A stretch of 64,000 nucleotides of DNA. Source: Dehalococcoidia bacterium (GTDB lineage: Bacteria > Chloroflexota > Dehalococcoidia > DSTF01 > JACRBR01). The stretch lies in the NCBI GenBank assembly GCA_035650575.1, contig DASRHM010000114.1, positions 2,265 through 66,264 on the forward strand, written 5' to 3'. The notes beneath the pieces are model-generated. The model ran no database searches. It had not been told where the DNA came from and saw nothing but the letters and a program-made list of their open reading frames with translations. This document shows, piece by piece, positions 1-64,000 of the stretch (positions within the stretch are counted from its first letter, which is position 1; the number at the start of each line of letters is the position of its first letter). A program made the position numbers and the translations under genes.

Positions 1-969
1 CGTCGTCGACCGGGAAGAAGCCGACGGTAGCGCCGTACTCCGGCGCCATGTTGGCGATCGTCGCGCGGTCGGGCAGGGGGAGCGTCGAGAGGCCGGGGCC
101 GTAGAACTCGACGAACTTCCCGACGACGCCCTTCTGCCGCAGCATCTGGGTGACCGTGAGCACGAGGTCCGTCGCCGTGGCGCCTTCGCGCAAGCGGCCG
201 GTGAGCTTGAAGCCCACGACCTCGGGGAGGAGCATCGGCATCGGCTGGCCGAGCATCGCCGCCTCTGCCTCGATGCCGCCGACGCCCCAGCCGAGGACGC
301 CGAGGCCGTTGATCATCGTCGTGTGGGAGTCGGTGCCGACGAGCGTATCGGGGTAGGCGAACGCGCGTCCGTCCTCGGCGGTCTCGAAGACGACGGAGCC
401 GAGGTACTCGAGGTTGACCTGGTGCACGATGCCGGTGCCGGGCGGGACGACGCGGAAGTTATCGAACGCCTGCTGGCCCCAGCGCAGGAAGGCGTAGCGC
501 TCGTGGTTCCGCTCGTGCTCGATGCGCGTGTTAATGCGGAAGGCGTCGCTGCTGTTGAAGCGGTCGACCTGCACGGAATGGTCGATGACGAGGTCGGCGG
601 GCTGCAGCGGGTTGATGCGCTTCGGGTCGCCGCCGAGGTCGCGGATGGCGTCGCGCATCGCCGCGAGGTCGACGACGCAGGGGACGCCGGTGAAGTCCTG
701 CATGAGCACGCGCGCCGGGCGGAAGGAGATCTCGCGCTCCTCGGGGCGCTTCGCGTCCCAGGACGCGAGGGCGACGATGTCGTCGCGAGTGACCGTCAGG
801 TCGTCCTCGAACCGGAGCAGGTTCTCGAGCAGGATGCGGAGCGAGAAAGGCAGGCGGCCGACGTGGCCGACGCCGGCGCGCTCGAGGGCGTCGAGCCGGT
901 ACGCCTCGACCTCGCGGCCGGCGGCGGAGATCGTCGAGCGGGCGCCGAAGCTGTTGCGGGAGGCGGGCA
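1..969 (-). CDS. acnA: Aconitate hydratase (aconitase A), N-terminal part; gene starts at ATG 969..967 and runs off the window start
   Basis: Reverse-strand translation from 969 reads [30 protein letters not shown]...[26 protein letters not shown]...[24 protein letters not shown], a canonical aconitase N-terminus. Not in the ORF track because the frame runs off the edge. Confidence 0.85.
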
Positions 970-1271
970 TGCGGGTGCTCCTGTGCGGGGATTCGGCTTC
1001 GATCTCATTATGCGACCGGGGCGGGGCTGGGGCGAATCCGCCGGGAAGGGACGGATCCGCAGATGGCGCGGACGGGCGCCGCGGAGGATGGAGGCTGGAG
1101 GATGAGACGATGGAAACGCAGGCGAACGCGCGCGGGGGAGGCGGGGCATTCTTGCTGGATGTCACTCGCGCTTGGCGGGTGCGCGGTTCACATGCGCGAG
1201 ATGATCCTCGGCGAGTGACCAACGCCGGGGACGGCGCGGATCCATTTCGGCGGCACGGCGCGCTGCGCCGG

Positions 1272-2126
1272 TTAGATCCGGCTGTAGCCGCTGCCGGGCA
1301 TCCCGGGGTCGACGCCGACGCCGCGGCCCTCGCTGATCCAGCCGAACTCCTTGAGGATCTGCTGGCTGTAGGTGACGCGGCCGGAGACGTGGTCGATGGA
1401 CTCCGTCGCGAGGAGGAGCGCCGCCTTCGCCATGTACTCGGGTGGCTCGCCGCGCGGGTCGTCGAGCCCGGTCACGAGGCCGTGGTGCACGGTGCCCGCC
1501 GTCGGCACCACCTGCGACGGCGACACGCACGTCACCGAAACGCCGTACTGGTAGACCTCGGCGGCGAGGCCCTGCGTAAAGCGCTCGAGCGCGGCCTTCT
1601 CGGCCCCGTAGCAGGTGGCGCCGACGCGCCAGCGGCTGTCCGTGTAGGGGCCGCGGCCGGGGCCGATGGCGGCGCTCGACGAGATGTTGACGATGCTGCC
1701 GCTCTTGCGGTCGATCATGTCGCGCAGCGCGAGCTGGCTGAGGATGAACGGCGCGTGGAAGTTCACGGCCCACGACCGCAGCCAGCGGTTGATCGGGTAG
1801 TCCTTCACGGGCATGAAGTACGTGAGCGCGGCGTTGTTCACGAGCACGTCCACCGGGCCGTAGGCGTCGTGCGCCGCCGCGAAGAGCTTCTCGCACTCCT
1901 CGGGCTCGCTGATGTTCACCGCCACGGCGGTCGCTTCGCCGCCGAGCGACTTGATATCGGCGACCGTGCGGTCGAGCGAGCCCTCCATCGGATGCTCGCC
2001 TTCGTGCAGCGTGCGGGCGGCGGCGACGACGCGCGCGCCCTCCGCGCCGAACAGGCGCGCGATCTCCGCGCCGATGCCGCGGCTGGCGCCGGTGATGATG
2101 ACGTGCTTCCCATCGAGCTTGCCCAT
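1272..2126 (-). CDS. SDR-family short-chain dehydrogenase/reductase
   Basis: [23 protein letters not shown] (TGxxxGIG Rossmann motif), NNAA and YxxxK-like active-site region. Real start MGKL at 2126; the longer 423-aa ORF is an N-terminal over-extension. Confidence 0.8.
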
Positions 2127-2215
2127 GCTGTTCCTCCGCGTGCGGGTGAGCGGCGTCGACCGGCGCCGGCGACAGCCAGCATAGCGCGGCGCGGGCGGAA
2201 GGAGATCGGCGGCTG

Positions 2216-3262
2216 CTAGCCGGGCTTCGACGCCGGGGCCGCCTCTTCGGACAGGCGCTCGCGGAGCAGGGCGAGGACGGCGCCTTCTTCGGGGCTGAGC
2301 TGCGTGAGCGACTCGCGCATCTCGGTCTCGGTGCGCTCGCGCAGGGTCGCGAGCATCGTGCGGTCCAGGTAGGAGTCGATGATCGCGGGATGGACGTAGC
2401 ACTTCCGGCAGACGGCGGGCGTGTTGCCCAGCCGCTCGGCGACGGACTCGATCGCGCGGACGATATTGCGCTTCGCCTGCGTCTCGGAGTCGAACTCCTC
2501 GAACTCCTGCAGCGCCAGCGCGGCGAGCACGGTGCCGGCCCACGTGCGGAAGTCCTTGGCGGTGAAGTCCTCGCCCGTGATCTCGCGCAGGTAGTCGTTG
2601 ACGTCGCTCGAGCCGACCGACTGCTGCTGGCCGGACTCGTCGACGTACTGGAACAGGTCCTGGCCGGGCAGGTCCTGGCAGCGCTTGACGATGCGCGCGA
2701 GCCTGCGGTCGCGCACGCCGATGCGGTGTTCCTTCCCGCTCTTGCCGCGGAAGACGAAGCGGACGGTGTGGCCATTAATCTCGGCGTGCTCGTCGCGCAT
2801 GGTCGTGAGGCCGTAGGAGCCGTTGTTGCGGGCATACTCCTCGTTTCCCACGCGGACGAGCGTCGTCTCGAGCAGGCGGACGACGGCGGCGAGCACCTTC
2901 TCGCGCGGGAGGTCGGGCAACGCCAGGTCGCGCTCGACGCGCGTGCGGATCTGCGGCAGCGCCCGCCCGAACGCGATCATGCGGCCGTACTTGGTCTCGT
3001 CGCGCACCTCGCGCCAGCGCGGGTGGTAGCGGTACTGCTTGCGCCCCTTCGCGTCGCGGCCGGTCGCCTGGATATGCCCGTTCTGCGCCGGGCAGATCCA
3101 CACGTCCTCCCATGCCGGCGGGATCGCGAGCGACCGGATGCGGCGCAGCGTCTCGCGGTCGCGCACGGGCGCGCCGTCGGGCGCGACGTACGAGAAGTTC
3201 TTCCCGGCGCGCCTGCGCCGGATGCCGGGCGCGGCATCGCTGACGTAGCGCAGGCCGGCCAT
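2216..3262 (-). CDS. DNA topoisomerase IB (eukaryotic-type, bacterial TopIB)
   Basis: MAGLRYVSDAAPGIRRRRAGKNFSYVAPDG...PPAWEDVWICP...RFVFRGKSGKEHRI...TAKDFRTWAGT...CRKCYVHPAI is the characteristic poxvirus/bacterial TopIB motif series. Start taken at Met39 of the ORF (3262). Confidence 0.75.
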   Translation of the reverse strand: MAGLRYVSDAAPGIRRRRAGKNFSYVAPDGAPVRDRETLRRIRSLAIPPAWEDVWICPAQNGHIQATGRDAKGRKQYRYHPRWREVRDETKYGRMIAFGRALPQIRTRVERDLALPDLPREKVLAAVVRLLETTLVRVGNEEYARNNGSYGLTTMRDEHAEINGHTVRFVFRGKSGKEHRIGVRDRRLARIVKRCQDLPGQDLFQYVDESGQQQSVGSSDVNDYLREITGEDFTAKDFRTWAGTVLAALALQEFEEFDSETQAKRNIVRAIESVAERLGNTPAVCRKCYVHPAIIDSYLDRTMLATLRERTETEMRESLTQLSPEEGAVLALLRERLSEEAAPASKPG

Positions 3263-3534
3263 CTTCGCGGAGACGGCGGGGTCGACGGCGACCGGGACTT
3301 CGTGCGGATGGCGGCGGGCGAGCGCAAGGGCGCGACCGGCCGTCGCGCGGGCCGGGCGCTCAGCGGTGCTAACCACGGCGCGCGCGGCGGCAGCGGAGCC
3401 GCCGGCCGAGGCAACGGCGCGCGCCGGCGCCGGGGTTGCGGGAGGGTGCGGGGAACATCATGCCGGCACTATCGCCCGTGGCGCATATCCCGTCGCGCTC
3501 GCGCAGGCGCAAGCGCCTTGCAGGATCGTCGCAG

Positions 3535-5301
3535 TCAGTCCATGAGCGCGCGGGTGTGCTTGCGGTACCTGTCGCGGATCGCGTCGCCGGTGCGGTACGC
3601 GAGCGCGACGAGCGTGCCGGTGGGGTTGGCGCCCGCGTTCTGCGGGTAGAGCGCGGCGCCGGTAACGAACACGTTGGGGGCATCCCACACCTGGCCGTAG
3701 CTGTTGGTGACGGAGTTGCCGGGACCGGAGCCCATGATCGCGCCACCGGTGCAGTGCGTGCTCTGGTACTTGTGGATCTCGTAGTCCTCGAGGTCGCTCG
3801 TGGCGTGCACCTGGTCCGCGCCCATCCGCTCCATGATCTGCTTGCACTTGTCCGCCATGAAGGCGTACAGGCGCTTGTCGTTCTGGTGCCAGTCGAAGGT
3901 GATGCGCAGCAGCGGGCTGCCGAAGTTGTCCCTGTAGTTCGGGTCGAGGTCGAGGAACTGGTCCTCGTACGGCAGGCTTTCGCCCTGGATGGTGATGGGG
4001 ACGACCGCGTCCCAGTTCTTGCGCAGCTCCGCCTTCCACGACTTGCCCCACGCCATGTCGTTGTCGAGCGGCAGGTCGGCCGGCGACGTCACGGGGTCCA
4101 CCTCGCCCGTCGCCGAGAAGATCGAGGCGCCGCCGACGAAATCGAGGTCGGCGTGGTCGAAGTTGTCGGCGTTGAAGTCGTGGATGCAGTTGATCGTCGA
4201 GGTGTTGCCGGCGAAGAGGTTGAAGCGGTGCCCTTCGAAGATGCCCTTCACGGGCGTCTCCCAGAGCTGGTAGGTGTAGTTCTTGCCGACCATGCCGCGG
4301 TCATTGCCCAGCCCGTCCGGGTGCTGCTCGCTCTTCGAGACGAGGAGCAGCTTGACGTTGCTGAGCGTGTAGGCGGAGAGCACGACGATGTCCGCGGGCT
4401 GCTCGTGCTCCTCGCCGTTCGCATCGACGTAGGTGACGCCGCTGGCGAGCCCGTCCCGGTCGGTGTTGACCTGCTTCACCTTCACGTAGGTGCGGATCTC
4501 GTAGCGCCCGGTCTTCATCGCCGCCGGCAGGTGGGTCGTGACGGGGCTGCTCTTCGCGTCCACCTCGCAGCCGTAACGGGTGCAATAGCCGCAGTACAGG
4601 CAGCCGGAGCGGTAGTTGCCGAGCGGGTCCTGGTACGCCTGCGAGGTGATCCCCGCGGGCTGCGGGAAGGGGTGGTAGCCGAGATCCCTGCACGCCTTCT
4701 CGAACATGTCCGAGGGCAGCGTCACCGCGAGCGGTGGCAGCGGGTACTCCTGGCTCCGTGGGTCTTCGAACGGGTTGCCGCCGGGGACGATCTCCCCGTT
4801 GAGGTTCCCGGCCTTGCCGGAGGCGCCGATGTCGATGTCAGCGCGGGTGTAGTAGGGCTCGAGGTCGGTGTAGGTCAGCGGCCAGTCCTGGATGCGGTTG
4901 CCATCGGGCAGCTTCGATTCGCCGTAGCGCTCGAGGTGGTGCGAGCGATACCTGAAATCGGTGTCATAGAAGCGCCACCACATGCCCGACCAGTGCACCG
5001 CCGCGCCGCCAATGCCGCGTCCGGGGTGGAACGAGCCGAACTTGCGCATGGGCAGGGCCGTCGCGGCGGGGTTCGGGCGCCACGTCCAGCCCTCGCGCGA
5101 GATGTCCCACATCATTTCCTTGCGCACGGCGTAGCGCAGGGGGTCGTGGTCGTGCGCGAACTCCGGGTTGGCGAAGCGCGAGGGGCCGGCCTCGAGCGAG
5201 ACGACCTTCATGCCGGCCTTCGTGAGGATCATGGCGAGGATGGTCGCGGTCCACCCGGCGCCCACCGTCACGACGTCAACGCGATTCTCGACCTTCGCCA
5301 T
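3535..5301 (-). CDS. GMC-family FAD oxidoreductase (gluconate 2-dehydrogenase flavoprotein-subunit-like)
   Basis: N-terminal FAD motif VDVVTVGAGWTATILAMILTKAG over a 588-aa GMC-like body; immediately downstream of a Tat-signal small-subunit gene. Confidence 0.8.
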   Translation of the reverse strand: MAKVENRVDVVTVGAGWTATILAMILTKAGMKVVSLEAGPSRFANPEFAHDHDPLRYAVRKEMMWDISREGWTWRPNPAATALPMRKFGSFHPGRGIGGAAVHWSGMWWRFYDTDFRYRSHHLERYGESKLPDGNRIQDWPLTYTDLEPYYTRADIDIGASGKAGNLNGEIVPGGNPFEDPRSQEYPLPPLAVTLPSDMFEKACRDLGYHPFPQPAGITSQAYQDPLGNYRSGCLYCGYCTRYGCEVDAKSSPVTTHLPAAMKTGRYEIRTYVKVKQVNTDRDGLASGVTYVDANGEEHEQPADIVVLSAYTLSNVKLLLVSKSEQHPDGLGNDRGMVGKNYTYQLWETPVKGIFEGHRFNLFAGNTSTINCIHDFNADNFDHADLDFVGGASIFSATGEVDPVTSPADLPLDNDMAWGKSWKAELRKNWDAVVPITIQGESLPYEDQFLDLDPNYRDNFGSPLLRITFDWHQNDKRLYAFMADKCKQIMERMGADQVHATSDLEDYEIHKYQSTHCTGGAIMGSGPGNSVTNSYGQVWDAPNVFVTGAALYPQNAGANPTGTLVALAYRTGDAIRDRYRKHTRALMD

Positions 5302-5322
5302 ACGCCTTGCGTCCCTCCCGAA

Positions 5323-6347
5323 TCAGTGCTCGTGCCGTGAGCCGCTCACCGGGAGGATCACGCGCGAGCTGACGTCCTGCCCGGCGTGGAAGGGGGGCAG
5401 GTCCGCCAGCGCCTGCGGCTGGCGGCCCGCGCCGTGGCCTTCCGTGCGCAACTCGTCCGGCGTGTAGGCGCGCTGCGCGCCGGGGTAGCCGATGAGCTTC
5501 CAGCCGGCGAAGCCGCGGTTCCCGCCGTACGCCGGGTCGGCGAACATGCCGGCGCAGACATCGTCGCGCACGAGCTTGAAGAAGTCGGACGCGCTCGGGT
5601 CCTTGAAGAAGTCGTTCGCCGGGCTCTCCGGCGGCTTGCTCTTGCCTGCGCCGGTCTTCTCCTGCGGCTTCTTCTTCGCGCCGGCGCCCTCGGTTCCCGC
5701 GAGGGCGTCGATGATCGCATCCTGCTGGTCCTCCGCAAGGTCGGCGTAGTCCTTGCCGAACTTGCTGTTCGCGTAGGCGTCGAGGGAAGCGAGGCCCACG
5801 CGGTACTGCTCGCGGAACGTCAGCGCCGACTGATAGCCGTAGCGGTCGAACTCGTCCTTCGGGACGTACAGCGTCTGCTCGAACGTGCCGGACGGCGGCG
5901 CGTCGCCCTCGTAGGGCTGCGCGAAGGGCGGCTCGTGGTAGATCGGCTGGTTGAAGCCGGTCGGCGTCTGGGCGAGCGCGCCGTCGATGTACCAGACGAC
6001 GCCGGCCTCGCGCGCGCCGGGGTCGGACGGGTCGCCGGGCATGATGCGGGCGGTGAGCGCGTCGAGCGCCTTCGCTTCCTTTGGCGTGAAGAAGCGCAGG
6101 GTGCCGCCGGGAATCTGCGCCGGCGGCGGCGGCGTCGGGTCGTTGATCGCGCCGGGCGGGGGCTCGGTGATGCCGGGCGGGTCGCCGGGCGTCGCGCCGT
6201 TGGGGTTGGGGTCGCAGCCCGCGACCGCCGCGACGCCGGCGACGGCGACCGCGGCGCCCGAGCCCTTCAGGAACGTGCGGCGGGAGATGCCGCGCGCGGG
6301 CAGCTCGAGTTCCTCGCGCTCCCGTTTCTCGTGACGATCACTGGCCA
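5323..6347 (-). CDS. Gluconate 2-dehydrogenase subunit 3-like small subunit with twin-arginine (Tat) signal
   Basis: GTG start at 6347 preceded by a GGAGGGA RBS; RRTFLKGSGAAVAVAGVAAVAGC Tat motif/lipobox-like; stop lies 22 nt upstream of the GMC start. The 748-aa ORF in the track is an Arg-rich over-extension. Confidence 0.65.
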
Positions 6348-6359
6348 CCGACGTCCCTC

Positions 6360-7313
6360 CTATTCCGCGACCGCGAGCCGGTGCGGCTGCGCATCGCGCG
6401 TTACGCGCCGCTCGTCGTCGCGCAGCCAGAGGGCGATGAGCGCGGCGACGGCGACGAAGTACACGAAGTTCGATTCCATCCACATCGTCAGCCCGGCAAG
6501 CTGCTGGTCCTGGAGCGTCGTTAGATGCCATGGCGATGTGTCCGCGGCCGTATAGACGCCGTACCACGTGCGCTCGGAGAACGTCAGCAGCGCGGCGAGG
6601 ATGCTCATCTGCAGCATGGTGGTGAAGACGAAGACGGCGGCGGCGCCGTAGTCGAAGCGCCGGCGGCCGGCGACCTCGATCGCCATCCACCAGAAGAGCA
6701 GCGCGCCGGCGACGAACGTCGCGTGCTCGACGGCGTGCAGGGCGTCGTGGCGGACGGCCGCGTCGTAGACGCCCGGGACGTGCCAGATCCAGAACGAGAA
6801 CGCGAACAGCGACCAGGCGACGGCGGGATGCGTGAGCGTGCGCCCGAGCGCGGGCACGCCTCGCGCGCGCTGTGCGCGGCGCAGGGCGCGCCGGCCGCCA
6901 CGGGGCAGCGCCCAGGCGAATGCGCGCGGCGGCTGCCCGAAGACCAGAAGCGGCGCGGCGACGAGCGTCAGCAGCATGTGCTGCGTCATGTGCGCGGAAA
7001 CGAGCGCATGGCCCATGGCGTCGAGCGGCGAGATCAGCGCGGCCGCGGAGACGGCGAGGCCGAGCGCGAAGCAGGCGGCGCGCCAGGCGGCGATGCCGCG
7101 GCCAATGCCGGCGCGCGACCAGAGCGCGCGCACGCCGAGCGCGTAGAGCGCCGCCGCGACCAGCAGCGCGACGACGACGGGCGGCTCGAAGCTCCATGCC
7201 GAGGGGGCGGTCGAGGGCGTGACGGCCGTCTCGTGCGCGGAGGCGACGGCGGGCGCGAGCGCGGCTCCGGCGGCGAATGTTACGGCCAGGGTCAGTCGTC
7301 GCATCCTCGTCAC
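6360..7313 (-). CDS. ctaG: Cytochrome c oxidase assembly factor CtaG-like (caa3-type CtaG/CopD superfamily) polytopic membrane protein
   Basis: Multi-TM protein with conserved MTQHMLLTLVAAPLL and HVPGVYDAAVRHD...HAVEHATF segments; last gene of the cta cluster, with stop/start abutment to the upstream small ORF. Confidence 0.55.
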   Translation of the reverse strand: MTRMRRLTLAVTFAAGAALAPAVASAHETAVTPSTAPSAWSFEPPVVVALLVAAALYALGVRALWSRAGIGRGIAAWRAACFALGLAVSAAALISPLDAMGHALVSAHMTQHMLLTLVAAPLLVFGQPPRAFAWALPRGGRRALRRAQRARGVPALGRTLTHPAVAWSLFAFSFWIWHVPGVYDAAVRHDALHAVEHATFVAGALLFWWMAIEVAGRRRFDYGAAAVFVFTTMLQMSILAALLTFSERTWYGVYTAADTSPWHLTTLQDQQLAGLTMWMESNFVYFVAVAALIALWLRDDERRVTRDAQPHRLAVAE

Positions 7314-7712
7314 CTACCCGCAATTCGTCAGCACGAAGACCGGCGCCGCCGTGAAGAGCGTCGCGACGAAGAACATCGCGCTGATGAACACGCCCCAGTG
7401 CGCCATGAAGCCGGGCCGTCCTTCGTCGGGGTACTCGCGCGGCCAGCCCTCGTAGTCGCGGCGGCGCCAGGCCGCGAGCGACGCGAGGCCGGCGGCGGCG
7501 ATGGCTGCGAGCGCGACGAGCGTGATCACCGCGATCTCCGTCCGCACGCCGCGCGTGCCGAGGCCGCACGTCGACGAGACGAGCAGGTAGGAGACCAGCA
7601 GGTGCAGGCTCCAGACCATCGGCGCGGCGAGCAGCCCCGCACCCAGCACGAGGAGGCCGGCGGAGGTGCGAGGCGGTTGCCGCGGCGTCGCGGGGTACAT
7701 GCGCTCCTCCAT
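7314..7712 (-). CDS. Small membrane protein, possible cytochrome oxidase subunit IV (CtaF-like)
   Basis: ATG at 7712 overlaps the ctaE stop (TGATG); two predicted TM helices; position equals ctaF in Bacillus-type ctaCDEF operons. No sequence motif recognised. Confidence 0.4.
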   Translation of the reverse strand: MEERMYPATPRQPPRTSAGLLVLGAGLLAAPMVWSLHLLVSYLLVSSTCGLGTRGVRTEIAVITLVALAAIAAAGLASLAAWRRRDYEGWPREYPDEGRPGFMAHWGVFISAMFFVATLFTAAPVFVLTNCG

Positions 7713-8317
7713 CAGCCCATGTGCGGCGAGATGTAGACGATGAGGAAGATGAAGATCCATACCGCGTCGACGAAGTGCCAGTAGAGCGCGACGTTCGTCA
7801 CGGCGAGATTGCGGCGCTCGGTGAAGTGTCCGGCCCAGGCGCGCACCTGCGTCAGCGCGTTCATCAGGATGCCGACGAAGAGGTGCGCCCCGTGGAAGGC
7901 GGTGATGACGACGAAGAGCGACGCGTACGCATTGGTGTTCGCGCGGAACTCGAGCCGCGTGTACTCATGGATCTGCAGCGCGAGGAAGATGACGCCCATG
8001 GTCAGCGCGATGCCGAAGCCCGCGCGCACCGCCATCTGGTTGCCACGGCGGATGCCCATATCGGCCCAGGCCATTGGGATGCTGCTCGACAGCAGAATGA
8101 CGGTGAGGATGCTCGGGACGAGCAGCTCCGGCGCCTTCAGGCCGCCCTGCGGCCACTCCGTCGCGCCCGACCGCAGATAGAGGTAACTCGAGAACAGCAG
8201 GGCGAAGAAGATGCCCTCGGTGAGGATGACGAGCCACATGCCCCACGTGGCGGGCGCGCGCGAGCCGGAGACGAAGCGGGGATAGGGCGGCGTGCCGGCG
8301 TAGTCGCGGACCGTCAT
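7712..8317 (-). CDS. ctaE: Cytochrome c oxidase subunit III
   Basis: MTVRDYAG start after an AGGAGGAGG RBS; HLFVGILMNALT...ALYWHFVDAVWIFIFLIVY signature of COX3; overlaps the ctaD stop. Confidence 0.8.
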   Translation of the reverse strand: MTVRDYAGTPPYPRFVSGSRAPATWGMWLVILTEGIFFALLFSSYLYLRSGATEWPQGGLKAPELLVPSILTVILLSSSIPMAWADMGIRRGNQMAVRAGFGIALTMGVIFLALQIHEYTRLEFRANTNAYASLFVVITAFHGAHLFVGILMNALTQVRAWAGHFTERRNLAVTNVALYWHFVDAVWIFIFLIVYISPHMG

Positions 8318-10209
8318 GCGAGCGCCTCCTCCTGCTCGTCCTCCGTAGGCCACATCCAGAGCGCCATGGCGGCGAGTCCGACGCCGGCGGCGATGCCGAT
8401 GACGATCATCGAGTCGACGAGGATGCCGAGGAACAGTCCGAGCATGGCCAGCGCGAGCGTCACGGGCAGGAACGAGGCCTTCGGCATCGTCAGCAGCTCC
8501 TCCGTCTTCGCGTCGAGCACCGTCGTGCCGAGCGACTCGCGGCGGCCGCCGTGGGGCTGCGACAGCCCGGGGTCCCAGTCCGGGCGCCGGGCGTCCGGGC
8601 CGTCCCAGAGCGGGTCGCGGCTGCGCACGACCGGGATGTCACGGAAGTTGTAGGGCTGGGGCGGCGACGTCGTCGCCCACTCGAGGCTGCTCGCGTTCCA
8701 GGGGTTCTCGCCGGCCTCTTCGCCGGTGAAGAGGATGCTCTGCACGGCGTTCCAGACGAACACGAGCACGCCGAGCCCGAGGATGAATGCGCCGACCGTC
8801 GAGATCATGTTCAGCGACTCGAGCCCGAGGCCGGACTGGTAGGTGTAGACGCGACGCGGCATGCCGAGCATGCCCATGATGTGCATCGGGAAGAACGTGA
8901 GGTTGAAGCCGATGAAGATGAGCGAGAAGTTGAGGATGCCGAGCTTCTCATCGAGCAGGCGGCCGGTCATCTTCGGCAGCCAGTAGTAGAGGCCCGCGAA
9001 GATCGGGAAGACGACGCCGCCGACGAGCACGTAGTGGAAGTGCGCGACGATGAAGTAGCTGTCGGTGACCTGCCAGTCGAACGGCACGGCCGAGACCATG
9101 ACGCCGGTGAAGCCGCCGATCATGAAGTCGACGATGAACGCCAGGGCGAACAGGAAGGACGTGCGCCAGAGCGGGTTGCCCTTCCAGACCGTCGCGATCC
9201 AGGCGAAGAACTGCACGCCGCTGGGGATGACGATCGCCATGCCGGCGGCGCTGAAGAAGCTCAGCGAAATCAACGGCAGGCCGGTGGCGAACATGTGGTG
9301 CACCCAGACGCCGAAGCTGATGAAGCCGATGCTCACGGAGGCGAGGACGAGCAGCAGGTAGCCGACCACGCGCGTGCGGGCGAAGGTGGGGATCACCGTG
9401 GAGATCACGCCGACCGCCGGGAGGAACATGATGTAGACCTCCGGGTGCCCGAAAACCCAGAACAGGTGCTGCCAGAGCAGCGGGTTTCCGCCGTTGTCCG
9501 GGTCGAAGAAGTGCGTGCCCCACTGGCGGTCCATCTCCAGCATCGACGCGCCGAGCGTGAGCGGCGGCAGCGCGAAGATGATGGCGAACGAGGTCACCAG
9601 GATCGCCCAGCAGAACAGCGGCATGCGGTTGATCGACATGCCCGGGGCGCGCAGCTTGAAGATCGTGGTGATGAAGTTGACGGCGCCGGCGGTCGTCGAG
9701 ACGCCGAGGAAGATCATGCCGAGCGCCCAGAAGTCGAGGTTGTCGCCGGGGGAATATTTCGGCCCGGTCATCGGCACGTAGGCGAACCAGCCGCCGTCGG
9801 GGGCGTTGCCGGTAAGGAAACTGGCGAACAGGAAGATCCCCGAGAAGGCGTAGACCCAGTAGCTGAAGGCGTTGAGGCGGGGGAACGCCATGTCGCGCGT
9901 CCCGAGCATCAACGGCACCAGGTAGTTGCCGAATCCGCCGACGAGCAGCGGCGTCGCGAAGAGGAATATCATCACCGTGCCGTGCATCGTGAAGATCTGG
10001 TTGTAGTGCTCGGGGCTGACGAAGTCGTTCTCCGGCACGGCGAGCTGCGTGCGGATCACCAGCGAGCCGGCGCCCGCGACGAGGAAGAACACGAACGCGG
10101 TGCCGATGTACCGGAGGCCCAGCTCCTTGTGGTCCACCGTCGCGAAAACGCGGGTGAGGATGTTCGGGGCTTCCCAGGTGCGGTCGAGACGACCGGCGGC
10201 GGTGGCCAT
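8314..10209 (-). CDS. ctaD: Cytochrome c oxidase subunit I with C-terminal 2-TM extension (fused subunit IV-like tail)
   Basis: Classic COX1 sequence (HKELGLRYIGTAFVFFLVAG..., WVHHMFATG, HFHYVLVGG). 631 aa, with an extra C-terminal hydrophobic segment VTLALAMLGLFLGILVDSMIVIGIAAGVGLAAMALWMW. Confidence 0.9.
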   Translation of the reverse strand: MATAAGRLDRTWEAPNILTRVFATVDHKELGLRYIGTAFVFFLVAGAGSLVIRTQLAVPENDFVSPEHYNQIFTMHGTVMIFLFATPLLVGGFGNYLVPLMLGTRDMAFPRLNAFSYWVYAFSGIFLFASFLTGNAPDGGWFAYVPMTGPKYSPGDNLDFWALGMIFLGVSTTAGAVNFITTIFKLRAPGMSINRMPLFCWAILVTSFAIIFALPPLTLGASMLEMDRQWGTHFFDPDNGGNPLLWQHLFWVFGHPEVYIMFLPAVGVISTVIPTFARTRVVGYLLLVLASVSIGFISFGVWVHHMFATGLPLISLSFFSAAGMAIVIPSGVQFFAWIATVWKGNPLWRTSFLFALAFIVDFMIGGFTGVMVSAVPFDWQVTDSYFIVAHFHYVLVGGVVFPIFAGLYYWLPKMTGRLLDEKLGILNFSLIFIGFNLTFFPMHIMGMLGMPRRVYTYQSGLGLESLNMISTVGAFILGLGVLVFVWNAVQSILFTGEEAGENPWNASSLEWATTSPPQPYNFRDIPVVRSRDPLWDGPDARRPDWDPGLSQPHGGRRESLGTTVLDAKTEELLTMPKASFLPVTLALAMLGLFLGILVDSMIVIGIAAGVGLAAMALWMWPTEDEQEEALA

Positions 10210-10219
10210 CGCTCCCCCT

Positions 10220-11248
10220 CTACCGCAGGCTCTGCAGGTAGGCGACGAGCGCCTTCATGCTGTCGTCGTCGAGCTGCGTCGGCGGCATGGCGTTGCCCGG
10301 TTTCGCGTCCTGCGGGTTGCGGACCCAGTTCGACAGGTTCTCGGCGTTGTTCTCGAGCGTGCCGGCGCCGATCCAGTCGCGGCTCGCGAGGTGCGTCAGG
10401 TCGGGGCCGACCGTGCCCGACGCGTTCGTGCCGCGCACCGCGTGGCAGTACACGCAGGCGGAGCCGAGGAGGATCTGCTGGCCCGCGAGGAGCTGCGGGT
10501 CGGTCGGCTGGAACGCCGGCTGCTGCTGCGCGGAGACCCACTGCTGGAACTGCGCGGGCTCATCGGCGATGACGTAGAACGCCATGTGCGCGTGCTCGAT
10601 GCCGCAGTACTCGGCGCACTGGCCGCGGTACGTCCCCGCGTCGTCGGCCTCCAGGTAGAGGCTGTGCGTCTGCCCGGGGATCAGGTCCATCTTGCCGCTG
10701 AGCTGCGGCACCCAGAAGCTGTGGATGACGTCGTCGGAGGTCAGCTTCAGCTCCACCTCCCGTCCGACCGGGACGTGGATCTCGTTCGCGGTGGTGAACT
10801 GGCCGTCCGGATAGTGGACTTCCCACCACCAGTCGTGCCCGGTCACGTCGATCGTCAGCGGGTCGCCAAGGCCGGTGTTCGTCTCGGCCATCACCACGAT
10901 CGTCCAGCCGAACACGACGATCAGCAGGACGAGCGGGATGGCGGCGCCGCTCGTGAGGACGAAGACCATGGCGCTGAGCGGGTGCTGGTCGAAGTGCGCG
11001 GGGCCGCGGCGGTGGTGGAACAGGGCGTACGCCAGGAAAGCGAGGACGGCGATGAAGACGAAGCAGGCGATGCCGAACATCAGCCACCAGAGCGTGGCGA
11101 TGCGGCCGGCGTCCGGGCCGTGCGCGTCGAGCATGCCCCGGCTGCAGCCGCCGAGCAGCGCCGCCGGCGCGGCGAGCGCGACGACGGCGGCCCAGCGCCT
11201 CAGCACGGAGGCGCGCGCCCGTGGTAGTGTTACGCGAGGATATGACAA
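10220..11248 (-). CDS. ctaC: Cytochrome c oxidase subunit II with C-terminal cytochrome c domain (caa3-type)
   Basis: CuA site CAEYCGIEHAHM plus heme-c motif CVYCHAV near the C-terminus; precise start uncertain (Met at 11248 or an internal Val). Confidence 0.8.
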   Translation of the reverse strand: MSYPRVTLPRARASVLRRWAAVVALAAPAALLGGCSRGMLDAHGPDAGRIATLWWLMFGIACFVFIAVLAFLAYALFHHRRGPAHFDQHPLSAMVFVLTSGAAIPLVLLIVVFGWTIVVMAETNTGLGDPLTIDVTGHDWWWEVHYPDGQFTTANEIHVPVGREVELKLTSDDVIHSFWVPQLSGKMDLIPGQTHSLYLEADDAGTYRGQCAEYCGIEHAHMAFYVIADEPAQFQQWVSAQQQPAFQPTDPQLLAGQQILLGSACVYCHAVRGTNASGTVGPDLTHLASRDWIGAGTLENNAENLSNWVRNPQDAKPGNAMPPTQLDDDSMKALVAYLQSLR

Positions 11249-11298
11249 GAGTTTCTTTCGGATCCGGCGGAGCGTTTTCGCCGACGTAGTTGTCCTGA

Positions 11299-11751
11299 GT
11301 GTGTATCGTGGTTCGAGAGTCCGGCACTACTCACGTGGGTGACGTCCCGCCCGCCGACTACCGGGCGCTCGCGCAGTTCCGCCGCCTGATCCGCAGCTAC
11401 CTGCGGTTCAGCGAAGGCGCGGCGCGCCGCGAAGGGCTCGAGCCGCAGCAGTACCAGTTGCTGCTCGCCGTCAAGGGCGCGCCCGAGAACCAGCCGACGA
11501 CGATCACCTATGTCTGCGAGACGCTGCAGATCCGCCATCACAGCGCCGTCGAGCTGGTCAACCGCACCGAGGCGCGCGGGCTCGTGCAGCGCGTGCGCGG
11601 GGTCGAAGACCGGCGCGTCGTCTTCGTCACGCTGACGGAGAAGGGCGATGACGTCCTGCGCAAGCTCGCGCTGCACCATCTCGCCGAGCTGCGCTCTGCG
11701 GGCGCGGAGCTCGTACGCGCGCTCGATGCGGTGATCAACCGCCGCACGTAG
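11299..11751 (+). CDS. MarR-family transcriptional regulator
   Basis: Winged-HTH region ITYVCETLQIRHHSAVELVNRTEARGLVQRVRGVEDRRVVFVTLTEKG; divergent from ctaC. Confidence 0.7.
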   Translation: MCIVVRESGTTHVGDVPPADYRALAQFRRLIRSYLRFSEGAARREGLEPQQYQLLLAVKGAPENQPTTITYVCETLQIRHHSAVELVNRTEARGLVQRVRGVEDRRVVFVTLTEKGDDVLRKLALHHLAELRSAGAELVRALDAVINRRT

Positions 11752-11898
11752 CTGCTACGAGAGGAACACGAAGCCGAGCGCGACGATGGCGGCGAGGCTG
11801 TACGTCCAGCGCATGGCGGCATTCTCGACGGATTTCGCCGCCGGTACGCGCCGACCGAGGGATACGAGGCGGCGACGGCACGGCCGGATACTGTCTCA

Positions 11899-12795
11899 AT
11901 GCGAGCGCGACGCACGATGCGGGGCGGGGCGCGGCCGCGCGGGGCGCCGCGACCGCGGGAAGAGCCTGCCGAGCCGCTGAACGCCGACCTCAGCGCGCGA
12001 GAGATCGAGGAGAGCGAGCGCCGCAGCGCACCGCGCGCCGTCGTCGTCCACGAGGCGATCAGCCGCGAGGGCGAGGACGAATTGCGGCGGCCGACGTCCG
12101 CGCTCGCCTGGTCGGGGCTCGCCGCCGGCCTCTCGATGGGCTTCTCGCTCGTGGGCGAAGGGCTGTTGCGCGCGCACCTGCCGGACGAGACGTGGCGGCC
12201 CGTGATCGCGAAGCTCGGCTACACGCTGGGCTTCCTGATCGTCGTGCTGGGGCGACAGCAGTTGTTCACGGAGAACACGCTGACGCCGATCCTGCCGCTG
12301 CTCGCGCGGCGCGACGGCCGGACGCTGCGCAACGTGCTGCGGCTGTGGGCCGTCGTGCTCGCGGCCAACCTGGCCGGCGCCGCGCTCTTCGCGTTCGTCG
12401 CCGCGCATACGGCGGTCTTCCGGCCGGACGTGAAGGAGGCGTTCTCGCAGATCGGCGCGGAGGCGGTGGACGGCGGCTTCGCGACGATCCTCCTGCGCGG
12501 GATCTTCGCGGGCTGGCTCATCGCGCTGATGGTCTGGCTGCTGCCGTTCGCGGAGTCGGGACGCGTCGGCACGATCATCGTGATCACCTTCTTCGTGGGG
12601 CTTGGCGGCTTCAGCCACGTCATCGCCGGCTCCGTCGAGGTGCTGTACCGCGTGACGAGCGGCGACGCGACGTGGTGGGACTACGCCGGGCGCTACCTGG
12701 CGCCGACGCTGCTCGGGAACGTCCTGGGCGGCGTGTCGCTGGTGGCGGCGCTGAACCATGCGCAGGTCGTCTCGGGCGGCGGCGAGGACGTGTGA
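11899..12795 (+). CDS. Formate/nitrite transporter (FNT) family channel
   Basis: LGFLIVVLGRQQLFTENT and GFSHVIAGS match the FNT signatures (LxxGxELFTGN / GxEHxIAN); 6-TM hydrophobic profile. Confidence 0.7.
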   Translation: MRARRTMRGGARPRGAPRPREEPAEPLNADLSAREIEESERRSAPRAVVVHEAISREGEDELRRPTSALAWSGLAAGLSMGFSLVGEGLLRAHLPDETWRPVIAKLGYTLGFLIVVLGRQQLFTENTLTPILPLLARRDGRTLRNVLRLWAVVLAANLAGAALFAFVAAHTAVFRPDVKEAFSQIGAEAVDGGFATILLRGIFAGWLIALMVWLLPFAESGRVGTIIVITFFVGLGGFSHVIAGSVEVLYRVTSGDATWWDYAGRYLAPTLLGNVLGGVSLVAALNHAQVVSGGGEDV

Positions 12796-13608
12796 TCAGC
12801 GCGCGTCCGGCCAGGACTCGCCGGCCGCGGCCATCTCGTATCGCAGCCGCCGACGCGCATCCTCCGTGTGCCCGTCGCAGAGGAGGGCGATGAGCCGGCG
12901 GAATTCGGCGCCGGTCGCGCGCAGGTCGTCAGCCACGCGGTCGATCCTGGCGCCGAGCACGCCTTCCTGGCGCAGCAACTCCGCCAGCGCGTCGCGCGTG
13001 GTCCGCGGGTCGAGCAGCGGTTCGTCCATCGAGTCCTCCGTTTCGTCGAGGCACAGCGTCACGCCGCAGCGGGCCGTCGTGTCGTGCCACTGCGTCATGG
13101 CGGCGCGCGCCCAGCCGCCGTACGGGACGAACGGCGGGATCGGGTCGCCGTCGCGCCGGACGTAACGCGCGTCCCAGAGGGGCACGCCCGCGGCGCCGGG
13201 AGCGCGCCAGTCCTCGGTCGCCGTGACCCACCAGCGGCGCGAGGTGTAGATGCCGGACGGCATGCTCGCGCAGGCGGCGAGCGCCTTCGCGACGAGGCCG
13301 CGGGTTTCGGCCGGCGGTGGCGTCGCCACGCCGGGGTAGTCCTCGCAGTCGACCCACAGCCGGCGCACGGGGAGGTCGCGCACGGCGGCGCGCGCGGCGG
13401 CGACGCGCCGATCGACGTCGCCGTCCCAGCGCAGGATGACGTACGCCTCGCACCGCATGCCGGCGGCAGTGGCGGCTGCCACCTGCGCGCGCGTGATCGC
13501 GGGGACCTGCGTGCCGCAGATCAGCAGCGCGATCCCCTCCGCGCGCAGGCAGCGCGCCTGATCGACGGCGATCTCGCCGGTCCAGTTCGAGACGTCGGCC
13601 GCCCGCAC
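12796..13608 (-). CDS. Glycoside hydrolase family 25-like (lysozyme/muramidase-like) protein with C-terminal extension
   Basis: N-terminal ADVSNWTGEIAVDQARCLRAEGIALLICGTQ resembles the GH25 DVSxWQG start; the remainder was not recognised. Confidence 0.5.
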   Translation of the reverse strand: MRAADVSNWTGEIAVDQARCLRAEGIALLICGTQVPAITRAQVAAATAAGMRCEAYVILRWDGDVDRRVAAARAAVRDLPVRRLWVDCEDYPGVATPPPAETRGLVAKALAACASMPSGIYTSRRWWVTATEDWRAPGAAGVPLWDARYVRRDGDPIPPFVPYGGWARAAMTQWHDTTARCGVTLCLDETEDSMDEPLLDPRTTRDALAELLRQEGVLGARIDRVADDLRATGAEFRRLIALLCDGHTEDARRRLRYEMAAAGESWPDAR

Positions 13609-13680
13609 GCGAGCAGCGTAAACCGCGTCATGCGCGATCTCTCAGCGGTACGCGTCACCGCCCTCGGGGACGAGGCCCCA

Positions 13681-14166
13681 TCATGTCGCGCGGACGAACG
13701 CGGCGCCGGTCGCGCGCAGCAGGTCATCGAGCGCCAGCTCCGGCTCGACGCCGCGTGCGCCGGCGCTCACGAAGATGCGCGCGAGCGAGCGGGCGTGCTC
13801 GTCGATGAGCATGGCGGCGACCGGGCGCTGCAGGCCAATGGCGGTGATGGCGCCGACGCGCATGCCGGTGAGGCGCTCCGCCTCGCGCTGGGACGCCATC
13901 CGCACGCGCTTCGCGCCGACGGCGGCCGCCAGCAGGCGCAGGTCGAGCTCGTGCGTCGCGGGCGTCATGACCACGAGCGGGCGCGCGGGCGCGTCGTCGC
14001 GCAATGCGATCAGCGTCTTGTACACGGCCTCGGCCGGCGCGCCGAGAATCGCCGCCGCCTCCTTCGCGCTGTGGAACGCGGCCTCCGGGTCGTACGCGAG
14101 CGCGCGATAGGCGATGCGGCGGGCGTCGAGCCAGCGCATCGCCTGGGTCTTGGCCGGGCCGGACAT
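13681..14166 (-). CDS. ybaK: YbaK/ProX-type aminoacyl-tRNA deacylase (Cys-tRNA(Pro) deacylase-like)
   Basis: TQAMRWLDARRIAYRALAYD...YKTLIALRDD...GMRVGAITAIGL is the YbaK-family pattern. Confidence 0.7.
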   Translation of the reverse strand: MSGPAKTQAMRWLDARRIAYRALAYDPEAAFHSAKEAAAILGAPAEAVYKTLIALRDDAPARPLVVMTPATHELDLRLLAAAVGAKRVRMASQREAERLTGMRVGAITAIGLQRPVAAMLIDEHARSLARIFVSAGARGVEPELALDDLLRATGAAFVRAT

Positions 14167-14300
14167 GGGCGCAGCGTAGCGGACGCGGGGCAGCAGCCGG
14201 AGCGATATGAACTTCGCCGCGCCGGACGCAGCGGCCGATAGGCCCGTGCAATTGCGCCGGATGGGAGAATGAACGGGGGCCCAACGAGGACTGCGCCTGC

Positions 14301-15374
14301 ATGGAGCGGCATCCGAATATCGAGACGGCGGGGTCGCGCGGCGCGAACGGGGCGCCGGCGCGGGAAGGAGCGGCCGTGACGAACGCCGCGACGAAAGCCC
14401 AGGCGGCGGTGACGAGCCATCTCGCGATGTACCGCGAGATGCTGCTCTCGCGCGAGCTCAGCGACCGGATGTTCGCGCTGCACCGGCAGGGGCGGGCGGC
14501 GTTCGCCGTCACGGGGCAGGGGCACGAAGCCGTGCAGGTGGCCGCCGCGCACGCCGTCAAGCGCGGGACCGACTGGCTGCTGCCGTACTACCGCGACGTG
14601 GCGCTGCTGGTCGCGCTCGGGATGACGCCGGAGCAGGTCCTGCTCGGGCTGTTCGCCAAGGCCGACGACCCGAACTCCGGCGGGCGGCAGATGCCGTGCC
14701 ACTGGTCGTGGCCGGAGATGCGCGTCGTGACGCGCTCGAGCGTCATCGCCGCGAATCTGCCGCATGCGGCGGGCATCGCCTACGCGGCGAAGCTGCGCGG
14801 GCTGAAGGAAGTGGCCGTCGTGCTCTTCGGCGAGGGCGCGACGAGCGAAGGCGACTTCCACGAGTCGGTCAACTTCGCGGCGATCCACCGGCTGCCGGTC
14901 GTCTTCCTCTGCGAGAACAACGGCTACGCGATCTCCGAGTCACAGGAGAAGCAGATGGCCGTGAAGCACGTCGCCGACCGCGCGAAAGCGTACGGCATCT
15001 CCGGCCAGACGGTCGACGGCAACGACCTAGTGGCGGTACACCAGGCGATCGCGTGGGGCGTCGGCGAGTGCCGGCGCGGGCGCGGCCCGAAGCTCATCGA
15101 GGCGAAGACGTACCGCTTCTCGCCGCACACGTCGTCCGACGACGACCGGCGGTACCGGCCGCGCGCGGAGGTCGAGGAATGGGCGAAGCGCGACCCGATC
15201 GACCGCTTCCGCGCGCGCCTGCTCGAAGAGGGCGCCCTGACGGCCGAGCAGGACCGCGCCTGGCGCGACGAGGTGAAGCGCGAGGTCGAGGCGGCCGTGC
15301 GCAGGGCGGAGGCGGCGCCGGACCCGGCGCCCGAGTCGGCGCTCCTGCACGTGTTCGCGGAGGACGGGCGATGA
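14301..15374 (+). CDS. 2-oxoacid dehydrogenase E1 component alpha subunit (TPP-dependent; PDH/BCKDH/acetoin-type)
   Basis: TPP-binding GEGATSEGDFHESVNFAAIHRLPVVFLCENNGYAIS; the stop overlaps the E1beta start. Confidence 0.85.
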   Translation: MERHPNIETAGSRGANGAPAREGAAVTNAATKAQAAVTSHLAMYREMLLSRELSDRMFALHRQGRAAFAVTGQGHEAVQVAAAHAVKRGTDWLLPYYRDVALLVALGMTPEQVLLGLFAKADDPNSGGRQMPCHWSWPEMRVVTRSSVIAANLPHAAGIAYAAKLRGLKEVAVVLFGEGATSEGDFHESVNFAAIHRLPVVFLCENNGYAISESQEKQMAVKHVADRAKAYGISGQTVDGNDLVAVHQAIAWGVGECRRGRGPKLIEAKTYRFSPHTSSDDDRRYRPRAEVEEWAKRDPIDRFRARLLEEGALTAEQDRAWRDEVKREVEAAVRRAEAAPDPAPESALLHVFAEDGR

Positions 15375-16351
15375 CCGCGCGCACGTATATCGAGGCGGTG
15401 CACGACGCGATGTGGGAGGAGATGGAGCGCTGCGACACGGTCGTCGTGCTCGGCGAGGACATCCAGGAGGGCGGCGTGTTCCGGGCGACCGACGGCATGC
15501 TCGCGCGCTTCGGCCCGCAGCGCGTGCTCGACACGCCGCTCGCCGAGTCGAGCATCGTCGGCATCGCGATCGGCATGGCGCAGAACGGCGTGCTGCCCGT
15601 CGCGGAGATCCAGTTCGCGGACTTCGCCTATCCGGCGTTCAACCAGCTGATCAGCGAGGCGGCGAAGTGGCGCTACCGCTCGAACGGCGCGCAGGCGTGC
15701 CCGATCGTCGTGCGGATGCCGTACGGCGCGGGGATCCGTGGCGGCATGTACCACTCGCAGTCGATCGAGGCGCTGCTGGCGCATGTGCCGGGTCTCAAGG
15801 TCGTCGCGCCTTCGACCCCGTACGACGCGAAGGGGCTGCTCAAGGCGGCGGTGCGCGACCCCGACCCCGTGATCTACTTCGAGCACAAGAAGGCGTACCG
15901 CATGCTGAAGGACGACCTTCCGGCGGACGACTACGTCGTGCCGATCGGGCCCGCCGAGCTGCGGCGCGAGGGCGACGACGTGACGGTGATCAGCTACGGG
16001 CTGATGGCGCATGAGTGCCTGCAGGCGGCCGAGGCGCTCGCGGGCGAGGGCATCGAGACGACGGTGCTGGACCTGCGGACGCTGGCGCCGCTCGACCGCG
16101 AGGCGATCCTCGATGCCGCGCGGCGCACGGGCAAGGTGCTCATCGTGCACGAGGACAACCGCAGCGGCGGCATCGGCGCGGAGGTGGCGGCGACGATCGT
16201 CGAGGGCGCGTTCGACTACCTCGACGCGCCGGTGCGGCGGCTCACGGCGCCGGACGTGCCGGCGGGGCCGTTCAGCGGCGTGCTCGAAGACTGGTGCCTG
16301 CCATCGCGCGAGACGATCGCGGCGGCCCTGCGCGAGCTGGCGGCGTACTGA
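15371..16351 (+). CDS. 2-oxoacid dehydrogenase E1 component beta subunit
   Basis: MTARTYIEAVHDAMWEEM...VVLGEDI...IAIGMAQNG...VVRMPYGAG transketolase-like beta subunit. ATG at 15371 overlaps the alpha-subunit stop (ATGA); the long ORF from 14696 is an upstream over-extension. Confidence 0.9.
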   Translation: MTARTYIEAVHDAMWEEMERCDTVVVLGEDIQEGGVFRATDGMLARFGPQRVLDTPLAESSIVGIAIGMAQNGVLPVAEIQFADFAYPAFNQLISEAAKWRYRSNGAQACPIVVRMPYGAGIRGGMYHSQSIEALLAHVPGLKVVAPSTPYDAKGLLKAAVRDPDPVIYFEHKKAYRMLKDDLPADDYVVPIGPAELRREGDDVTVISYGLMAHECLQAAEALAGEGIETTVLDLRTLAPLDREAILDAARRTGKVLIVHEDNRSGGIGAEVAATIVEGAFDYLDAPVRRLTAPDVPAGPFSGVLEDWCLPSRETIAAALRELAAY

Positions 16352-16355
16352 GGGG

Positions 16356-17648
16356 ATGGCGATGGCGCAGCTCGTGATGCCGAACGTGGGCGAGGGCGTG
16401 ACCGAAGGGACCCTGACGCGCTGGCTGAAGCGCGAGGGCGAGCGCGTCGAGCAGGACGAGCCGGTCGTCGAGATCGAGACGGACAAGGCGGTGGCGGAGA
16501 TCCCGTCGCCGTTCGCGGGCACGCTGGCGCGCGTGCTCGTGCAGGAGGGCGAGACGGTGCCGATCGGCACGCCGCTCGCCGACTTCGAGACGGCTGACGA
16601 GCCGGCGGGCGCGGCGGCGCGCGCCGAAGCGCAGCCCGCAGCGAAGCGCGCGGCGGGGACCGCCTCCGGTACCCGGCCGGGCGGTGCCGTCGCGGGCTCG
16701 GACGGGCACGACGACCGCTGGCAATTCCGGCGCACGCGGCGCTACTCGCCGGTCGTGCTGAAGCTCGCGGCCGAGCACGACATCGACCTGGAGCTGGTGC
16801 AGGGCACGGGGATCGAGGGCCGCGTGACGCGGCAGGACGTGCTGCGCTACATCGCGAACCCGTCGCTGCACACCGTCGCGCCGCCGGCGGGCGCGGGGGT
16901 GGTCGGAACGTCGCCGCAGGAACGCGCGCGCGGGCAAGAGCGGGGCGCGGACGGCGAGCGCATCGCGCTGTCCGCGACGCGGCGCACGATCGCGCAGCGG
17001 ATGCTCGAATCGCATCGCACGATCCCGGCGGCGTGGATGGCCGTCGAGGCGGACGTGACCGGGCTCGTCGCGGTGCGCGAGCGGCTGAAGGACCGGTTTC
17101 GCGCGCAGGAGGGGGTCGCGCTCACGTACCTTCCGTTCTTCGTGCAGGCCGTCGCCGCCGCGGTGCGCGAGGTCCCCGAGTTGAATGCGACGTGGTCGGA
17201 CGACGGCATCGTCCGCCACCGCCGCTGCGACGCCGGGATCGCCGTGGCGACGGAGAGCGGGCTCGTCGTCCCGGTCGTGCGCGACGCTGGCGGGCGCTCG
17301 CTGGCCGGCATCGCGCGCGAGATCGATGCGCTCGCCTCGCGCGCCCGCGAGCGCAAGCTCACGGTCGAAGAGATGCATGGCGCGACGATCACGGTCGACA
17401 ACACGGGCGCGTTCGGGTCGATGCTCTCGCAGCCGATCGTGCCCGTCGGGCAGGTCGCGATCGTCACGCTCGAGGCGGTCCGGCGCGAGCTGCGCCCGAC
17501 GGACGACGGGGGCTTCGCGCCGCGCTCGGTCGTGAACCTTTGCCTGAGCTTCGACCATCGCGCCGTCGACGGCGCGGAGGCGGGGCGCTTCATGCACGCG
17601 CTGCGCGAGCGGCTGGAGGCGCTGGCGACGGAGCCGATCCTGGATTGA
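16356..17648 (+). CDS. Dihydrolipoamide acyltransferase E2 component (single lipoyl domain)
   Basis: Lipoyl motif VEIETDKAVAEIPSP, E3-binding SPVVLKLAAEHDIDL, and catalytic CLSFDHRAVDGAEAGRF (DHRxxDG). Confidence 0.9.
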   Translation: MAMAQLVMPNVGEGVTEGTLTRWLKREGERVEQDEPVVEIETDKAVAEIPSPFAGTLARVLVQEGETVPIGTPLADFETADEPAGAAARAEAQPAAKRAAGTASGTRPGGAVAGSDGHDDRWQFRRTRRYSPVVLKLAAEHDIDLELVQGTGIEGRVTRQDVLRYIANPSLHTVAPPAGAGVVGTSPQERARGQERGADGERIALSATRRTIAQRMLESHRTIPAAWMAVEADVTGLVAVRERLKDRFRAQEGVALTYLPFFVQAVAAAVREVPELNATWSDDGIVRHRRCDAGIAVATESGLVVPVVRDAGGRSLAGIAREIDALASRARERKLTVEEMHGATITVDNTGAFGSMLSQPIVPVGQVAIVTLEAVRRELRPTDDGGFAPRSVVNLCLSFDHRAVDGAEAGRFMHALRERLEALATEPILD

Positions 17649-17747
17649 GCCGCGTCCACCCCTGGTCAACGCGTGATGCCGCGCGTAGCCGCACGGGAGC
17701 GTGCCGGGGCCTGCGGAGCGAGCTGCGCGCCTGCCGTCCGCTCGCCG

Positions 17748-18308
17748 TCACTTCGTCGCGCGGAACTGCACGACGTAGGGATTCGGGTCCACCTGCACGT
17801 CGCTGAACCCGGCGGCGCTGAGCCGGCGGGCGAGCGTGTCGGGCGGCACCGGGACGCAGACGTCGTCCTCGTGCATCGCGCGGAAGTCGGGGGTGTCGAG
17901 GCTGTCGCAGCCGGCCAGCACCCCGCCCGGCCGCAGCACGCGCGCGACCTCGCGGAACAGCTCGTCCTGCTGCCCCGGCGTCGGCACGTGGTGCAGCATG
18001 ATGAACGACACGGCGGCGCTGAAGCGCCCGTCCTCGAACGGGAGGTCGGTGGCGTCGGCGCGCACGACGGTGACGTTCGTGCCCGCCATCCGCTGCGCCA
18101 GCGCGTCGGCAAGGTCAGGGTCGATCTCGACGGCGGTGAGCTGCGGCGCCATCGTGCGCAGCAGGTCGGTCGTGCGGCCCGGCCCGGGCCCGACCTCGAG
18201 CACATCGTCGCCGAGCGCCACGCCCTCGAGCGCGCCGGGGATGATGTAGCGGCGCAGGCTCTCGGCCCACTCGTCGCTCGAACAGAAGTCCAGGTGCTGC
18301 TTGTTCAT
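17748..18308 (-). CDS. Class I SAM-dependent methyltransferase
   Basis: Motif I VLEVGPGPGRTT; start at MNKQHLDF (18308) with a GGGAGA-like RBS upstream. Confidence 0.7.
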   Translation of the reverse strand: MNKQHLDFCSSDEWAESLRRYIIPGALEGVALGDDVLEVGPGPGRTTDLLRTMAPQLTAVEIDPDLADALAQRMAGTNVTVVRADATDLPFEDGRFSAAVSFIMLHHVPTPGQQDELFREVARVLRPGGVLAGCDSLDTPDFRAMHEDDVCVPVPPDTLARRLSAAGFSDVQVDPNPYVVQFRATK

Positions 18309-18369
18309 CGGCGCGTCTCCCGTCGATGCGTCATCCGCTATGCCCGGCGGCGATGATAGCGCAAGCGCA

Positions 18370-19716
18370 CTACGTCCCGCGCGCCAGGCGCGCCGCGAGG
18401 GCATCGCGCGCTCGCGCGAGCGCGGGGCTGATGCGCACGGCGTAGGGGTCGGGCGCGGGGTCGAGGCTGCGCAGCGCCTCGGGCAGCGCGGCGAGCTGGG
18501 CGCGGACTCGTCCGCGCGCGGCGTCGAGCGGAGACGGGTCGCCCGCGAGGCGGCGTCCGCGCGACATAACGTCGATCAGGAGCGGCTCGCCACCGGGCGA
18601 TTCGTCGGCGAGCGCGATGGTGTCGCCGGCCATGCGGCCGCCGTCATAGCGACGGAAGACCTGCTTTCTCCCCGGCAACGTCATCTTCTCGGGCGAGAGC
18701 TTGAGCGTCGGGCGCCCGTCGTACGCCACGAGCTTGTACGCGGAGTCGAGCGCCGGCGCATCGGGGGACACCACCGCTGCCGTGCCGACGCCGAACGCGT
18801 CGATCGGCGCGCCGGCCGCGAGCAGGCCGGCGATCTGGCGTTCATCGATGCCGCCGCTGGCAAAGATGCCCGTGTCGCGCAGGCCTGCCTCGTCGAGCAG
18901 GGCTCGCGCGCGCTTCGCGAGCGCGAGCAGGTCGCCGGAATCGAGCCGGACGCCGCGCGGGCGCGCGCCGGGCACCGCGCGGGCGGCGTCGATCGCGCGC
19001 ATGACGCCGCGCTCGGTGTCGTACGTGTCGACCAGCAGCACCGTGTCCGGGAAGCTGTTCAGGAACGCCGTGAACGCGGCGCGCTCGGATTCGTGCGCCT
19101 CGATATAGCTGTGCGCCATCGTCCCGGCGACGGGGATGCCGTAGCGTTCGCCCGCGCGCACGTTCGACGTGGCGTCGAAGCCGGCGAGATAGAGCGCGCG
19201 GGCGGCCTTCAGCGCGGCGTCGGTGCCGTGCGCGCGGCGCGAGCCGAAGTCGACGAGCGTCCGCCCCCGCGCGGCGATGACGGCGCGCGCGCCCTTCGAC
19301 GCGATCGTCGTCTGGAAGGTGAGCTGGTTCAGCAGGTACGTCTCGACGAGCTGCGCTTCGGCGATCGGCGCCACGACCTCGAGCAGCGGCTCGCCGCCGA
19401 AGACGACGGCGCCTTCGGGCACCGCGCGGACGTCGCCGCTGAAGCGCAGGGAGGCGAGATGGTCGATGAACCCGGCGGAGAACAGGCCCAGCCCGCGCAG
19501 GTACTCCAGCACCTCCGGCGTGAACCGCAGGCCTTCGAGGTACGCCACCGCGTCCTCCAGCCCGCAGGCGACGAGGAAGTTGCGCTGCGGCGGCAGGCTG
19601 CGCACGTAGAGGTCGAACACGGCCTCGCCGGCCATGCGCTCATCGAAGTACGCCTGCAGCATGGTCAGCTCGTACAGGTCGGTGAAGAGCGCGTCGGCCG
19701 GGGCGGCGTCGGGCAT
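18370..19716 (-). CDS. pncB: Nicotinate phosphoribosyltransferase
   Basis: LFTDLYELTMLQAYF..., TMAHSYIEAHE and GVRLDSGD signatures of NAPRTase. Confidence 0.85.
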   Translation of the reverse strand: MPDAAPADALFTDLYELTMLQAYFDERMAGEAVFDLYVRSLPPQRNFLVACGLEDAVAYLEGLRFTPEVLEYLRGLGLFSAGFIDHLASLRFSGDVRAVPEGAVVFGGEPLLEVVAPIAEAQLVETYLLNQLTFQTTIASKGARAVIAARGRTLVDFGSRRAHGTDAALKAARALYLAGFDATSNVRAGERYGIPVAGTMAHSYIEAHESERAAFTAFLNSFPDTVLLVDTYDTERGVMRAIDAARAVPGARPRGVRLDSGDLLALAKRARALLDEAGLRDTGIFASGGIDERQIAGLLAAGAPIDAFGVGTAAVVSPDAPALDSAYKLVAYDGRPTLKLSPEKMTLPGRKQVFRRYDGGRMAGDTIALADESPGGEPLLIDVMSRGRRLAGDPSPLDAARGRVRAQLAALPEALRSLDPAPDPYAVRISPALARARDALAARLARGT

Positions 19717-19721
19717 GCGGC

Positions 19722-20312
19722 TCAGCGGATGCGCGCGCCGGCGGCGGCGACGGCGGCGAGCGCGCGGTCGCCGTCACCCGGCTGCAGGTCGACCGCGCGG
19801 ACCGCCGCACGCAGGATGTCGACCTCGAATCCGAGGCGGCGGGCGTCGAGCGCGGTCTCCTTCACGCAGTAGTCCGTTGCCAGGCCGGCGAGGACGATGC
19901 GCGTGACGCCGGCGCCGCGGAGCAGTCCTTCGAGCTCGGTGGGGCACACCGTGCCTTCGTGGACGTCGCGCACGCTGAAGACGGAGTACCCGTCCTCGCC
20001 ACGCGCGCCCTTGCGGATGATTTCGCGGCCGGCGCGCACGTCGAGCGCCGGGTGGAACGCTGCGCCCCAGCTGCCGGCGACGCAGTGCACCGGCCAGATG
20101 CCGCCGTCCTGCTGGAAGTGCGGCGTGTGCGGGGGATGCCAGTCCTGCGAGTACACGACGAGCGCGCCCGCGTCCGACGCGCGCGCGATCTCCTCGTTGA
20201 TACGCGGGATGATCTCCGCGCCGCCGGGGACGTGCAGTGAGCCGCCGGGATCGGCGAAGTCGTTCTGCACGTCGACGACGACGAGCGCGGTGGTGCGGTC
20301 GTATGCGGCCAT
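19722..20312 (-). CDS. pncA: Nicotinamidase / isochorismatase-family hydrolase
   Basis: MAAYDRTTALVVVDVQNDFADPGGSLHV...VAGLATDYCV (catalytic Cys in the isochorismatase fold). The 415-aa ORF is an over-extension; the ATG at 20312 fits. Sits 5 nt upstream of pncB. Confidence 0.8.
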   Translation of the reverse strand: MAAYDRTTALVVVDVQNDFADPGGSLHVPGGAEIIPRINEEIARASDAGALVVYSQDWHPPHTPHFQQDGGIWPVHCVAGSWGAAFHPALDVRAGREIIRKGARGEDGYSVFSVRDVHEGTVCPTELEGLLRGAGVTRIVLAGLATDYCVKETALDARRLGFEVDILRAAVRAVDLQPGDGDRALAAVAAAGARIR

Positions 20313-20652
20313 GCGTGCAGTGTAGGGGTTGAACGCGCGGGCGGGATTCGACGCGATTGCTCGGATCAGCAGGCGTGCCGGCCTGCCGGCCCGGAAACCG
20401 GGCAACGCGCGGCGGGCCAGCCGCGCGCCCTTCGCTCCCGGCCACGGGCGTTCGGAGTCGGCGAGGCCAATGTGCGGTCCTCCGGAGATGCGCCGGCACG
20501 AAGCGCGCGCGGGCGAGCTCGAACACGGCGAACCAAGCACCACATCTCCTACAGAACCTCCCAGCTCCACGCAGCCGGGGATCAGCGTATGCGAGGAACC
20601 AGGGTAGTGACACGCCGTGCGAGCAGTGCGAGGATCGCGCGAGGAGGAGTGG

Positions 20653-22347
20653 ATGGAGCGGCTGCGGGCGGATTCGCTGTCCGATCGCCAGCGGCGGATC
20701 CTCGATGGGCTCGTCGCCGGGAAGAGCAACGGCGTGCTGGCGCAGGAGCTGGGGATCACCCTCGACGGCGTGAAATGGCACGTCTCGCAGTTGCTCTGGG
20801 ACACCGGCTGCGCCGACCGGCACGCGCTGGCGGACTGGTGGCGCCGCGAGCAAGGCGCGGCGAAGCCGGCGTTTTTCTTCGGGCTACGCTGGCCCTCCGG
20901 CGAGTCGCTGGCGATGCCCGTGCACGCGACGCTGACGCTCGTGCTCACCGTGGCCATCGTCGCCGGCATCTACGCGGGGTGGACGTGCACCGGCGCATCC
21001 GGACCGCGCGCGACGCGGGTGAGTGCGCTCGGCAAGGTTGCGTACGTGCGCGACGGCGACGTCTGGGTGAAGGACCTCCCGGACGGCGATGCGCATCGCG
21101 TCACCGCGCGCGACTTCGGGGACGAGGCGTACGTCGCGCCGAAGTGGTCGCCTTCGGGCGCCTGGCTGTTGGCCTACAGCAACGCCCAGGCTGTCGTGAT
21201 GCGCGCTGACGGCACCTCGCGCCGCGTGTACGACGGTCGGTTCACGATGCCCGTCTGGTCGCCCGTCGCCGACCGGCTTGCGTTCGCGCACATGAGCGAT
21301 GGCAGCGGCACACCCGACGAGATCCTCGTCGAGGACGCGGAAGGGTCGGACCGGATCGTCGCCGCATCCGCAACGGCGCCCCCCGGCGAGCATGCGGCCA
21401 TTTCGGACGTGAACTGGAGCCCGGATGGGTTGCGCATTGCGTACGCCGAGCACCACTGGCGCGACACCGGGGCGAGCATCGAGCACACGTACGAAGCGAT
21501 CCGCATCGTCGCGGCCGACGGCAGCGCGCCGCCGGAGGACCGATACGTCGAGCCGGCGCCGCCGGAGGACGGGCTCGGCATCTTCGCGTACGACGGGCGC
21601 TCCGTCGCGTTCTATCGGCTGCCGCCATTCACTGCGGACGGCGCTGACGGCGTCCTGCTCGAGCTCGTGACGACGCCGGGTACGACACCCACGTTCTATT
21701 TCGAGTCGAGCCCCGAGGCACTGCTGACCCCGGGGCCACTGCCCGCGCCTGGCGATGCGAAGCCGGTCGCGCTGTTCGACCCGTCGCTGCGCTCGCCGGT
21801 GGTGCGAGGGGTGACCGCGATCACGGAGGGCGCCGGCCGCGAAGGCTGGGCCCAGAAGCGCGTCGCGCTGCTGGTCTGGGCATCGGGCGTGATCGCCGAC
21901 CTGAGCGATGCAGCCGTCGCGGCGATCGGCCCCGCGCTATCATTCGACAAGCAGCAGATCGCGTACAGCGCGATGCCTGACACGCCGGCGCTGTCGGGCG
22001 GCGACGATGCGAAGCGCGCGCTCGCGCAGCGGAAGATCTGGGTGATGCGAAGGGCGAGCGCCGACGACGCGCTGTACCGCGACCGGCAGCAACTGACGTC
22101 CGATCGGGCGTACCGCGACGAGTACCCGCAGTTCTCCGCGGACGGGCGTGAGATCCTGTTCGCGCGGCTCGATCGCGAGGACCACTGGTCGCTCTGGCTC
22201 ATGCCTTCGGGCGGCGGCACCCCCACGCAGATCGTCGACGATATCGAGTTGCCCTCGAAGGGCGGCGACGAGGCGTGGTTCGGGTACTACGGGGTCATCG
22301 CCTGGCACAACGTGTTCGACTGGTGGCGGCCACGCACGGGCGCGTAG
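20653..22347 (+). CDS. Membrane-anchored LuxR-type HTH regulator fused to a periplasmic TolB-like (PD40 beta-propeller) domain
   Basis: N-terminal LSDRQRRILDGLVAGKSNGVLAQELGITLDGVKWHVSQLL (LuxR/GerE HTH), one TM helix (ATLTLVLTVAIVAGIYAGW), then repeated WSPxG/DG...LAF PD40 motifs. Start is the ATG at 20653 (GTG at 20617 possible). Confidence 0.6.
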   Translation: MERLRADSLSDRQRRILDGLVAGKSNGVLAQELGITLDGVKWHVSQLLWDTGCADRHALADWWRREQGAAKPAFFFGLRWPSGESLAMPVHATLTLVLTVAIVAGIYAGWTCTGASGPRATRVSALGKVAYVRDGDVWVKDLPDGDAHRVTARDFGDEAYVAPKWSPSGAWLLAYSNAQAVVMRADGTSRRVYDGRFTMPVWSPVADRLAFAHMSDGSGTPDEILVEDAEGSDRIVAASATAPPGEHAAISDVNWSPDGLRIAYAEHHWRDTGASIEHTYEAIRIVAADGSAPPEDRYVEPAPPEDGLGIFAYDGRSVAFYRLPPFTADGADGVLLELVTTPGTTPTFYFESSPEALLTPGPLPAPGDAKPVALFDPSLRSPVVRGVTAITEGAGREGWAQKRVALLVWASGVIADLSDAAVAAIGPALSFDKQQIAYSAMPDTPALSGGDDAKRALAQRKIWVMRRASADDALYRDRQQLTSDRAYRDEYPQFSADGREILFARLDREDHWSLWLMPSGGGTPTQIVDDIELPSKGGDEAWFGYYGVIAWHNVFDWWRPRTGA

Positions 22348-22390
22348 CGCAACGGGAGGCCGGAGGCGAGCGCGACGTGCGGCTCCGGCG

Positions 22391-23266
22391 CTACGAGAGC
22401 ACGTCGATCTTCATCCGGCTCAGGCGCTGCGGGTCGGCGACGAGCTCGATCTCCGCGACCTTGCCGTCGCGCACCGCAAACGCAAAGGCCACCCGCGGGA
22501 TGCCGCCCGGGGCCCAGACCGCGCCGGGAGCGCCATCGAGGAGCGCGATCTGCGCCGCCTGCGCCTGGCCCTCGAACTGCCTCGCGACGGCGGGCGCGCC
22601 GCGGACCTCCGAGGTGATCCAGCCGCTGCGCGCACCCATGCGCAGCGCCGCGTCGTCGACGCGCAGCGTGACGTCCGGGTCGAGCACGGTGAGCAGCGCC
22701 TGGAAATCGCCGGAGCGCGACGCGCGGAAGAACGCCTCCACGACCTCTCGCTGGCGCGCGAGGTCCGGCGGACGTCCGGCGTCCGACGCGCCCTGGATGC
22801 GGCGGCGGGCGCGGCTCGCGAGCTGCCGCGCGGCGACCGGCGAGCGGCCCACGATGCCGGCGATCTCCTCGAACGGCACGCCGAACACGTCATGGAGGAC
22901 GAAGGCGACGCGCTCCGCGGGCGGCAGGCGGTCCAGCACCGCGTGCATCGCCATCCCGACCGACTCGGCGACCATTACCTCGCGCTCCGGGTCAATGACG
23001 TCGCTGGCGGGCTCGGCATCCGCGGGCAACGGGCCCTCGCGCCGCGACCGGCGAGCGCGCAACATGTCCAGGCAGACGCGCGACACGACCGTCGTCAGCC
23101 AGCCGCCAAGGTTTTGCACCTCGGCGGCATCGGCGCGGCTCAGGCGCAGCCACGCTTCCTGCACGGCGTCGTCGGCCTCGCTTGCGGAGCCGAGCAGGCG
23201 ATACGCCACCGCCCGCAGCCGCCCGCGATCCGCCTCGAAGCGCTCGGCCAGCCACGTGTCGTCCAT
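22391..23266 (-). CDS. ECF (sigma-70 family) sigma factor with C-terminal SnoaL-like extension (ECF41/SigJ-like)
   Basis: Region 2 (EADDAVQEAWLRL, GWLTTVVSRVCLDMLR), region 4 (PPAERVAFVLHDVFGVPFEEIAGIVGRSPVAARQLASRAR) and a ~100-aa C-terminal tail typical of the ECF41 group. Confidence 0.8.
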   Translation of the reverse strand: MDDTWLAERFEADRGRLRAVAYRLLGSASEADDAVQEAWLRLSRADAAEVQNLGGWLTTVVSRVCLDMLRARRSRREGPLPADAEPASDVIDPEREVMVAESVGMAMHAVLDRLPPAERVAFVLHDVFGVPFEEIAGIVGRSPVAARQLASRARRRIQGASDAGRPPDLARQREVVEAFFRASRSGDFQALLTVLDPDVTLRVDDAALRMGARSGWITSEVRGAPAVARQFEGQAQAAQIALLDGAPGAVWAPGGIPRVAFAFAVRDGKVAEIELVADPQRLSRMKIDVLS

Positions 23267-23346
23267 CGGTCACATTCTCCCGCTCGCGGCCGTCACGAGC
23301 GATGACGAGCCGGTCCGGGCATGTGTGACAGAGAGGAGATCCGGAG

Positions 23347-23742
23347 ATGAAGATCAAGCTCACCACCATCCACGTCGATGACCAGGAGAAGGCCCTGCGC
23401 TTCTACACGGGGGTCATCGGCTTCGTCAAAAGAGCCGATTTCAGCCAGGGCGCCTATCGGTGGCTCACCGTGGCCTCGCCCGAAGAGCCGGACGGCACGG
23501 AGCTGCAGCTCGCGCTCGCCGACGACGGCGCGGTGAAGGCATGCCAGAAGGCATCGTTCGAGAACGGGCGGCCGGCGGCGATGTTCTTCACGGACGACGT
23601 ACAGGCCGACTACGGCCGCATCCAGGCGCTCGGCGCCACGTTTACGATGCCGCCAACCAAGGTCACGGGCTCGACCATTGCCGTGCTCGACGACGGCTGC
23701 GGGAACCTCGTGCAACTCACGCAGCTCTCCTGGCGGGGATAA
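23347..23742 (+). CDS. VOC-family (glyoxalase/bleomycin-resistance fold) protein
   Basis: MKIKLTTIHVDDQEKALRFYTGVIGF... short beta-alpha-beta-beta-beta module, 131 aa. Confidence 0.75.
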   Translation: MKIKLTTIHVDDQEKALRFYTGVIGFVKRADFSQGAYRWLTVASPEEPDGTELQLALADDGAVKACQKASFENGRPAAMFFTDDVQADYGRIQALGATFTMPPTKVTGSTIAVLDDGCGNLVQLTQLSWRG

Positions 23743-23788
23743 GCCGACGGCACGGGCGGGCGCACGCACCTCCGCGTGACGGCTGCCT

Positions 23789-25582
23789 TCAGTTTCCTGA
23801 GGACACCAGCGGTTGCGGCTCGCAGCCGGCGCCGCCGGCGCCCGCCGGGCGCAGCGGCCGGCGGTCGAGGACGCGCGAACGGTCGCCGATGTCGCATCGC
23901 TCCATGCCGTCGAAATCCCAGCCAGCGGCGCCCGGTGCCAACGAGAACTTCAGGTAGCGCCCGCCGGGCTGGTAGACGAAGAAGGTCTTGGTGCGGGCCG
24001 TCAGTCCGGCGCCAAGCGCCGAGCGGGGGGCCGAACCCTCGAGGGCGACGGTCTCCGTCAGGGCGGCCGGGTGCGCTGAGACGCCGGCGAGCGCCGCCAG
24101 TGTCGGCGCGAAGTCGATGTGCTGGTAGTCCACATCGGTCGATCCGACCGGCAGGCCCGGCGCGTGGACCAGCAGCGGGACGCGCGTCATCAGGTCATCG
24201 ACCTGCCGCTCGCCGCGCGCGGGCTCGTCCTCGCGCAGGCCATGGTCGGCCGTCACCAGCAGCGTCGCCCGGTCGAAGCTGCCGTCGCGCTCGAGCGCGT
24301 CGAGGACCCGGCCGAGCGAGGCGTCCGCGTAGCCGACCTGCTGCTCGTACGCGGCGAGGACTTGCGGTCCGGGCAGGGTCGGCCACTCCGGGTGCAGCCA
24401 CGGGAACTCGTATTCGGCGTCGCGGGACACGCGGCCGTCGGCGGTGAAGATGTAAGGCGGGTGAGGGAGGAGCGTGTGGACGAAGTAGATCCGCCCCTGG
24501 CCGTCGTCGTGCGCGAGGTCATCGATGAAGGTGTCGAGCATGTCCGGCGAGTACTCGTGTACGGCGAACCGGTCCTCGCGCAGGGCGCTGCCCTGCGTCC
24601 GGCGCGTCAGCCAGTTGAGCGCGTCGCCGAACAACGGGTCGAGGTCGTCCGGCGTGGCGTTGCGCAGCCCCCGCACGAGCACCTCGGCGAAGAGCCGGCC
24701 CTGGTGCCGGTGCGACTGGTAGGACGCGCCATGGCACTCGTACTGGCGTCCGCAGCCCGGCGCGTAGATCCGCTCGATGGCCGCGGTCTGCTCGTACAGC
24801 ACGAGCGGCCGGTCGGCGGCGATGCTCGTCGCGCCATCGATCAGCGCGGGAAGCTGCAGCCACGTATGGAAGTAGTTCGAGGTCGCGTTGGTGTAGGTCA
24901 GGCTCTCGTCCGCGAGCCGCGCGAAGTTCGGGTAGCGCTCCGCATCGACGTGCCCGGAGCCGTCGAGCAGGGAGTCGTACGACAGCGCGTCGAAGACGAT
25001 CACCACGACCGGGCCGCGTCCGGCGTCCGTGACCGCGGCGGCGGGGGCGTCCGCGTACGCGTGGTCCGGCCGCAGCGCCAGCGACCACCAGTACATCGTG
25101 ACGAGCACGGCGACGACGAACAGATAGCGAAATGCCGACGCCGCGAAGCGCTGCCAGCGCCAGGCGGCGTACGCGATGCCGGCGATGACCGCGAGCCGCG
25201 CGGCGACGGCGACCAGCGGCTGCACCACGTCCGCGAAGTGGTAGCCGCGCTCGGCGCCCCAGAGGTGCAGTTCGAGGCGCTGGGCGACGAGCACGCACGC
25301 GACGGCGACGGCGGCGGCGCGGAAGTTGCGGGCGGCGCCGGCGCCCCACGCGCGGGCGATCGCGCGGTCCGCGGCGTACACGGCGAGGGTGAACAGCGCA
25401 TAGAAGGCGACGAGCGTGACGCGCAGGCTCGCCGGAAACACGACGACGTCCCGCGCCGGCAGCGCGTCGACGATCAGGCTCATGACGGAGAAGTGGATAG
25501 CGCTGGCGTAGAGCGCAAGGTCGAGCGCTTCGGGGAGGGCGCGCCGGACGCCCGCCGCGACGGCACGCTCGGCGCTACCCAT
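23789..25582 (-). CDS. Membrane-anchored sulfatase/alkaline-phosphatase-superfamily transferase (LTA-synthase / phosphoethanolamine-transferase-like)
   Basis: About five N-terminal TM helices followed by GPVVVIVFDALSYD...LVTADHGL (metal-binding Asp and DHG motifs of the sulfatase fold). Confidence 0.65.
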   Translation of the reverse strand: MGSAERAVAAGVRRALPEALDLALYASAIHFSVMSLIVDALPARDVVVFPASLRVTLVAFYALFTLAVYAADRAIARAWGAGAARNFRAAAVAVACVLVAQRLELHLWGAERGYHFADVVQPLVAVAARLAVIAGIAYAAWRWQRFAASAFRYLFVVAVLVTMYWWSLALRPDHAYADAPAAAVTDAGRGPVVVIVFDALSYDSLLDGSGHVDAERYPNFARLADESLTYTNATSNYFHTWLQLPALIDGATSIAADRPLVLYEQTAAIERIYAPGCGRQYECHGASYQSHRHQGRLFAEVLVRGLRNATPDDLDPLFGDALNWLTRRTQGSALREDRFAVHEYSPDMLDTFIDDLAHDDGQGRIYFVHTLLPHPPYIFTADGRVSRDAEYEFPWLHPEWPTLPGPQVLAAYEQQVGYADASLGRVLDALERDGSFDRATLLVTADHGLREDEPARGERQVDDLMTRVPLLVHAPGLPVGSTDVDYQHIDFAPTLAALAGVSAHPAALTETVALEGSAPRSALGAGLTARTKTFFVYQPGGRYLKFSLAPGAAGWDFDGMERCDIGDRSRVLDRRPLRPAGAGGAGCEPQPLVSSGN

Positions 25583-26987
25583 GGCGTTCGAGGTGGTAGA
25601 GCACGCGGCTCGTGTCCGGCACGGCGGCGCGCTCGGCGATGATCCAGTGCTCGGCGAGCGCGGACTCGAACGCCTCGATCGTATAGCCGCCGTAGACGTC
25701 CTTCCGGGTGAGCAGCAGGCGCTGCACCATCGGGTCGGCCTTCGGGACGAACTCGACGATCGCGGAGCGCCCCACGGACGCCAACCAGGCGGCGAATCGC
25801 GGCAGCGGGACGTTGCCGGAGATCGCGATGTGGTGCACGAGCGCGAGCGCGAGCACGACGTCCGCCGGGCCGCGCTCGGCCAGCCCCTGCCGCTCCGCCT
25901 GCGCCCAGCCCTGATTTGGCGAAGGATTCAGCAGGTCCATGACGAGCGGGTGCACGTTCGGCGCGGCCTCGCGTGCCCGTTCGAACAGCAGGTCGATGCT
26001 GGCCTCGTCGCCGTCGATCGCGACGACGTGCTGCGCCGTCTTCGCGGCGAGCAGCGAGAAACGGCCGGTGTTGCAGCCGAGATCCCACAGCATCGACGGC
26101 CGCGCGCGGTCCACCACCTCCGCCACGAACCGCTCGCGGAATGCGACGGCGGCGGGCGAGTAATGCGCGCGGTCGTCCTCGTAGCCGGACCACGCGGACC
26201 GCCGCTTTCGGCGCGGCAGCTTCTCGACGGTCTTGCGGGCGCGCGAGACCATGCCGCGGACGGCTGTGTCGGGGATCGCACGCTCGCGGGCGCTTCGGAG
26301 CGCCTGCTCGTTAGCGGCGAAGCGGCGTGTGAGCATCGACTGCAGGACGACGTCGACGAAGACGGACGGCCGCAGCTTCGCGCGCAACGGCAGCAGACGC
26401 CGGACCACCTCCGTGTCGAGCCCGTCGATCGCGCTCCGCAGCCACGGTTGGAACGGGACGCCGCCGTATGCCTGGAGGTACAGCGGGTTCAGGAAGAGGC
26501 GGCAGAACTGTCCGTATGCGCGCCAGCCCTCGCCGGCCGCGTACGGTTCGAACGACCCGAAGTCGATGAAGGTCGGGCGCGCGCCGCGGAACTGCACGTT
26601 GTACGACGTCGCGTCCTTCACCATGTGACCGTTCGCGAACGACGCTTCGACCAGCTCGAGCTGCAGCAGGGCGGCTGCGCGCAGCATCTCGAACGACCAC
26701 TCGTACGGGTAGGAGATGAAGGGCAGGCGCGGGTGCTCGAAGGCGGCGGTAATCCCGGGGAGCGCGCGGTAGAGCCCGGGCGCGTCTTCGCGTGCCAGTG
26801 GTGTCGTGCGCTCGACCTTCTCTTCGGCGATCAGCGCCGAGAACCACGGCGCGGCGAGCACTCCGGCGAGCGCGGGGCCAGCTTCGCCAACGGCGTACCG
26901 GAGCACGCGGTCGCCGTCGAGGACGACGCCGCTACTCGGATCGCGAAAGGAGCTCGGCTCGAATGCCAGCGGGGTGGAGACGACCAT
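25575..26987 (-). CDS. Two-domain protein with C-terminal class I SAM-dependent methyltransferase domain
   Basis: Motif I MLWDLGCNTGRFSLLAAK...VVAIDGDEAS; the N-terminal ~250 aa are uncharacterised. Overlaps the sulfatase-like gene start by 8 nt. Confidence 0.6.
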   Translation of the reverse strand: MVVSTPLAFEPSSFRDPSSGVVLDGDRVLRYAVGEAGPALAGVLAAPWFSALIAEEKVERTTPLAREDAPGLYRALPGITAAFEHPRLPFISYPYEWSFEMLRAAALLQLELVEASFANGHMVKDATSYNVQFRGARPTFIDFGSFEPYAAGEGWRAYGQFCRLFLNPLYLQAYGGVPFQPWLRSAIDGLDTEVVRRLLPLRAKLRPSVFVDVVLQSMLTRRFAANEQALRSARERAIPDTAVRGMVSRARKTVEKLPRRKRRSAWSGYEDDRAHYSPAAVAFRERFVAEVVDRARPSMLWDLGCNTGRFSLLAAKTAQHVVAIDGDEASIDLLFERAREAAPNVHPLVMDLLNPSPNQGWAQAERQGLAERGPADVVLALALVHHIAISGNVPLPRFAAWLASVGRSAIVEFVPKADPMVQRLLLTRKDVYGGYTIEAFESALAEHWIIAERAAVPDTSRVLYHLERHG

Positions 26988-27200
26988 CTACGCCGCGCGG
27001 CTGATATCGGAAGCGGGGTCCGCGGAGTCCCCGTCCGCAACGGCCGTGGCATCCTCGCTCGCGGTCGTGCGACCGCGCCGGAACAGGACATCCGCGATGC
27101 GCTTCGCTGCGAGCTTGAAGAACACGACGAAGCCCAGGGCGCCGCTGAAGAGCACCTGCACCATCATCCCCCCGGTGCCGGCATCGATGTACAGAAGCAT
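26988..27200 (-). CDS. Small hypothetical membrane protein (70 aa)
   Basis: Single hydrophobic helix VQVLFSGALGFVVFFKLAA; GAGGG-like RBS; the stop abuts the start of the downstream methyltransferase. No homology recognised. Confidence 0.25.
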   Translation of the reverse strand: MLLYIDAGTGGMMVQVLFSGALGFVVFFKLAAKRIADVLFRRGRTTASEDATAVADGDSADPASDISRAA

Positions 27201-27418
27201 GGCGTACCCTCGCTTGCGCTCAGTCCCGCGGCGATGCTCGCCTAACGAGGTATCGTCAGAAGCGGCTGGGTCTTGACGGCGCAGGGCGAGAATCGGGGAA
27301 ACCCCGGACGCGGCGCGGCGCCGCCGCGGGCGGCGTCACGCGTGCGGTGCGCTCCAGCCTCGCCGGCAGGAGCGCGGACCGCAGGTGATCCGCGGGGGCA
27401 TTGGGCCGGAGGGCGGCG

Positions 27419-28204
27419 CTATGCGTTGCGGATGCTCATCCCGCCGTCGACGACGAGGTACGCGCCGGTGATGAAGCTCGCCGCCGGCAAGACGAGGCTG
27501 AGTGTCGCGTGCGCGACCTCCTCCGGCTCGCCGTAGCGCTTCAGGGCGACGCGCCGCTTCGCGTAGATGGTCTTGTGCTCCTCCGGGATCGGCGCCGTCA
27601 TCGCCGTTCGGATCGGGCCGGGGCAGACGGCGTTGACGTTGATCCCGCGCGGGCCCAGCTCGACCGCCATCGAGCGCGTGAGGCCGATGACGCCGTGCTT
27701 CGCGACGGTGTACGGGCTGCCGCCGCCGGTCGCGCCGAGCGCCTCCGTCGACGCGATGTTCACGACGCGCCCTTCGCCGTTGCGCGCGAGGTCGGCGGCG
27801 CACGCGCGGATCAGGCGCGCCTGCGCGGTGAGGTTCACGGCGAGCGTCAGCTCCCACGCCTTCTCCCACGCGTCATGGTCGATCGGCGCGGGGGCGGAGA
27901 GGCCGGCGTTGTTCACGAGGATGTCGACCGGCCCGACCTCGGCGCGGATGCGGTCGACCAGCGCCGGGATGGCGGCGCCGTCCGCGAGGTCCGCGGCGTA
28001 GGCGCGGGCACTGCCGCCCGCGGCGTTCACCTCGCCTGCGGCGGCCGTGACGCCCTCCGCGTTGCGGTCGATGAGCGCGAGGCGGGCGCCGGCATCGGCG
28101 AAGACGTAGGCGGTGGCGCGCCCCATGCCGCTGGCGGCGCCGGTGATGATGGCGACGCGGCCCTCGATCGACCGGCTGAGCTTGCTGAGCTTGGTGTTCG
28201 GCAT
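27419..28204 (-). CDS. SDR-family oxidoreductase (3-oxoacyl-ACP-reductase-like)
   Basis: GRVAIITGAASGMGRATA (TGxxxGxG), NNAG, S...YxxxK (PYTVAKHGV). Confidence 0.85.
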   Translation of the reverse strand: MPNTKLSKLSRSIEGRVAIITGAASGMGRATAYVFADAGARLALIDRNAEGVTAAAGEVNAAGGSARAYAADLADGAAIPALVDRIRAEVGPVDILVNNAGLSAPAPIDHDAWEKAWELTLAVNLTAQARLIRACAADLARNGEGRVVNIASTEALGATGGGSPYTVAKHGVIGLTRSMAVELGPRGINVNAVCPGPIRTAMTAPIPEEHKTIYAKRRVALKRYGEPEEVAHATLSLVLPAASFITGAYLVVDGGMSIRNA

Positions 28205-28230
28205 GCGGGAGGACTATAGAGCGCCGGCCC

Positions 28231-28369
28231 GCGGGCGGCCAGCGCCGGCGCTGCGATGGCGCCGGCCCTCCGGAGCGGGTGCGCGGGGGCGCCGTGCGTC
28301 GTACAGGCCTGGATGGAGATGGCTGTGGAGCGGGAGACGAGACTCGAACTCGCGACACTCTGCTTGGGA
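28231..28369. repeat. Left 139-bp direct repeat of the island (attL-like); 28325..28369 is a 45-nt copy of the 3' part (anticodon loop to CCA) of tRNA-Gly on the minus strand
   Basis: Ungapped alignment with 44831..44969 (offset exactly 16600 nt), 129/139 identical. The 5' half of the tRNA is absent here, so this is a displaced tRNA 3' fragment plus its 94-nt downstream flank. Confidence 0.85.
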
Positions 28370-28594
28370 ACAAGCTAGGGCTTCTGCAAGCTGCTCCAGA
28401 TTCGAAGTTGGCCCCGAAACCGATGCAAGCTGCACCTAATTGGGCGCACATCTCGCGGCCGGGTTCGGCACGCTGCCGAACGTCATGCTATCGCAGAAAA
28501 CGCTCAGCGGATCGCATCGTTTCTAGCGCAATCACCGCCTGACTTAGGCGCCGCTAACACGCGCGGCCCGACACATCAATGTGCATCGCAGCAG

Positions 28595-29503
28595 TCAGGG
28601 CCGAACCGCGACGGGGGTCGCCTCGACGGCGAGCGCGTTAAACCCGTCCCGTGACCAGAACACGCGCCCGGCACCGAGCCGCTGCTCCAGCGCGTCGTAA
28701 AGACGCTCCGCTGCGCTGATGTCCTGCCAGTCTCCCCAGCCGAGTTCTGCAAAACGCGCTGGGAGCGGGCGGTGACGCGTGCGCTTGCCGTTGGAGCCAT
28801 CGCCGAAGAACGTATCGACGATCACGCGATCTGCGGCGGATTCCAGTGCATCGGCGAAACGCTCGAGCGAGTGAGGAAGCGTCGGACTGACGGCGGCCTG
28901 CACATGGATCCCCAGCGCACGAGCCTGGCGCATGGTCGTGAGCCGACGTTCGACGCTTGGGCATGTAGGTGTGAGCGCTCGCCGCACGGCATCATCATCT
29001 GTCTCAACGGTCATCGAGAGCCAGGCGAATGGCATCTCGGCGAGAAGGTCGAAGTCCTCCTCGACGAAGGGAGAGCGGGTCTGAACCACGAGCACACCGA
29101 TCGGGTGCTCGTGGAACACCTCAAGGATAGAGCGCGTGATCCGGAGCTTCGCCTCCGCTGGCTGATAGGGATCCGTCGCGGAGCTCATGAAGACGCGCAC
29201 GGACTTTGGGTCGCTGAGGACTCCAAGGTCTCGGCGAAGCGCCTCGGCGGCGTTCGCCTTGGCGCGCAGCCACTTCCCCCAGGGCTTGCCAGCGTAGAGG
29301 CCGATCGGCGACTCCGCGACGTAGCAGTAGACGCCGCAGCCGCCGTCGCCGAACGCGCATCCCATGTACGGGTTCAGGGTATGCGTGAACGCGTACAGGA
29401 ACCCGCTTGCGGGCGTGAGCACGCGGCTCGTGCGAACCAGTTCGGGCTGGAGCAACGCTGGACCTCGACAATGACCCATAGCACGGATGTTCTTCTTGGT
29501 CAA
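28595..29503 (-). CDS. Putative radical-SAM-related Fe-S protein of the SplB/COG1533 (DNA-photolyase-like) family
   Basis: Cys cluster MGCAFGDGGCGVYCYV near the N-terminus, followed by a TIM-barrel-like series (VRVFMSSATDPYQP, LSMTVETDD, VQAAVSPTLP) resembling SPL-family proteins. Cys spacing C-x6-C-x3-C is atypical. Confidence 0.45.
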   Translation of the reverse strand: MTKKNIRAMGHCRGPALLQPELVRTSRVLTPASGFLYAFTHTLNPYMGCAFGDGGCGVYCYVAESPIGLYAGKPWGKWLRAKANAAEALRRDLGVLSDPKSVRVFMSSATDPYQPAEAKLRITRSILEVFHEHPIGVLVVQTRSPFVEEDFDLLAEMPFAWLSMTVETDDDAVRRALTPTCPSVERRLTTMRQARALGIHVQAAVSPTLPHSLERFADALESAADRVIVDTFFGDGSNGKRTRHRPLPARFAELGWGDWQDISAAERLYDALEQRLGAGRVFWSRDGFNALAVEATPVAVRP

Positions 29504-30139
29504 GGGCCTAGCAGCGGCCGTACGTCAGGCCCAACGCTCACCGCCTAACCTCGACGCGCCGGCTCCCCTATTCGAGAGCACGTATGGTAATTGCCGGCCA
29601 GGCGCATCGCGGCGGTCATGTCCTCTACGTGGATGTCGGTCAGCTCGAATTCACGCATGTGCTCACGGAGTTCTCGTGGACGGAGGTCCGCGTCTTCGAT
29701 GATCAGGTGGTCGCAGCGCTTCAACATCTCCGAGAGGACGCTGGCTCGGGCCGAACTGATTAGCGCAGATGGGTCGAATCGTCGCACGGGCAAGTAGAGT
29801 TCGCTCCCAATCCGCGCGCCATCAGCGACCAGAGTCAGCGCGGCGAAGTAGCTGGAAAGCGCTGGCTGTGCCCAACGTGCCCGTCGGCCACCTGGTCCAC
29901 GTATTTGGTGGGGGACTCGCGTTCCTCCGCACGGAGCGGATCGAACAGCAGATCCGGCTCAGCGATACGAATGAGTCGCGCCTCGCATCGCTTCTCTTGT
30001 TGCTGCTGTACCAACGAAACGCCTTGCACAGGACCTGGTAGAGTTCCTTCAGAACGATGGATCCCGCGACGTGACTGAAGAGGCGGCCGGGTTATCTCTC
30101 GGCTGAGTCTGTCGCCACAGTGGCAGGGACTACGCATGA

Positions 30140-33100
30140 TCACGCTTTTCCAAAGACGTCCTGGAGTTCCCTCAGCTGGTCGTGCCAAGTCGGCGGCGTC
30201 GTGAATCGCAAAGCTACGACCCGGTAACCCGCATCCTCCAACGCCGTGCGAGCAGCTGCATCCTTTCGCTGCTGGTGTACTGTGTGGTGCGCCGCGCCAT
30301 CGATGAACACGCAGATTCCAGGGGCGCCACTGTCTCGCTCGTAATAGAAGTCGGGCTGGGCGGCGATGCGCGAATCGGGCCTATTCTGTGCATTGTCAGG
30401 AAGGCGATGGCCGTACTCATACAGGTGGTCAAGGAAAGAAGCTTCTGCACGTGATCGCGGATCCAGCAATCCTCTGAGCCGCTGGTATTGGTCGTCGCGC
30501 GACCGACCCTTCGATTCCACCACGAGACTCGATGCCAATCTCAGCAGATGATCACGAATAAGCCGACGGTCGATCAGCCGTTGTTCGATCTGGTTGGAGT
30601 AACTTAGGAGGCACTCGTAGCAGCCCACGACGCACTGAAAGTCCCTCGGGGCCAGTTCTTGGCCAGTCGCAGCATCATAGTGACAGACCGACAGCGCGCG
30701 TCTGGCGACTGCAGCGAGAGCCCCGGCCTCCTCAACGATGCGCTCGAACACACCGGTTCCACCTTCCGCAGCTTCCCAGAACAGGATGCCGCGACGCTCA
30801 CCGCTGCCGATGAGCTCCGCCTCGATTTCCTGCTGTTCCACCTGGTATTCGAGCTCGATGCCGTGCCTGAGAGCGTAGAGGAGCGTCGTCAAGAACGGGT
30901 CGTCTCGATTGGGGGCGGGGTAATACAAGAGCAGGTTGCGGTGGTCGAACACGAACGGCTTGAGCCCCGCGATCGGTGCCGGCAGATCAGGCTCGTCGTC
31001 ATCAGCGACGACGGCGTCGGCCTCCATCTTCCGCCACCGTCCGGTCGATGGCTCAATTTGATACCCCTTGCGGTCACTTTGACGCCGGCCGTGGTTGATT
31101 CGCCAGAGCGTGGCAGCCTGGCCGTAAATCAGATGAGCAAGCTCATCCCCCTCGGAGCTGCGTATCGATGCAGGGCGGCGCCGCGCAGGCGGCACGAAGC
31201 AGAAATGGGTGGACGTGGCGTACCCATTGCGGAGCCGCTCCTCCTCGTCTGAAGAGATCCGGTCAGTAATGCGCGCCCTCATTGTCGGCTGCTCCAGAAG
31301 CTTCTCTTCCAGCCGCGACGCGCTGGCATCGAGCCGGCCACCGCAGCCATCGCACAACTCGTTGTCGACGCGCTCGTCGGTGTGGATGTAACCACAGTTG
31401 ATGCAGATACGGCCTCTGCGCAGCCTTCCTTCCAGGCCCGTGACAGGCACGATCGCCGCATCAACACGATGCTTCCGCCCTTCGTGATAGACGATGTTCA
31501 TCGGGGCGAACTCGGTCAGGCCAATAAACCGCGGACGGTCGATCGATTTCGCCGTGTCTCGAACACTGACCATCACGCGCACGGGAAGCCGAGGGAAGTT
31601 GTAGCCGGGAAGGAATCCCTCAGCGCCCAAATAGCGGTAAGGGTAGAAATCGGATTCCTGCAAACGCGACTCGCTCTTGCTCGCGCTCGCGTTGAGCAAC
31701 AGGTCGAGTTCGCGCCTTGCCTCACGCTCCCGTTGCTCAGCGCGTTCCTTCTCGCGCTGGTCTGGCCTCGGCGCATCGATGATCGCCCGGGCTCCGTCGC
31801 GCATGTCTTCCGCCGACCGGTACAGTTCGCGCCAGCGTCCGAGAGCGGTCTCCAGCGCCGATGGCGCCTCGCGAATTGTGCGTGCGAGCCAGTCCTCGCT
31901 GAACCACCATGCTTGCCGGATCTCGGGGGCTCGCTCAATCACGGCCCTCGCAGCGGCAAGAGCTTTGTCATACCACTGATCTGTACGTGCAATGTCGTCC
32001 TTTTTTTGGAGCGGATATTGCCGTGTGCGATCGGTCAGGTCGAGGACGTCGGCCATACTCTGGCCGAAGGAGATGCTCGTCTCCGAAAGCCACGTCGCCT
32101 GGAGGTGCGCCTGCACTAACTCCGGATTCTGGAGGTCCATGCGCGCCGGAGCGACGGCGCCAGCAATCATCCGCTCACGTTGGCGGAAGAAGTACTGATC
32201 GTGCACGTTGCCTTGCGCGGCGAACGTCAGAATCAAGGCGGGCCGGCCGCCACGTCCAGCTCGTCCGCTGCGCTGTGCGTAGTTGGCAGGTGTGGGCGGC
32301 ACGTTGCGGAGATGAACGCTGTTGAGGTCTCTGATGTCGACACCGAGCTCCATGGTCGGTGAACAGAACAGGGCCGGTAGTTCTCCCTTGCGGAAGCGCT
32401 CCTCACGGTCGATGCGGTCATCCACATCGACCTGACCCGTGTGTTCCCGTCCAAGCATCCCGCGCAGGTCACGGGCGCCCACGCGATACAACTCGCGAAA
32501 GTACGAGTTCGGTTCGCGCGCGCCCACCTCACGGCGAAGGTACAGCGCTCGCGAGCGGACTCTGTCAGGGGGTGGCGCCACGCCCGTGCCGGGCAGCCAG
32601 CGAATCGCGCTCGCAAGCACCCGAACGCCGCGTTCCGTCCCCCGTCGCGACACAACGCTGAGAATGTGGCCCCGAAGGTTCTCCACGATGCCCCGTATGA
32701 GCTGCTCGCCCTCCTGCGTAGACAGGTCGTGGTCCAGATCCCACGTGCGCTTGGAACGCAGATATCGCCCGATCGCCGAGCGCGACGTCATCCGGGTGTA
32801 CCGCCGTCGCCACTCAGTCTCATCAGGTTCAACACCGGGTAACAGCACGAGCGACTGGCGGATCAGCTGGTCTCGCGGGTCGAGCGCCCAGGGATCGCGC
32901 AGCCCCTGACTCTCCGTCGCCCGCATCGTGAGACGGCGAGTCGCCTGCTCCGTGAGGAGGTCAGCCTCGATCGCGAGCTGCGTCCGGAGGTGATCGAGCA
33001 CGGCTCCAAGGACCTCTTCTCGCCGACCCGGTGGGGCGCCCCCGATTCCGGGCAGCCGTTGCCAACGGGCGTCGTCGGCGGCGAGCTCGCGCAGGCCGTC

Positions 33101-35296
33101 ATAGTCGATGCGCAGCAGCCCGGCCTGTTCGAGATTCGGCTGTGCAACCCGCCAGCCGCGACTGAGGTCCTCGATCGCACGATATTGCAGCAGCTCGATC
33201 ATCACGTCGCGCAGGCGCTGATATCCCGGGCTTCCGAGGGGAAGGTCTTCCTTTAGGAAGTCCGCGGGCCGGAAGTCCAGCTCCTCGAATATGGCCGGTC
33301 CGAGCTCGCCGAAATCGAGACTTCCGCGCTTCTGTACCGCGCTTGCGATCGCCGATCGCAACTGCGCGACGGTCACGAAGTCATTGAGATGTCCGGCCTG
33401 GAGCGACGCGTCCTGGCGGTTGTCGGTAAAGCTGAGGATCTTGCACGCTTCAGGGTCCACGTCACCAGCACGACGCATGTTTGCGACGGCGGCATGCACT
33501 ACGACAGAGGTGGCGGTCGAGCGGCCGATCTGGCTCAGCGACGAGAGCTTGTAGAAGTCCCTGTTGCGGAAGTCATATGCCGCCCGGCAGCGGAGACAGA
33601 GCATCAGCGGCCGCGGCTGGAACCAGCCGTGCACGCCTTCGCCGGCGTGGCCGTCGCGGAGCGTACCGTCCGCCGACGCTGTGAACGCGCGTGGCACGTG
33701 GGGCAGGTAGTTCTCCTTGATGCGCGGACCGGATTTGCGCTCCACGAACCAGAAGTCGGGCAGCTCATCCTCGTCGTTGCCCCAGAGCCGGTCGTCGGGC
33801 GTGCCGGGCTCGGTGCTGAAGAAGCCGCCCTCGCCCGGAATGTCTTCGTCAGACGCACCCACGATCGGCGATCGCGGCACGAGCCGCGCGCCGTCGCCCT
33901 CTCCTATTAGCGAACACAGGTAGTACTCCTGGCCACATTCGCGGCAGAACACCAGCGGGAACAGTACGCGCTCCTCGTCGAGCTTGTACTGCGCCTCCAT
34001 CGTGAGCGGACGGCGATCGGGCGGCTCCAGCGTCGTGTAGACGCTGCTGCCGGACGACAGGAACTGGTGCAGCCGGAAGGGAAAGACTCGCTGATCCTCA
34101 GCGATGCGCGCCGCATTCCCCACCTCGAGCACGGCGCGTAGCCGCTGCCGGCACGTGTCCTCGCCGACGCCGGATTGCGACGCCAGCCGTCGCACCGCCT
34201 CGTCGAAGGTCACCGGCGGTTGCCGGACCAGCCTCCCCTCCTCGACCGTGAGGCCGAATGTCTCCTCCGCCCAGGCGGCCAACGGGTGATGCGTCACCTC
34301 GTCGACGCCGGCGCCGACGGGAGCGTCCGCAGGCACCATCGGCGGCGGCTGCATCTGGACCGCCGCCCGCAGCTCCTGGGGCGTCGCCGGTGCCGGGACC
34401 TGCGTCACGCGGCGGAGGGTCTCGTCGATGACATTGGCGGGCGGCACCTCGACGCCGAACAACCTCGACGCGACCTCGGCGATCGTGCGATGCCGCTCCT
34501 CGCGCGTGCCCTCGGTCGTGAGCGTCGCGCTGGTGCCGACCATCTGCAGATCGTGGCCGGCGCGCTGCTGGACGCGGCGCAGCAGCATCGCGACGTCAGC
34601 GCCCTGGCGTCCGCGATAGAAGTGCAGCTCGTCCATCACGAGGAATCGCAGGTCGCGTGTCGCCGTCTCAACCAGGGTGCGCTCCCAGGGCCGGACGAGG
34701 AAGTACTCGAGCATCACGTAGTTGGTGAGGAGGATGTGCGGCGGATCCGCGAGGATTCGGTCGCGATCTGCCTCCTTGGTCTGACCTGTGTATTGATCGA
34801 ATCGCACGGAGCAATCGGCGAAATTGAGGTCGCGGTACTCCTGCAGCGCCTTGAGCTGGCTGTTGATGAGCGCGTTCATCGGATAGACGATGATCGCGCG
34901 CACGGAGTGCCGCTCCGGCTGCGCGCGCATGATCTCGTCGAAGATCGGCACGAGGTACGTCAGGCTCTTGCCGGACCCGGTGCCCGTGGTGACGACGTAC
35001 GGCTCGCCGCGCTTCGCGATCTCCAGCGCCTGCTTCTGGTGCCGGTGCAGCCGGATGCCCTCGCCGAAGAAGCGCGCCGTCTCGGGCACCAGCGTGCCGT
35101 CCTTCGCCAGCTCGCCGAGCGTCTCGTCCTGCTCGTAGGCCGGGTTGAGCTGCAGTACCGCCTCCGGCCAGAGCACGCCCTTGGCCAGCTCCTCGCGCAC
35201 GAAGTCGTTGATGCGGTCGTCGAGCACGCGCACGAAGCTCTCGACGTACCGCCGGTACTCGTCGACTACGCCATCACGAAGCTTGAAGACGTCCAT
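30140..35296 (-). CDS. Giant (1718 aa) defense helicase: DEAD/DEAH-box helicase core + DUF1998-like Cys4 zinc module + C-terminal DUF559/Vsr-like PD-(D/E)xK nuclease domain (fused DrmA/DrmB-like protein)
   Basis: Helicase motif I VVTTGTGSGKSLTY and motif II VMDELHFY; multiple CxxC pairs (CRECGQEYYLC, ICINCGYIH...CDGCGG, VGCYECLLSYSNQ) typical of DUF1998/MrfA C-termini; extreme C-terminus ICVFIDGAAHHTVHQQRKDAAARTALEDAGYRVVALRF matches the DUF559 consensus. ATG at 35296 follows an AGGGACGGG RBS, 15 nt after the DUF4411 stop. Confidence 0.85.
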   Translation of the reverse strand: MDVFKLRDGVVDEYRRYVESFVRVLDDRINDFVREELAKGVLWPEAVLQLNPAYEQDETLGELAKDGTLVPETARFFGEGIRLHRHQKQALEIAKRGEPYVVTTGTGSGKSLTYLVPIFDEIMRAQPERHSVRAIIVYPMNALINSQLKALQEYRDLNFADCSVRFDQYTGQTKEADRDRILADPPHILLTNYVMLEYFLVRPWERTLVETATRDLRFLVMDELHFYRGRQGADVAMLLRRVQQRAGHDLQMVGTSATLTTEGTREERHRTIAEVASRLFGVEVPPANVIDETLRRVTQVPAPATPQELRAAVQMQPPPMVPADAPVGAGVDEVTHHPLAAWAEETFGLTVEEGRLVRQPPVTFDEAVRRLASQSGVGEDTCRQRLRAVLEVGNAARIAEDQRVFPFRLHQFLSSGSSVYTTLEPPDRRPLTMEAQYKLDEERVLFPLVFCRECGQEYYLCSLIGEGDGARLVPRSPIVGASDEDIPGEGGFFSTEPGTPDDRLWGNDEDELPDFWFVERKSGPRIKENYLPHVPRAFTASADGTLRDGHAGEGVHGWFQPRPLMLCLRCRAAYDFRNRDFYKLSSLSQIGRSTATSVVVHAAVANMRRAGDVDPEACKILSFTDNRQDASLQAGHLNDFVTVAQLRSAIASAVQKRGSLDFGELGPAIFEELDFRPADFLKEDLPLGSPGYQRLRDVMIELLQYRAIEDLSRGWRVAQPNLEQAGLLRIDYDGLRELAADDARWQRLPGIGGAPPGRREEVLGAVLDHLRTQLAIEADLLTEQATRRLTMRATESQGLRDPWALDPRDQLIRQSLVLLPGVEPDETEWRRRYTRMTSRSAIGRYLRSKRTWDLDHDLSTQEGEQLIRGIVENLRGHILSVVSRRGTERGVRVLASAIRWLPGTGVAPPPDRVRSRALYLRREVGAREPNSYFRELYRVGARDLRGMLGREHTGQVDVDDRIDREERFRKGELPALFCSPTMELGVDIRDLNSVHLRNVPPTPANYAQRSGRAGRGGRPALILTFAAQGNVHDQYFFRQRERMIAGAVAPARMDLQNPELVQAHLQATWLSETSISFGQSMADVLDLTDRTRQYPLQKKDDIARTDQWYDKALAAARAVIERAPEIRQAWWFSEDWLARTIREAPSALETALGRWRELYRSAEDMRDGARAIIDAPRPDQREKERAEQREREARRELDLLLNASASKSESRLQESDFYPYRYLGAEGFLPGYNFPRLPVRVMVSVRDTAKSIDRPRFIGLTEFAPMNIVYHEGRKHRVDAAIVPVTGLEGRLRRGRICINCGYIHTDERVDNELCDGCGGRLDASASRLEEKLLEQPTMRARITDRISSDEEERLRNGYATSTHFCFVPPARRRPASIRSSEGDELAHLIYGQAATLWRINHGRRQSDRKGYQIEPSTGRWRKMEADAVVADDDEPDLPAPIAGLKPFVFDHRNLLLYYPAPNRDDPFLTTLLYALRHGIELEYQVEQQEIEAELIGSGERRGILFWEAAEGGTGVFERIVEEAGALAAVARRALSVCHYDAATGQELAPRDFQCVVGCYECLLSYSNQIEQRLIDRRLIRDHLLRLASSLVVESKGRSRDDQYQRLRGLLDPRSRAEASFLDHLYEYGHRLPDNAQNRPDSRIAAQPDFYYERDSGAPGICVFIDGAAHHTVHQQRKDAAARTALEDAGYRVVALRFTTPPTWHDQLRELQDVFGKA

Positions 35297-35313
35297 GCCC
35301 GTCCCTCGTCGCC

Positions 35314-35784
35314 CTAGATAGACCAGCCCTGCTCCCGGATCACGTCGACCAGTCGAACGCAACGGACGCCGAGAGCCGTACAAACGTCCGGGATGTTCGG
35401 CTTGGCGGTGTTCCCAGTAGGCATTTCGTCGGTCACAACCGCGCAAGCGCGCTGCACCGCAAGCGCGATCACGAATGGATCCGCTGCGGATCGATTCGTG
35501 CGGGTGTCTACGAGTCGCGGGTAGTCCCTCATGATATCTCGAACGATCGGTTGAACCTCATCGTCAATAGGGACGAATAGAGCGGGACGCTCACGCGCCC
35601 ACTGATAAAGCTCGTCGTCTTTTCTCTCGATCTCGACGCGAACCTCATCGGAGGCGATCAACACGGCGTTTTGGACCAGCCCATCTATCCTCCCCCAGAC
35701 TGTTGGGAATATGTCTGGAGGATAATGCTTCCGCCAGGCATTGATCAGCATGCTAGAGTCACCGCTGTACGCAGGATTGGGCAT
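35314..35784 (-). CDS. DUF4411-family protein (PIN-like putative nuclease/effector)
   Basis: 156 aa; its start ATG overlaps the ImmA-gene stop (ATGA). DUF4411 assignment made from memory of the family; it pairs with HTH-ImmA genes in defense islands. Confidence 0.55.
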   Translation of the reverse strand: MPNPAYSGDSSMLINAWRKHYPPDIFPTVWGRIDGLVQNAVLIASDEVRVEIERKDDELYQWARERPALFVPIDDEVQPIVRDIMRDYPRLVDTRTNRSAADPFVIALAVQRACAVVTDEMPTGNTAKPNIPDVCTALGVRCVRLVDVIREQGWSI

Positions 35785-36962
35785 CAGGACGCAGCCCTCA
35801 TGAGATCGCTCTCGATGCGCGACAAGTGCTTGAGCCGGACCCCCAAGAGCCCGGCGACGTCACTCGCCGTGATGCGATCCTGGGAGTAGCTGGCGAGCAC
35901 CAGACGCACGAACGCCGGGCCAGCGCTCGCGAGTGCCATCCGGTGTGGCGGAGCGAAACCGCCTTCGCGGGACGGCTGACGCAAGTATTCCTCGTGGAAC
36001 TCGCGTAGCTTAGCCTCGAAGTATGCGTTCGTAATGACGTCTAGCGTCCGGAGACGACGGAGAATCACTTCGCGACTGACCCCGAAGGTCTCGGCTAGCT
36101 GGCGCAGATCGGTGTCGCTCCAGCTGGAGACGGTGGCCCCCGACGATATCAACGGAGTGCCGAGCAGTCGATCGCGCGGCACGAGAGCAGCCGCAGCGAC
36201 GCGGTTGCACAACTGCTCTATCCTCTGGTCATCCGTCCCGCCGGTAGGCAGCTCTTCAGGCGAGACGTTGCAGAGTCCGAATTGCCGAAGTGCGAGGTGC
36301 GTCAGCTCATGGAAGAGGCTGAAGATGCGACCGGCAATTGCATCCTTGATGTTCAGAACTATGGCGGGAAGGCGTTCGGAGTAGATGCAGAAAGCCCGCA
36401 TTTCCTTGAGTTCAACGTCAGTGGCTTGAAAGACTAGAACTCCGGCGGTCTCGAACTTTGCGCGCAACGCGTTTAACGTTTCGTAGCCAGCAGCCCAGCG
36501 CTCCTGTTCTGCGCCGGTTAGACCGACGAACTCCCGGAGCCGGACACCAAGGTTCTCGGAATCCTCATGGTCATCCGCCGTCAGGACGAAAGCCGGCGCC
36601 TCCCCCTCCATCGCCTCGAGCAGATCCTGCGCGATCTCACGTCGGTCTTGAGCGAGCCGCACTTGGAAGCGCAGCTCTGGCGATTCGACCGGCGTGTCTC
36701 CGGGTAGTCTTCTGAAGTCACGAAGTGCCTGAAACTCGGTCGGCGGCTCGGGCAAGTAGAAGACGGCAAGTGGCCGCTTGTACGCTGTGCCGAGCTTCCG
36801 AAGTTGCGCGATGGTAGGACGGCCTTCGCCGCGCTCCCAGCCCTCTAGGCGGTCGGGCTTAACCGGGATCTTCTTGGCGGCCGTCGCTACGTCAAGGCCC
36901 GCGCTTCCTCTGGCCCAGGCGAGCACCGCAGGTTCAACTTGAGCTTCAACGCGAACGGTCAT
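35784..36962 (-). CDS. XRE-type HTH fused to ImmA/IrrE-family zinc metallopeptidase
   Basis: N-terminal HTH (LDVATAAKKIPVKPDRLEGWERGEGRPTIAQLRKLGTAYKRP) and HEXXH motif SLFHELTHLAL in the ImmA/IrrE (COG2856) context. ATG at 36962 preferred over the TTG at 36995. Confidence 0.8.
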   Translation of the reverse strand: MTVRVEAQVEPAVLAWARGSAGLDVATAAKKIPVKPDRLEGWERGEGRPTIAQLRKLGTAYKRPLAVFYLPEPPTEFQALRDFRRLPGDTPVESPELRFQVRLAQDRREIAQDLLEAMEGEAPAFVLTADDHEDSENLGVRLREFVGLTGAEQERWAAGYETLNALRAKFETAGVLVFQATDVELKEMRAFCIYSERLPAIVLNIKDAIAGRIFSLFHELTHLALRQFGLCNVSPEELPTGGTDDQRIEQLCNRVAAAALVPRDRLLGTPLISSGATVSSWSDTDLRQLAETFGVSREVILRRLRTLDVITNAYFEAKLREFHEEYLRQPSREGGFAPPHRMALASAGPAFVRLVLASYSQDRITASDVAGLLGVRLKHLSRIESDLMRAAS

Positions 36963-37031
36963 AGTGCCCAAAAGCCTACACGGCACCCCCAGCAACGGCG
37001 ATGGACGCGCCGCAACTGCGAGAGCGCCTCC

Positions 37032-37817
37032 TCACGCCGTCTCGCTCGGCAGCGGTTTCCCCGCGGCCAGGAGATCATACGACTCCAGCACCAACCGCAT
37101 CGTCCGGTACTCCCCCCAGCGCGCGATCTCCTTGTTCTTCAGCCCCCGGAACGATTCACTCGGCGGCTGGGCGTCGAGGATCCATTCCAGGTCGGGGCCG
37201 TCGAGCTGGTAGAGGTGGGCGATGATGGCGTCGATCTCGCAGCGGAGCTGGAGCCGGCGGCCCTCGTCCCAGGCGTACGGCGGCCGTCGTAGCCGAGGTC
37301 GCGGGCGAACGGCGCCAGGTCGTCGGCCGTGTACGTCAGCTCCAGCACGCGTGGTACCAGCAGTTCCGCGTACGTGCAGCCGACCGGTGACCGTTCGAGG
37401 AAGTACTGCGGCGGCAACACGGGCAACTGCTTCACGATGAAGAAGTTCATGTTGACGCCGCCGACCGAGAAGCGGGCCGCCCAGTCGAGCACGATGGAGT
37501 CAAGGTTTGCGAGAAGCAACGACGCCGCGGCGGCGACTGGATCAATGCGAAGCAGCGTCGTTGAGTCGCTAAAGCCGGATACGCCCGAGCCGGCGACTAT
37601 CGTCGTGCGCTCGTCAGTCGCGCGTGTGATCTTCCTGAATGCCTGCAGCCATCCATGGCCAAGCTGTCCGACGAGCGGCGCCTTGTTGCTCACGGCTGTC
37701 GCCTCGATGACTGCGACGATTGCGGTGCGCTCATCGGTCGCGCGCGCGATATCGCGGAATGCGAGAAGCCAACCACAATACCACTGTTCCCGAGCGCCAC
37801 TGCGCCGGTCATTGCCA
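37032..37817 (-). pseudogene. Out-of-frame C-terminal remnants of the PglX/DrmMI-like methyltransferase (two frames)
   Basis: The frame open from the SSR to about 37139 encodes ...NMNFFIVKQLPVLPP...LELTYTADDLAPFARDLGYDG. After a 1-nt deletion in a C run (about 37283) the next frame encodes PPYAWDEGRRLQLRCEIDAIIAHLYQLDGPDLEWILD...YGEYRTMRLVLESYDLLAAGKPLPSETA*, the conserved PglX-type C-terminus. Confidence 0.7.
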
Positions 37818-40800
37818 TCACGAACGTCCTCTCGTCTGTGGACCGCGCGATCGAGCGAAACGCCACTTGCCAGCCGCGAGTTGAGCGAATACTCTCTCTC
37901 TCTCTCTCTCTCTCTGCGTCAGCGCACTAGCAGGGGCAAGCCGCGCGGCCACCTCCTCCGCCGGCACCCAGTAGCGCGGGATGACGAGGCGGCGCGGGTC
38001 GCGCTTCTCGGCGGGCGTCAGCTCGCGGGCGTTGCCCTTCTTGCGGTCGTCCTCGCCGACGCCGTCGAACGTGGCGAAGCGGTGGTCGTACTGGTGGAAG
38101 AGCTTCGCCTCGTAGAGCGGCAGGTACGTGCGGCCGTCGCCGTGGCGGAAGACGTTGCCCTCCAGCGCGAAGCCTTCGGCGCGCAGCTCCGCCGCCGTGC
38201 GGAAGAGATGCGAGTCGTTGGACATGTCGAAGAGGCGCTGGAAGCTCACGCCCCACGAGTTCTCCTCGCCCTCCCCATCGCGCGCCTCCCGCACGAAGAC
38301 GCCGGCGCGGCGGTAGAGCTTCGCGGCGATCTCGGCGTCGCGGCGGCTGCGGAACGTGGGGGCCGTGCGCGTGTTCGGGTTGAACAGCGCGAAGTCGGCG
38401 GGCGCCAGCGTGAAGCGGCGCTCCGGGTCGCGCACGTGGGCGACGTCTGTGCAGAAGAACGCGAACTCGGCGGGAGGCGCGTCGCCGTCGGGCGCGCCGC
38501 GCAGGGTCAGGAGGCAGAACTTGATGCGGCTATCGATGCCGGGGAAGATTCCCTCTCGGTTCTCGAAGTCGAACAGGCTGGCCAGTCGCCCGGAGCCGGC
38601 GAAGCTCGCGAACAGCTCCTTCGTCGTGTCGTCGGTCGCGACGCCGCTCGGGCAGATCACGCCGCTCCGGCCGTTGATATGCAGCAACGCGTGGTCTGCT
38701 TCCACGAAGACGGCGTAGAGGTTCACATCGCCGCGCCCGCCCAGGGGGAATCTGCCGGACTGGCGCAGGAACGCGCTCGCTTTCTCCGCAGTGCGCTGCG
38801 CTTCGTTGAACTCCGCGAAGAGCTGCTGGTCGGCTGCCTCCGTCGAGCGTGCGAGCGCCTCGATCATGCGCTTGCGCGAGGCGGCATTCGGCGCCTGTGC
38901 GATGTCCCGCGAGCGGCTCGCGAAGAACTCCTGCTGCGAGAGCTTCACGCGCTCCCACGGCGGGTTCCCCAGCACGACGTCAAACCCGCTCTTCAGCTGC
39001 ATGATGTCGGGGAATTCGAGCGGCCAGTGGAAGAAGCGCTGTTTCTCGCTGAAGGCGACCGCTTCGCCCACGAGCTGGGCGTCGGCGGCGTTCGGCTGCA
39101 GCAGGTAGCGCCGCACCGTGTCGGTCGTCGGGACGCGCGCGGCGCCGCGCAGCGGCGCGAAGAACGCATAGGTCCAGAGGTCGCAGGCCGTCTTCCACTG
39201 CCACCACGCCGTCCCGCGGCCGCGGATGCGCTCGTACAGCTGCTCCTTGCGGTGGACGTCGTCCGGCGTGCGCTCGTCGGTCGCGGCCAGCCTGCTGAAG
39301 GCGTCGGCGAGCTGGCCCTGGCCGTCGATGCCGCTCACCTCGACCAAAGCCGTCTGCCCGGTGCGCTCCTCGCGGTTGCGCTTGCGGATGGCCGTCGCGG
39401 CAGCCTTGTCGTCGCCGGTGACCGGCTTGTACGCGTCGTCCGGGATCCCCTCTTCGAGCACCTTCAGGTCGAACACGCCGACCAGGCTGTCGCCGCATTT
39501 GATGTGGTGGTCGAGGAAGTTCAGCGGTAGGCCGGCGTTGTGGCCCTCGATCCAGAGCGCGACCTTGCAGAGGTCGACGGCCAGCGGGTTCTTGTCGACA
39601 GCGTAGATGCAACTGCGGATGACGTCGCGCAGCGCCTCGCGGTACTTCTCCGGCGGCGGCTCTTCCTCTTCGACGCGGGTCTTCGCCAGTTCGGTCGCGA
39701 TCTTGCGCGCGGCCGCGAGGAGGAAGTGACCCGAACCCGCCGCCGGGTCGCACACCCGCAGCGCCAGCAGCGCCGCCTCGCGCTCGGCCTTCGTCTTCGC
39801 GCCGCGCAGCCGCTCCTCCATCACCGGCACGAGCGCGCTCTCGATGAGCTCGCGCACCAGCTCGGGCGGCGTGTAGTAGCTGCCGGTCTGCTTGCGCTCG
39901 CTGCCGGTGACCAGCGCGAACTGGCGGCGCTGCAGGTCCACCTTCGGGTGGAAGTCGAGCAGGCTTTCGTAGACGGAGCCGAACTCCTCGACATCGAGTG
40001 CCGCGTAGTTCACGCGCCGGCGCGGGCCTCGGCGGCGGCGCCGGCCCGACCCCTGCTCGTCGACGAACGTGGACAGGTGCCGGATAGCGCGCAGGAGGTC
40101 GGCGTTCGTGCAGACGGCCGGCTCCAGATCGCGGCAGGCGGGCTCGCCGAACAGCTCGCCGTCGAGCGCGCGCATGTCGAGCTTCCGCGCCACGTCGTCG
40201 TCGCGGAACATGCGGAACGTCTGCCGCAGCGAGATCCACAGGTCAGCGTGCGTATCGCTCGCGAAGTGCCGCTCGGCGCGGCCGCGCAGCCGTCCGATGC
40301 TGTAGTAGTCGGTGTAGATTTGATGCCGCTCCGTCGCAGCGACGTCCGGAGGGAAGATCAGCCGGCGCTCCTCGGCGACCATGAGGAACAGGAAGCGATA
40401 CACGAGACGCAGGAGCTGCCGGTAGTACGCCGTCGCATCGAGCGCGCCCGAGGACAGGCGCTCGCGCAGCGCCTCGCTCTCGGAATGGGCGAGGAAGGCG
40501 GTGCCGAGGACCTGGAGCGCCTGCTCGACGCCGTCGCGCAGCTTCTCGCGGACGCGGCCGCCCTGCTCGATGCCCTGCTGGTAGTAGCGTTCGAGCAGGC
40601 AGTCGCGCGGGTCGTCGCCGCGGGGGAACCGTGATGCGTGCAGGAGCCGGAAGAGCAGCGCGAACTCGCTGAAGAGGTTCGCGCCGATCATCGTCTCCAG
40701 GTCGAACTCGACGTACGTCGGCTTCGTGAAGATGTTGCTATCGCGCAGGAGCCGGAGCCGGCGCCCGTTCGTGACGATGCCCCAGAGCGCGTCGGAGCGG

Positions 40801-41248
40801 TTCAGGAACTCCTGCACGACGGCGTGCGACGTGCGGCGCGCGCTGCCGGCGCGGCGGTCCAACTCTTCGTCGAAGGCAACGACGTGCACGGGCGCCGCGT
40901 GCTCGCTCTCGCCCATGCGGTGCGAGATGAAGTAGCTCTGTCCGCCGGCCTCCGCCGAGGCGCGCTGCAAGACGAGCTGATAGCCGAGGCACTCGGACAG
41001 CAGGGGCACCACCCACGCCTCTCGCGTGATCGTCGTGGCGCTCTCGCGCGTGCGTTCAAGTCGGCGCTGGAAGGCGTCCCAGTAGAGCCGCGCGTCCGAG
41101 AAGGCCGACTGGATCTCGTCAGCCGGCCGGCGGTTGCCGTCGAGGCCGAAATCCGCCGCGCGCTGCCCCTCGGCGTCGCCGGCGGCGATGCTGTCGAGGA
41201 GGTCCGGCGGGAACAGCCCGCCCTCGAGCGTCACTGACGTCCACGCCA

Positions 41249-41249
<1 letters not shown>
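37818..41249 (-). CDS. PglX/DrmMI-like N6-adenine DNA methyltransferase (type IIG/IIL-like), 1143-aa reading frame truncated after an in-frame (AG)12 tract
   Basis: Motif I VCDPAAGSGHFLLAAARK, motif IV VLGNPPWERV, and N-terminal PglX-like region. Start ATG 41249..41247 overlaps the SNF2 stop (TGATG). Reading frame ends 24 codons after the SSR-encoded QRERERER. Confidence 0.8.
37892..37915. repeat. (CT)12/(AG)12 dinucleotide microsatellite inside the methyltransferase coding frame
   Basis: Perfect 24-nt dinucleotide run, encoding RERERER on the minus strand; a candidate slipped-strand phase-variation site. Confidence 0.9.
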
Positions 41250-44115
<2,866 letters not shown>

Positions 44116-44830
44116 GTCTCGTCGCGGCCCAGACTCGATCTCGGTCAGGCCGAGTCATCCGCCTACCGGGCGCCAGGCTGAACTCTGGTGCGTGGGCGCC
44201 GACCGAGTCGCTAAAGGGAAGAGGCTGCGTCGATGACCTTACGCATGTCTGAGCCAAACCGTCGGCAGGCCCGGCGACGAGGTGTCCGTCTATGGATATG
44301 ACTTTCCTCACACGTTGTGGTCGTCATCTATAGCCTAGGGCAGCTGACCGGACGCGACGGGAATATCGCCCCAGCGACGACCGATGCTGCAGGCAACTTC
44401 GTGATCGCTGGCGGCGTGCCGCGCGGGTTGTGCCCCGCCGCGTATATCATTCAGGCCGTGGCCATCGATTCCGGCTGGATGGCATCGGCTTCCTTCACAG
44501 TCACTCCATAACCACGTGGTCACGTCGCGCGGCATGGCTCCGTCCATCTCACGACCGCGCGTACCATTCCGGCTCAACCTCATAGCGCGGCCCGCCGGCC
44601 GATACCGGCAGCCGCTCTAACCTCCGGCGCGAGACGACCGAGTCGTCGCGGAAGGCGATCGTGCGGTCAGGCTGCGCGGCGTCGGGCAGCTCGGCCGACG
44701 GCGACGGGTCCACGGTACGCGCGGGTGTACGGGAATGAGCTAATTGCAGATGCCGGTCGAGAAGTTGTCGAGGTCGCAGACCCCGGTGGGCGGGCGGCGG
44801 CATCGGCGAAGACATAGGCATGGCGCGCGG

Positions 44831-44969
44831 CGGGCGGCCAGCATCGGCGCTGCGATGGCGCCGGCCCTCCGGAGCGCGTGCGCGGCGGCGCCGGGCGTGG
44901 TACAGGCGTGGGTGGAGGTGGCTGTGGAGCGGGAGACGAGACTCGAACTCGCGACCCTCTGCTTGGGAA
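44831..44969. repeat. Right 139-bp direct repeat of the island (attR-like), covering tRNA-Gly nt 32-76 plus the 94 nt downstream of the tRNA
   Basis: Pairs ungapped with 28231..28369 (10 mismatches). Confidence 0.85.
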
Positions 44970-45000
44970 GCAGATGCTCTACCGGCTGAGCTACTCCCGC
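44925..45000 (-). tRNA. tRNA-Gly (anticodon CCC)
   Basis: Reverse strand GCGGGAGTAGCTCAGCCGGTAGAGCATCTGCTTCCCAAGCAGAGGGTCGCGAGTTCGAGTCTCGTCTCCCGCTCCA; cloverleaf with 7-bp acceptor stem, TTCGAGT T-loop, encoded CCA, and anticodon loop CTTCCCAAG. Confidence 0.9.
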
Positions 45001-45262
45001 TCGTGCGGCTCCGGCACAGTCTAGCGCAGCCGGCGCGGGCGGCGTACCGATCGCGCCGGCCGTCGCGCCGCACCCGGCGGCGCCCCGCGCCCCGGGGCGA
45101 GCTCTTGGCCCAGCGCTCGAGGCTCGCACGAGGCGGCCGGCGGCGGGCGGGCTGCGGGAACGCTGTCCCTCTCGACGCATCACGCGCGCACCGTGCTCGC
45201 TGACTTGCGACGGCGCGTCGATACGAAGGCGGCCTCTTGGCGGGGCGGGCGGTCCCGGTCGT

Positions 45263-46057
45263 CTACTCGCGCAGGATGCGCTGGCGCTTCGGGAGGGCGT
45301 ACTTGAGCCCGAACTCCGTCGTCGCGGCGATGCGGATGCGCTCCGCCGCGTCCTCCACGGAGTCCGTCAGGTGCAGGCGATCGAGGTCGCGCTGGTCGAT
45401 CGTCCGGTTGGCGACGAGCGTCGAGCGCATGAAGTCGATCATCGGCTCCCAGAACTCGGTGCCCATCAGGACCACCGGGAAGTCCTTGATCTTCGCGGTC
45501 TGGATCAGCGTGACGGTCTCGAACACCTCGTCGAGCGTGCCGAAGCCGCCGGGCATGACGACGAAGGCGTAGCTGTACTTCACGAGCATCACCTTGCGCA
45601 CGAAGAAGTGGCGGAAGGTGATCCAGACGTCGAGGTAGTCGTTCGGCTTCTGCTCGAGCGGCAGCTCGATGTTGCAGCCGACGCTGCGCCCGCCTGCCTC
45701 CTTCGCGCCGCGGTTCGCCGCCTCCATGACGCCCGGCCCGCCGCCCGTCATGACCGTGAACCCGTCCTGCGCGATGCGGCGCCCGGCGTCGCGGGCGAGC
45801 GCGTAGTACGGGTGCTCCTCCTTGAAGCGCGCCGAGCCGAAGATCGTCACGCACGGCCCGACGAAGTGCAGCGTGCGGAAGCCGCGCATGAACTCGCGGA
45901 AGATGCCGATGGCGCTCATCAGCTCGGCCCGGCGGCTGCGCGGGCCGGCGAGGAAGTGCCGCTCCTCGGGGGTGGCCGATGCCTTGCCCCACTCGCGGCC
46001 GCCGGGCATCGCCTCCGGCTCGACGACCTGCTCGCGTCTCGCTCGCTCCTGCTCCAT
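45263..46057 (-). CDS. LOG-family protein (cytokinin riboside 5'-monophosphate phosphoribohydrolase / TIGR00730)
   Basis: TIFGSARF...GFTVMTGGGPGVMEAANRGA...FVVMPGGFGTLDEVFE conserved LOG motifs. Confidence 0.8.
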   Translation of the reverse strand: MEQERARREQVVEPEAMPGGREWGKASATPEERHFLAGPRSRRAELMSAIGIFREFMRGFRTLHFVGPCVTIFGSARFKEEHPYYALARDAGRRIAQDGFTVMTGGGPGVMEAANRGAKEAGGRSVGCNIELPLEQKPNDYLDVWITFRHFFVRKVMLVKYSYAFVVMPGGFGTLDEVFETVTLIQTAKIKDFPVVLMGTEFWEPMIDFMRSTLVANRTIDQRDLDRLHLTDSVEDAAERIRIAATTEFGLKYALPKRQRILRE

Positions 46058-46177
46058 GGCGCCGTCCTACGTTCTCGCCGAGAGGGTACGGCGGCGCGCG
46101 GGCGCGCGGAACCGGCGCCGTGGGTGGCGCGCGGCGGCTTCGGGCGCGATCCTGTGCTACGGACGAAGGGAGGCGGC

Positions 46178-46882
46178 ATGACGGTCCGGAAGTCGATGCG
46201 GTTCGGGATCGCGGCGGCGATGGCGGCGGGGCTCGCACTGGCGCTCGCGGCGTGCGGGGGCGGGGACGGCGACAAGACGCCGACGCCCGGCCGGTCACCG
46301 CTGCCGGGCGCGAGCGCGACGGCCGAGCGCACGCCGACAGTCGGCGCGACGCCGGGCGCGACGGCGAGCGGGAGCGCGCCGGCCGCCGTCGACCCGTGCA
46401 CGCTGCGCACCTCGCTCGAAGGCAATGCGCTCATCCCCGGGCCATCGTTCGCGCTCGCTGCCGGGTCGGCGCCGGGCGGGCAGCGGAAGTGGCAGCTCTG
46501 CGTCGGCGGCGCGGCGGCGGGGAGCTCCGAGAAGTATCTCTTCCGCACGACGGACGGCGGCGCGACGTGGACGCTGATCAGCCGCACGACGCTCGGCAGC
46601 CCGACGCCGGAGGCGGGCGTCGGCGACTTCCCGAACGGCAACGGCGTGACCGTGATCCTGTTCCTCGATGCGAACAACGGCTGGGTCGGGCTCAACAGCC
46701 CCGGCCGCAACCTCTTCCGGTCGACGGATGGCGGCGTCTCGTGGATGGCCAACACGGACATCCCGCCGGCGCTGCCCGTGACGTCGATCACCTTCAGCAG
46801 CGCGACGGATGGCACGGCCGTGACGCCGGACGGCAACTACGTGACGACGGACGGGGGTGACCACTGGGCGCCGGCGCCGTGA
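46178..46882 (+). CDS. Lipoprotein with BNR/Asp-box (sialidase-like/Ycf48-like) repeats
   Basis: GAAGGGAGG RBS; signal peptide plus lipobox LALAAC; two S-x-D-x-G-x-T-W Asp-box repeats (TTDGGATW, STDGGVSW). Confidence 0.6.
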   Translation: MTVRKSMRFGIAAAMAAGLALALAACGGGDGDKTPTPGRSPLPGASATAERTPTVGATPGATASGSAPAAVDPCTLRTSLEGNALIPGPSFALAAGSAPGGQRKWQLCVGGAAAGSSEKYLFRTTDGGATWTLISRTTLGSPTPEAGVGDFPNGNGVTVILFLDANNGWVGLNSPGRNLFRSTDGGVSWMANTDIPPALPVTSITFSSATDGTAVTPDGNYVTTDGGDHWAPAP

Positions 46883-47042
46883 GAGGTGAGGCCGAGGCGC
46901 GAGAAACGAGAGCGACGCGACCCGCGCACCGCGATGTCACCCTCAGCGCGACCGCAGGCGTCTCTTCGCTCGTGTCGCGCCGTCGGAGACATGGTGCGCT
47001 ACGCCGAGCACGATGCGCGATCGACCCTGAGACACGCAGCCG

Positions 47043-48305
47043 CTAGTAGAGCGCCTGGTCGATGATCGCCTGCGCGATCTCCTCGTCCGTGAGGCCCAGG
47101 ATCTCCTTGCACACCAGCTCGTTGTGCTCGCCCAGCAGCGGCGCGGGGGAACGCAGCTCGCCGGGCGTCTTCGAGAGGCGGAACGGCGGGCCATCGTAGG
47201 CGGTGCGCCCGGCCTCCGGGTGGTCCAGATAGACGTAGTAGCCGCGCGCCTTCAAGTGCTCGTCGGCATCGAGCACGTCGCGGGCGTTTTGCACGACGCC
47301 CGCCGGCACGCCCTTCGCCTGCAGCGCCTCCATCACATCCTCGGCCGTGCGTTCGCGCGTCCACTCCGTGAGCTTCTGCTCAAGCTCGTCCTCGTGCTGC
47401 TTGCGCCCGGCGTGCGTCGCGAAGCGCTCGTCCTGCGCCCACGCAGGGGCGCCCATCGCGTCGACCAGCGCCTGCCACTGCGCGTCGTCGAACACCGCGA
47501 TCGCGCACCAGCGGTCTTCGGGCTGGCCCTGCCACTCGTTGTCCTTGCAACGGAAGGCCCCGTGCGGCGCCGCGTGGGGCAGGCGGTTGCCGCTGCGCAC
47601 GTCGACGCGGCCGTTCACCGTGTAGTCCATCAGGGCGGGCGCGAGCGGCGCGACCGACGACTCGAGCTGCGCCAGCTCGATGCGCTGGCCCTTGCCGGTG
47701 CGCCGCTTGTAGTGCAGCGCGGCGAGGATCGCGACGAGCGTGTGGCCGGGGTTGATGACGTAGTCCGGGTAGTTCGTGCCGAGGCCCATCGGCGGGCGCT
47801 CGGGGAAGCCGCAGAGGTAGTTGTAGCCGGTGATCGGCGAGAGCACGGCGCCGAACCCCATGAAGTCGCGGTGGGGGCCGTCGCATCCCTGCATCGGTTG
47901 GTAGACGGCGATGATGTCGCACCGGAGCTTCACGAGCTCGTCGTAGGTCAGGCGCCAGCGGTCGATGATCCGCGGCGTGAAGTTCGTGATGAAGACGTCC
48001 GCCCAGGCGATCAGCCTGCGCGCGAGCGCGAGCCCGGTCTCCGTGTTCATGTTGAGCGTGAGGTCGAGCTTGCCCGCGTTGTAGTCGTTGAAGTAGCCGC
48101 TGACGTTGTACGTGTTCTTCCCCGGCGGGAACGGGCCGACGGCGCGCAGGCCGTCGAGGTGCGCCTCCGACTCCACCCGCACGACGGTGGCGCCGAACGT
48201 CGCGAGGTTCTCGGCGCAGATCGGGCCGGCGCCGAACCACGAGAAGTCTGCGACCTTGACCCCGGACAGCGGCTTGCCGACGGTCGGCTTCGCGTCGAGC
48301 GTCAT
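47043..48305 (-). CDS. Family III CoA-transferase (CaiB/BaiF family)
   Basis: LSGVKVADFSWFGAGPICAENLATFGATVVRVE N-terminus and conserved Asp region (ADVFITNFTP) typical of the family. Confidence 0.85.
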   Translation of the reverse strand: MTLDAKPTVGKPLSGVKVADFSWFGAGPICAENLATFGATVVRVESEAHLDGLRAVGPFPPGKNTYNVSGYFNDYNAGKLDLTLNMNTETGLALARRLIAWADVFITNFTPRIIDRWRLTYDELVKLRCDIIAVYQPMQGCDGPHRDFMGFGAVLSPITGYNYLCGFPERPPMGLGTNYPDYVINPGHTLVAILAALHYKRRTGKGQRIELAQLESSVAPLAPALMDYTVNGRVDVRSGNRLPHAAPHGAFRCKDNEWQGQPEDRWCAIAVFDDAQWQALVDAMGAPAWAQDERFATHAGRKQHEDELEQKLTEWTRERTAEDVMEALQAKGVPAGVVQNARDVLDADEHLKARGYYVYLDHPEAGRTAYDGPPFRLSKTPGELRSPAPLLGEHNELVCKEILGLTDEEIAQAIIDQALY

Positions 48306-48318
48306 CGCGTCACCTCCG

Positions 48319-49611
48319 CTACACCACGCCCTTCGCCCGCAAGGCGTCGAGCTCGGCGTCGGTCATGCCGAGTTCGCCGCGAAAGACCTCGAGGTTGTGC
48401 TCGCCGGGGAGCGGCGCGCGCCGGCGGACCTGCCACGGCGTCTCGGACAGCCGGTACGGCGGGCCGGGGTAGCGCAGCGTCTCACCGAGCTCGTCGTGCC
48501 GCACGTCCTGCAGCCACCTGCGGTACTCGAGCTGCGGGTTGATTACCAGGTCCTCCGGCGTCGAGACGATGCCGAACATCAGCCGCTGCTTCTGGCCTTC
48601 CTCGTACAGCGTCCATTTGGACATGCTCGCGCAGAACGCAGCGAACACGTCGTAGATGTGCTGCAGCGCCTTCAGCGCCTCCTGCAGCTTCGCCGGCTCG
48701 CTGGCGAGCGCCATCAGGCCGGTGAGATAGCGCAGGTTGAGCTGCCGGATCACGTCGACGTACGGCGGGTCGTTCAGGTCCGCGGCTTTGCCCTCGCGCG
48801 TCATCCACTCGAGCATCACCGGCCAGCCCGCGCCGCCCGGCGTGCCGAGGTACGCGAAGACGTGACCGTCGGCGCAGGGGTACACGCCGATCCCTGGCAC
48901 GTCGATCGGCAGCGCGCCGCGCGAGCCCGTGCGGGTACGGATCGCCTTCGTCATATCGTATGTCTGCATGGCGGTCTCCTGGTTGATGGAGATCGCCTCC
49001 TGCATGGAGACGTCGACGTGCTGGCCCTCCCCGGACTGGTCGCGCCAGAGCAGCGCCATCAGCGTGCCGGCCGCGGCCTGGATGCCGGCGCCGATGTAGC
49101 CCTGGTAGCCGAAGGGCATGTTCGGCGGGTCCGCCTTGTCGCCCGCCAGCGTCATCATGCCGCTCATCGCGACGCCGACGATGTCCGCCCATTGCCACTG
49201 CGCGTGCGGCCCGTCCTGCCCGAAGCCCGTGACCGACGTCATGATCAACTCTGGCCGCAGCTTCGAGAGCGCCGCGTAGCCGAGCCCCCGCGCGTCGAGC
49301 CAGCCCGGCGGGAAGGTCTCGATCAGCGCGTCGGCGCCGCGGACGAGGCGCTCGAACAGCGGGCGCGCCTCCGGGTGCGCGACGTCGAGCGTGATGCTGC
49401 GCTTGTTCGTGTTGAGATTGAAGAAATGCAGGCTGCGCTCCGGCGAGGGCTCGTCGTGGTAGAAGGGGCCCACGCAGCGCGCCGGGTCGCCGTCCGGCGG
49501 CTCCACGCGCACGACATCGGCGCCGAGGTCCGCGAGCAACTTCGCGGCGTACACGCCGACTTCGCCGGCGAGGTCGAGGACGCGAAAGCCTTCGAGCGCG
49601 GCCTCGGCCAT
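48319..49611 (-). CDS. Family III CoA-transferase (CaiB/BaiF family), paralog
   Basis: LEGFRVLDLAGEVGVYAAKLLADLGADVVRVE ... ADALIETFPPG; tandem with the previous gene. Confidence 0.85.
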   Translation of the reverse strand: MAEAALEGFRVLDLAGEVGVYAAKLLADLGADVVRVEPPDGDPARCVGPFYHDEPSPERSLHFFNLNTNKRSITLDVAHPEARPLFERLVRGADALIETFPPGWLDARGLGYAALSKLRPELIMTSVTGFGQDGPHAQWQWADIVGVAMSGMMTLAGDKADPPNMPFGYQGYIGAGIQAAAGTLMALLWRDQSGEGQHVDVSMQEAISINQETAMQTYDMTKAIRTRTGSRGALPIDVPGIGVYPCADGHVFAYLGTPGGAGWPVMLEWMTREGKAADLNDPPYVDVIRQLNLRYLTGLMALASEPAKLQEALKALQHIYDVFAAFCASMSKWTLYEEGQKQRLMFGIVSTPEDLVINPQLEYRRWLQDVRHDELGETLRYPGPPYRLSETPWQVRRRAPLPGEHNLEVFRGELGMTDAELDALRAKGVV

Positions 49612-49612
49612 G

Positions 49613-50794
49613 CTAGACGCTGGCCTGGACGCGCTTCGCGAGGCCGCCGGAGAGGATCTCCGCGGCCTCGCGCACCATGTCCTCGAGGATCTCGCGCGCG
49701 GGACGCGATTGGTTCAGCATCCCGGAGATCTGCCCCGCCGGGTTCATCAGCAGCTCGAGCCTGTCGGCCTGGCGGGCCGCCGCCATGATCTCGCCCGAGA
49801 CGATGCCCTGCATGCCCATCGGCAGCGCGTCTAGCTTCTTCGACTCCCAGTACTCGATCAGCGGGTTGTTGATGTTGCGCATCGTCTTGCCGCTGTAGAG
49901 CCGCGTCACGCGCGTGTCCTCCTCCGTGGCGGCGAGGATGCGCTGCTTGAGGACGTCGGGCCAGGTCGCCTCGCGCGAGACGAGGAACGCCGTGCCGACC
50001 CACACGCCGTCCGCGCCCATCGCGAGCGCGGCGGCGATGCCGCGGCCGTCGCCGACGCCGCCGGCGGCGAGGACGGGGGTCGGGGCGACGGCGTCGATCA
50101 CCTGCGGCAGCAGCGCCATGGTGCCGATGCGGCCGGTGTGGCCGCCGGCCTCGGTGCCCTGCGCGACGACGACATCGGTGCCGCCGTCCGCCACGCGGCG
50201 CGCGTTCTTCACGTTGCCGACGAGCGCGATGACCTTCGTGCCGTTCTTGTGGAACGCCTCGACGTAGGGCGCCGGGTTGCCGAGCCCGGATGCGAATACG
50301 GGCACCTTCAGGTCGAGGATCGCCTCGACCTGGCTCTTCGCGAAGTTGGGCCCGAAGCCGATGCGGCGGATGCCCTGCGACATCTCCTCTTGCGGCGGCT
50401 TTCCCTGCAGCCCGAACTCCTGCTCGGCGCTGGCGATGAACTCCTGGTACGGCTGCGGCAACACCTCGCGCAGGTTCGCGGGGAGCTTCGGCGCGGCGCC
50501 GGCCTCCGCCTTCTGGCCGCCGTTCTGGGGCGGCGCGGCGACGCCGGAGGGCAGCAGGATATCGACGCCGAACGGCTTCGACGTGAGGTCGCGGATGCGG
50601 TTCACCTGGCGCGCGATCTCGTCGGGCGGCATGCTCGCGGCGCCGACGATCCCGAGCCCGCCGGCCTCCGACACCGCGGCCACCAGCTCGGCGGTGGCGA
50701 CGCCGCCCATGCCGGCGAGCACCACCGGATATTCGATGTCGAGGATGTCGCAGATGCGGGTGCGCAGGACCGGGCGCGCCATGGCCACCTCCAT
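49613..50794 (-). CDS. Nitronate monooxygenase (NMO / 2-nitropropane-dioxygenase-like FMN enzyme)
   Basis: ICDILDIEYPVVLAGMGGVATAELVAAVSEAGGLG and VVAQGTEAGGHTG motifs; start at Met1 (50794) or Met5 (50782). Confidence 0.8.
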   Translation of the reverse strand: MEVAMARPVLRTRICDILDIEYPVVLAGMGGVATAELVAAVSEAGGLGIVGAASMPPDEIARQVNRIRDLTSKPFGVDILLPSGVAAPPQNGGQKAEAGAAPKLPANLREVLPQPYQEFIASAEQEFGLQGKPPQEEMSQGIRRIGFGPNFAKSQVEAILDLKVPVFASGLGNPAPYVEAFHKNGTKVIALVGNVKNARRVADGGTDVVVAQGTEAGGHTGRIGTMALLPQVIDAVAPTPVLAAGGVGDGRGIAAALAMGADGVWVGTAFLVSREATWPDVLKQRILAATEEDTRVTRLYSGKTMRNINNPLIEYWESKKLDALPMGMQGIVSGEIMAAARQADRLELLMNPAGQISGMLNQSRPAREILEDMVREAAEILSGGLAKRVQASV

Positions 50795-50942
50795 CTCCGG
50801 TGCACGCGCTGCGGCAAGAGCCGGAGATTCTTCCCCTGACGTACGGGTGAGGCCAATCTAGCGCCGCCCCTGCAGCCGTGCAACCGAACGCAGGGCGCGG
50901 CGCTGCGCGACGGCGAGGCCGCGTGGTAGGATGGGGCGCTGC

Positions 50943-51019
50943 GGGCGGTTAGCTCAGCTGGTTAGAGCGCCACGTTGACATCGTGGAGGTCACTGGTTCG
51001 AGTCCAGTATCGCCCACCA
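50943..51019 (+). tRNA. tRNA-Val (anticodon GAC)
   Basis: GGGCGGTTAGCTCAGCTGGTTAGAGCGCCACGTTGACATCGTGGAGGTCACTGGTTCGAGTCCAGTATCGCCCACCA; anticodon loop TTGACAT; encoded CCA. Confidence 0.9.
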
Positions 51020-51081
51020 TCCGCACGCACACCGGGGCGCCGAGCGGCGCCCCTTTTTCGCGCCCGGATCGGTCGCCGGCG

Positions 51082-51948
51082 CTAGACGTCGATCTCGCCG
51101 CGCAGCTCCTGGTACACGCGGCGCACGTTCGCGACGACGCGCTCCTCCTCGTTCCACGCGGCGTACTCGCCGAGCTCGAACGCGTGCGCCGCTTCTTCGG
51201 CTGACACCCCCGCGCGGAACGCCTCGGTCGCGTGCGCGTGCACGCGCTCCAGGTAGTCCGTCATCTTCGCGAGCTCGCCGGCGCCGCCGACCGGCCCGTG
51301 GCCCGGCACGATCGCGCAGTCCGCGAATTCGGCGATGATGCGCTTGCAGACGGCGATCCACTTGCCGATGTGCCCTTCGAACGCGAGGGGCGTCACGTAG
51401 AAGAACGCCAGGTCGCCGGCGAACAGCAGGCGCTGTTCCGGGAGGTGTACCAGGATGTCTCCGCGCGTGTGCGCCGTGCCGAAGTGCAGCAGGCGCACGC
51501 GCGTGCCGCCGGCGTCGAGCTCGAGCGCGCCGCCCTCGAAGGTGCGGTCGGGGAGCCGCGGTTCGATGCCCCGCACCTCCTCGGCGAAGTGCGGCACGCT
51601 CGCCGTGAACGCCGCGATCGGCATGCCGACCCGCTCCATCTCCGCCCGGGCCCGGGCGTGCGAGATGATCTGCGTCGAGGCCGGGAAGCCGCCGTTTCCC
51701 AGCGTGTGGTCGAGGTGGTGGTGGGTGTTCAGCAGCCGCGCGATCTCGCCCGGCGCGACGCGGCGCGTCTCGTCGAGCAGCGCGCGCGTCATCGCCGGCG
51801 TGAAGAGCGCATCGACCACCGTGGCGCCGTCGCGGCCGGCGATGATGCCGGCGTTGGCGATGCAGTGCCCGCCGGTCGCCTGGACGTACGCGAAGACGCC
51901 CGGCGCCAGCTCCGTCGTGCCGGTCTCCCAGGTGCGCGGCTCGCTCAT
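51082..51948 (-). CDS. MBL-fold metallo-hydrolase
   Basis: HxHxDH motif NTHHHLDHTLGNGG plus downstream His/Asp ligands (LHFGTAHTRGD). Confidence 0.8.
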   Translation of the reverse strand: MSEPRTWETGTTELAPGVFAYVQATGGHCIANAGIIAGRDGATVVDALFTPAMTRALLDETRRVAPGEIARLLNTHHHLDHTLGNGGFPASTQIISHARARAEMERVGMPIAAFTASVPHFAEEVRGIEPRLPDRTFEGGALELDAGGTRVRLLHFGTAHTRGDILVHLPEQRLLFAGDLAFFYVTPLAFEGHIGKWIAVCKRIIAEFADCAIVPGHGPVGGAGELAKMTDYLERVHAHATEAFRAGVSAEEAAHAFELGEYAAWNEEERVVANVRRVYQELRGEIDV

Positions 51949-53564
51949 CGCGCCAGCGCCCGCCGCACGGTCTCGCGCACGTCGCGCAGGCGGAACGGCT
52001 TCGCGAGCACATCGTTGTCGACGCTCTGCAGGAAGCCGCGCGTGTCCGGCGCGACCGTATCGCCGGTAATGAAGATCACCCGCCGGGCGAGCGGGTTGCC
52101 TTCCTGCTGCAGTTGGCGGTACATGTCGGGTCCTCCCATGACAGGCATCTTGATGTCCGTGATGATCAGGTCGAAGGGCTCCGCGTGCAGGCGATCGAGG
52201 GCGTCGCGGCCGTTGCTCGCGAGCTGTACGTCGTGCCCGTCCATCTCGAGCACGCCCGTGAGCAACTTCTGGATGCTCTCCTCGTCGTCGACGACGAGGA
52301 TGCGCCGGCGCTCGACCGGCTCGGCGCCCGCGGTCTCGCGTGCGGGGCCCGCGTCGCGCGCCGGGGCCGTCGCGGTGACGAGCGGCAGCTCGATGGAGAA
52401 CGTCGTCCCGCGCCCGGGGCGGCTGTCGGCCCAGATGCGGCCGCCGTGCTCCTCGATGATGCCGTAGCTGATGGTGAGGCCGAGGCCGGTGCCTTCGCCG
52501 GCGTCCTTCGTCGTGAAGAACGGGTCGAAGATGCGGCGCAGCGTGTCGGGCGGGATGCCCGGCCCGCTGTCCTCGAACGTCACGAGCAGCCCGCCGTCGC
52601 TGCGCGCCGTGCGGATGCGCAGCCTGCCCTGGTCGCCGGCGCCGCGCATCGCCTGCTCGGCGTTGATCACGATGTTCAGGAACACCTGCTGGATCTGGTT
52701 CGTGTCCACCATCGTGTCCGGCAGGCCGGGGTCCAGGTCGCGCTCGACCTCGATGTTGCGCACGCGCAGGTCATAGTTCCGCAGCTCGAGCACGCGCTCG
52801 ATAAGGGTGTTCAGGTTGGCGGGCTCCTTCTGCGCCTTGCGCCGGCGTGCGAACGTGAGCAGGTTCGAGACGATCTTCGACGCGCGTTCCGCTTCCTCGT
52901 AGATCGTCTGCACCTGGCGGCGCGCGGTGTCATCGAGCGGGCGCAGCATGAGGAGCTGGGCGAACCCCATGATGCCCGTGAGCGGGTTGTTCAGCTCGTG
53001 CGCGACGCCCGAGACGAGCTGGCCGACGCTCGACATCTTCTCCGACTGCAGCAGGCGCTCCTGCACGAGCATGGTCTGCGAGCGCTGCTCGTCGAGGCGC
53101 TCGATCGCGCGCGAGACGTCGCTCGCCATCGCGAAGTAGAGGTTCGCCTGCTCGCGCGTGAGCGGCCGCGTGCGGCTGATCCGCAGCATGCCCGTGACCT
53201 GCCCCGCGACGACGAGCGGCGCGTCCTCGTACTGCTCCGGCTCCGCGAGGGGCTCGTCGGTCGCCGTCCGCAGGCGGATCACGGTCGGCTCGTCGTCCTG
53301 CCACGCGGCGTGGTCGGCGCCCGCGAGCTCGACGAACGCGGCGAGCGCCTGCACGTGCACGCCTTCGATGACGGACGGCCGCAGCGACCCGGCGGCGTAG
53401 ATCGGCGTGCGGTGGCGGCGGTCCTGGCACAACACCGCGACGGCGATGTCGAAGCCGAGCGACGGGCGCATCGCCTCCAGCACGAGCTGGAGCAGATCGA
53501 CGGCGCCGAAGATCCGCTCCTGCGGTGCGCCGTCGGCACGCGAGATCGCGCGTGAGAACACCAT
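51945..53564 (-). CDS. Hybrid sensor histidine kinase / response regulator (GAF-like N-terminus, HisKA, HATPase_c, C-terminal REC)
   Basis: H-box VAHELNNPLTG; N/G boxes (NIVINAEQAM, FDPFFTTKDAGEGTGLGL); receiver ILVVDDEESIQKLL...LIITDIKMP...KPF. Overlaps the MBL gene by 4 nt. Confidence 0.85.
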   Translation of the reverse strand: MVFSRAISRADGAPQERIFGAVDLLQLVLEAMRPSLGFDIAVAVLCQDRRHRTPIYAAGSLRPSVIEGVHVQALAAFVELAGADHAAWQDDEPTVIRLRTATDEPLAEPEQYEDAPLVVAGQVTGMLRISRTRPLTREQANLYFAMASDVSRAIERLDEQRSQTMLVQERLLQSEKMSSVGQLVSGVAHELNNPLTGIMGFAQLLMLRPLDDTARRQVQTIYEEAERASKIVSNLLTFARRRKAQKEPANLNTLIERVLELRNYDLRVRNIEVERDLDPGLPDTMVDTNQIQQVFLNIVINAEQAMRGAGDQGRLRIRTARSDGGLLVTFEDSGPGIPPDTLRRIFDPFFTTKDAGEGTGLGLTISYGIIEEHGGRIWADSRPGRGTTFSIELPLVTATAPARDAGPARETAGAEPVERRRILVVDDEESIQKLLTGVLEMDGHDVQLASNGRDALDRLHAEPFDLIITDIKMPVMGGPDMYRQLQQEGNPLARRVIFITGDTVAPDTRGFLQSVDNDVLAKPFRLRDVRETVRRALAR

Positions 53565-53823
53565 CTGAGGCCGGATTATACAGAAGGCCCGGCCGGCGTT
53601 GGACGGCGCGGGACAGCGCCTGACATCGGCGCTCGGGGTGCTGGCACCCGGCGCCTGCGGGGTGCGGGCGCCGCTTCCTCTTTCCCCTAGGCAGGCGTGG
53701 TGCTGGCAATGCGGGCGCGTGGTGCGCCCCTCGGGGGCGCCGCCGCATGGGGCGGTGCTTCGAGCGACCCAATACTAAGCCGAAATTGGGAATCGCGACG
53801 ACGGCCGACGCCGCGCGGGAGGC

Positions 53824-54651
53824 TTGATGCGGAAAGAACCCCCTTCGGACGCCCTGCAGCAGGACGACGCCGAGGAAGCGGTACCGGCGGAGGTCGCCGG
53901 GGCGGATGAACAGGAAGACCTGTTCTCAGACGCCAACCTCACCCGCATCATCAAGGAATACATGCCGCTCGTGCGGCACGCCGTGAACCGCATCGCCGTC
54001 GGCAGCACGAACGGCGGCATCCTGCAGTACGAGGACATGGTCTCTTGCGGTGTGCAGGGCCTGATCGAGGCCTGGCACTCTTTCGACCCCAACAAGGGCG
54101 CCAAGTTCTCGACGTACGCCCTCCCCCGCATCCGTGGCTCCATCCTCGACTCGATCCGCGCGACGCACCCGCTCCCGCGCTCGCTGCAGAAGTTCGGCAG
54201 CGATCTCGAGAAGGCGACCGCCGCGTTGCACGCGCGCCTGGGCCGCGCGCCGACGCGCAACGAGCTGGCGGAGCAGATGGGGATCGCGCCGGAGGATTTC
54301 CTGCACTCGCTGCGGACGAGCAATCTCAAGGTGATCTCCCTCGACAGCCTCGCCGAGACGGCCGCGAGCGGCAACAGCGAGAAGCTCTGGGAGATGGCCG
54401 ACGAAGACCCGAACATCGACCCGGACAGCGTCGCCGAGGAGACGATGGTGCGCGCGAAGCTCGCGCAGGCCGTCGAGCTGCTGCCGGACCGCGAGAAGAC
54501 GATCGTGCGCCTGTACTACATGAAGTCGCAGTCGCTGAAGAGCATCGGCCAGGCGCTGGGGATCTCCGAGTCGCGGGCGTCGCAGCTCCGCCACCGTGCC
54601 ATCCGCCGCCTGCGCATGGTCCTCACGCAGGAGCTGCAGGACGCCGCATGA
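53824..54651 (+). CDS. fliA: RNA polymerase sigma factor, FliA/WhiG (sigma-28) family
   Basis: Region 2.x/3 YALPRIRGSILDSIR and region 4 LKSIGQALGISESRASQLRHRAIRRLR. Confidence 0.75.
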   Translation: MMRKEPPSDALQQDDAEEAVPAEVAGADEQEDLFSDANLTRIIKEYMPLVRHAVNRIAVGSTNGGILQYEDMVSCGVQGLIEAWHSFDPNKGAKFSTYALPRIRGSILDSIRATHPLPRSLQKFGSDLEKATAALHARLGRAPTRNELAEQMGIAPEDFLHSLRTSNLKVISLDSLAETAASGNSEKLWEMADEDPNIDPDSVAEETMVRAKLAQAVELLPDREKTIVRLYYMKSQSLKSIGQALGISESRASQLRHRAIRRLRMVLTQELQDAA

Positions 54652-55697
54652 CGGAATCCGCCCGCACCGCCGTCCGCTTCATCGGCGAAAGCGCCGGTGC
54701 CGACGCCTGGGCGCGCGCGCTGCGCGGCGTCGATGGCGTCGAGCTCGCGCGCACCGCGGCCGCGGAGGATGCGTTCCTGGCGGCGCTCGCGGACGAGCGC
54801 GCGGCGGCGGTGGTCATCGCCGAGCCGCTGCCCGACCTCGCGGGCGCCGTGAAGCGCTGCGTGCTCGCCGGCCAGCACGTGTTCGTGACCGCGCTGCCGC
54901 CGCTGGCGTCGCGCCAGTTCGCCGCGATCGATGAGCTCGCCCGCCGGCGCCAGCGCGTCGTGCTGTTCGATACGCCCGCGCTCGCCGACGAGCACATCGC
55001 ATTCGTGCGGCGGATGACGCAGGGGCCCAACGCGATCTGGCGCCCGCGCTACGTGCGCGTCCTGCGGACCGGCTCGCGCGCCGGCACGGCGCTCGACGAT
55101 GTCGCGCTGGCGGAGGTCGTACGGACGCTGGCGATCGCGGGCGATGCGCCGGAGCGCGTCTCGGCGTTCGCGCCGCGGGTCGACGACGAGTCGGGCGCCG
55201 CGGACGTTGCGATGATCACGCTGCAGTTCGCCCACGGGCCCGTCGCCCGCATCGATGTCAGCCTGCTGGAGCCGGCGGAGCGCGACGAAGCGCACGTCGT
55301 CTGCGACGGCCGCACGATCGTCCTTCAGCCGCGCGCCGGCGACGCCGCGCTGCAGATCCAGGCGGCGGCGCAGCACCGCGGGCCGCGGCCGGGGACGCCC
55401 TGGGCCGAGACGATCAGCGAATACCCGGCGGGGCCCGCGCCTGACCGCATGGCCGCCGCTGCCAGCGCGTTCGTCGCGGCGGCGCGCGGACGCGACCTCG
55501 CCGCGACGAACGCGCGCGACGCCGCACGCGCGGCGCTCGTGTGGGAGCGCGCGCGCGCTTCGATGGCCGCCGGCGGCGAGATCTTGCCCGTCGCGGACGG
55601 CGATGCGGAGGCGGCACGCCCGGAGTTGCGCGTGATCGAGGGCGGCGGCAGGCGCATCGCCTCGCGCGCACCGCGCCTCACCGTCGTCGGCCGCTGA
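54648..55697 (+). CDS. Gfo/Idh/MocA-like protein with degenerate NAD(P)-binding motif
   Basis: Layout VRFIGESAGADAW...AAVVIAEPLPDLAGAVKRCVLAGQHVFVTALPPLA...ELARRRQRVVLFD follows the Gfo/Idh/MocA N-domain pattern but lacks GxGxxG. ATG overlaps the fliA stop. Confidence 0.4.
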   Translation: MTESARTAVRFIGESAGADAWARALRGVDGVELARTAAAEDAFLAALADERAAAVVIAEPLPDLAGAVKRCVLAGQHVFVTALPPLASRQFAAIDELARRRQRVVLFDTPALADEHIAFVRRMTQGPNAIWRPRYVRVLRTGSRAGTALDDVALAEVVRTLAIAGDAPERVSAFAPRVDDESGAADVAMITLQFAHGPVARIDVSLLEPAERDEAHVVCDGRTIVLQPRAGDAALQIQAAAQHRGPRPGTPWAETISEYPAGPAPDRMAAAASAFVAAARGRDLAATNARDAARAALVWERARASMAAGGEILPVADGDAEAARPELRVIEGGGRRIASRAPRLTVVGR

Positions 55698-55906
55698 CGC
55701 TTCCGCCCTCGTGGCGAACGCGAACCGCGGCGGCAGCCAACTCCGCGCACGTCACGGCGCCAGGGCTGGCGCGGGCGTCGAATGGATCCCCTCGGCCCGG
55801 AACGGCCGCCGTACCGCCGTCCGCCATCTGCGCGCGAAGCCCGCACCGCGGATGACAACGAGGCCGCCCGTGGGGGCGGCCTTCGTGCTTCGACCGTCGG
55901 TCGTCG

Positions 55907-56125
55907 CTACACGCCGGTCGGCGGGGCGTGCTTCGTGCCGTTCGGCAGCTTGCGCTCGAACGGCTGGTCCTCGCCCTCGTGCCACAGCTCCTGGCGAAGC
56001 ACCGTGATCTCGCCCGGCGCGCTGATGCCGATCTTCACGCGGTCGCGCTCGACGCCGAGGACGCGCACCACGATGTTCCCCGAGATGACGATCCCCTGGT
56101 CGACTTTCCTGGTCAGAATCAGCAT
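55907..56125 (-). CDS. csrA: Carbon storage regulator CsrA
   Basis: MLILTRKVDQGIVISGNIVVRVLGVERDRVKIGISAPGEITVLRQEL is near-canonical CsrA. Confidence 0.8.
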   Translation of the reverse strand: MLILTRKVDQGIVISGNIVVRVLGVERDRVKIGISAPGEITVLRQELWHEGEDQPFERKLPNGTKHAPPTGV

Positions 56126-56313
56126 CGCAGCGTCTCCTTCGCGACTGCGCTCGCCCTCATGGCGGACGGGGCGGGCGCGCAGGGCGCGCCGTCACGCCGG
56201 AGATGTATCGGCAACCGGAGACGCGGCCGACTGGCGTGCGGGGCAGGGGGCGAAGAGTGGGGGGCGCGCACCCAGAGCGCGCGGGGTGCCGGACGCCGCT
56301 GCCCGCGGGCGGA

Positions 56314-56388
56314 TGGTGGGCCCGGCAGGATTCGAACCTGCGCGCCACCGGTTATGAGCCGGGTGCTCTGCCGCTGAGCTACGGGCCC
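56314..56388 (-). tRNA. tRNA-Met (anticodon CAT)
   Basis: Reverse strand GGGCCCGTAGCTCAGCGGCAGAGCACCCGGCTCATAACCGGTGGCGCGCAGGTTCGAATCCTGCCGGGCCCACCA; anticodon loop CTCATAA; encoded CCA. Confidence 0.85.
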
Positions 56389-56565
56389 GTCCCGGCGATT
56401 CTACCGCCCAGACGGGCGCCCGCCGCGCTGGCCGCGCCGCGGCACCGGAACGGCGCGGTCGCCGAAGGCGTTCTTCGGGGTGGCCGGCCGCGGTCCGGGC
56501 ACGTGCGGGCGGTTGACAGTCAGCCGGCGGGCGACGAGAATGAACGAAATTCAGCGAGAGGCATC

Positions 56566-57198
56566 GTGAACGAAGCGCCGGTCCTCGACCGCGCCCAGCG
56601 CGCCGAAGCGGCGAAGAAAATGCGCCGCGAGGAAATCCTTGCGGCCGCTCGCCGCGTCTTCGCGGAGCGCGGGTTCCGCGGCACGACGATCGCGGATATC
56701 GCGGAAGAGGCGGGCATCGCCCTCGGCACCATCTACCTCTATTTCCCCTCCAAGGAGGCGGTCTTCGGCGCCCTCAGCCGCCGCTTCGGGGAGATCATCG
56801 TCGAGGCCGCCCAGAAGGTGCCGGCCTCGCCGACGCTCGAGGAAGACGTCCGGCTGCGCATCGCGCGCGTATTCGATGCGTGCAGGGAGAACCGCGACCT
56901 CGTGCAGCTTGTAGTGATGAACAGCGACCCCGAGAGCGAGGTCGCGCGCCGCATGCGGCAGGCCGAGGAGGAGCGCAACCGCCCCTTCGTCGCCGGCATT
57001 GCCGCGGCGATGCGCCGGGGCGCCATCCGCGCCGGCGACCCGGCGGTGATGGCGCGCCTCGTCAGCGGCGTGGTGAGCATCGCCGTGTACCAGGCGTTCG
57101 TGATCTCGGGCGGAGAGAACGCGGACGCATTCCGCGACGCATGCGCCGACATGGTCGTGGCCTACATGACTCCGCCGGGCCGGGGCGAGCAAGGGTAA
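56566..57198 (+). CDS. TetR/AcrR-family transcriptional regulator
   Basis: GTG start; HTH ILAAARRVFAERGFRGTTIADIAEEAGIALGTIYLYFPSKEAVF. Confidence 0.75.
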   Translation: MNEAPVLDRAQRAEAAKKMRREEILAAARRVFAERGFRGTTIADIAEEAGIALGTIYLYFPSKEAVFGALSRRFGEIIVEAAQKVPASPTLEEDVRLRIARVFDACRENRDLVQLVVMNSDPESEVARRMRQAEEERNRPFVAGIAAAMRRGAIRAGDPAVMARLVSGVVSIAVYQAFVISGGENADAFRDACADMVVAYMTPPGRGEQG

Positions 57199-57213
57199 GA
57201 AGAGGAGCGGCAG

Positions 57214-58464
57214 ATGGCGTCGAACGACCGATTCTCGGAGAGCCAGCACGAGGCGCGCATCCGTGAGCGCCGGTTCAACACCGCCTGGCTCGCGGCGACC
57301 TCCACCTGGCTGTGGCTCGCGACGGCGGGCGTCGTCGTCGTCTTCTTCGGCCTCGGCGTCGATGCCTGGCGCCACAATCACAGCGCCGCCGAAGAGTCGC
57401 TGCTCAGCCTCTCGAACCCCGGTCACCTGATCGCCGCGATCGGCCTCGCGATGACCGGCGCCGGCGTGCTCATCGCGCTCACGCAGAGCATGCTGCGCGA
57501 TGCGCAGACCCGCGAGCACCTGATCCGGCGCTTCGTGCCGGTGGCCGCCGCCTGGGTCGCCGTCATCGCCGTCGGCACCGGGTCGCTCACCTACATCAAG
57601 GCGACCGGGGTAACGATCGGCCACACGCACGGGGCGACGGCCTCCGTCGCGGCCGATGGCCATGACCATGGGGCGACGACGACCACCGTCGGCGAGGGGC
57701 AGGACGCCAGCGGCGTCGCCAGCGCGCTCAAGGCGCAGGGCATCTCCACCGACGATGGCACTGACCCCTCGAAGGTCCCGGGCGCGCTCAACGGCACCGC
57801 GCACGACCACGGCAAGCAGCCGACCTTCACCCAGATCGAGTCGCTGGGCGAGGACCAGCTCCTGCCGCTGTTCCCTGCGAACACCGTGTCCGCCGCCGAC
57901 TTCTCGCAGCTCAAGTCCCAGATCGAGGCCGCGCGGAAGGTCGCGGAGCAGTTCCCGACCGTCGAGGCGGCGAAGGCCGCGGGCTACGTCAACACGACGA
58001 GCGACGTGCCCTACATGGGCGAGCACTACCTGAACTTCAACTACGTGCGTGATGGCGTCTTCGACCCATCGAAGCCCGAAGGCCTGCTCTTCAGCAAGAT
58101 CGACTCCGGCCCGGAGAAGCTCGTCGGCGTCTGGTACCTGCTGATCCCGGGCATCGGCGGCATCACCCGTGACACGCAGCCCGCCGGCTTCGCCAGCGAC
58201 CTCGACCTCTGGCACGCGCACGTCGGCCTCTGCCTGGTCGGGCTCTCGGGCGCGAGCGAGGGCGAGACGAAGGAGAGCTGCACCGCGAAGGGCGGTAACT
58301 TCACGCCGGACCTGCGCTGGATGATGCACGTCTGGGTGGCGCCCGGCATGGACAACCCGGACGGCGTCTTCGCCTACCTGAACAAGGACCTCTACCAGAA
58401 GCAGGTCGCGGCGGGGAACCAGAGCGCGCCCGTGAGCCCGCAGAACGGCACGATCGCGCAGTAG
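57214..58464 (+). CDS. Membrane protein with His-rich low-complexity segment (putative metal-binding), function unknown
   Basis: Three TM helices followed by HTHGATASVAADGHDHGATTTT and TAHDHGKQP His clusters; 16 nt downstream of TetR. Confidence 0.5.
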   Translation: MASNDRFSESQHEARIRERRFNTAWLAATSTWLWLATAGVVVVFFGLGVDAWRHNHSAAEESLLSLSNPGHLIAAIGLAMTGAGVLIALTQSMLRDAQTREHLIRRFVPVAAAWVAVIAVGTGSLTYIKATGVTIGHTHGATASVAADGHDHGATTTTVGEGQDASGVASALKAQGISTDDGTDPSKVPGALNGTAHDHGKQPTFTQIESLGEDQLLPLFPANTVSAADFSQLKSQIEAARKVAEQFPTVEAAKAAGYVNTTSDVPYMGEHYLNFNYVRDGVFDPSKPEGLLFSKIDSGPEKLVGVWYLLIPGIGGITRDTQPAGFASDLDLWHAHVGLCLVGLSGASEGETKESCTAKGGNFTPDLRWMMHVWVAPGMDNPDGVFAYLNKDLYQKQVAAGNQSAPVSPQNGTIAQ

Positions 58465-58562
58465 CCGCGCGCCGCGCCACGGAACAAGGCATCGGCGGGG
58501 CGTCCATTCAGGCGCCCCGCCTTCGTGTCCGGCGCCCCGCGCGCCTCCGATACACTGCGCGG

Positions 58563-59069
58563 GTGCCACGCACCGACCTCATCGGCCTGACCACGCCCGT
58601 GCACGTCACGAAGTACGACGGCTCGTACCACCGGCGCCTGCCGACGCGCTACGTCCAGCGCAAGCAGATGCTGCACCTGCTCGCGCTAGCCGCCGGCACG
58701 CCGGTGTGCCGCACGCCCGAGCCCGTCGACGATCCGGCGCCGCCGCTGCTGCAGTGGTCGGCGGACCTCTACCTCTGGGAGGACCGCTGGTACACGGTGC
58801 AGCGCGCCCGCCGGCCGGAGGGACCGCGCTACTACGTCGACATCGCGACGCCGGCGGAGTTCGATGGCGCCGCGTTCCACCTCGTCGACCTGGACCTCGA
58901 CGTCATGTGGGATCCCGGGTCGGAGCCCGAGGTGTGGGACGAAGACGAGTTCCTCGACCACTCCCGGGCCATGCGCTACCCTGCGCCCGTGATCGAGCAC
59001 GCGCGCTCCGCCGTGGACGAGGTCCTCGGCCTCATCCGGGAGCGCGCGTTTCCGTTTGACCGCGCATGA
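58563..59069 (+). CDS. DUF402-family protein (FomD-like putative nucleotide hydrolase)
   Basis: YYVDIATPAEFDGAAFHLVDLDLDVMWDP resembles the DUF402 core; stop overlaps the argS start. Confidence 0.6.
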   Translation: MPRTDLIGLTTPVHVTKYDGSYHRRLPTRYVQRKQMLHLLALAAGTPVCRTPEPVDDPAPPLLQWSADLYLWEDRWYTVQRARRPEGPRYYVDIATPAEFDGAAFHLVDLDLDVMWDPGSEPEVWDEDEFLDHSRAMRYPAPVIEHARSAVDEVLGLIRERAFPFDRA

Positions 59070-60730
59070 TCCGCGACACCATCGAAGCTGCCGTCCGCGA
59101 GGCCGCGCAGGCCGCGATCGACGCCGGCGAGCTGCCGCACGTGGCGCTGCCGGAGGTGACGGTCGAGCGCCCGGCGCGCGCCGAGCACGGTGACTACGCG
59201 ACGAGCCTGCCCCTCCGTCTCGCCCGCGCGGCGCGCGCGAACCCGCTCGAGATCGCAAAGGCCGTGGCCTCGCGCATCAGCACCGAAGGCCCGCTCCGCA
59301 GCGCCGAGGTCGCGCCGCCCGGCTTCATCAACTTCCGGCTGTCCGAAGCGTGGCTCGCGGCGCAGGTCGACGCGATCCTCGCGGCCGGCCCGCGCTTCGG
59401 CGATGTGGCGATGGGCAACGGCGCGAAGGTGCAGGTGGAGTTCGTCAGCGCGAACCCCACCGGCCCGCTGACCGCGGGCAACGGCCGCGGCGCCGCGATC
59501 GGCAGCGTGCTCGCATCGGTGCTCGAAGCGGCGGGGTACGCCGTCGAGCGCGAGTACCTCGTGAACGACGCCGGCACGCAGACCGAGGTCTTCGGGCGGA
59601 CGCTGCTCGCGCGCTACCTGCAGCTCTTCGGCAAGGACCTCGAGATCCCGCCCGATGGCTACCCGGGCGAGTACATGGTCGAGGTCGCGCAGCGGATCAA
59701 GGACGAGGCCGGCGACCGGTACGCGGACGCCGGCCCCGGCGAGCCGCCGCCGGAGCTGGTGCTGCGCGGCGTCGACATCGTCGTCGGATGGATCGAGCAG
59801 GACCTGCTCCGGTTGGGCGTGAAGTACGACGTCTGGTTCCGGGAGCGCTGGGTCTACGAGGACGAAAACGTCTACGAGACGGCGATGCTGGCGCTGCGCG
59901 AGAAGGGCTATCTCGTCGAGAAGGAGGGCGCGCTCTGGTTCGCCTCGACCGAGCTCGGCGAGGACAAGGACAACGTCGTCATCCGCAGCACCGGCCGCCC
60001 GACGTACTTCGCCTCGGACATCGCGTACCACTACGACAAGTTCGTCCGGCGCGGCTTCGACCGCGTGATCGACGTCTGGGGCGCCGACCACCAGGGCCAC
60101 GTCTCGCGCATGAAGGCCGCGGCGGCGGCACTCGGCATCGACCCGGCGCGGCTCGACATCCTGATCTACCAGCTCGTGAGCTTCCGCCGCGGCGACGAGG
60201 TCGTGCGGCTCTCGAAGCGCGCGGGGAACATCGTGCTGATCCGCGACGTCGTCGACGAAGTGGGCGCCGACGCCGCGCGCTTCTTCTTCCTCTCGCGCTC
60301 TGCCGACAGCCAGATGGAGTTCGACCTGGAGCTGGCGAAACGCCAGTCCGCCGAGAACCCGGTGTACTACGTGCAGTACGCGCACGCGCGCATCGCCGGC
60401 ATCCTGGGCACGGCGGCGGAGCGCATTCCGTCGTTCGACGATGGCGACGTCGCGCTGCTGGCGCACCCGGCCGAGCTCGAGCTGATCCGGCGCATGTTGC
60501 AGCTCCCGGAGCTGGTGCAGCACATGGCCCGGACGCTCGAGCCGCACCACCTGCCGCACTACGCGCAGGACCTCGCGACGGCGTTCCACGCCTTCTACAC
60601 GGAGTGCCGCGTCGTCGACACGGACAACATGCCGATATCCAAGGCGCGGCTCAAGCTCTGCGCCGCCGCCAAGCTCACGCTCGCCCGCGCGCTCACGCTG
60701 ATGGGCATGACCGCGCCCGAGCGCATGTAA
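59066..60730 (+). CDS. argS: Arginine--tRNA ligase
   Basis: HIGH-type region FVSANPTGPLTAGNGRGAA, KMSKS-like region and conserved ArgRS C-terminal anticodon-binding domain (DALS...YVQYAHAR). Confidence 0.9.
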   Translation: MIRDTIEAAVREAAQAAIDAGELPHVALPEVTVERPARAEHGDYATSLPLRLARAARANPLEIAKAVASRISTEGPLRSAEVAPPGFINFRLSEAWLAAQVDAILAAGPRFGDVAMGNGAKVQVEFVSANPTGPLTAGNGRGAAIGSVLASVLEAAGYAVEREYLVNDAGTQTEVFGRTLLARYLQLFGKDLEIPPDGYPGEYMVEVAQRIKDEAGDRYADAGPGEPPPELVLRGVDIVVGWIEQDLLRLGVKYDVWFRERWVYEDENVYETAMLALREKGYLVEKEGALWFASTELGEDKDNVVIRSTGRPTYFASDIAYHYDKFVRRGFDRVIDVWGADHQGHVSRMKAAAAALGIDPARLDILIYQLVSFRRGDEVVRLSKRAGNIVLIRDVVDEVGADAARFFFLSRSADSQMEFDLELAKRQSAENPVYYVQYAHARIAGILGTAAERIPSFDDGDVALLAHPAELELIRRMLQLPELVQHMARTLEPHHLPHYAQDLATAFHAFYTECRVVDTDNMPISKARLKLCAAAKLTLARALTLMGMTAPERM

Positions 60731-60735
60731 GGCCA

Positions 60736-61668
60736 GTGCGTCGGGGCCTCGTGCTCTTCGCGGCGCTCGCGCTTCCGGCGCTCCTGGCCGCCTGCGGCGG
60801 GGACGACGCACCGGCCTCGCCGCGCATCGTCTACGAGGCCTCCGCGGGCGACATCACCAACATCTACACGGTCGATCCGCACAGCGGCGCCACGGCGCAG
60901 CTGACGCACGGCGCGCGCTTCGACGGCAGCCCGGCGTGGTCGCCGGACCGGCGGCGCATCATCTTCTCGTCCGACCGCGACGGGCAGGCGCAGACCGACC
61001 TCTACGTGATGCGGGCGGACGGATCGGACGCGCACCGGATCACCGACACACCGAACGCCGGCGAATACAGCGCCAAGTTCTCGCACGATGGGAGGCGCAT
61101 CGCGTACACGCGGCAGTCGGAGGACGGCTGGACGCTCTGGGTGATGCAGGCGGATGGGTCGTCGCCCCAGCGCGTCGCCGGGCCCTACGAGTTCGTCGAG
61201 TTCCCGGCGTGGACGCACGACGACGGCGCGCTCTACTACTCCGCGATCGAGCAACCCGCGGATCCGTCGCAGGTGCCGGACCGTGCGCACATCTTCTCCG
61301 TCGACCTCGCGTCGGGCGATGTGCGCGCGCGCATCCGCACCGCCGGCCCCGATGTCTGCCCGCACTTCAGCCGCGACGGCGCGCGCCTGACCTATGCCGC
61401 GCCGCGCCCGGGCGCCGACGACGCGAACCTCGAGATCTGGGCGCACGAGGTCACATCCGAAGACCCGACCGGCGCGTCGGACACGGCGCTCACCGATGAC
61501 CCGGCGCGCGACGACTACGGCAACCCCTCGCCTGACGACCGGACGATGGTCTTCGTCTCCGACCGCGACGGTCCCGGCGGCGACCTCTACCTGATGGACC
61601 GCGACGGCGCGAACGTGCGGCGTCTCACCGACACGCCGGACCTGCGCGAGAACGTGCCGGACTGGTAG
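60736..61668 (+). CDS. PD40/TolB-like beta-propeller lipoprotein
   Basis: GTG start; lipobox LAACGG; repeated SPAWSPDRRRIIFSSDRDG / FSHDGRRIAYT / FSRDGARLTYA PD40 motifs. Confidence 0.65.
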   Translation: MRRGLVLFAALALPALLAACGGDDAPASPRIVYEASAGDITNIYTVDPHSGATAQLTHGARFDGSPAWSPDRRRIIFSSDRDGQAQTDLYVMRADGSDAHRITDTPNAGEYSAKFSHDGRRIAYTRQSEDGWTLWVMQADGSSPQRVAGPYEFVEFPAWTHDDGALYYSAIEQPADPSQVPDRAHIFSVDLASGDVRARIRTAGPDVCPHFSRDGARLTYAAPRPGADDANLEIWAHEVTSEDPTGASDTALTDDPARDDYGNPSPDDRTMVFVSDRDGPGGDLYLMDRDGANVRRLTDTPDLRENVPDW

Positions 61669-61712
61669 CCAGCGAGGGGCCCGCGGGCGTATCGTCTCGA
61701 GAGAGCGAAAGG

Positions 61713-62630
61713 ATGCGTCTCATGTGGTCGGTCCGAAGCCTGGTCCTCGCCGCGGTGTTGCTCGTGGCGCTGCTGCCCGAATCCGCGCTCGCCCAGGCGC
61801 GCAAGCGCGACGGCGGCTTCGACCTGCGCACCAACGGCGATTACACGCTGGCGGCCGGCGAGCGCGTCGCCTCGGCCGTCGTCATCCGGGGCGATGCGCG
61901 CATCGAAGGCACCGTGACGGACGCGCTCGTCGTGATCAACGGCTACGCCACCGTCGCCGGCGGCGGGCGCGTCGAGGACACGGTGGTCGTCGTGCGCGGC
62001 AACCTGCGGCTCGAAGCCGGCTCGCGGGTGGACGACGTGATGCTCGTGCGCAGCGACCTGGACCGCGATCCCGCCGCGGCGGTCACCGGCACGGTCCGCC
62101 ACTCGACCGGCCCGCGGTTCGGCTGGGCGGCAGGGGTGTTCTGGGTCGGGCTCTGGATCGGGCTGACCGTGGCCGTGTTGCTCGCGGCGCTGATCTTCGC
62201 GGCCGTCGCGGGGCGCCAGCTCGCGCGCGCGGCGATGCTCCTGACCGCCGAGGCGCCCTATTCGATCCTGTCGGCGGTGGTGCTCTGGATCGCGCTGCCG
62301 CTGGTCGCCGTCGTCGCGTTCGTGACGGTGATCGGGATCCCGTTCGGGATCGGGCTGCTCCTGCTGGTGCTGCCGGCGCTCTGGTTCCTCGGTTACATCG
62401 CCGCCGGCACGCGGTTGGGGTTGCAGATCACGGGCCCGGAGAAGTCCGGCGACCACCCGTACCTCGCGGCGTTCCTGGGGGTGCTGATCCTGCAGCTCAT
62501 CGGCTTCGTGCCGGTCATCGGGATCCTGATCGATATCATCGCCGGGCTGTACGGCTCGGGCGCGCTCGTGCTGATGGCCTTCCGCAACGTGAGCGGCCCC
62601 GGCGCGACCCCGGCGCCGGCGCCGGCGTGA
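61713..62630 (+). CDS. Membrane protein: signal peptide, beta-rich N-terminal domain, 4-5 C-terminal TM helices, Pro/Ala tail
   Basis: Hydrophobicity pattern only; the N-terminal domain (GDARIEGTVTDALVVINGYATVAGGGRVEDTVVVVRGNLRLEAG) resembles bactofilin-like beta-helix repeats. Confidence 0.4.
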   Translation: MRLMWSVRSLVLAAVLLVALLPESALAQARKRDGGFDLRTNGDYTLAAGERVASAVVIRGDARIEGTVTDALVVINGYATVAGGGRVEDTVVVVRGNLRLEAGSRVDDVMLVRSDLDRDPAAAVTGTVRHSTGPRFGWAAGVFWVGLWIGLTVAVLLAALIFAAVAGRQLARAAMLLTAEAPYSILSAVVLWIALPLVAVVAFVTVIGIPFGIGLLLLVLPALWFLGYIAAGTRLGLQITGPEKSGDHPYLAAFLGVLILQLIGFVPVIGILIDIIAGLYGSGALVLMAFRNVSGPGATPAPAPA

Positions 62631-62631
62631 A

Positions 62632-63652
62632 TCAGACGCGCAGCACGTCTGCGCTGGAGTAGAACTGCCTGGCCCACTGGCGGTACTTCCCGACCGGGCC
62701 GTCGCCCGCCGCGAGCACCGGCGGCTGCACGTAGCGCTTGTGCTTCCAGATTACGAAGTCCTGCGCCACATCCTGCGTGAAGCCGCGAAAGATGAAGCGC
62801 GCCATCGCCGCGCGCACGAGCGGGCGCGGGACAGGGGCGAGCGACGGGCTGATGCGCATCGGCCTGATGTCGTCGTGCATGCTGAGCGCGACGCGGAGGA
62901 CGATCTGCTCGCCGTCGACGGGCGTCGGGAGTACGAAGAGCCGCGCCCGCACGGCGTACACCGGCACCTCGACCTCCACCAGCGAGTAGCCGAGCCCGTG
63001 CACGTGCACCTCGAACTCGGCGCGGATCGGCCGGCGGATGACCGGGGCCGCGCGCACCATCGCATATGCCGCATTGAGGTACGGACCATCGGTCACGGCT
63101 TCCTTCAGCACCTCCACGCCGCTGTACCCGTGGATCTCGCTGAAGTGCCCCAGGTCGACGCTGTTCTCGGTCGTCTCCTGCGGATGGCCGCGCAGGCGCC
63201 ATTCTTTCGTGAGCAGCGACGGCGACCATCCCGTCATGTCGAGCGCCGGCACCTCCCACGCCGGCGCTCGGCCCTCGCCGTCGTGCCATGCGACGATCAG
63301 GCCGTTGCGCTCGACCGCCGGCAGCGTGCGCAGTTTCGCGAGCGGCGGCGGCTTCGTGCCGTAGGGGATGAACGTGCACTCGCCGCGCGCGTCGAAGCGG
63401 AAGCCGTGGAACGGGCAGCGGATGCAGTCGCCGATGACCTGCCCGCCGTGCCCCAGGTGCGCGCCGAGGTGCGGGCAGTACGCGTCGGCAACGCACACGT
63501 CGCCGGAAGCCGTGCGGAACGCGACGACGTCCTGGCCCATGAACGTCAGGGCGCGGACCGCGCCGCGGGGCAGGTCGCGCGAGAACGCCACGCAGTACCA
63601 ACCGTTGGGGAACGGCGGCAGGAGCGGACGGTTCCTCGCGGAGGCGGACATG
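62632..63652 (-). CDS. Rieske [2Fe-2S] domain oxygenase-like protein
   Basis: CPHLGAHLGHG...CIRCPFHGF (CxH-x16-CxxH). Start at MSASARN (63652). Confidence 0.7.
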
Positions 63653-63789
63653 CGCGCGGCCTTTCGTCGTGCGCATATCTCACACGAGCGCGGCGGGCGG
63701 CGCAAGACGCAAGCGCTAGCCGGCCGGCGAATCGCGCTCATCGTCGGAGAGGGTACGAGCGCGCGTCCGGGCCGATCGCGGCGCCGGGA

Positions 63790-64000
63790 CTATGGCCGGA
63801 GCCGGTAGAAGCGGAAGAACTCGTGCTCCACTGGCAGCACCTCGATGTCCTTGAAACCGGCCTCTTGCGCATACGCGCGGAGTGTCGCCGGGCGCATGAC
63901 AGTGCCCGTCGCGGCGGACGGCGTCTCGGCGCGGCTCGACGGCAGGCAGTGGAAGATGCTCCACCCGTACATCAACCGCTCGATGTCGTCGCCCGGCGCC
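63790..64000 (-). CDS. C-terminal end of a probable SAM-dependent methyltransferase (gene continues beyond the window end)
   Basis: The open frame runs off the edge; the tail ...WSIFHCLPSSRAETPSAATGTVMRPATLRAYAQEAGFKDIEVLP is reminiscent of a methyltransferase C-terminus. Weak. Confidence 0.3.
   Translation of the reverse strand, partial: APGDDIERLMYGWSIFHCLPSSRAETPSAATGTVMRPATLRAYAQEAGFKDIEVLPVEHEFFRFYRLRP

Follow-up and report, generated by a model that had tools for sequence, protein, structure and literature searches.

A probable ARMADA type I helicase-nuclease, ArmC, on a tRNA-Gly-associated island of a Dehalococcoidia genome

Introduction

A single reading frame at positions 30140-35296 of the window, i.e., the whole 64,000-nt stretch of Dehalococcoidia DNA analyzed here, raises the question of what kind of protein it encodes and to which defense system the protein belongs. 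An initial annotation proposed that one polypeptide joins an SF2 helicase, a DUF1998 zinc module and a Vsr-type nuclease, and this combination is borne out by Pfam, hhalign and residue conservation. The best assignment of the frame, with a probability of roughly 0.88, is as armC, in an anti-phage locus of ARMADA type I that has the gene order armA-armB-(RosmerTA-like pair)-armC. ARMADA, the DISARM-related Antiviral Defense Array, is a recently named and widespread anti-phage system related to DISARM and Druantia; the preprint by Bell et al. 2025 (PMC12458937) describes it as a YprA-like helicase with a BrxHII-like helicase and a PglX-like methylase.

Results and Discussion

The armC reading frame

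The armC gene (30140..35296, minus strand) is an uninterrupted ORF that starts at the ATG at 35296 and has a YprA-family product of 1718 aa, identical to NCBI protein HZP58428.1. Translation of the plus strand of the same interval is stop-rich; the initial annotation gave no strand. The longest form of the ORF spans 30140-35446. Three observations support the start at 35296: a GAGG lies 6-9 nt upstream of the ATG, the preceding gene ends at 35314, and the N-termini of homologues, with the consensus MxLDVFxLRD, agree with this start.

It was also considered whether the frame is an assembly chimera of two genes or a two-gene fusion artefact, a possibility that the initial annotation itself had named. 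The contig is metagenome-assembled and two genes near armC carry frameshifts, which would fit an artefact. Against this, full-length homologues number more than 100, with 37-65% identity and from many phyla; 120 database homologues of 1690-1720 aa span 100% of the query, residues 1 to ~1716 are matched in a single frame in 80 loci from many phyla, and at least 67 plasmid records cover at least 80% of it. Because full-length homologues are so abundant, armC is not regarded as a chimera, and the chance of an artefact is negligible.

The helicase core and its insertion

All of the ArmC motifs quoted in the initial annotation are present, among them TTGTGSGKS at residues 103-111 and MDELH at 221-225. 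The RecA1/DEAD half of the core (aa 85-261; 34514..35044, minus strand; Pfam DEAD, E 1.2e-25) displays GTGSGKS (motif I), DELH (II) and SAT (III), and the RecA2/Helicase_C half (aa 951-1017; 32246..32446, minus strand; Pfam E 1.5e-12) has motif VI, QRSGRAGR. Motifs I-III fall at 103-258 and motif VI at 1008-1015, and all four are invariant among 120 homologues. The helicase had been placed in the N-terminal ~700 aa, but the core extends to motif VI, its two halves being separated by an insertion of ~650 aa (aa ~285-945; 32462..34444, minus strand).

The insertion consists of a helical region, a beta-rich zinc module and a winged-helix/MarR-like region. ARMADA type I is recognized by an insertion after RecA1 in which a beta-barrel zinc module with two or more CxxC motifs is combined with a MarR-like domain, and ArmC agrees with this pattern. 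A structural model of the mid-region, of moderate confidence (pLDDT 74, pTM 0.50), gave weak wHTH/MarR matches and no match to BrxA or DruE. A BrxA-like helical domain directly after RecA1 is described as a synapomorphy of the ARMADA/Druantia clade (PMC12458937).

Cysteine modules

Two cysteine-rich segments of the insertion, CRECGQEYYLC (451-461) and LMLCLRCRAAYDF (564-576), contribute the CxxC pairs C451/C454 and C567/C570 (33587..33946, minus strand). All four cysteines are kept in 120 of 120 homologues (C461 is not conserved), and beta strands flank both pairs in the predicted model, so that conservation and model together point to a putative single Cys4 zinc site. Of the two segments suggested as extra zinc ribbons, only these four cysteines are invariant, which leaves at most one further Cys4 set rather than two ribbons.

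The motifs CINCGYIH (1298-1305) and CDGCGG (1315-1320) supply a separate Cys4 zinc ribbon, C1298/C1301/C1315/C1318, in the OB-fold region (31343..31405, minus strand; 120/120 homologues). This is the sole conserved Cys4 cluster between aa 1230 and 1470, and a single zinc insert in the OB region is reported to be the type I pattern (PMC12458937). The initial annotation had taken these cysteines for part of DUF1998; they are invariant but form a ribbon outside the Pfam MZB match. The MZB/DUF1998 module itself lies at aa 1474-1563 (30608..30877, minus strand; PF09369, 38.7 bits, with the cut-off at 24.2). Its Cys4 set, C1538/C1555/C1559/C1562, is inside the Pfam match and conserved in 109-120 of the 120 homologues; this assignment is based on the match coordinates and conservation, not on a residue-level alignment with MrfA. 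Thus the claim of a DUF1998 Cys4 module stands with its first CxxC pair misassigned. The residue numbers given earlier were ~55-80 too high: the ribbon motifs are at 1298-1320 rather than ~1380-1410, and VGCYECLLSYSNQ is at 1557-1569 rather than ~1610-1625. A single-sequence PDB search with aa 1243-1590 did not reach MrfA or DrmB, and its zinc-ribbon likeness to the adenylate kinase lid was non-significant. With Pfam scores above cut-offs, ArmC has in one chain the YprA-family SF2 core and the DUF1998/MZB Cys4 by which ARMADA helicases are recognized.

The C-terminal nuclease domain

The C-terminal region (aa ~1600-1718; 30143..30499, minus strand) contains the motifs PDFYYERDSG (1648-1657), ICVFIDGAAHH (1661-1671) and GYRVVALRF (1690-1698). 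In an hhalign alignment with Vsr, E1618, D1649, D1666 and D1679 pair with E25, D51, H64 and D97, positions that are the EDxHD residues of Vsr-like nucleases. The ArmC set consists of E1618, D1649, D1666, H1670 and D1679, and all five are present. Alignment of the C-terminus with the Vsr catalytic residues had been put forward as a check, and it returned an intact set. The positions are invariant in the 120 close homologues, with the exception of E1618 (113/120).

In a scan of full-length ArmC, Pfam DUF559 (PF04480) is absent; the isolated C-terminus reaches 16.6 bits (E 0.007), under the gathering cut-off of 20.6. The sole match of the C-terminal profile among PDB sequences was 3r3p (E 0.048), and a Foldseek search against the PDB gave no significant match. 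A PLD domain was not found in ArmC by Pfam. The chain ends 20 aa past the Vsr core and carries a single Vsr domain. The earlier proposal of a Vsr/DUF559-like nuclease is upheld by hhalign and the intact EDxHD set, although the Pfam DUF559 score is below threshold, and the evidence supports a domain of Vsr/DUF559 fold, a predicted nuclease, with intact catalytic residues.

The domain shares the Vsr-like alpha/beta fold and EDxHD residues with Vsr, I-Bth0305I and DUF559 proteins, but it differs from Vsr in forming the tail of a 1700-aa translocase. In the segment aligned by hhalign, the Vsr zinc ligands and intercalating Trp wedge have no counterpart (HGCFWHHHHC of Vsr is replaced by DGAAHH). 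The Trp wedge serves T:G mismatch recognition in Vsr; since neither it nor the zinc ligands are matched, T:G-mismatch specificity is not expected of ArmC.

A rival reading is that the domain has lost its catalytic activity and has a purely DNA-binding or structural role, as in DruE of Druantia types I and II, any cleavage being left to another protein. Inactivated Vsr domains are reported for related DruE proteins, and the discoverers mark the type I Vsr domain "active?" (PMC12458937). About 10 of 79 wider type-I-like C-termini have lost the H and/or D, and a pure translocase model requires no further nuclease. However, the EDxHD residues are kept in the other 69 of these 79, and the near-complete conservation among close homologues is the outcome expected from purifying selection on catalysis; moreover, the locus has no other conserved nuclease gene. 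An inactive domain is thus unlikely. A predicted active C-terminal Vsr nuclease is also described for ArmC of both types, and a nuclease-dead ArmC is not among the ARMADA II mutants in the sections of the preprint available (PMC12458937).

Neighboring genes

Upstream of armC on the same strand are armA and armB. The armA gene (41249..44076, minus strand) encodes a BrxHII/DrmD-like SNF2 helicase and has one frameshift at ~43600-43618: the NCBIfam DrmD matches are divided between two ORFs, three-frame translation bears out the interruption, and the alignment to a homologue is split between frames -1 and -3. The armB gene (37818..41249, minus strand), whose start ATG overlaps the armA stop, encodes a PglX/DrmMI-like N6-adenine methyltransferase of 1143 aa with an NPPW motif (PADLOC DrmMI, E 8e-79; Pfam Eco57I/N6_Mtase). 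A small ORF at 37056..37693 (minus strand) is homologous by tblastn to the C-terminal region of ArmB or a post-ArmB gene, its homologues lying right after ArmB in ~55 loci; it is frameshifted near 37280, as homologues align in two frames, 37693-37283 and 37277-37056. With armA and this ArmB-tail ORF both frameshifted, the local locus may be decaying and non-functional.

Inserted between armB and armC is a RosmerTA-like pair. One gene (35784..36995, minus strand) encodes an HTH_3 and Peptidase_M78 (ImmA/IrrE) protein, a RmrA-like antitoxin or regulator by Pfam, PADLOC RmrA (E 1.8e-19) and the RosmerTA definition; the other (35314..35784, minus strand) encodes a DUF4411 PIN-like protein of 156 aa, the putative toxin (Pfam DUF4411 E 5.7e-39, with a weak PIN match). 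On the downstream side of armC the island contains a radical SAM gene; the small ORFs there gave no matches. The radical SAM gene has no counterpart in related loci and for this reason is not counted in the system. PADLOC and Pfam scans of the neighbors detected solely DrmD/DpdE, DrmMI, RmrA, DUF4411 and radical SAM families, the profiles matched by armA and armB being DrmD/DpdE and DrmMI/PglX respectively. The island contains neither a UvrD/GajB-like ArmD nor a PLD gene.

Among 83 loci of ArmC relatives, 40 have the order ArmC-ArmA-ArmB and 12 the order ArmA-ArmB-ArmC, most others being cut by contig ends. ArmA and ArmB are thus syntenic with ArmC in at least 52 of the 83, with 15 further partial cases cut by contig ends. 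The initial annotation had described a self-contained effector; armC is instead conserved beside ArmA and ArmB in most related loci, and in the tested ARMADA, of type II, all genes are reported to be required for defense.

Assignment to ARMADA type I

Bell et al. 2025 list HZP58428.1 (DASRHM010000114.1, VFC53_12885) as "ARMADA Type I helicase" in their Table S1 (PMC12458937), and the authors' tree is reported to put it inside ARMADA I. The clade placement adopted here is taken from that listing. ArmC fits the type I pattern: ArmD is missing from the island, the Vsr domain is single, and the OB region carries just one zinc insert. As described, the type I representative ArmC (WP_108720193.1) has the same YprA core, zinc/wHTH insertion, OB zinc insert, DUF1998 and single Vsr domain, and the same partners, ArmA (SNF2) and ArmB (PglX-like). 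In contrast to it, the present locus has a RosmerTA-like pair ahead of armC and frameshifts in armA and in the ArmB-tail ORF. The "reversed" order armA-armB-armC is reported for archaea and cyanobacteria (PMC12458937), whereas the present locus is from Chloroflexota.

ArmC of E. coli ARMADA type II (WP_000937974.1) is likewise described as a helicase of YprA type that carries DUF1998 together with an active-type Vsr domain, from an operon in the order armA-armB-armC. Type II adds ArmD (a RelE-GajB-like helicase), an EEP domain and a second Vsr domain behind the active one, and a second OB zinc insert; compared by description, none of these extras is found here. The ARMADA for which an experimental test is described is type II from E. 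coli only. Its defense is reported to be direct and non-abortive, and to depend on the NPPW motif of ArmB as well as on the ATPase motifs of both helicases, ArmA and ArmC.

The novelty implied by the initial annotation is unsupported, because PMC12458937 describes the ArmC architecture with its C-terminal Vsr domain and tabulates this exact protein. The finding is real, but both the family and the protein were catalogued before.

Relation to Druantia, DISARM and MrfA

The earlier designation of the helicase as MrfA/DrmA-type is correct as to a YprA/MrfA-type SF2 protein; the closest profiles, however, are those of DruE. The best PADLOC matches of ArmC are DruE3 (303 bits, E 1e-90) and DruE1 (280 bits, E 1e-83), and DrmA profiles reach 55 bits in the generic Helicase_C region only. 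The nearest solved structures by sequence, 9tu7 (E 2.5e-42) and 9wae (E 1.8e-26), are helicases of ~2000 aa. Both are taken here to be DruE-type proteins.

Such matches would also suit DruE of Druantia, perhaps of a type III-B-like kind with a Vsr domain in place of PLD and a DruH-like partner, and a Vsr nuclease is reported on some type III-like DruE (PMC12458937). DruE is an ATP-driven helicase-nuclease with a MrfA-like 3'-5' core, for which cryo-EM structures date from 2026. The type III protein shares with ArmC this core, DUF1998, OB, Cys-rich zinc motifs and a fused C-terminal nuclease, but its nuclease is PLD rather than Vsr, its partner is the exonuclease DruH, and it has no methyltransferase or SNF2 partner. 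The PADLOC release used is from 2023, and since it predates ARMADA, DruE is simply the nearest profile available. DruH, DruA-D and DruM/F/G-like genes are all absent next to armC in the PADLOC and Pfam scans of all neighbors, which are ArmA/ArmB-like, as the synteny of related loci also attests. With the assignment of HZP58428.1 to ARMADA type I in Table S1, Druantia was rejected as very improbable.

The initial annotation framed the protein as a variant of DISARM class 1, with DrmA fused to DrmB and a Vsr nuclease in the place of the PLD nuclease DrmC. Its tie to DISARM is sound in that the neighbors are DrmD-like and DrmMI-like, and it was right that DISARM keeps the three functions in separate proteins with a PLD nuclease. 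DISARM class 1 likewise combines an SNF2 protein, an adenine methyltransferase, a YprA-type helicase with DUF1998 and a nuclease; the helicase and DUF1998 of ArmC resemble DrmA and DrmB, and ARMADA is explicitly called DISARM-related. However, DrmA, DrmB (OB-CON-DUF1998) and PLD DrmC are described as separate proteins, and ArmC is one ORF (PMC12458937). A separate DrmB and a PLD DrmC are both missing. A large zinc/wHTH insertion that separates the two RecA halves is reported to mark ARMADA/Druantia and not DISARM, and the weak DrmA score points in the same direction. The DrmD and DrmMI scores are far under family cut-offs (armA against DrmD NF038317, 244 bits versus 610), and the DrmMI similarity of armB comes from PADLOC only, so that armA and armB are homologous to DrmD and DrmMI but not equivalogs. 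A DISARM variant, which was likewise rejected, is hardly more probable than Druantia.

Housekeeping MrfA was considered for ArmC and also rejected. MrfA/YprA of B. subtilis (6ZNP; E 2e-25) shares the SF2 core, N-terminal strand and OB-CON-MZB canopy, but is described as a 750-aa protein that has no 650-aa insertion, extra zinc modules or fused nuclease and pairs with the exonuclease MrfB. ARMADA type I remains the preferred assignment.

The island and its tRNA-Gly border

The ARMADA locus is on a low-GC island of ~16.6 kb that adjoins a tRNA-Gly gene in a Dehalococcoidia MAG. The tRNA-Gly(CCC) found by ARAGORN at the island border is at 44925..45000 on the minus strand. Repeat search and alignment revealed flanking direct repeats of 85% identity. 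The right copy (44798..44969) includes the 3' 45 nt of the tRNA-Gly, and the left copy (28199..28370), a tRNA-Gly 3' fragment with downstream spacer, adjoins an SDR gene at 27419-28204.

A possible mechanism and the armB-armC gap

A mechanism may be drawn by analogy with MrfA, DISARM DrmAB and Druantia DruE. ArmB would mark host DNA through adenine methylation, and self/non-self discrimination would be by that methylation. ArmC would load on unmarked invading DNA at single-stranded or forked regions, possibly with ArmA aiding loading or remodeling; its RecA core would then translocate 3'->5' beneath the OB-CON-DUF1998 canopy, and the Vsr-type Mg2+ nuclease would cut the threaded DNA, resulting in direct, non-abortive degradation of phage DNA.

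In other loci the armB-armC gap contains OLD-family ATPases, AAA_14/DUF4143 proteins or a ParE/RelE-UvrD protein resembling ArmD. The gap of reversed-order type I loci could be a functional accessory slot for interchangeable sensor/toxin modules. This is considered unlikely. If true, type I systems would include an exchangeable fourth component that has so far not been described, and such loci would be intermediates in the evolution of type II. In a weaker variant, the intact ArmC beside a frameshifted armA may reflect an ArmA-independent function of ArmC.

The window contains nothing categorically new, but provides independent confirmation of the Vsr fold and intact EDxHD site. It also documents ARMADA in Dehalococcoidia, where the locus lies on a tRNA-Gly island, contains a RosmerTA-like insertion and shows signs of decay. 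For genome scans, ORFs of ~1700 aa annotated as "DEAD/DEAH box helicase" that match DruE and have SNF2 and PglX-like neighbors should be called ARMADA.

Reading frame and homologues of the 1718-aa protein

Translation of both strands of region 30140-35296 gave an open frame on the minus strand only, the plus strand being rich in stop codons. The longest form of this ORF, taken from a mechanical ORF list, extends from 30140 to 35446 (minus strand, 1768 aa) and begins with TTG; the ATG at 35296 yields 1718 aa, the same protein as in the initial annotation. This ATG was accepted as the start because the stop of the preceding gene is at 35314, a GAGG sequence is found 6-9 nt 5′ of the ATG, and homologues share the N-terminus MxLDVFxLRD with the 1718-aa protein. 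Every peptide motif previously listed for the protein is present, but the residue numbers assigned were ~55-80 too high.

A protein database search revealed more than 7700 relatives. The best 120 of these are 1520-1884 aa long (nearly all about 1690-1720) with 52-64% identity, and in almost all, query coverage is 99-100%. When one genome per species was scanned, 80 loci, mostly in MAGs, matched residues 1 to ~1716 in a single frame; they belong to Chloroflexota, Cyanobacteria, Actinomycetota, Planctomycetota, Acidobacteriota, Spirochaetes, Pseudomonadota and other phyla. Near-full-length copies are also carried on at least 67 plasmids, annotated merely as “DEAD/DEAH box helicase”. An assembly chimera of two genes is ruled out by these full-length relatives, single-frame loci and plasmid copies. 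Thus the frame is genuine and encodes a single polypeptide.

Assignment to ARMADA type I

The best PADLOC matches of the protein are to DruE profiles (303 and 280 bits), with only 55 bits for DrmA. Bell et al. 2025 (PMC12458937) describe ARMADA, a DISARM-related anti-phage system, as a YprA-like helicase (ArmC), a BrxHII-like helicase (ArmA) and a PglX-like methyltransferase (ArmB), with a type I and a type II, the latter adding a RelE-GajB-like ArmD. ArmC is reported there to end in a predicted-active Vsr nuclease and to have a BrxA-like domain, with a beta-barrel zinc module and a MarR-like domain inserted in its RecA2 fold; in the OB region, type I has one extra zinc module and type II has two. 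No UvrD/GajB-like gene was found among the island ORFs scanned, and the window ArmC has one terminal Vsr domain and one OB-region zinc cluster. These observations support an assignment to type I. The family is a described one, and the protein is already catalogued within it.

Domains and cysteine sets of ArmC

The domain reading of the initial annotation is essentially right. In a Pfam scan of the full 1718-aa protein three domains exceed the cut-offs: DEAD (aa 85-261), Helicase_C (aa 951-1017) and the MrfA zinc-binding domain (MZB, formerly DUF1998; aa 1474-1563). Helicase motifs I-III are at aa 103-258 and motif VI (QRSGRAGR) is at aa 1008-1015, the RecA halves being separated by an insertion of ~650 aa. 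The SF2 helicase motifs are intact. The core extends beyond the N-terminal ~700 aa in which it had been placed, since the Helicase_C match is at aa 951-1017.

In an alignment of 120 full-length homologues, the invariant cysteines form three quartets: C451/C454 with C567/C570, C1298/C1301/C1315/C1318, and C1538 (109/120)/C1555/C1559/C1562. The last is the only group enclosed by the Pfam MZB match and is therefore the DUF1998 Cys4 set. The DUF1998 signature had been placed in CINCG...CDGCGG together with VGCYEC; the former (C1298 to C1318) lies outside the MZB match and is a separate, self-contained predicted zinc ribbon. C461, in the proposed Cys segment CRECGQEYYLC, is not conserved among the 120 homologues.

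For the C-terminal domain, Pfam did not report DUF559 on the whole protein; with the last 132 aa, DUF559 is sub-threshold (E 0.007, 16.6 bits vs a cut-off of 20.6) and MTES_1575 has an E of 0.03. A profile of 45 homologous C-termini searched against PDB sequences found only I-Bth0305I (3r3p, E 0.048). RAP domains and other PD-(D/E)xK nucleases are also among the matches to the domain, and Foldseek against the PDB gave no significant match. Alignment of the family profile with Vsr by hhalign (Vsr sequence checked against 1cw0) pairs E1618 with E25, D1649 with D51, D1666 with H64 and D1679 with D97. H1670 is the likely counterpart of Vsr H69, although hhalign itself pairs it with H70. Together these residues complete EDxHD, the composite motif defined for Vsr-like nucleases. 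D1649, D1666, G1667, H1670 and D1679 are invariant in the 120 homologues, and E1618 is found in 113. The domain has the Vsr fold with a full catalytic set, in line with the proposed DUF559/Vsr-like endonuclease, and is a predicted nuclease. It is not expected to be a T:G mismatch enzyme: nothing in the hhalign-aligned segment corresponds to the zinc ligands or the Trp wedge of Vsr.

In a wider set, from 83 related loci with ArmC homologues, E-D-H-D is retained in 69 of 79 C-termini and gone in about ten. The His and/or Asp are absent in about 10% of type-I-like ArmC; the losses, in the C-terminal ~130 aa, are at loci L023, L031, L050, L064, L079, L082 and L083, with sequences such as VFCDEGEP, VFVGRQP and VFVESEP at the degenerate motif. 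This pattern suggests that the nuclease has been inactivated repeatedly within the family.

The island and its gene neighbourhood

The GC content is 62-69% at ~28-45 kb; most of the sequence on either side has 70-75%. An island of ~16.6 kb (28371-44924) is flanked by a direct repeat of ~145-172 nt with 85% identity (28199-28370 and 44798-44969). The right copy holds the 3′ 45 nt of tRNA-Gly(CCC) (44925-45000, minus strand) and continues ~100 nt beyond the tRNA end; the left copy, which adjoins an SDR gene, is a fragment of the tRNA. Two other tRNA genes, tRNA-Val(GAC) (50943-51019, plus strand) and tRNA-Met(CAT) (56314-56388, minus strand), are in the window. The island ORFs scanned, all of 80 aa or more, include no integrase. 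In this and in its tRNA border the island resembles those of E. coli ARMADA, which are described as tRNA-integrated and often immobilised.

All island genes described here are on the minus strand. armA (44076-41249) encodes an SNF2 helicase with DrmD/DpdE/BrxHII profile matches, and its stop is overlapped by the ATG of armB (41249-37818), a 1143-aa methyltransferase with an NPPW motif and DrmMI/PglX/type IIG profile matches. There follow a small ORF (37693-37056), an HTH_3 plus Peptidase_M78 protein (36995-35784; PADLOC RmrA, E 1.8e-19), a DUF4411 PIN-like protein (35784-35314; E 5.7e-39) and armC (35296-30140). Just 3′ of armC is a 302-aa radical SAM gene (29503-28595) with weak DUF5131 similarity and no PADLOC match; none of the 83 related loci has an equivalent gene.

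SNF2 and methyltransferase genes are on the strand of the large helicase gene and 3′ of it in 40 of the 83 loci, and 5′ in 12; another 15 have partial neighbourhoods, and only 2 have neither gene despite ample two-sided flank. The upstream arrangement of the window is shared with its closest relatives (Dehalococcoidia and other Chloroflexota) and with cyanobacteria, and gene order is reported as reversed in some ARMADA lineages (PMC12458937). A homologue at L002 (ENA contig_4, 577854-602953; 57% identity) has neither ArmA nor ArmB in intact form. A HicB-like antitoxin gene comes before it, fragments of a type I R-M methylase and PIN and ThsB-TIR genes come after it, and DDE transposases flank it. 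This locus looks like a scrambled defence island.

The HTH-M78 and DUF4411 genes between armB and armC (35314-36995) overlap by one base and resemble RosmerTA, in which an antitoxin with a Zn-peptidase is coupled to a toxin. They form a RosmerTA-like pair of toxin-antitoxin or defence type, and one like it is 5′ of ArmC at L033. At other reversed-order loci the gap carries OLD-family ATPases (AAA_15/AAA_21(+TOPRIM)), AAA_14+DUF4143, XisH, or a ParE/RelE-like protein with a UvrD helicase (L001, 6768-8741; L057, 6715-8469 and 8829-10001; L021, 6047-6562 and 7597-9666). The ParE/RelE-UvrD protein is reminiscent of the type II component ArmD. UvrD-like genes occur near type-I-like ArmC in 6-7 of the 83 loci.

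Frameshifts

One frameshift splits armA (41249-44076) shortly after motif I (...GVLCAPHL, then CAQWEQELREKF...): residues 60-215 of a homologous ArmA align in frame -1 and residues 210-989 in frame -3, with the join at 43600-43618. This could be pseudogenisation or an assembly error. The small ORF 37693-37056 is homologous to sequence after or at the end of ArmB in about 55 loci; the alignment of its homologues with the window switches frame near 37280, at a 1-nt indel. The region is within one 1321-aa ArmB at L001 and is a separate gene of 189-223 aa at L003, L004 and L008. Judging by its name (k141_...), the contig comes from a MEGAHIT assembly of short reads, a type in which indel errors are uncommon. 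Real decay of the locus is plausible.

Proposed mechanism

In the window ArmC the helicase motifs, three conserved Cys4 sets and Vsr catalytic set are intact, and the three-gene neighbourhood is conserved. In the literature on relatives, type II ARMADA is reported to give E. coli direct, non-abortive protection; defence requires the Walker motifs of both helicases, ArmA and ArmC, as well as the NPPW motif of ArmB, and is lost on deletion of any gene. DruE, the sister helicase, is a nuclease that is driven by ATP and acts on substrates containing ssDNA; its 3′-5′ core is MrfA-like. From these features and this literature a model is proposed in which ArmB would methylate host DNA, and ArmC would load onto unmodified invading DNA at ssDNA or forks, translocate beneath its own OB-CON-DUF1998 canopy and cut the threaded strand with its Vsr-type Mg2+ nuclease; ArmA may act as loader or remodeller. 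The earlier term “self-contained effector” is unsupported for the defence system, because the partners are conserved and are required in type II, but it may describe the enzymology of ArmC alone.

Follow-up and report, generated by a model that had tools for sequence, protein, structure and literature searches.

What is a metallopeptidase gene paired with a DUF4411 gene doing between the methyltransferase (MTase) and the giant helicase of a bacterial defence operon? In the 64-kb stretch of DNA analysed here (the window), an XRE-type helix-turn-helix (HTH) fused to an ImmA/IrrE protease precedes a DUF4411 gene in exactly this position. In our judgement the pair is probably a two-gene toxin-antitoxin (TA) module resembling RosmerTA, carried as accessory cargo in the MTase-helicase junction of a defence system that lies in a tRNA-Gly island. 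On the minus strand the genes follow in the order SNF2, MTase, HTH-ImmA, DUF4411 and helicase, and the part around the pair is organised as follows.

36963..37031, minus strand: MTase-ImmA spacer of 69 nt, the upstream edge of the cargo insertion
36962..35784, minus strand: HTH-ImmA/IrrE gene, ATG at 36962, stop at 35786-35784, 392 aa
35784..35314, minus strand: DUF4411 gene, 156 aa
35297..35313, minus strand: DUF4411-helicase spacer of 17 nt with a GAGGGA Shine-Dalgarno-like motif, read directly from the sequence
35296..30140, minus strand: helicase gene, ATG at 35296, 1718 aa

Open reading frames, coordinates and domains agree with the first-pass annotation, which described an XRE-HTH fused to ImmA/IrrE, then DUF4411, then a 1718-aa helicase; two of its spacings had to be corrected. 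The junction within the pair is TGATG, where base 35784 is common to stop and start (1-nt overlap), and not a 4-nt ATGA, and the gap before the helicase measures 17 nt (35313-35297) instead of 15. The true stop of the MTase is the TGA at 37034-37032, placed by mapping the C-terminal frame against the intact L004 orthologue. The pair has a GC3 of 0.66-0.71 versus 0.78-0.90 for its neighbours. A scan of 35100-37900, which includes the 69-nt spacer, gave no sigma-70-like promoter, and terminator-like sites in the same interval occurred at chance level only, with none in the 17 nt before the helicase. Inverted and direct repeats were also searched in the 69-nt spacer and in the regions upstream of related pairs; no conserved operator emerged, and the GTGGCGCGAA direct repeat was the sole repeat in the L026 upstream region. 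As neither promoter, operator nor terminator could be identified in the 69-nt spacer, an autonomous promoter for the pair is an assumption.

The first protein of the pair has the following features.

36762-36923, minus strand: XRE HTH, residues 14-67 (Pfam HTH_3, 2.3e-8)
36699..36719, minus strand: DFRRLPG motif, residues 82-88, in the linker that joins the HTH to the protease body
36051-36425, minus strand: M78 peptidase, residues 180-304 (Pfam Peptidase_M78, 4.3e-11)
36297..36311, minus strand: HEXXH zinc site H218-E219-L-T-H222, from alignment conservation

The Peptidase_M78 score is 43.1 bits for a cut-off of 22, and the SLFHELTHLAL motif is present. Across 61 aligned sequences H218, H222 and E249 never vary, and conservation of E219 is at least 90%; E249 is the predicted third zinc ligand. 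In the DFRRLPG motif of the same alignment D82 and R84 are invariant, and conservation reaches at least 90% at F83, R85, L86 and G88. The AF2 model of the protein (pLDDT 88) falls below 50 at residues 77-89, so that the linker is predicted to be disordered, and we infer that DFRRLPG is a candidate cleavage or regulatory site. The best PDB folds are IrrE (3dti), CapP (7t5t) and ssDNA-bound PprI (8sln). No GAF domain is present: the model shows no more than about 88 helical residues beyond the protease domain. Among PADLOC profiles, RmrA PDLC03949 matches residues 9-388 at 1.6e-19, together with 12 further RmrA models, and capP matches far worse, at only 1.9e-6; the protein also matches PHROG 2439 at 1.8e-44. 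It is predicted to be both an antitoxin and an autorepressor.

The 156-aa protein had been called DUF4411, and the profile search bears this out over the full length: PF14367 matches at 5.7e-39 (133.9 bits for a cut-off of 23.5, profile positions 1-158 of 159), alongside a weak Pfam PIN match (9e-4). D9, E47, D93, D102, E120 and D133 are invariant among 68 sequences, and the acidic active-site tetrad D9/E47/D102/E120 is intact. With the AF2 model (pLDDT 92), the top Foldseek matches in the PDB are VapC/PIN toxins (probability 1.0, TM 0.55-0.67), at just 9-19% sequence identity to the solved VapCs. Thus the model points to a VapC-like PIN nuclease as the predicted toxin. Searches of PADLOC RmrT, NCBIfam and IMG/VR returned nothing strong for DUF4411, the IMG/VR search yielding one viral locus. 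At E<=1e-3 no PADLOC model, and so no RmrT model, matches it, which is why PADLOC would not call the pair RosmerTA.

The two genes belong together far beyond chance. In 83 of the 85 loci with upstream room, the gene immediately preceding the DUF4411 homologue encodes an HTH-ImmA protein, and all 67 complete junctions overlap (43 of them) or are at most 23 nt apart. The pair is an autonomous mobile unit that turns up in varied contexts: it occurs on Arthrobacter and Bradyrhizobium plasmids, is represented in PHROG families of phage proteins, and in L031 sits between the genes for ValRS and shikimate dehydrogenase. Helicase and DNA methyltransferase genes are over-represented next to its homologues.

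The operon that hosts the pair is itself part of a genomic island.

28199..44969: genomic island of about 16.6 kb with low GC3, containing the whole system
28199-28370 and 44798-44969: 172-nt direct repeat bounding the island, 85% identity
44925-45000: tRNA-Gly(ccc), its 3' part within the direct repeat
41249..44115, minus strand: SNF2 helicase gene (DrmD/DpdE-like), in two frames split near 43600-43618
37032..41435, minus strand: DrmMI-like MTase gene, in three frame pieces (41435..37818, 37882..37283 and 37277..37032)
37892..37915, minus strand (MTase coding strand): (AG)12 microsatellite at the first frame switch

GC3 is 0.66-0.90 within the island versus 0.91-0.97 in the flanking genes. 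The giant helicase combines DEAD, Helicase_C and MZB/DUF1998 domains (Pfam); in PADLOC it matches DruE3 (1.2e-90) and DruE1 (1.5e-83) versus a partial match to DrmA (8.9e-16), and its orthologues in L001-L024 and L033 are 50-63% identical. It had been labelled a helicase-nuclease, of which the helicase part holds, while the nuclease part could be confirmed no further than a sub-threshold, DUF559-like match at the C-terminus (E 0.013). The MTase is an N6-adenine MTase of the DrmMI type (PADLOC 7.8e-79), and the SNF2 helicase matches DpdE (7.5e-132) and DrmD (4.7e-63). These two are the conserved partners of the helicase in 24 loci. Like DISARM class 1 the system has drmD (SNF2) and drmMI; unlike it, the island contains no PLD gene and no separate drmA, drmB (DUF1998) or drmC genes. 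It shares a DruE-type giant helicase containing DUF1998 with Druantia, and no Dru partner model is the best PADLOC match for any neighbour of this helicase. We describe the host as a three-gene SNF2-MTase-helicase system, DISARM class 1- or Druantia-like, for which the name DISARM fits only loosely.

Both upstream genes are frameshifted. A 1-nt deletion causes the split in the SNF2 gene, as seen from the sequence and its frame map; among L001-L024, 21 of the 22 loci with the gene on the contig have it in one frame, L015 being split as well (the L005 contig has just the 3' end). The MTase, mapped against the 1423-aa L004 MTase, changes frame at the (AG)12 tract and again at a 1-nt deletion at about 37282. 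Assembly error was considered as the cause and rejected, as independent short-read assemblies agree with the window, the MTase sequence being identical (MEGAHIT assembly L113, 0 indels over 20.8 kb; Logan L114, 100% identical). Lineage-specific microsatellites with a non-triplet period occur in the MTase gene, a pattern that resembles phase variation; within the window the (AG)12 tract is the sole perfect microsatellite of short period.

The position of the pair becomes clearer when this system is compared with its relatives. None of the 24 orthologous SNF2-MTase-helicase systems identified in genomes, with helicases 50-62% identical, contains it. In 13 of them the spacer from the MTase stop to the helicase start is -4 to 27 nt, and in the other 11 different co-oriented cargo occupies the junction, such as HicA/HicB with or without a SecB-like protein, ParE, an OLD AAA-TOPRIM nuclease, or unknowns. 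At least seven kinds of co-oriented TA or abortive-infection (Abi) cargo are found there, and each of the 12 cargo loci has its cargo closely spaced and running in the direction of the operon. The identical slot holds the pair in four other metagenomic lineages (L033, L034, L036 and L026/L027). The MTase-helicase junction, which is normally translationally coupled, is thus a recurrent cargo slot. Since the pair is absent from all 24 systems, where the junction is either tight or filled by something else, it is accessory cargo and not core, so that the host system cannot require it. The annotation had remarked that this arrangement does not occur in canonical DISARM; this is correct for the textbook operon, but the junction is a recurrent slot in the present family, where the pair itself is found again. 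Of the two roles it proposed, the accessory Abi or TA pair is supported by the mobility of the unit, its absence in all 24 orthologues and the other TA/Abi genes in 11 of them, whereas a regulator of the helicase is less supported.

The regulatory reading has been applied to a related locus. Lau et al. 2022 described class 1 DISARM systems (Nocardia wallacei) accompanied by a CapH-CapP fusion and a vapC-like gene, to which they assigned a regulatory role. The present pair would accordingly be a switch of the CapH-CapP type, activated by DNA damage or ssDNA, which keeps the helicase-nuclease and itself repressed until infection, with the PIN protein as an accessory. CapP and ssDNA-bound PprI are indeed among its structural neighbours, the helicase ATG lies 17 nt past the pair and a terminator was not found between them, and the slot arrangement is kept in four other lineages. 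This could mean functional integration rather than hitch-hiking, as the arrangement persists across about 40% sequence divergence in L033. Against this stand the 24 of 24 orthologous systems that lack the pair, the HicAB, ParE and OLD genes in the same slot, none of which are regulators, and the pair in L031, which has no defence operon to regulate. Moreover, the RmrA profile fits the protease far better than capP does, and the GAF domain of CapP/IrrE is absent. As in the locus of Lau et al. 2022, a HTH repressor and an IrrE-like protease are tied to drmD, drmMI and a helicase; there, however, CapH/CapP are upstream and divergent and CapP has a GAF domain, whereas here the genes lie co-oriented between drmMI and the helicase, and are dispensable in orthologous systems. 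We consider this switch rather unlikely.

If the pair does not control the operon, it may simply live in it. A plain addiction module would be a selfish TA that settled where an intergenic site tolerated it and does no more than secure its own maintenance or that of the island, taking part neither in phage defence nor in the host system. Its occurrence on plasmids and in housekeeping contexts agrees with this, as do its mosaic composition and the fact that SNF2 and MTase are frameshifted while the pair is intact, as expected if a TA outlives its host system. But the co-orientation and tight spacing in all 12 cargo loci argue for selection on co-expression, relatives of the pair are enriched beside helicase and MTase genes, and related Zn-peptidase TA systems protect against phage in experiments, so that we find pure addiction improbable. 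The three frameshifts across the two upstream genes might even suggest a decayed pair, left without function in a defence island that is dying. Both of its frames are nevertheless full length with all catalytic and family-invariant residues intact, and the sequence is identical in independent assemblies; decay of the pair is therefore hardly credible.

For the RosmerTA-like module that we favour, a course of events can be proposed by analogy with RosmerTA, ImmA/ImmR, IrrE/DdrO and CapP/CapH. In the uninfected cell the antitoxin would repress its own promoter and keep the nuclease inactive. A signal derived from phage or DNA damage, for instance ssDNA, would activate the protease, which would then cut the antitoxin, plausibly at the DFRRLPG linker. 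The freed PIN nuclease would degrade RNA and arrest the cell, as abortive infection or as a backup defence. Derepression would also raise helicase expression as a by-product, since 17 nt separate the pair from the helicase ATG and no terminator was detected. For trigger, cleavage site and RNA target, the scheme is what we infer purely from these analogues.

Several parts of this picture have precedents. A three-component TA made of HTH-DUF955 (ImmA/COG2856) and DUF4411.1 was predicted by Matelska, Steczkiewicz & Ginalski 2017 (PMC5499597), and the present pair matches it exactly, with a fused HTH-M78 gene followed by a single-domain, PIN-like DUF4411 that has four conserved acidic residues. 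That work is a prediction from gene neighbourhoods only and linked the system to no particular defence operon or insertion slot; in it DUF4411.1 was mostly monocistronic in Actinobacteria, whereas in Chloroflexota and metagenomes we find it almost always paired. Zn-peptidase antitoxins (RmrA) paired with PIN-like toxins are established, and related Zn-peptidase TA systems defend against phage experimentally (Millman 2022; Ernits 2023). RosmerTA (RmrT/RmrA; NetFlax node D25) shares with our pair an antitoxin composed of an N-terminal HTH and an ImmA-type Zn-peptidase, a tightly coupled two-gene organisation, and a presence in defence islands and phages, and the ImmA node pairs with PIN-like toxins. 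It differs in that the validated RmrT toxins belong to different families, such as the membrane-depolarising RmrT of phage Kita. In its modelled fold and its acidic active site DUF4411 is VapC-like; in VapBC type II TA systems the antitoxin is a small VapB and not a 392-aa HTH-metalloprotease. The classic case of an embedded Abi that backs restriction-modification is PrrC, an RNA-targeting suicide nuclease within the EcoprrI type I locus; EcoprrI masks the nuclease physically, and the T4 Stp peptide sets it off. Our pair resembles PrrC by gene position inside a defence operon; masking by the host system is a property of PrrC.

The pairing was already predicted in 2017 (PMC5499597) and the association with DISARM was published in 2022 (Lau et al. 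2022). What is added here is that a widespread defence system of Chloroflexota has an exchange site at one precise, normally coupled junction. The pair would be a further example of the TA family related to RosmerTA, and the cargo slot offers a clean natural experiment on the role of embedded toxins, as a backup to restriction-like systems, as their regulators or as mere passengers. Our literature search found no toxicity, neutralisation or phage assay on any DUF4411 pair, and a simple toxicity and phage assay of such pairs would fill a real gap. More speculatively, the junction might be a dedicated, co-transcribed cargo bay for interchangeable suicide modules (HTH-ImmA/DUF4411, HicAB with or without the SecB-like protein, ParE, OLD), tied to the primary system as a safeguard in the way PrrC is tied to EcoprrI. 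Such modules would be set off by a phage that blocks the helicase-MTase complex, or by the switch of the microsatellite-controlled MTase to OFF, with ssDNA from the helicase-nuclease as the cue for the ImmA protease; we hold this larger scheme to be quite unlikely. A neighbour-joining tree on 154 aa suggested that the pair-bearing helicases form one clade; bootstrapping on 267 aa gave 19% and does not support it. The tree of the pairs themselves contains a clade of MTase/helicase-associated pairs with moderate support, 53%, or 82% with L032.

The two genes studied here, hereafter the pair, lie on the minus strand within the junction between the methyltransferase (MTase) and helicase genes:

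36962 (ATG) to 35786-35784 (stop), minus strand: HTH-ImmA gene, 392 aa
HTH-ImmA residues 14-67, minus strand: XRE HTH (Pfam)
HTH-ImmA residues 180-304, minus strand: Peptidase_M78/ImmA-IrrE domain (Pfam), motif SLFHELTHLAL
35784..35314, minus strand: DUF4411 gene, 156 aa; PF14367 plus a weak PIN match
35296 (start), minus strand: helicase gene, 1718 aa; DEAD, Helicase_C and MZB/DUF1998

Open reading frames and Pfam matches bear out the coordinates and domain calls (HTH, ImmA/IrrE, DUF4411, helicase) of the first-pass annotation, and a profile search with the 156-aa protein returned PF14367 at 5.7e-39. Its description of the junctions needs correction: the HTH-ImmA stop and the DUF4411 start read TGATG, with one base common to both, rather than an ATGA overlap, and 17 nt instead of 15 separate DUF4411 from the helicase, with GAGGGA ahead of the helicase start. 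The whole MTase-helicase junction measures 1735 nt (69 nt, the pair, and 17 nt).

Searching a single genome per species with the helicase N-terminus as query yielded 24 orthologous loci (L001-L024), mostly from Dehalococcoidia MAGs, with helicases 50-62% identical to that of the window. The MTase precedes the helicase in all 24, as in the window, and the SNF2 gene lies ahead in 22, wherever the contig extends that far. None of these 24 loci encodes the pair. The junction is empty in 13, where -4 to 27 nt separate the MTase stop from the helicase start, so that both genes are translationally coupled; the other 11 hold different cargo of 0.8-2.2 kb and varied content, co-oriented with the operon every time:

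L001 8671-9948, L002 894-2168, L008 8679-9950: HicA, HicB and a protein of 155 aa that matches SecB weakly (E 0.0098)
L003, L005: HicB and HicA, with ParE too in L005
L007 8257-10005: a single 582-aa OLD-type AAA_15 + TOPRIM nuclease, its stop overlapping the helicase start
L006, L010: unknown protein of 275-300 aa, with an IS as well in L006
L022-24: further unknown proteins

The cargo of L001, L002 and L008 possibly represents a toxin-antitoxin-chaperone (TAC) module of the HicAB kind. The pair is therefore optional cargo, in a hotspot shared with classical toxin-antitoxin (TA) and abortive-infection modules.

A metagenome scan found the pair in the same slot in L033, L034, L036 and L026/L027. 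L033 is 61-64% (SNF2), 64% (MTase), 58% (ImmA), 60% (DUF4411) and 63% (helicase) identical to the window, and the helicase N-termini of L034 and L036 are 78% and 68% identical. L026 (174-3211) and L027 share 74-77% identity with the window across the MTase C-terminus, ImmA and DUF4411, but only 35% in the helicase N-terminus downstream. This implies recombination at the joint, and the junction resembles a breakpoint at which system modules recombined. In another locus (L073) the pair follows the helicase. A neighbour-joining tree of concatenated ImmA and DUF4411 groups the window with L026, L033, L036, L035 and L028 in one clade (bootstrap 53%, 82% with L032), and monophyly of the pair-bearing systems in the helicase N-terminal tree has a bootstrap of 19%, too weak to decide.

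The pair is also autonomous as a unit. A search at E<=1e-3 gave 681 homologues of the DUF4411 protein, and in 83 of 87 inspected loci with relatives an HTH-ImmA gene of ~390 aa lies directly upstream of DUF4411, two of the remaining four leaving no room for it. In the 67 complete junctions the largest spacing is <=23 nt, and 43 overlap, 25 of them by 4 nt and 10 by 1 nt. The pair sits between valyl-tRNA synthetase and shikimate dehydrogenase genes in L031, adjoins Fic and HNH genes in L032, and is present on Arthrobacter and Bradyrhizobium plasmids; its proteins fall in PHROG families 2439 and 11126. When 144 flanking ORFs were surveyed with Pfam, DEAD, ResIII, N6_Mtase, Eco57I, Helicase_C and HsdM_N ranked highest, and the pair therefore favours restriction-like neighbourhoods, though it is not limited to them. 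In L028-30 it is placed after a type IIG-like MTase and a PLD-SNF2 protein. These three independent assemblies (Logan SRR260742xx) all stop 170-240 nt past the DUF4411 stop, a shared end for which strain heterogeneity, or a repeat immediately past the pair, may be responsible.

For DUF4411, AlphaFold2 gave a confident model (pLDDT 92) that is closest in the PDB to VapC/PIN toxins, among them 1y82, 3h87 and 6a7v (probability 1.0, TM 0.55-0.67). Across 68 aligned sequences D9, E47, D102 and E120 never vary, and neither do D93 and D133. The HTH-ImmA model (pLDDT 88) has a fold like IrrE, CapP and ssDNA-bound PprI, with H218, H222 and E249 invariant among 61 homologues. Unlike IrrE and CapP it lacks a GAF domain, since no more than ~88 residues, helical in the model, remain after the protease domain. 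It matches 13 PADLOC models of RmrA, the RosmerTA antitoxin, the best at 1.6e-19 over residues 9-388, versus 1.9e-6 for capP. The nearly invariant DFRRLPG (residues 82-88) lies within the sole long low-confidence linker, between HTH and protease, and is a candidate cleavage or regulatory site.

The architecture is the same as that of HTH-DUF955 + DUF4411.1, predicted to be a three-component TA system (Matelska et al. 2017, PMC5499597). HTH-ImmA is also of the antitoxin type validated in RosmerTA (Millman 2022) and in the NetFlax ImmA node (Ernits 2023), which pairs with PIN-like toxins. Taken with its status as optional cargo, these likenesses favour reading the pair as a RosmerTA-like TA/abortive-infection module, which we consider fairly probable. 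In such a module, the HTH would autorepress transcription and the antitoxin would keep the PIN nuclease inactive; a phage- or DNA-damage-derived signal would activate the protease, and cleavage of the antitoxin would release the nuclease.

The main alternative is that the pair is a CapH/CapP-type regulator. Lau et al. (2022) report that class 1 DISARM in Nocardia wallacei has both a vapC-like gene and a fusion of CapH with CapP. With no terminator found ahead of the helicase, its transcription is probably coupled in part to that of the pair. Regulation alone nevertheless fits poorly with 24 orthologous systems that dispense with the pair, with the nature of the alternative cargo in the slot, and with the occurrence of the pair away from any defence operon. 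The same observations bear on the two roles first proposed for the pair, favouring an accessory TA/abortive-infection module and speaking against a core sensor of the system. Association of the pair with DISARM-type systems is already published; the interest here, which is moderate, is mainly that the junction behaves as a cargo slot, and that the literature we found holds no experiments on DUF4411 pairs.

The whole defence system is contained in an island bracketed by direct repeats. Across this ~16.6-kb stretch (28.2-45.0 kb) GC3 is 0.66-0.90, versus 0.91-0.97 for host genes in the window. Gene by gene the composition is mosaic: 0.90 for the MTase (37818-41435), 0.78 for SNF2 and helicase, 0.71 for ImmA and 0.66 for DUF4411. 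No integrase was seen.

28199-28370 and 44798-44969: 172-nt direct repeat, 85% identical, including the 3' part of tRNA-Gly(ccc)
44925-45000: tRNA-Gly(ccc), its 3' part inside the repeat
28595-29503: radical-SAM protein, 302 aa, distal end of the island, past the helicase
29545-29793: 82-aa ORF, likewise distal

In order of transcription, the island encodes the SNF2 helicase (PADLOC: DpdE 7.5e-132, DrmD 4.7e-63), the MTase (DrmMI 7.8e-79), the pair, the 1718-aa helicase (Druantia DruE models best, 1.2e-90; DrmA only 8.9e-16), the small ORF and the radical-SAM gene, neither of the last two being conserved among the 24 related loci. With no PLD/DrmC gene in the island, this is thus a three-gene hybrid, DISARM-class-1-like and Druantia-like. 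The nearest solved relatives of the helicase, PDB 9tu7 (2.5e-42) and 9wae (1.8e-26), are recent deposits of ~2000-aa helicases, presumably DruE-type, and if so useful for modelling the host system.

Compared with the intact 1423-aa MTase of L004, that of the window is in three frame pieces, and SNF2 is also frameshifted:

37892-37915: first MTase frame switch, (AG)12 in coding sense, (CT)12 on the plus strand
near 37282: second MTase frame switch, 1-nt deletion in a short C run
near 43605: SNF2 frameshift, 1-nt deletion in a short C run

Assembly noise is ruled out by two independent short-read assemblies: L113 (MEGAHIT contig, ENA) differs from the window by 13 SNPs and 0 indels in 20.8 kb, and L114 (Logan contig) is identical over the 37282 site. 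The frameshifts are therefore real, leaving the pair and the helicase intact and both upstream genes disrupted in this organism. The (AG)12 tract is the sole perfect microsatellite within the 64 kb, and MTase orthologues carry differing non-triplet repeats at that relative position of the gene.

Repeats in MTase orthologues (locus, position, repeat)
L001, 7754: (AGCC)8
L004, 9039: (AGAC)18
L006, 7277: (CAGA)13
L009, 9078: (GACC)6
L010, 8131: (CAGA)29
L011, 8553/9045: (AGAC)15 plus G12
L013, 8975: (ATCGG)24
L014, 8503/9008: (AGCC)27 plus G8
L015, 8956: (AGCCGCG)21
L019, 9092: C12
L020, 6901: (GACAG)10

The frame changes at the repeat position in ~10 of the 24 orthologues. The varied tracts and frame changes are the signature of a contingency locus, that is, of phasevarion-like phase variation in Chloroflexota MAGs.

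Follow-up and report, generated by a model that had tools for sequence, protein, structure and literature searches.

The methyltransferase gene armB in the 64,000-nt stretch of DNA analysed here (the window) carries a simple sequence repeat that, as judged from comparative analysis, probably serves as a slipped-strand selector of three coding frames in an ARMADA type I-like operon, of which the window holds a copy that appears to be decaying.

A dinucleotide repeat at the junction of three reading frames

The armB gene (37032..41249) is read on the minus strand, from 41249 down to 37032, as are all features described below. Its repeat, (AG)12 at 37892..37915 (the plus strand reads (CT)12), is the sole perfect dinucleotide array in the window, and a 16-nt AG pattern had no matches in 100 dinucleotide-preserving shuffles. 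A conserved anchor (PRYWVPAEEV..RL..; 37914..37979) ends just 5′ of the repeat. The number of AG units sets the frame that follows, with 11 units leading into frame B, 12 into frame A and 13 into frame C. In the current state (state A), the open reading frame (ORF) encodes 1143 aa (37818..41249; ATG at 41249, stop TGA at 37820..37818) and is also called on the source contig. This main frame reads ..LTQRERERER-VFAQLAAGKWRFARSRGPQTRGRS*, with 24 codons between the tract and the stop. The frame displaced by +2 nt is open for 259 codons (37918..37142) with family sequence as far as ..DLGYDG, which ends at 37283, and the last frame, which encodes PPYAWDEGRRLQ...YGEYRTMRLVLESYD..* and terminates at 37034..37032, shares its frame with the gene body. 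Insertion of an AG unit and one base yields a rebuilt 1406-aa product with 56–58% identity to homologs of 1402–1406 aa over 100% of its length.

These observations bear out, in each detail compared, those of an earlier sequence-only reading, which had placed the tract inside the methyltransferase frame with a stop 24 codons later, followed a second frame of about 260 codons to ...DLGYDG, assigned the gene body and the last segment to the same frame and proposed an ancestral gene of about 1405 aa, recoverable through AG plus one base; the rebuilt product indeed aligns end to end with its homologs. That reading also took the methyltransferase to be currently off for its C-terminal domain, in agreement with the 12-unit state A. 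It overlooked that the 11-unit frame (frame B) likewise carries family sequence.

The operon resembles ARMADA type I

Pfam, PADLOC, homolog alignment and Foldseek characterize armB as a gene for a PglX-like/DrmMI-like N6-adenine DNA methyltransferase, broken into three frames. Its product matches Eco57I and N6_Mtase in Pfam and DrmMI and type IIG in PADLOC, and contains a SAM-binding motif (DPAAGSGHF; 39723..39749) that is invariant in alignment A1 and a catalytic motif (NPPW; 38955..38966) that is invariant in alignments A1 and A2. The adjoining armA (41249..44115) encodes an SNF2/BrxHII/DrmD-like helicase according to PADLOC (DpdE, 7.5e-132; DrmD, 4.7e-63; BrxHII, 1.3e-41), and its stop overlaps the armB start (TGATG). 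The apparently intact armC (30140..35446) encodes a 1768-aa YprA/DruE-like DEAD-box helicase with MZB (DUF1998), in which Pfam recognizes DEAD, Helicase_C and MZB domains and for which the top PADLOC models are DruE. Two genes are inserted between armB and armC, one for an HTH-XRE/M78 peptidase (35784..36995) and one for a DUF4411 PIN-like protein (35314..35784). In most related loci armC lies directly 3′ of the methyltransferase gene, without such a gap, and begins no more than ~100 nt from the end of armB. The operon falls within a low-GC3 island of about 28.3–44.9 kb that has a tRNA-Gly(ccc) gene at its edge (44925..45000).

ARMADA type I systems are defence systems that comprise ArmA, ArmB and ArmC (bioRxiv 10.1101/2025.09.15.676423). 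All three genes occur at this locus, including an ArmB with the GxG and NPPW motifs, and the window shares the gene content and order of archaeal and cyanobacterial ARMADA: an SNF2/BrxHII-like helicase, a PglX-like methyltransferase and a YprA-like helicase with DUF1998. Judged by gene content and order, armA-armB-armC is an ARMADA type I-like putative defence operon. PADLOC 2023 is older than ARMADA, and its DruE top match fits the remark that the nearest counterparts of ARMADA YprA proteins occur in Druantia (bioRxiv 10.1101/2025.09.15.676423).

Neither a PglZ phosphatase nor a BrxC/PglY ATPase, which would mark a BREX operon, was found among the island ORFs scanned (the helicases, the methyltransferase, the HTH-M78/DUF4411 pair and a radical SAM protein). 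The PADLOC match of the window methyltransferase to PglX is weak and partial (7.9e-10). Foldseek, queried with a model of the homolog P0059, gave BREX PglX/BrxX as the top match (E 1e-14, identity 10–11%), and sequence searches of solved structures with the single protein and with a profile gave no match, which leaves fold comparison as the sole link to PglX. The likeness of ArmB to PglX is thus one of fold and of the nomenclature of the ARMADA authors; the earlier label ‘PglX-type’ holds in that sense and does not extend to membership of BREX. DISARM class 1, considered given the DrmMI and DrmD matches in PADLOC, was set aside in favour of ARMADA: DrmB and DrmC are missing, as the island ORFs scanned gave no DUF499 or PLD match, and the helicase, one polypeptide of 1768 aa, is fused and YprA/DruE-like.

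Three modules in different frames downstream of the repeat

A ~36-aa module (W..FR.I.R.TDERT..) is present 3′ of the repeat in three diverged copies, set in different frames and at conserved spacing. Module 1 (GWQVAFRSIARSTDERTFVMAMTGAVALGNSGIVVG; 37768..37875) is read in frame B only, and frame B terminates in the window at a TGA at 37692..37690. Module 2 (GWLLAFRDIARATDERTAIVAVIEATAVSNKAPLVGQL; 37661..37774) and module 3 (GWLQAFRKITRATDERTTIVAGSGVSGFSDSTTLLRID; 37541..37654) are read in frame C, as is part 1 of the C-terminal helical domain (..LANLDSIVLDWAARFSVGG..KQLPVLPP..DLGYDG; 37283..37540), and part 2 (PPYAWDE..GEYRTMRLVLESYD..; 37032..37283) lies in the frame of the gene body. Modules 1 and 2 are 107 nt apart in eight loci and 101 nt apart in the window, modules 2 and 3 are 120 nt apart (117 in L019) and the spacing in the sister clade is 110–113 nt; the frame-shifting spacings are all 2 mod 3. 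Given that the diverged copies stand in different frames, each frame yields a distinct product.

Codon-phase substitutions in module 1, read in frame B, are 0.44/0.30/0.65 across nine loci and resemble those of modules 2 and 3 in frame C; this comparative evidence shows purifying selection on module 1 in its own frame. Across the module 1 stretch, frame C lacks stops in 9/9 loci and frame A is interrupted by a stop in 9/9. In the sister clade, every frame contains a single module, and the number of open frames is three in the alpha region, two in beta and one in gamma. The frame A and frame B stops have the form NTGA and overlap an ATG, GTG or TTG codon of the next frame.

Structure models were obtained for two of the states. 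In the state C model, pLDDT falls below 50 in the repeat linker and in module 2, and the confident parts are the C-terminal domain and module 3, the confidently folded copy in the full-length model. In the state B model, module 1 adopts the same four-strand element (pLDDT 60–87). Module 2 is conserved in sequence yet not confidently placed in the model. Recombination between modules, in the manner of a shufflon or a deletion switch, was considered and rejected: the copies are direct repeats and no recombinase gene lies nearby. Their DNA likeness of ~55–65% (estimated by eye, not computed) also disfavours it.

Repeats and frame states in related loci

Besides the window (WIN), 14 related loci, mostly from Chloroflexota, carry a repeat at the same codon position (L001–L004, L007, L008, L011, L012, L016–L019, L022 and L058). 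The unit at this shared site is 1, 2, 4, 5, 7 or 8 nt long, never a multiple of three, with 4 to 36 copies of the 4–8-nt units, and database proteins show periodic 5-, 7-, 8- and 10-aa peptides there. Only one ArmB subfamily has the repeat and the three-module region; elsewhere in the family a single module is present and the repeat is absent. All three states occur together in clusters at 90% identity, with products of about 1140, 1180 and 1405 aa, and copy number differs between close relatives, as with the ACCG units (seven in P0070 versus two in P0172). ORFs of the subfamily split roughly equally among the three states. In all out-of-frame loci (9/9), the frame of the C-terminal domain is open from the repeat to the natural C terminus (298–351 codons), and a change in the tract alone would restore an intact gene (9/9). 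L002 has lost everything 3′ of the repeat, and L017 and L019 are examples of relatives with an intact operon.

The genome hits numbered 507 in all. Several of these loci are from complete metagenome-assembled genome (MAG) chromosomes (OZ/OY records); complete Dehalococcoidia MAGs include OZ241920.1, OY282371.1 and OZ244885.1. Many of the related sequences are metagenome assemblies, in which long repeats can be collapsed or miscounted, so individual state calls may be wrong. An exact-match search of metagenome contigs with the flanks of the window repeat gave no match, and a scan of GTDB representative genomes gave no locus above 60% identity to that of the window, which indicates that the source species, or at least the island, is absent from the representatives.

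The same-site repeats and the differing states of relatives lend support to the earlier proposal of a slipped-strand contingency switch, with the full-length product at n = 1 mod 3. What was pictured as an ON/OFF-style switch stands as repeat-driven switching and fails as a two-state device, as the three frames give distinct products; the ortholog comparison that the sequence-only reading called for shows a repeat site common to the 14 loci with differing units, the AG unit itself not being fixed.

Additional deletions in the window copy

The window armB has a further, window-specific lesion, a single-base deletion at 37281..37285 (~37283), where GG-CCG stands in place of the sequence that encodes GYDGPPF/Y in homologs. 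A C had been suggested as the missing base near ..DLGYDG; one base is indeed absent, and it need not be C, as the deletion removes the third position of a Gly codon. A tract change alone cannot restore the window armB because of this deletion. In addition, the armA frame is interrupted at about 43594..43609 (..CAPHL-C-AQWEQEL..), where one base is deleted and homologs are continuous. Long-read homopolymer error was rejected as the source of both deletions because the contig is a short-read assembly (MEGAHIT k141; ENA ERZ27279688) and the ORFs of some 45 core genes in the flanks tile without interruption. Given the single-base deletions in armB and armA on this short-read contig, the window system is probably inactivated and decaying, not merely switched off, and for the window copy the earlier alternative of a decaying pseudogene therefore holds.

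Alternative explanations

Whether decay could account for the whole phenomenon is a separate matter. Were the AG tract an accidental low-complexity insertion and the frameshifts ordinary inactivating mutations, no switching would be involved, and the two extra deletions in the short-read window contig, the gene pair inserted into the operon and the lack of any sequence after the repeat in L002 would all fit. Plain decay is quite improbable as a general account, given that the 14 related loci have non-triplet repeats with different units at the same site, that 9/9 out-of-frame relatives keep the downstream frames intact and lack random stops and indels at the rate of the window, that constraint of a coding type acts on module 1 in a frame which no simple pseudogene would preserve and that 90% identity clusters contain all three states. 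An even smaller probability attaches to the view that the genes are intact and that miscounting of repeats during metagenome assembly created the frame differences. In its favour, assembly of long repeats such as (GACAC)36 and (CAGA)30 is difficult, the 51-G run at the end of L003 is typical of a sequencing artefact and several cluster members are fragments within long contigs; miscounting nevertheless cannot yield the three-frame module layout, the conserved spacing or the frame-specific stops. Several loci come from complete MAG chromosomes, the 24-nt tract of the window fits within the read length of a short-read assembly and the states occur in about equal thirds rather than mainly in frame.

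Slippage of RNA polymerase or the ribosome would produce a fixed mixture of three isoforms in each cell from one DNA template, without heritable switching. A layout readable in three frames would suit such co-expression too, and the NTGA stops that overlap the next-frame ATG, GTG or TTG would permit termination-reinitiation. Against this, overlap with an NTG is unavoidable for any TGA in the +1 frame and is thus expected by construction; close relatives differ in copy number at the DNA level; and transcriptional slippage is established mainly for homopolymer runs. We consider this explanation improbable, and slipped-strand selection of the frame at the DNA level remains our preferred reading.

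Comparison with known systems

One close parallel is the Pgl system of Streptomyces coelicolor (BREX type 2), for which G-tract phase variation of pglX is described (Sumby and Smith 2003, as cited in PMC4365076). As in Pgl, the repeat lies inside a PglX-like methyltransferase gene of a multi-gene defence system and a change in its length shifts the frame, and the variable gene is the methyltransferase rather than another component. Pgl has a homopolymer and simple on/off control, whereas the armB repeat is located late in the gene (codon ~1110 of ~1400), has units that range from 1 to 8 nt between lineages at a single homologous site and has off frames that encode conserved, selected protein modules. 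In the text of the ARMADA paper, the terms ‘frameshift’ and ‘phase vari’ are absent (bioRxiv 10.1101/2025.09.15.676423).

Switching of C-terminal sequence driven by simple sequence repeats has been described in Helicobacter canadensis (PMC2823697) and Neisseria gonorrhoeae (PMC5320596). As there, the armB repeat is in the 3′ part of the gene and alters the C terminus without abolishing the protein. Truncation of Type I HsdS by repeats follows the same pattern. In armB, as opposed to these cases, homologous modules with a constant frame offset form the alternative ends, and we know of no report of such cases with duplicated structural modules in alternative frames under purifying selection. Among phase-variable Type IIG genes, cj0031 of C. 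jejuni is one example. Phasevarions, which are based on phase-variable Type III mod and Type IIG genes (e.g. PMC5909438), resemble armB in that a slipped-strand repeat lies inside an ORF for an N6-adenine methyltransferase. They occur in host-adapted pathogens, with repeats that are mostly 5′ and on/off control, whereas armB occurs in environmental and symbiotic Chloroflexota and has three states.

Proposed mechanism and implications

We propose that the hypermutable repeat sits in a disordered linker just 3′ of a conserved helix (PRYWVPEEEV..RLDK), and that slipped-strand gain or loss of units at replication would shift the ribosome among the three frames, because the unit is never a multiple of three. 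Frame A would reach a stop about 24–25 codons after the repeat. Frame B would be read through module 1, a four-strand element predicted to complete the preceding domain, and then stop, giving a folded protein without the helical C-terminal domain of ~170 aa. Frame C would use the module 1 DNA as a linker and continue through modules 2 and 3 and the C-terminal domain to the full-length enzyme. We infer frequent slippage at the DNA level, a role for frame C as the state that provides defence and a distinct function for the truncated isoforms. As speculation, the C-terminal domain might in addition be supplied as a separate chain through termination-reinitiation at the NTGA overlaps, although the overlap of any +1-frame TGA with an NTG follows by construction.

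A more far-reaching version, to which we give only tentative credence and somewhat less than even chances, is a true three-state switch in which selection has shaped all frames so that a module that completes the fold always terminates the ArmB core, with the C-terminal domain added in a single state. If so, the module-terminated isoforms would be active, for example in methylation without coupling to restriction or in altered target reading, and a population would be a mix of defence-competent, modification-only and naive cells.

To our knowledge, reports of phase-variable defence methyltransferases come mainly from pathogens and Streptomyces Pgl, and all of them describe on/off control. The recently defined ARMADA systems in environmental and symbiotic Chloroflexota present a conserved repeat hotspot with all three frames coding, in which one stretch of armB is selected in one frame while being kept open in another. 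Many MAG-derived ArmB genes with a truncated or split annotation probably represent phase states, and scoring them as pseudogenes should be avoided. Should the truncated isoforms be active, the arrangement would represent a compact genetic route to three heritable, reversible defence modes and a clear natural case of selected multi-frame coding 3′ of a mutable repeat.

A repeat-interrupted methyltransferase gene in an ARMADA-like operon

The armB gene, which encodes the PglX-like adenine methyltransferase of an ARMADA type I-like operon, extends on the minus strand from an ATG at 41249 to a stop at 37034..37032. It contains an (AG)12 run (37892..37915, minus strand), the sole perfect dinucleotide array found in the 64-kb window by Tandem Repeats Finder; a 16-nt AG pattern occurred in none of 100 dinucleotide-preserving shuffles. 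Across the tract, the main frame reads ..APASALTQRERERER and stops at 37820..37818, 24 codons past the tract, to give 1143 aa. The +2 nt frame stays open for 259 codons (37918 to 37142), encoding family sequence as far as ..DLGYDG, where the third base of a Gly codon is missing (37281..37285, GG-CCGCCG); the conserved C-terminus after this gap (PPYAWDE...GEYRTMRLVLESYD) shares its frame with the gene body. Addition of one AG unit and one base rebuilds a 1406-aa protein, 100% of which aligns with homologs of 1402–1406 aa (56–58% identity). A sequence-only reading had placed the same tract in the methyltransferase frame with a stop 24 codons on, and had described a second frame of about 260 codons, a 1-nt loss at the C run after DLGYDG and a last segment in phase with the gene body (about 1405 aa once rebuilt); because coordinates, frames and rebuild agree with our analysis, these factual statements are all confirmed.

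The ArmB product matched Eco57I and N6_Mtase (Pfam) and the DrmMI and type IIG models of PADLOC. Upstream lies the SNF2 helicase gene armA (DpdE/DrmD/BrxHII models), the stop of which overlaps the armB start. The large downstream ORF, armC (30140..35446; 1768 aa), encodes a YprA-like helicase, with DEAD, Helicase_C and MZB/DUF1998 domains and best matches to DruE models; an ArmC homolog directly follows ArmB in most related loci. Sequence searches with ArmB found no match among solved structures. The AlphaFold model of the ArmB homolog P0059 (pLDDT 83.9) had BREX PglX/BrxX as best fold match (9ewz and 8c45; E about 1e-14, TM about 0.4, 10–11% identity). The earlier label 'PglX-type' therefore holds for the fold, and in the nomenclature of the ARMADA authors, and fails as an assignment to BREX, which was rejected because PglZ and BrxC were absent from the island ORFs scanned. 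DISARM class 1 was likewise rejected, as these ORFs included no separate DUF499 or PLD genes.

A conserved repeat hotspot in ArmB relatives

We examined ORF ends in the best 120 database homologs of ArmB, many of which terminate at the repeat position, right behind a conserved anchor (PRYWVPEEEV..RLDK); periodic peptides occupy this position in many homologs (ERERER, PPPPPPPP and periods of 5, 7, 8 and 10 aa). At the DNA level, 80 related loci drawn from species-representative genomes sort into two classes. In simple members, which include cyanobacteria and many others, the anchor and the C-terminal domain are about 170 nt apart, with a single copy of the motif W..FR.I...T(D/N)ERT.. in a single frame and no repeat. 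In the expanded subfamily, hosted mostly by Dehalococcoidia and other Chloroflexota MAGs (complete chromosomes among them), this region spans 440–600 nt and starts with a repeat: (GACC)6 in locus L001, (CAGA)25 in L002, (AGAC)15 in L004, (GACAC)36 in L007, (ACAGGGCC)8 in L008, (GACAG)10 in L011, (AGACTACA)7 then (TCGGAAGG)11 in L012, (AGGCTGG)6 in L016, (CAGA)30 in L017, (CAGA)21 in L018, (CCAG)4 in L019, (AGCCGCG)21 in L022 and (AGCC)27 in L058. None of these units is a multiple of three, and anchor and C-terminal domain are in frame in three of these loci and out of frame in nine, as in the window. Comparison with orthologs, proposed earlier as a check on the tract, thus shows non-triplet repeats at the equivalent site throughout the expanded subfamily and none in simple members; the window tract is one case of a conserved repeat hotspot.

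In L002 (9323–9422 and downstream; a complete Dehalococcoidia chromosome), no modules or C-terminal domain follow (CAGA)25, apparently because the 3' part of the gene was lost or replaced at this point. Two kinds of repeat stand back to back in L012 (9304–9451, two 8-nt units) and in proteins P0096 and P0101 (an 8-nt unit and a dinucleotide repeat), an arrangement that would allow finer or independent frame control. The contig of L003 terminates at the repeat position in a 51-G run (3673–3723), probably an artefact of sequencing or assembly and not a genuine tract. An ArmB subgroup (L068 from Roseomonas, L024, L046, P0026, P0029, P0035 and P0047) carries an in-frame helical insertion of ~95 aa at the linker position, without a repeat; the site is therefore tolerant of very different insertions.

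Homologous modules in alternative frames

In the window, the repeat is followed by a ~36-aa module (W..FR.I.R.TDERT..) in three diverged copies (module 1, 37875..37768; module 2, 37774..37661; module 3, 37654..37541; all minus strand). Their DERT codons are 101 nt (module 1 to 2) and 120 nt (module 2 to 3) apart, so that the frame of module 1 differs from that shared by modules 2 and 3. With 12 AG units the gene is read in frame A, which stops at 37820..37818; with 11 units, frame B takes in module 1 before its stop at 37692..37690; with 13 units, frame C passes through module 1 as linker and then covers modules 2 and 3 together with the C-terminal domain. The same layout is present in L001, L004, L011, L017, L018, L019, L022 and L058, with spacings of exactly 107 nt (module 1 to 2) and 120 nt (module 2 to 3; 117 nt in L019). 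In a sister clade (L007, L012 and L016), the three modules are spaced 110–113 nt, each shifted one frame further, and the last alone runs on into the C-terminal domain. Database ORFs fall in roughly equal numbers into frame A (ending ..LAELARSSLSG..RPTSGR..), frame B (ending ..LALR.I.RATDERTG...MIP..GLG.SGTTI.VGSSPSE..) and frame C (full length).

The frame A and B stops are NTGA, each overlapping a next-frame ATG, GTG or TTG codon. In the window, (A/G)TGA stops at 37818..37821 and 37690..37693 overlap a next-frame Met or Val codon, as they do in L001, L004, L017–L019, L022 and L058. The TGA arises from a change in module 2, in which Ser or Asn replaces the Gly of the other modules (AV/M-S/N-NKAP versus GVGNKAP).

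Selection in the family and probable decay in the window

Across nine loci, module 1 read in frame B shows substitutions of 0.44/0.30/0.65 at codon positions 1/2/3, the same shape as in frame C for module 2 (0.42/0.22/0.59) and module 3 (0.40/0.25/0.70). Translated in frame B, it has a mean amino-acid identity of 47%, versus 27% and 22% in the remaining frames, and through module 1 frame C is stop-free and frame A contains a stop in all nine loci. Judged by these patterns, module 1 is thus protein-coding in frame B while also held open in frame C. The number of open frames in the sister clade falls from three in the first module region to two in the second and one in the third, which is what nested read-through needs. 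In all nine out-of-frame relatives, an open C-terminal-domain frame begins within the repeat or shortly upstream of it and reaches the natural C-terminus (298–351 codons, ending in ..EYRTQRYVLQAYDQ..), and therefore a change in unit number alone would restore the full gene. Clusters at 90% identity contain all three states (for example P0131, 1140 aa; P0126, 1182 aa; P0129, 1411 aa; P0133, 1407 aa), and P0070 (frame B) and P0172 (frame C) have common flanks with seven versus two ACCG units. This comparative evidence argues that the repeat and module design is selected, rather than decaying, family-wide.

Within the same 90% clusters, P0126, P0161, P0149 and others carry at least three very different versions of a ~130-aa stretch behind NPPW (about residues 765–900; DQVQLDPREFFATRDHEV.., DQVQPEEVSFFGTHEPS.., ERIKLQEKEFFDTRDRDI...) in otherwise nearly identical proteins. 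The pattern resembles recombinational cassette exchange, which could give ArmB a second axis of variation.

The window armB is in frame A, and the loss of one base, seen in none of the relatives, splits its C-terminal domain. A further single-base deletion breaks armA (43594..43609, minus strand; ..CAPHL(C)AQWEQEL..., CAC CTT (T)GC GCG) into ORFs of 185 and 770 aa at a point where relatives are unbroken and read HLCEQWEEEL. Because the source contig is a MEGAHIT short-read assembly (ENA ERZ27279688, k141_731365) and about 45 core genes flanking the island tile as intact ORFs, we take both lesions as real. Inserted between armB and armC (35314..36995) is a toxin–antitoxin-like pair, an HTH-XRE/M78-peptidase gene (RmrA-like in PADLOC) and a DUF4411 (PIN-like) gene; most relatives lack an insertion here, and L017 has a different 275-aa ORF. 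The operon lies in a lower-GC3 island (about 28300..44900; GC3 0.7–0.85 versus about 0.93 in the flanks) in which no integrase was identified, adjoining a tRNA-Gly(ccc) (44925..45000) and with a radical SAM ORF (28595..29503) at the far end. The most economical reading is that in this genome the ARMADA operon was switched off at the repeat and decay has begun since.

Structural reading and proposed mechanism

In the full-length P0059 model, a helix after PRYWV precedes residues 886–974, which have pLDDT below 50 and comprise the peptide encoded by the repeat, module 1 read out of frame, and module 2. Four confident strands make up module 3 (978–1013), and residues 1017–1174 form a confident helical domain. 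Module 1 of P0055 (1122–1157, pLDDT 60–87), a protein in frame B, has the same four-strand pattern as module 3, and the out-of-frame tail of this protein is disordered. From these models, we infer that the repeat sits in a linker tolerant of length change and that a module completes the preceding domain, probably the target-recognition domain, module packing being deduced solely from secondary structure and confidence. The frame B product would then be a folded enzyme core lacking only the C-terminal domain.

Slipped-strand mispairing would alter the unit number and so select one of three ArmB isoforms. In the Pgl system, switching of defence through a G tract in pglX occurs at 1e-2 to 1e-4 (PMC4365076), and ARMADA protection requires ArmB and its NPPW motif (bioRxiv 10.1101/2025.09.15.676423); by this analogy and requirement, the state competent for defence is most likely frame C. 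The selection on module 1 is an argument for a role of the frame B product, be it methylation uncoupled from the helicases, reading of another target or mere avoidance of a toxic misfolded stub. The NTGA overlaps would in principle permit reinitiation; the overlap is forced by geometry, so we give this little weight.

Repeat-driven phase variation of a PglX-like gene is already known (PMC4365076, PMC11341690), as is C-terminal switching through repeats (PMC2823697). In the searchable literature, we found no phase variation described for ARMADA or DISARM methyltransferases, and no repeat with homologous modules in alternative frames under selection. Whereas the Pgl account describes a G tract in pglX, the armB repeat has homologous modules in alternative frames behind it. 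The window copy itself is degraded; what makes it of interest is the design that it reveals across the family.
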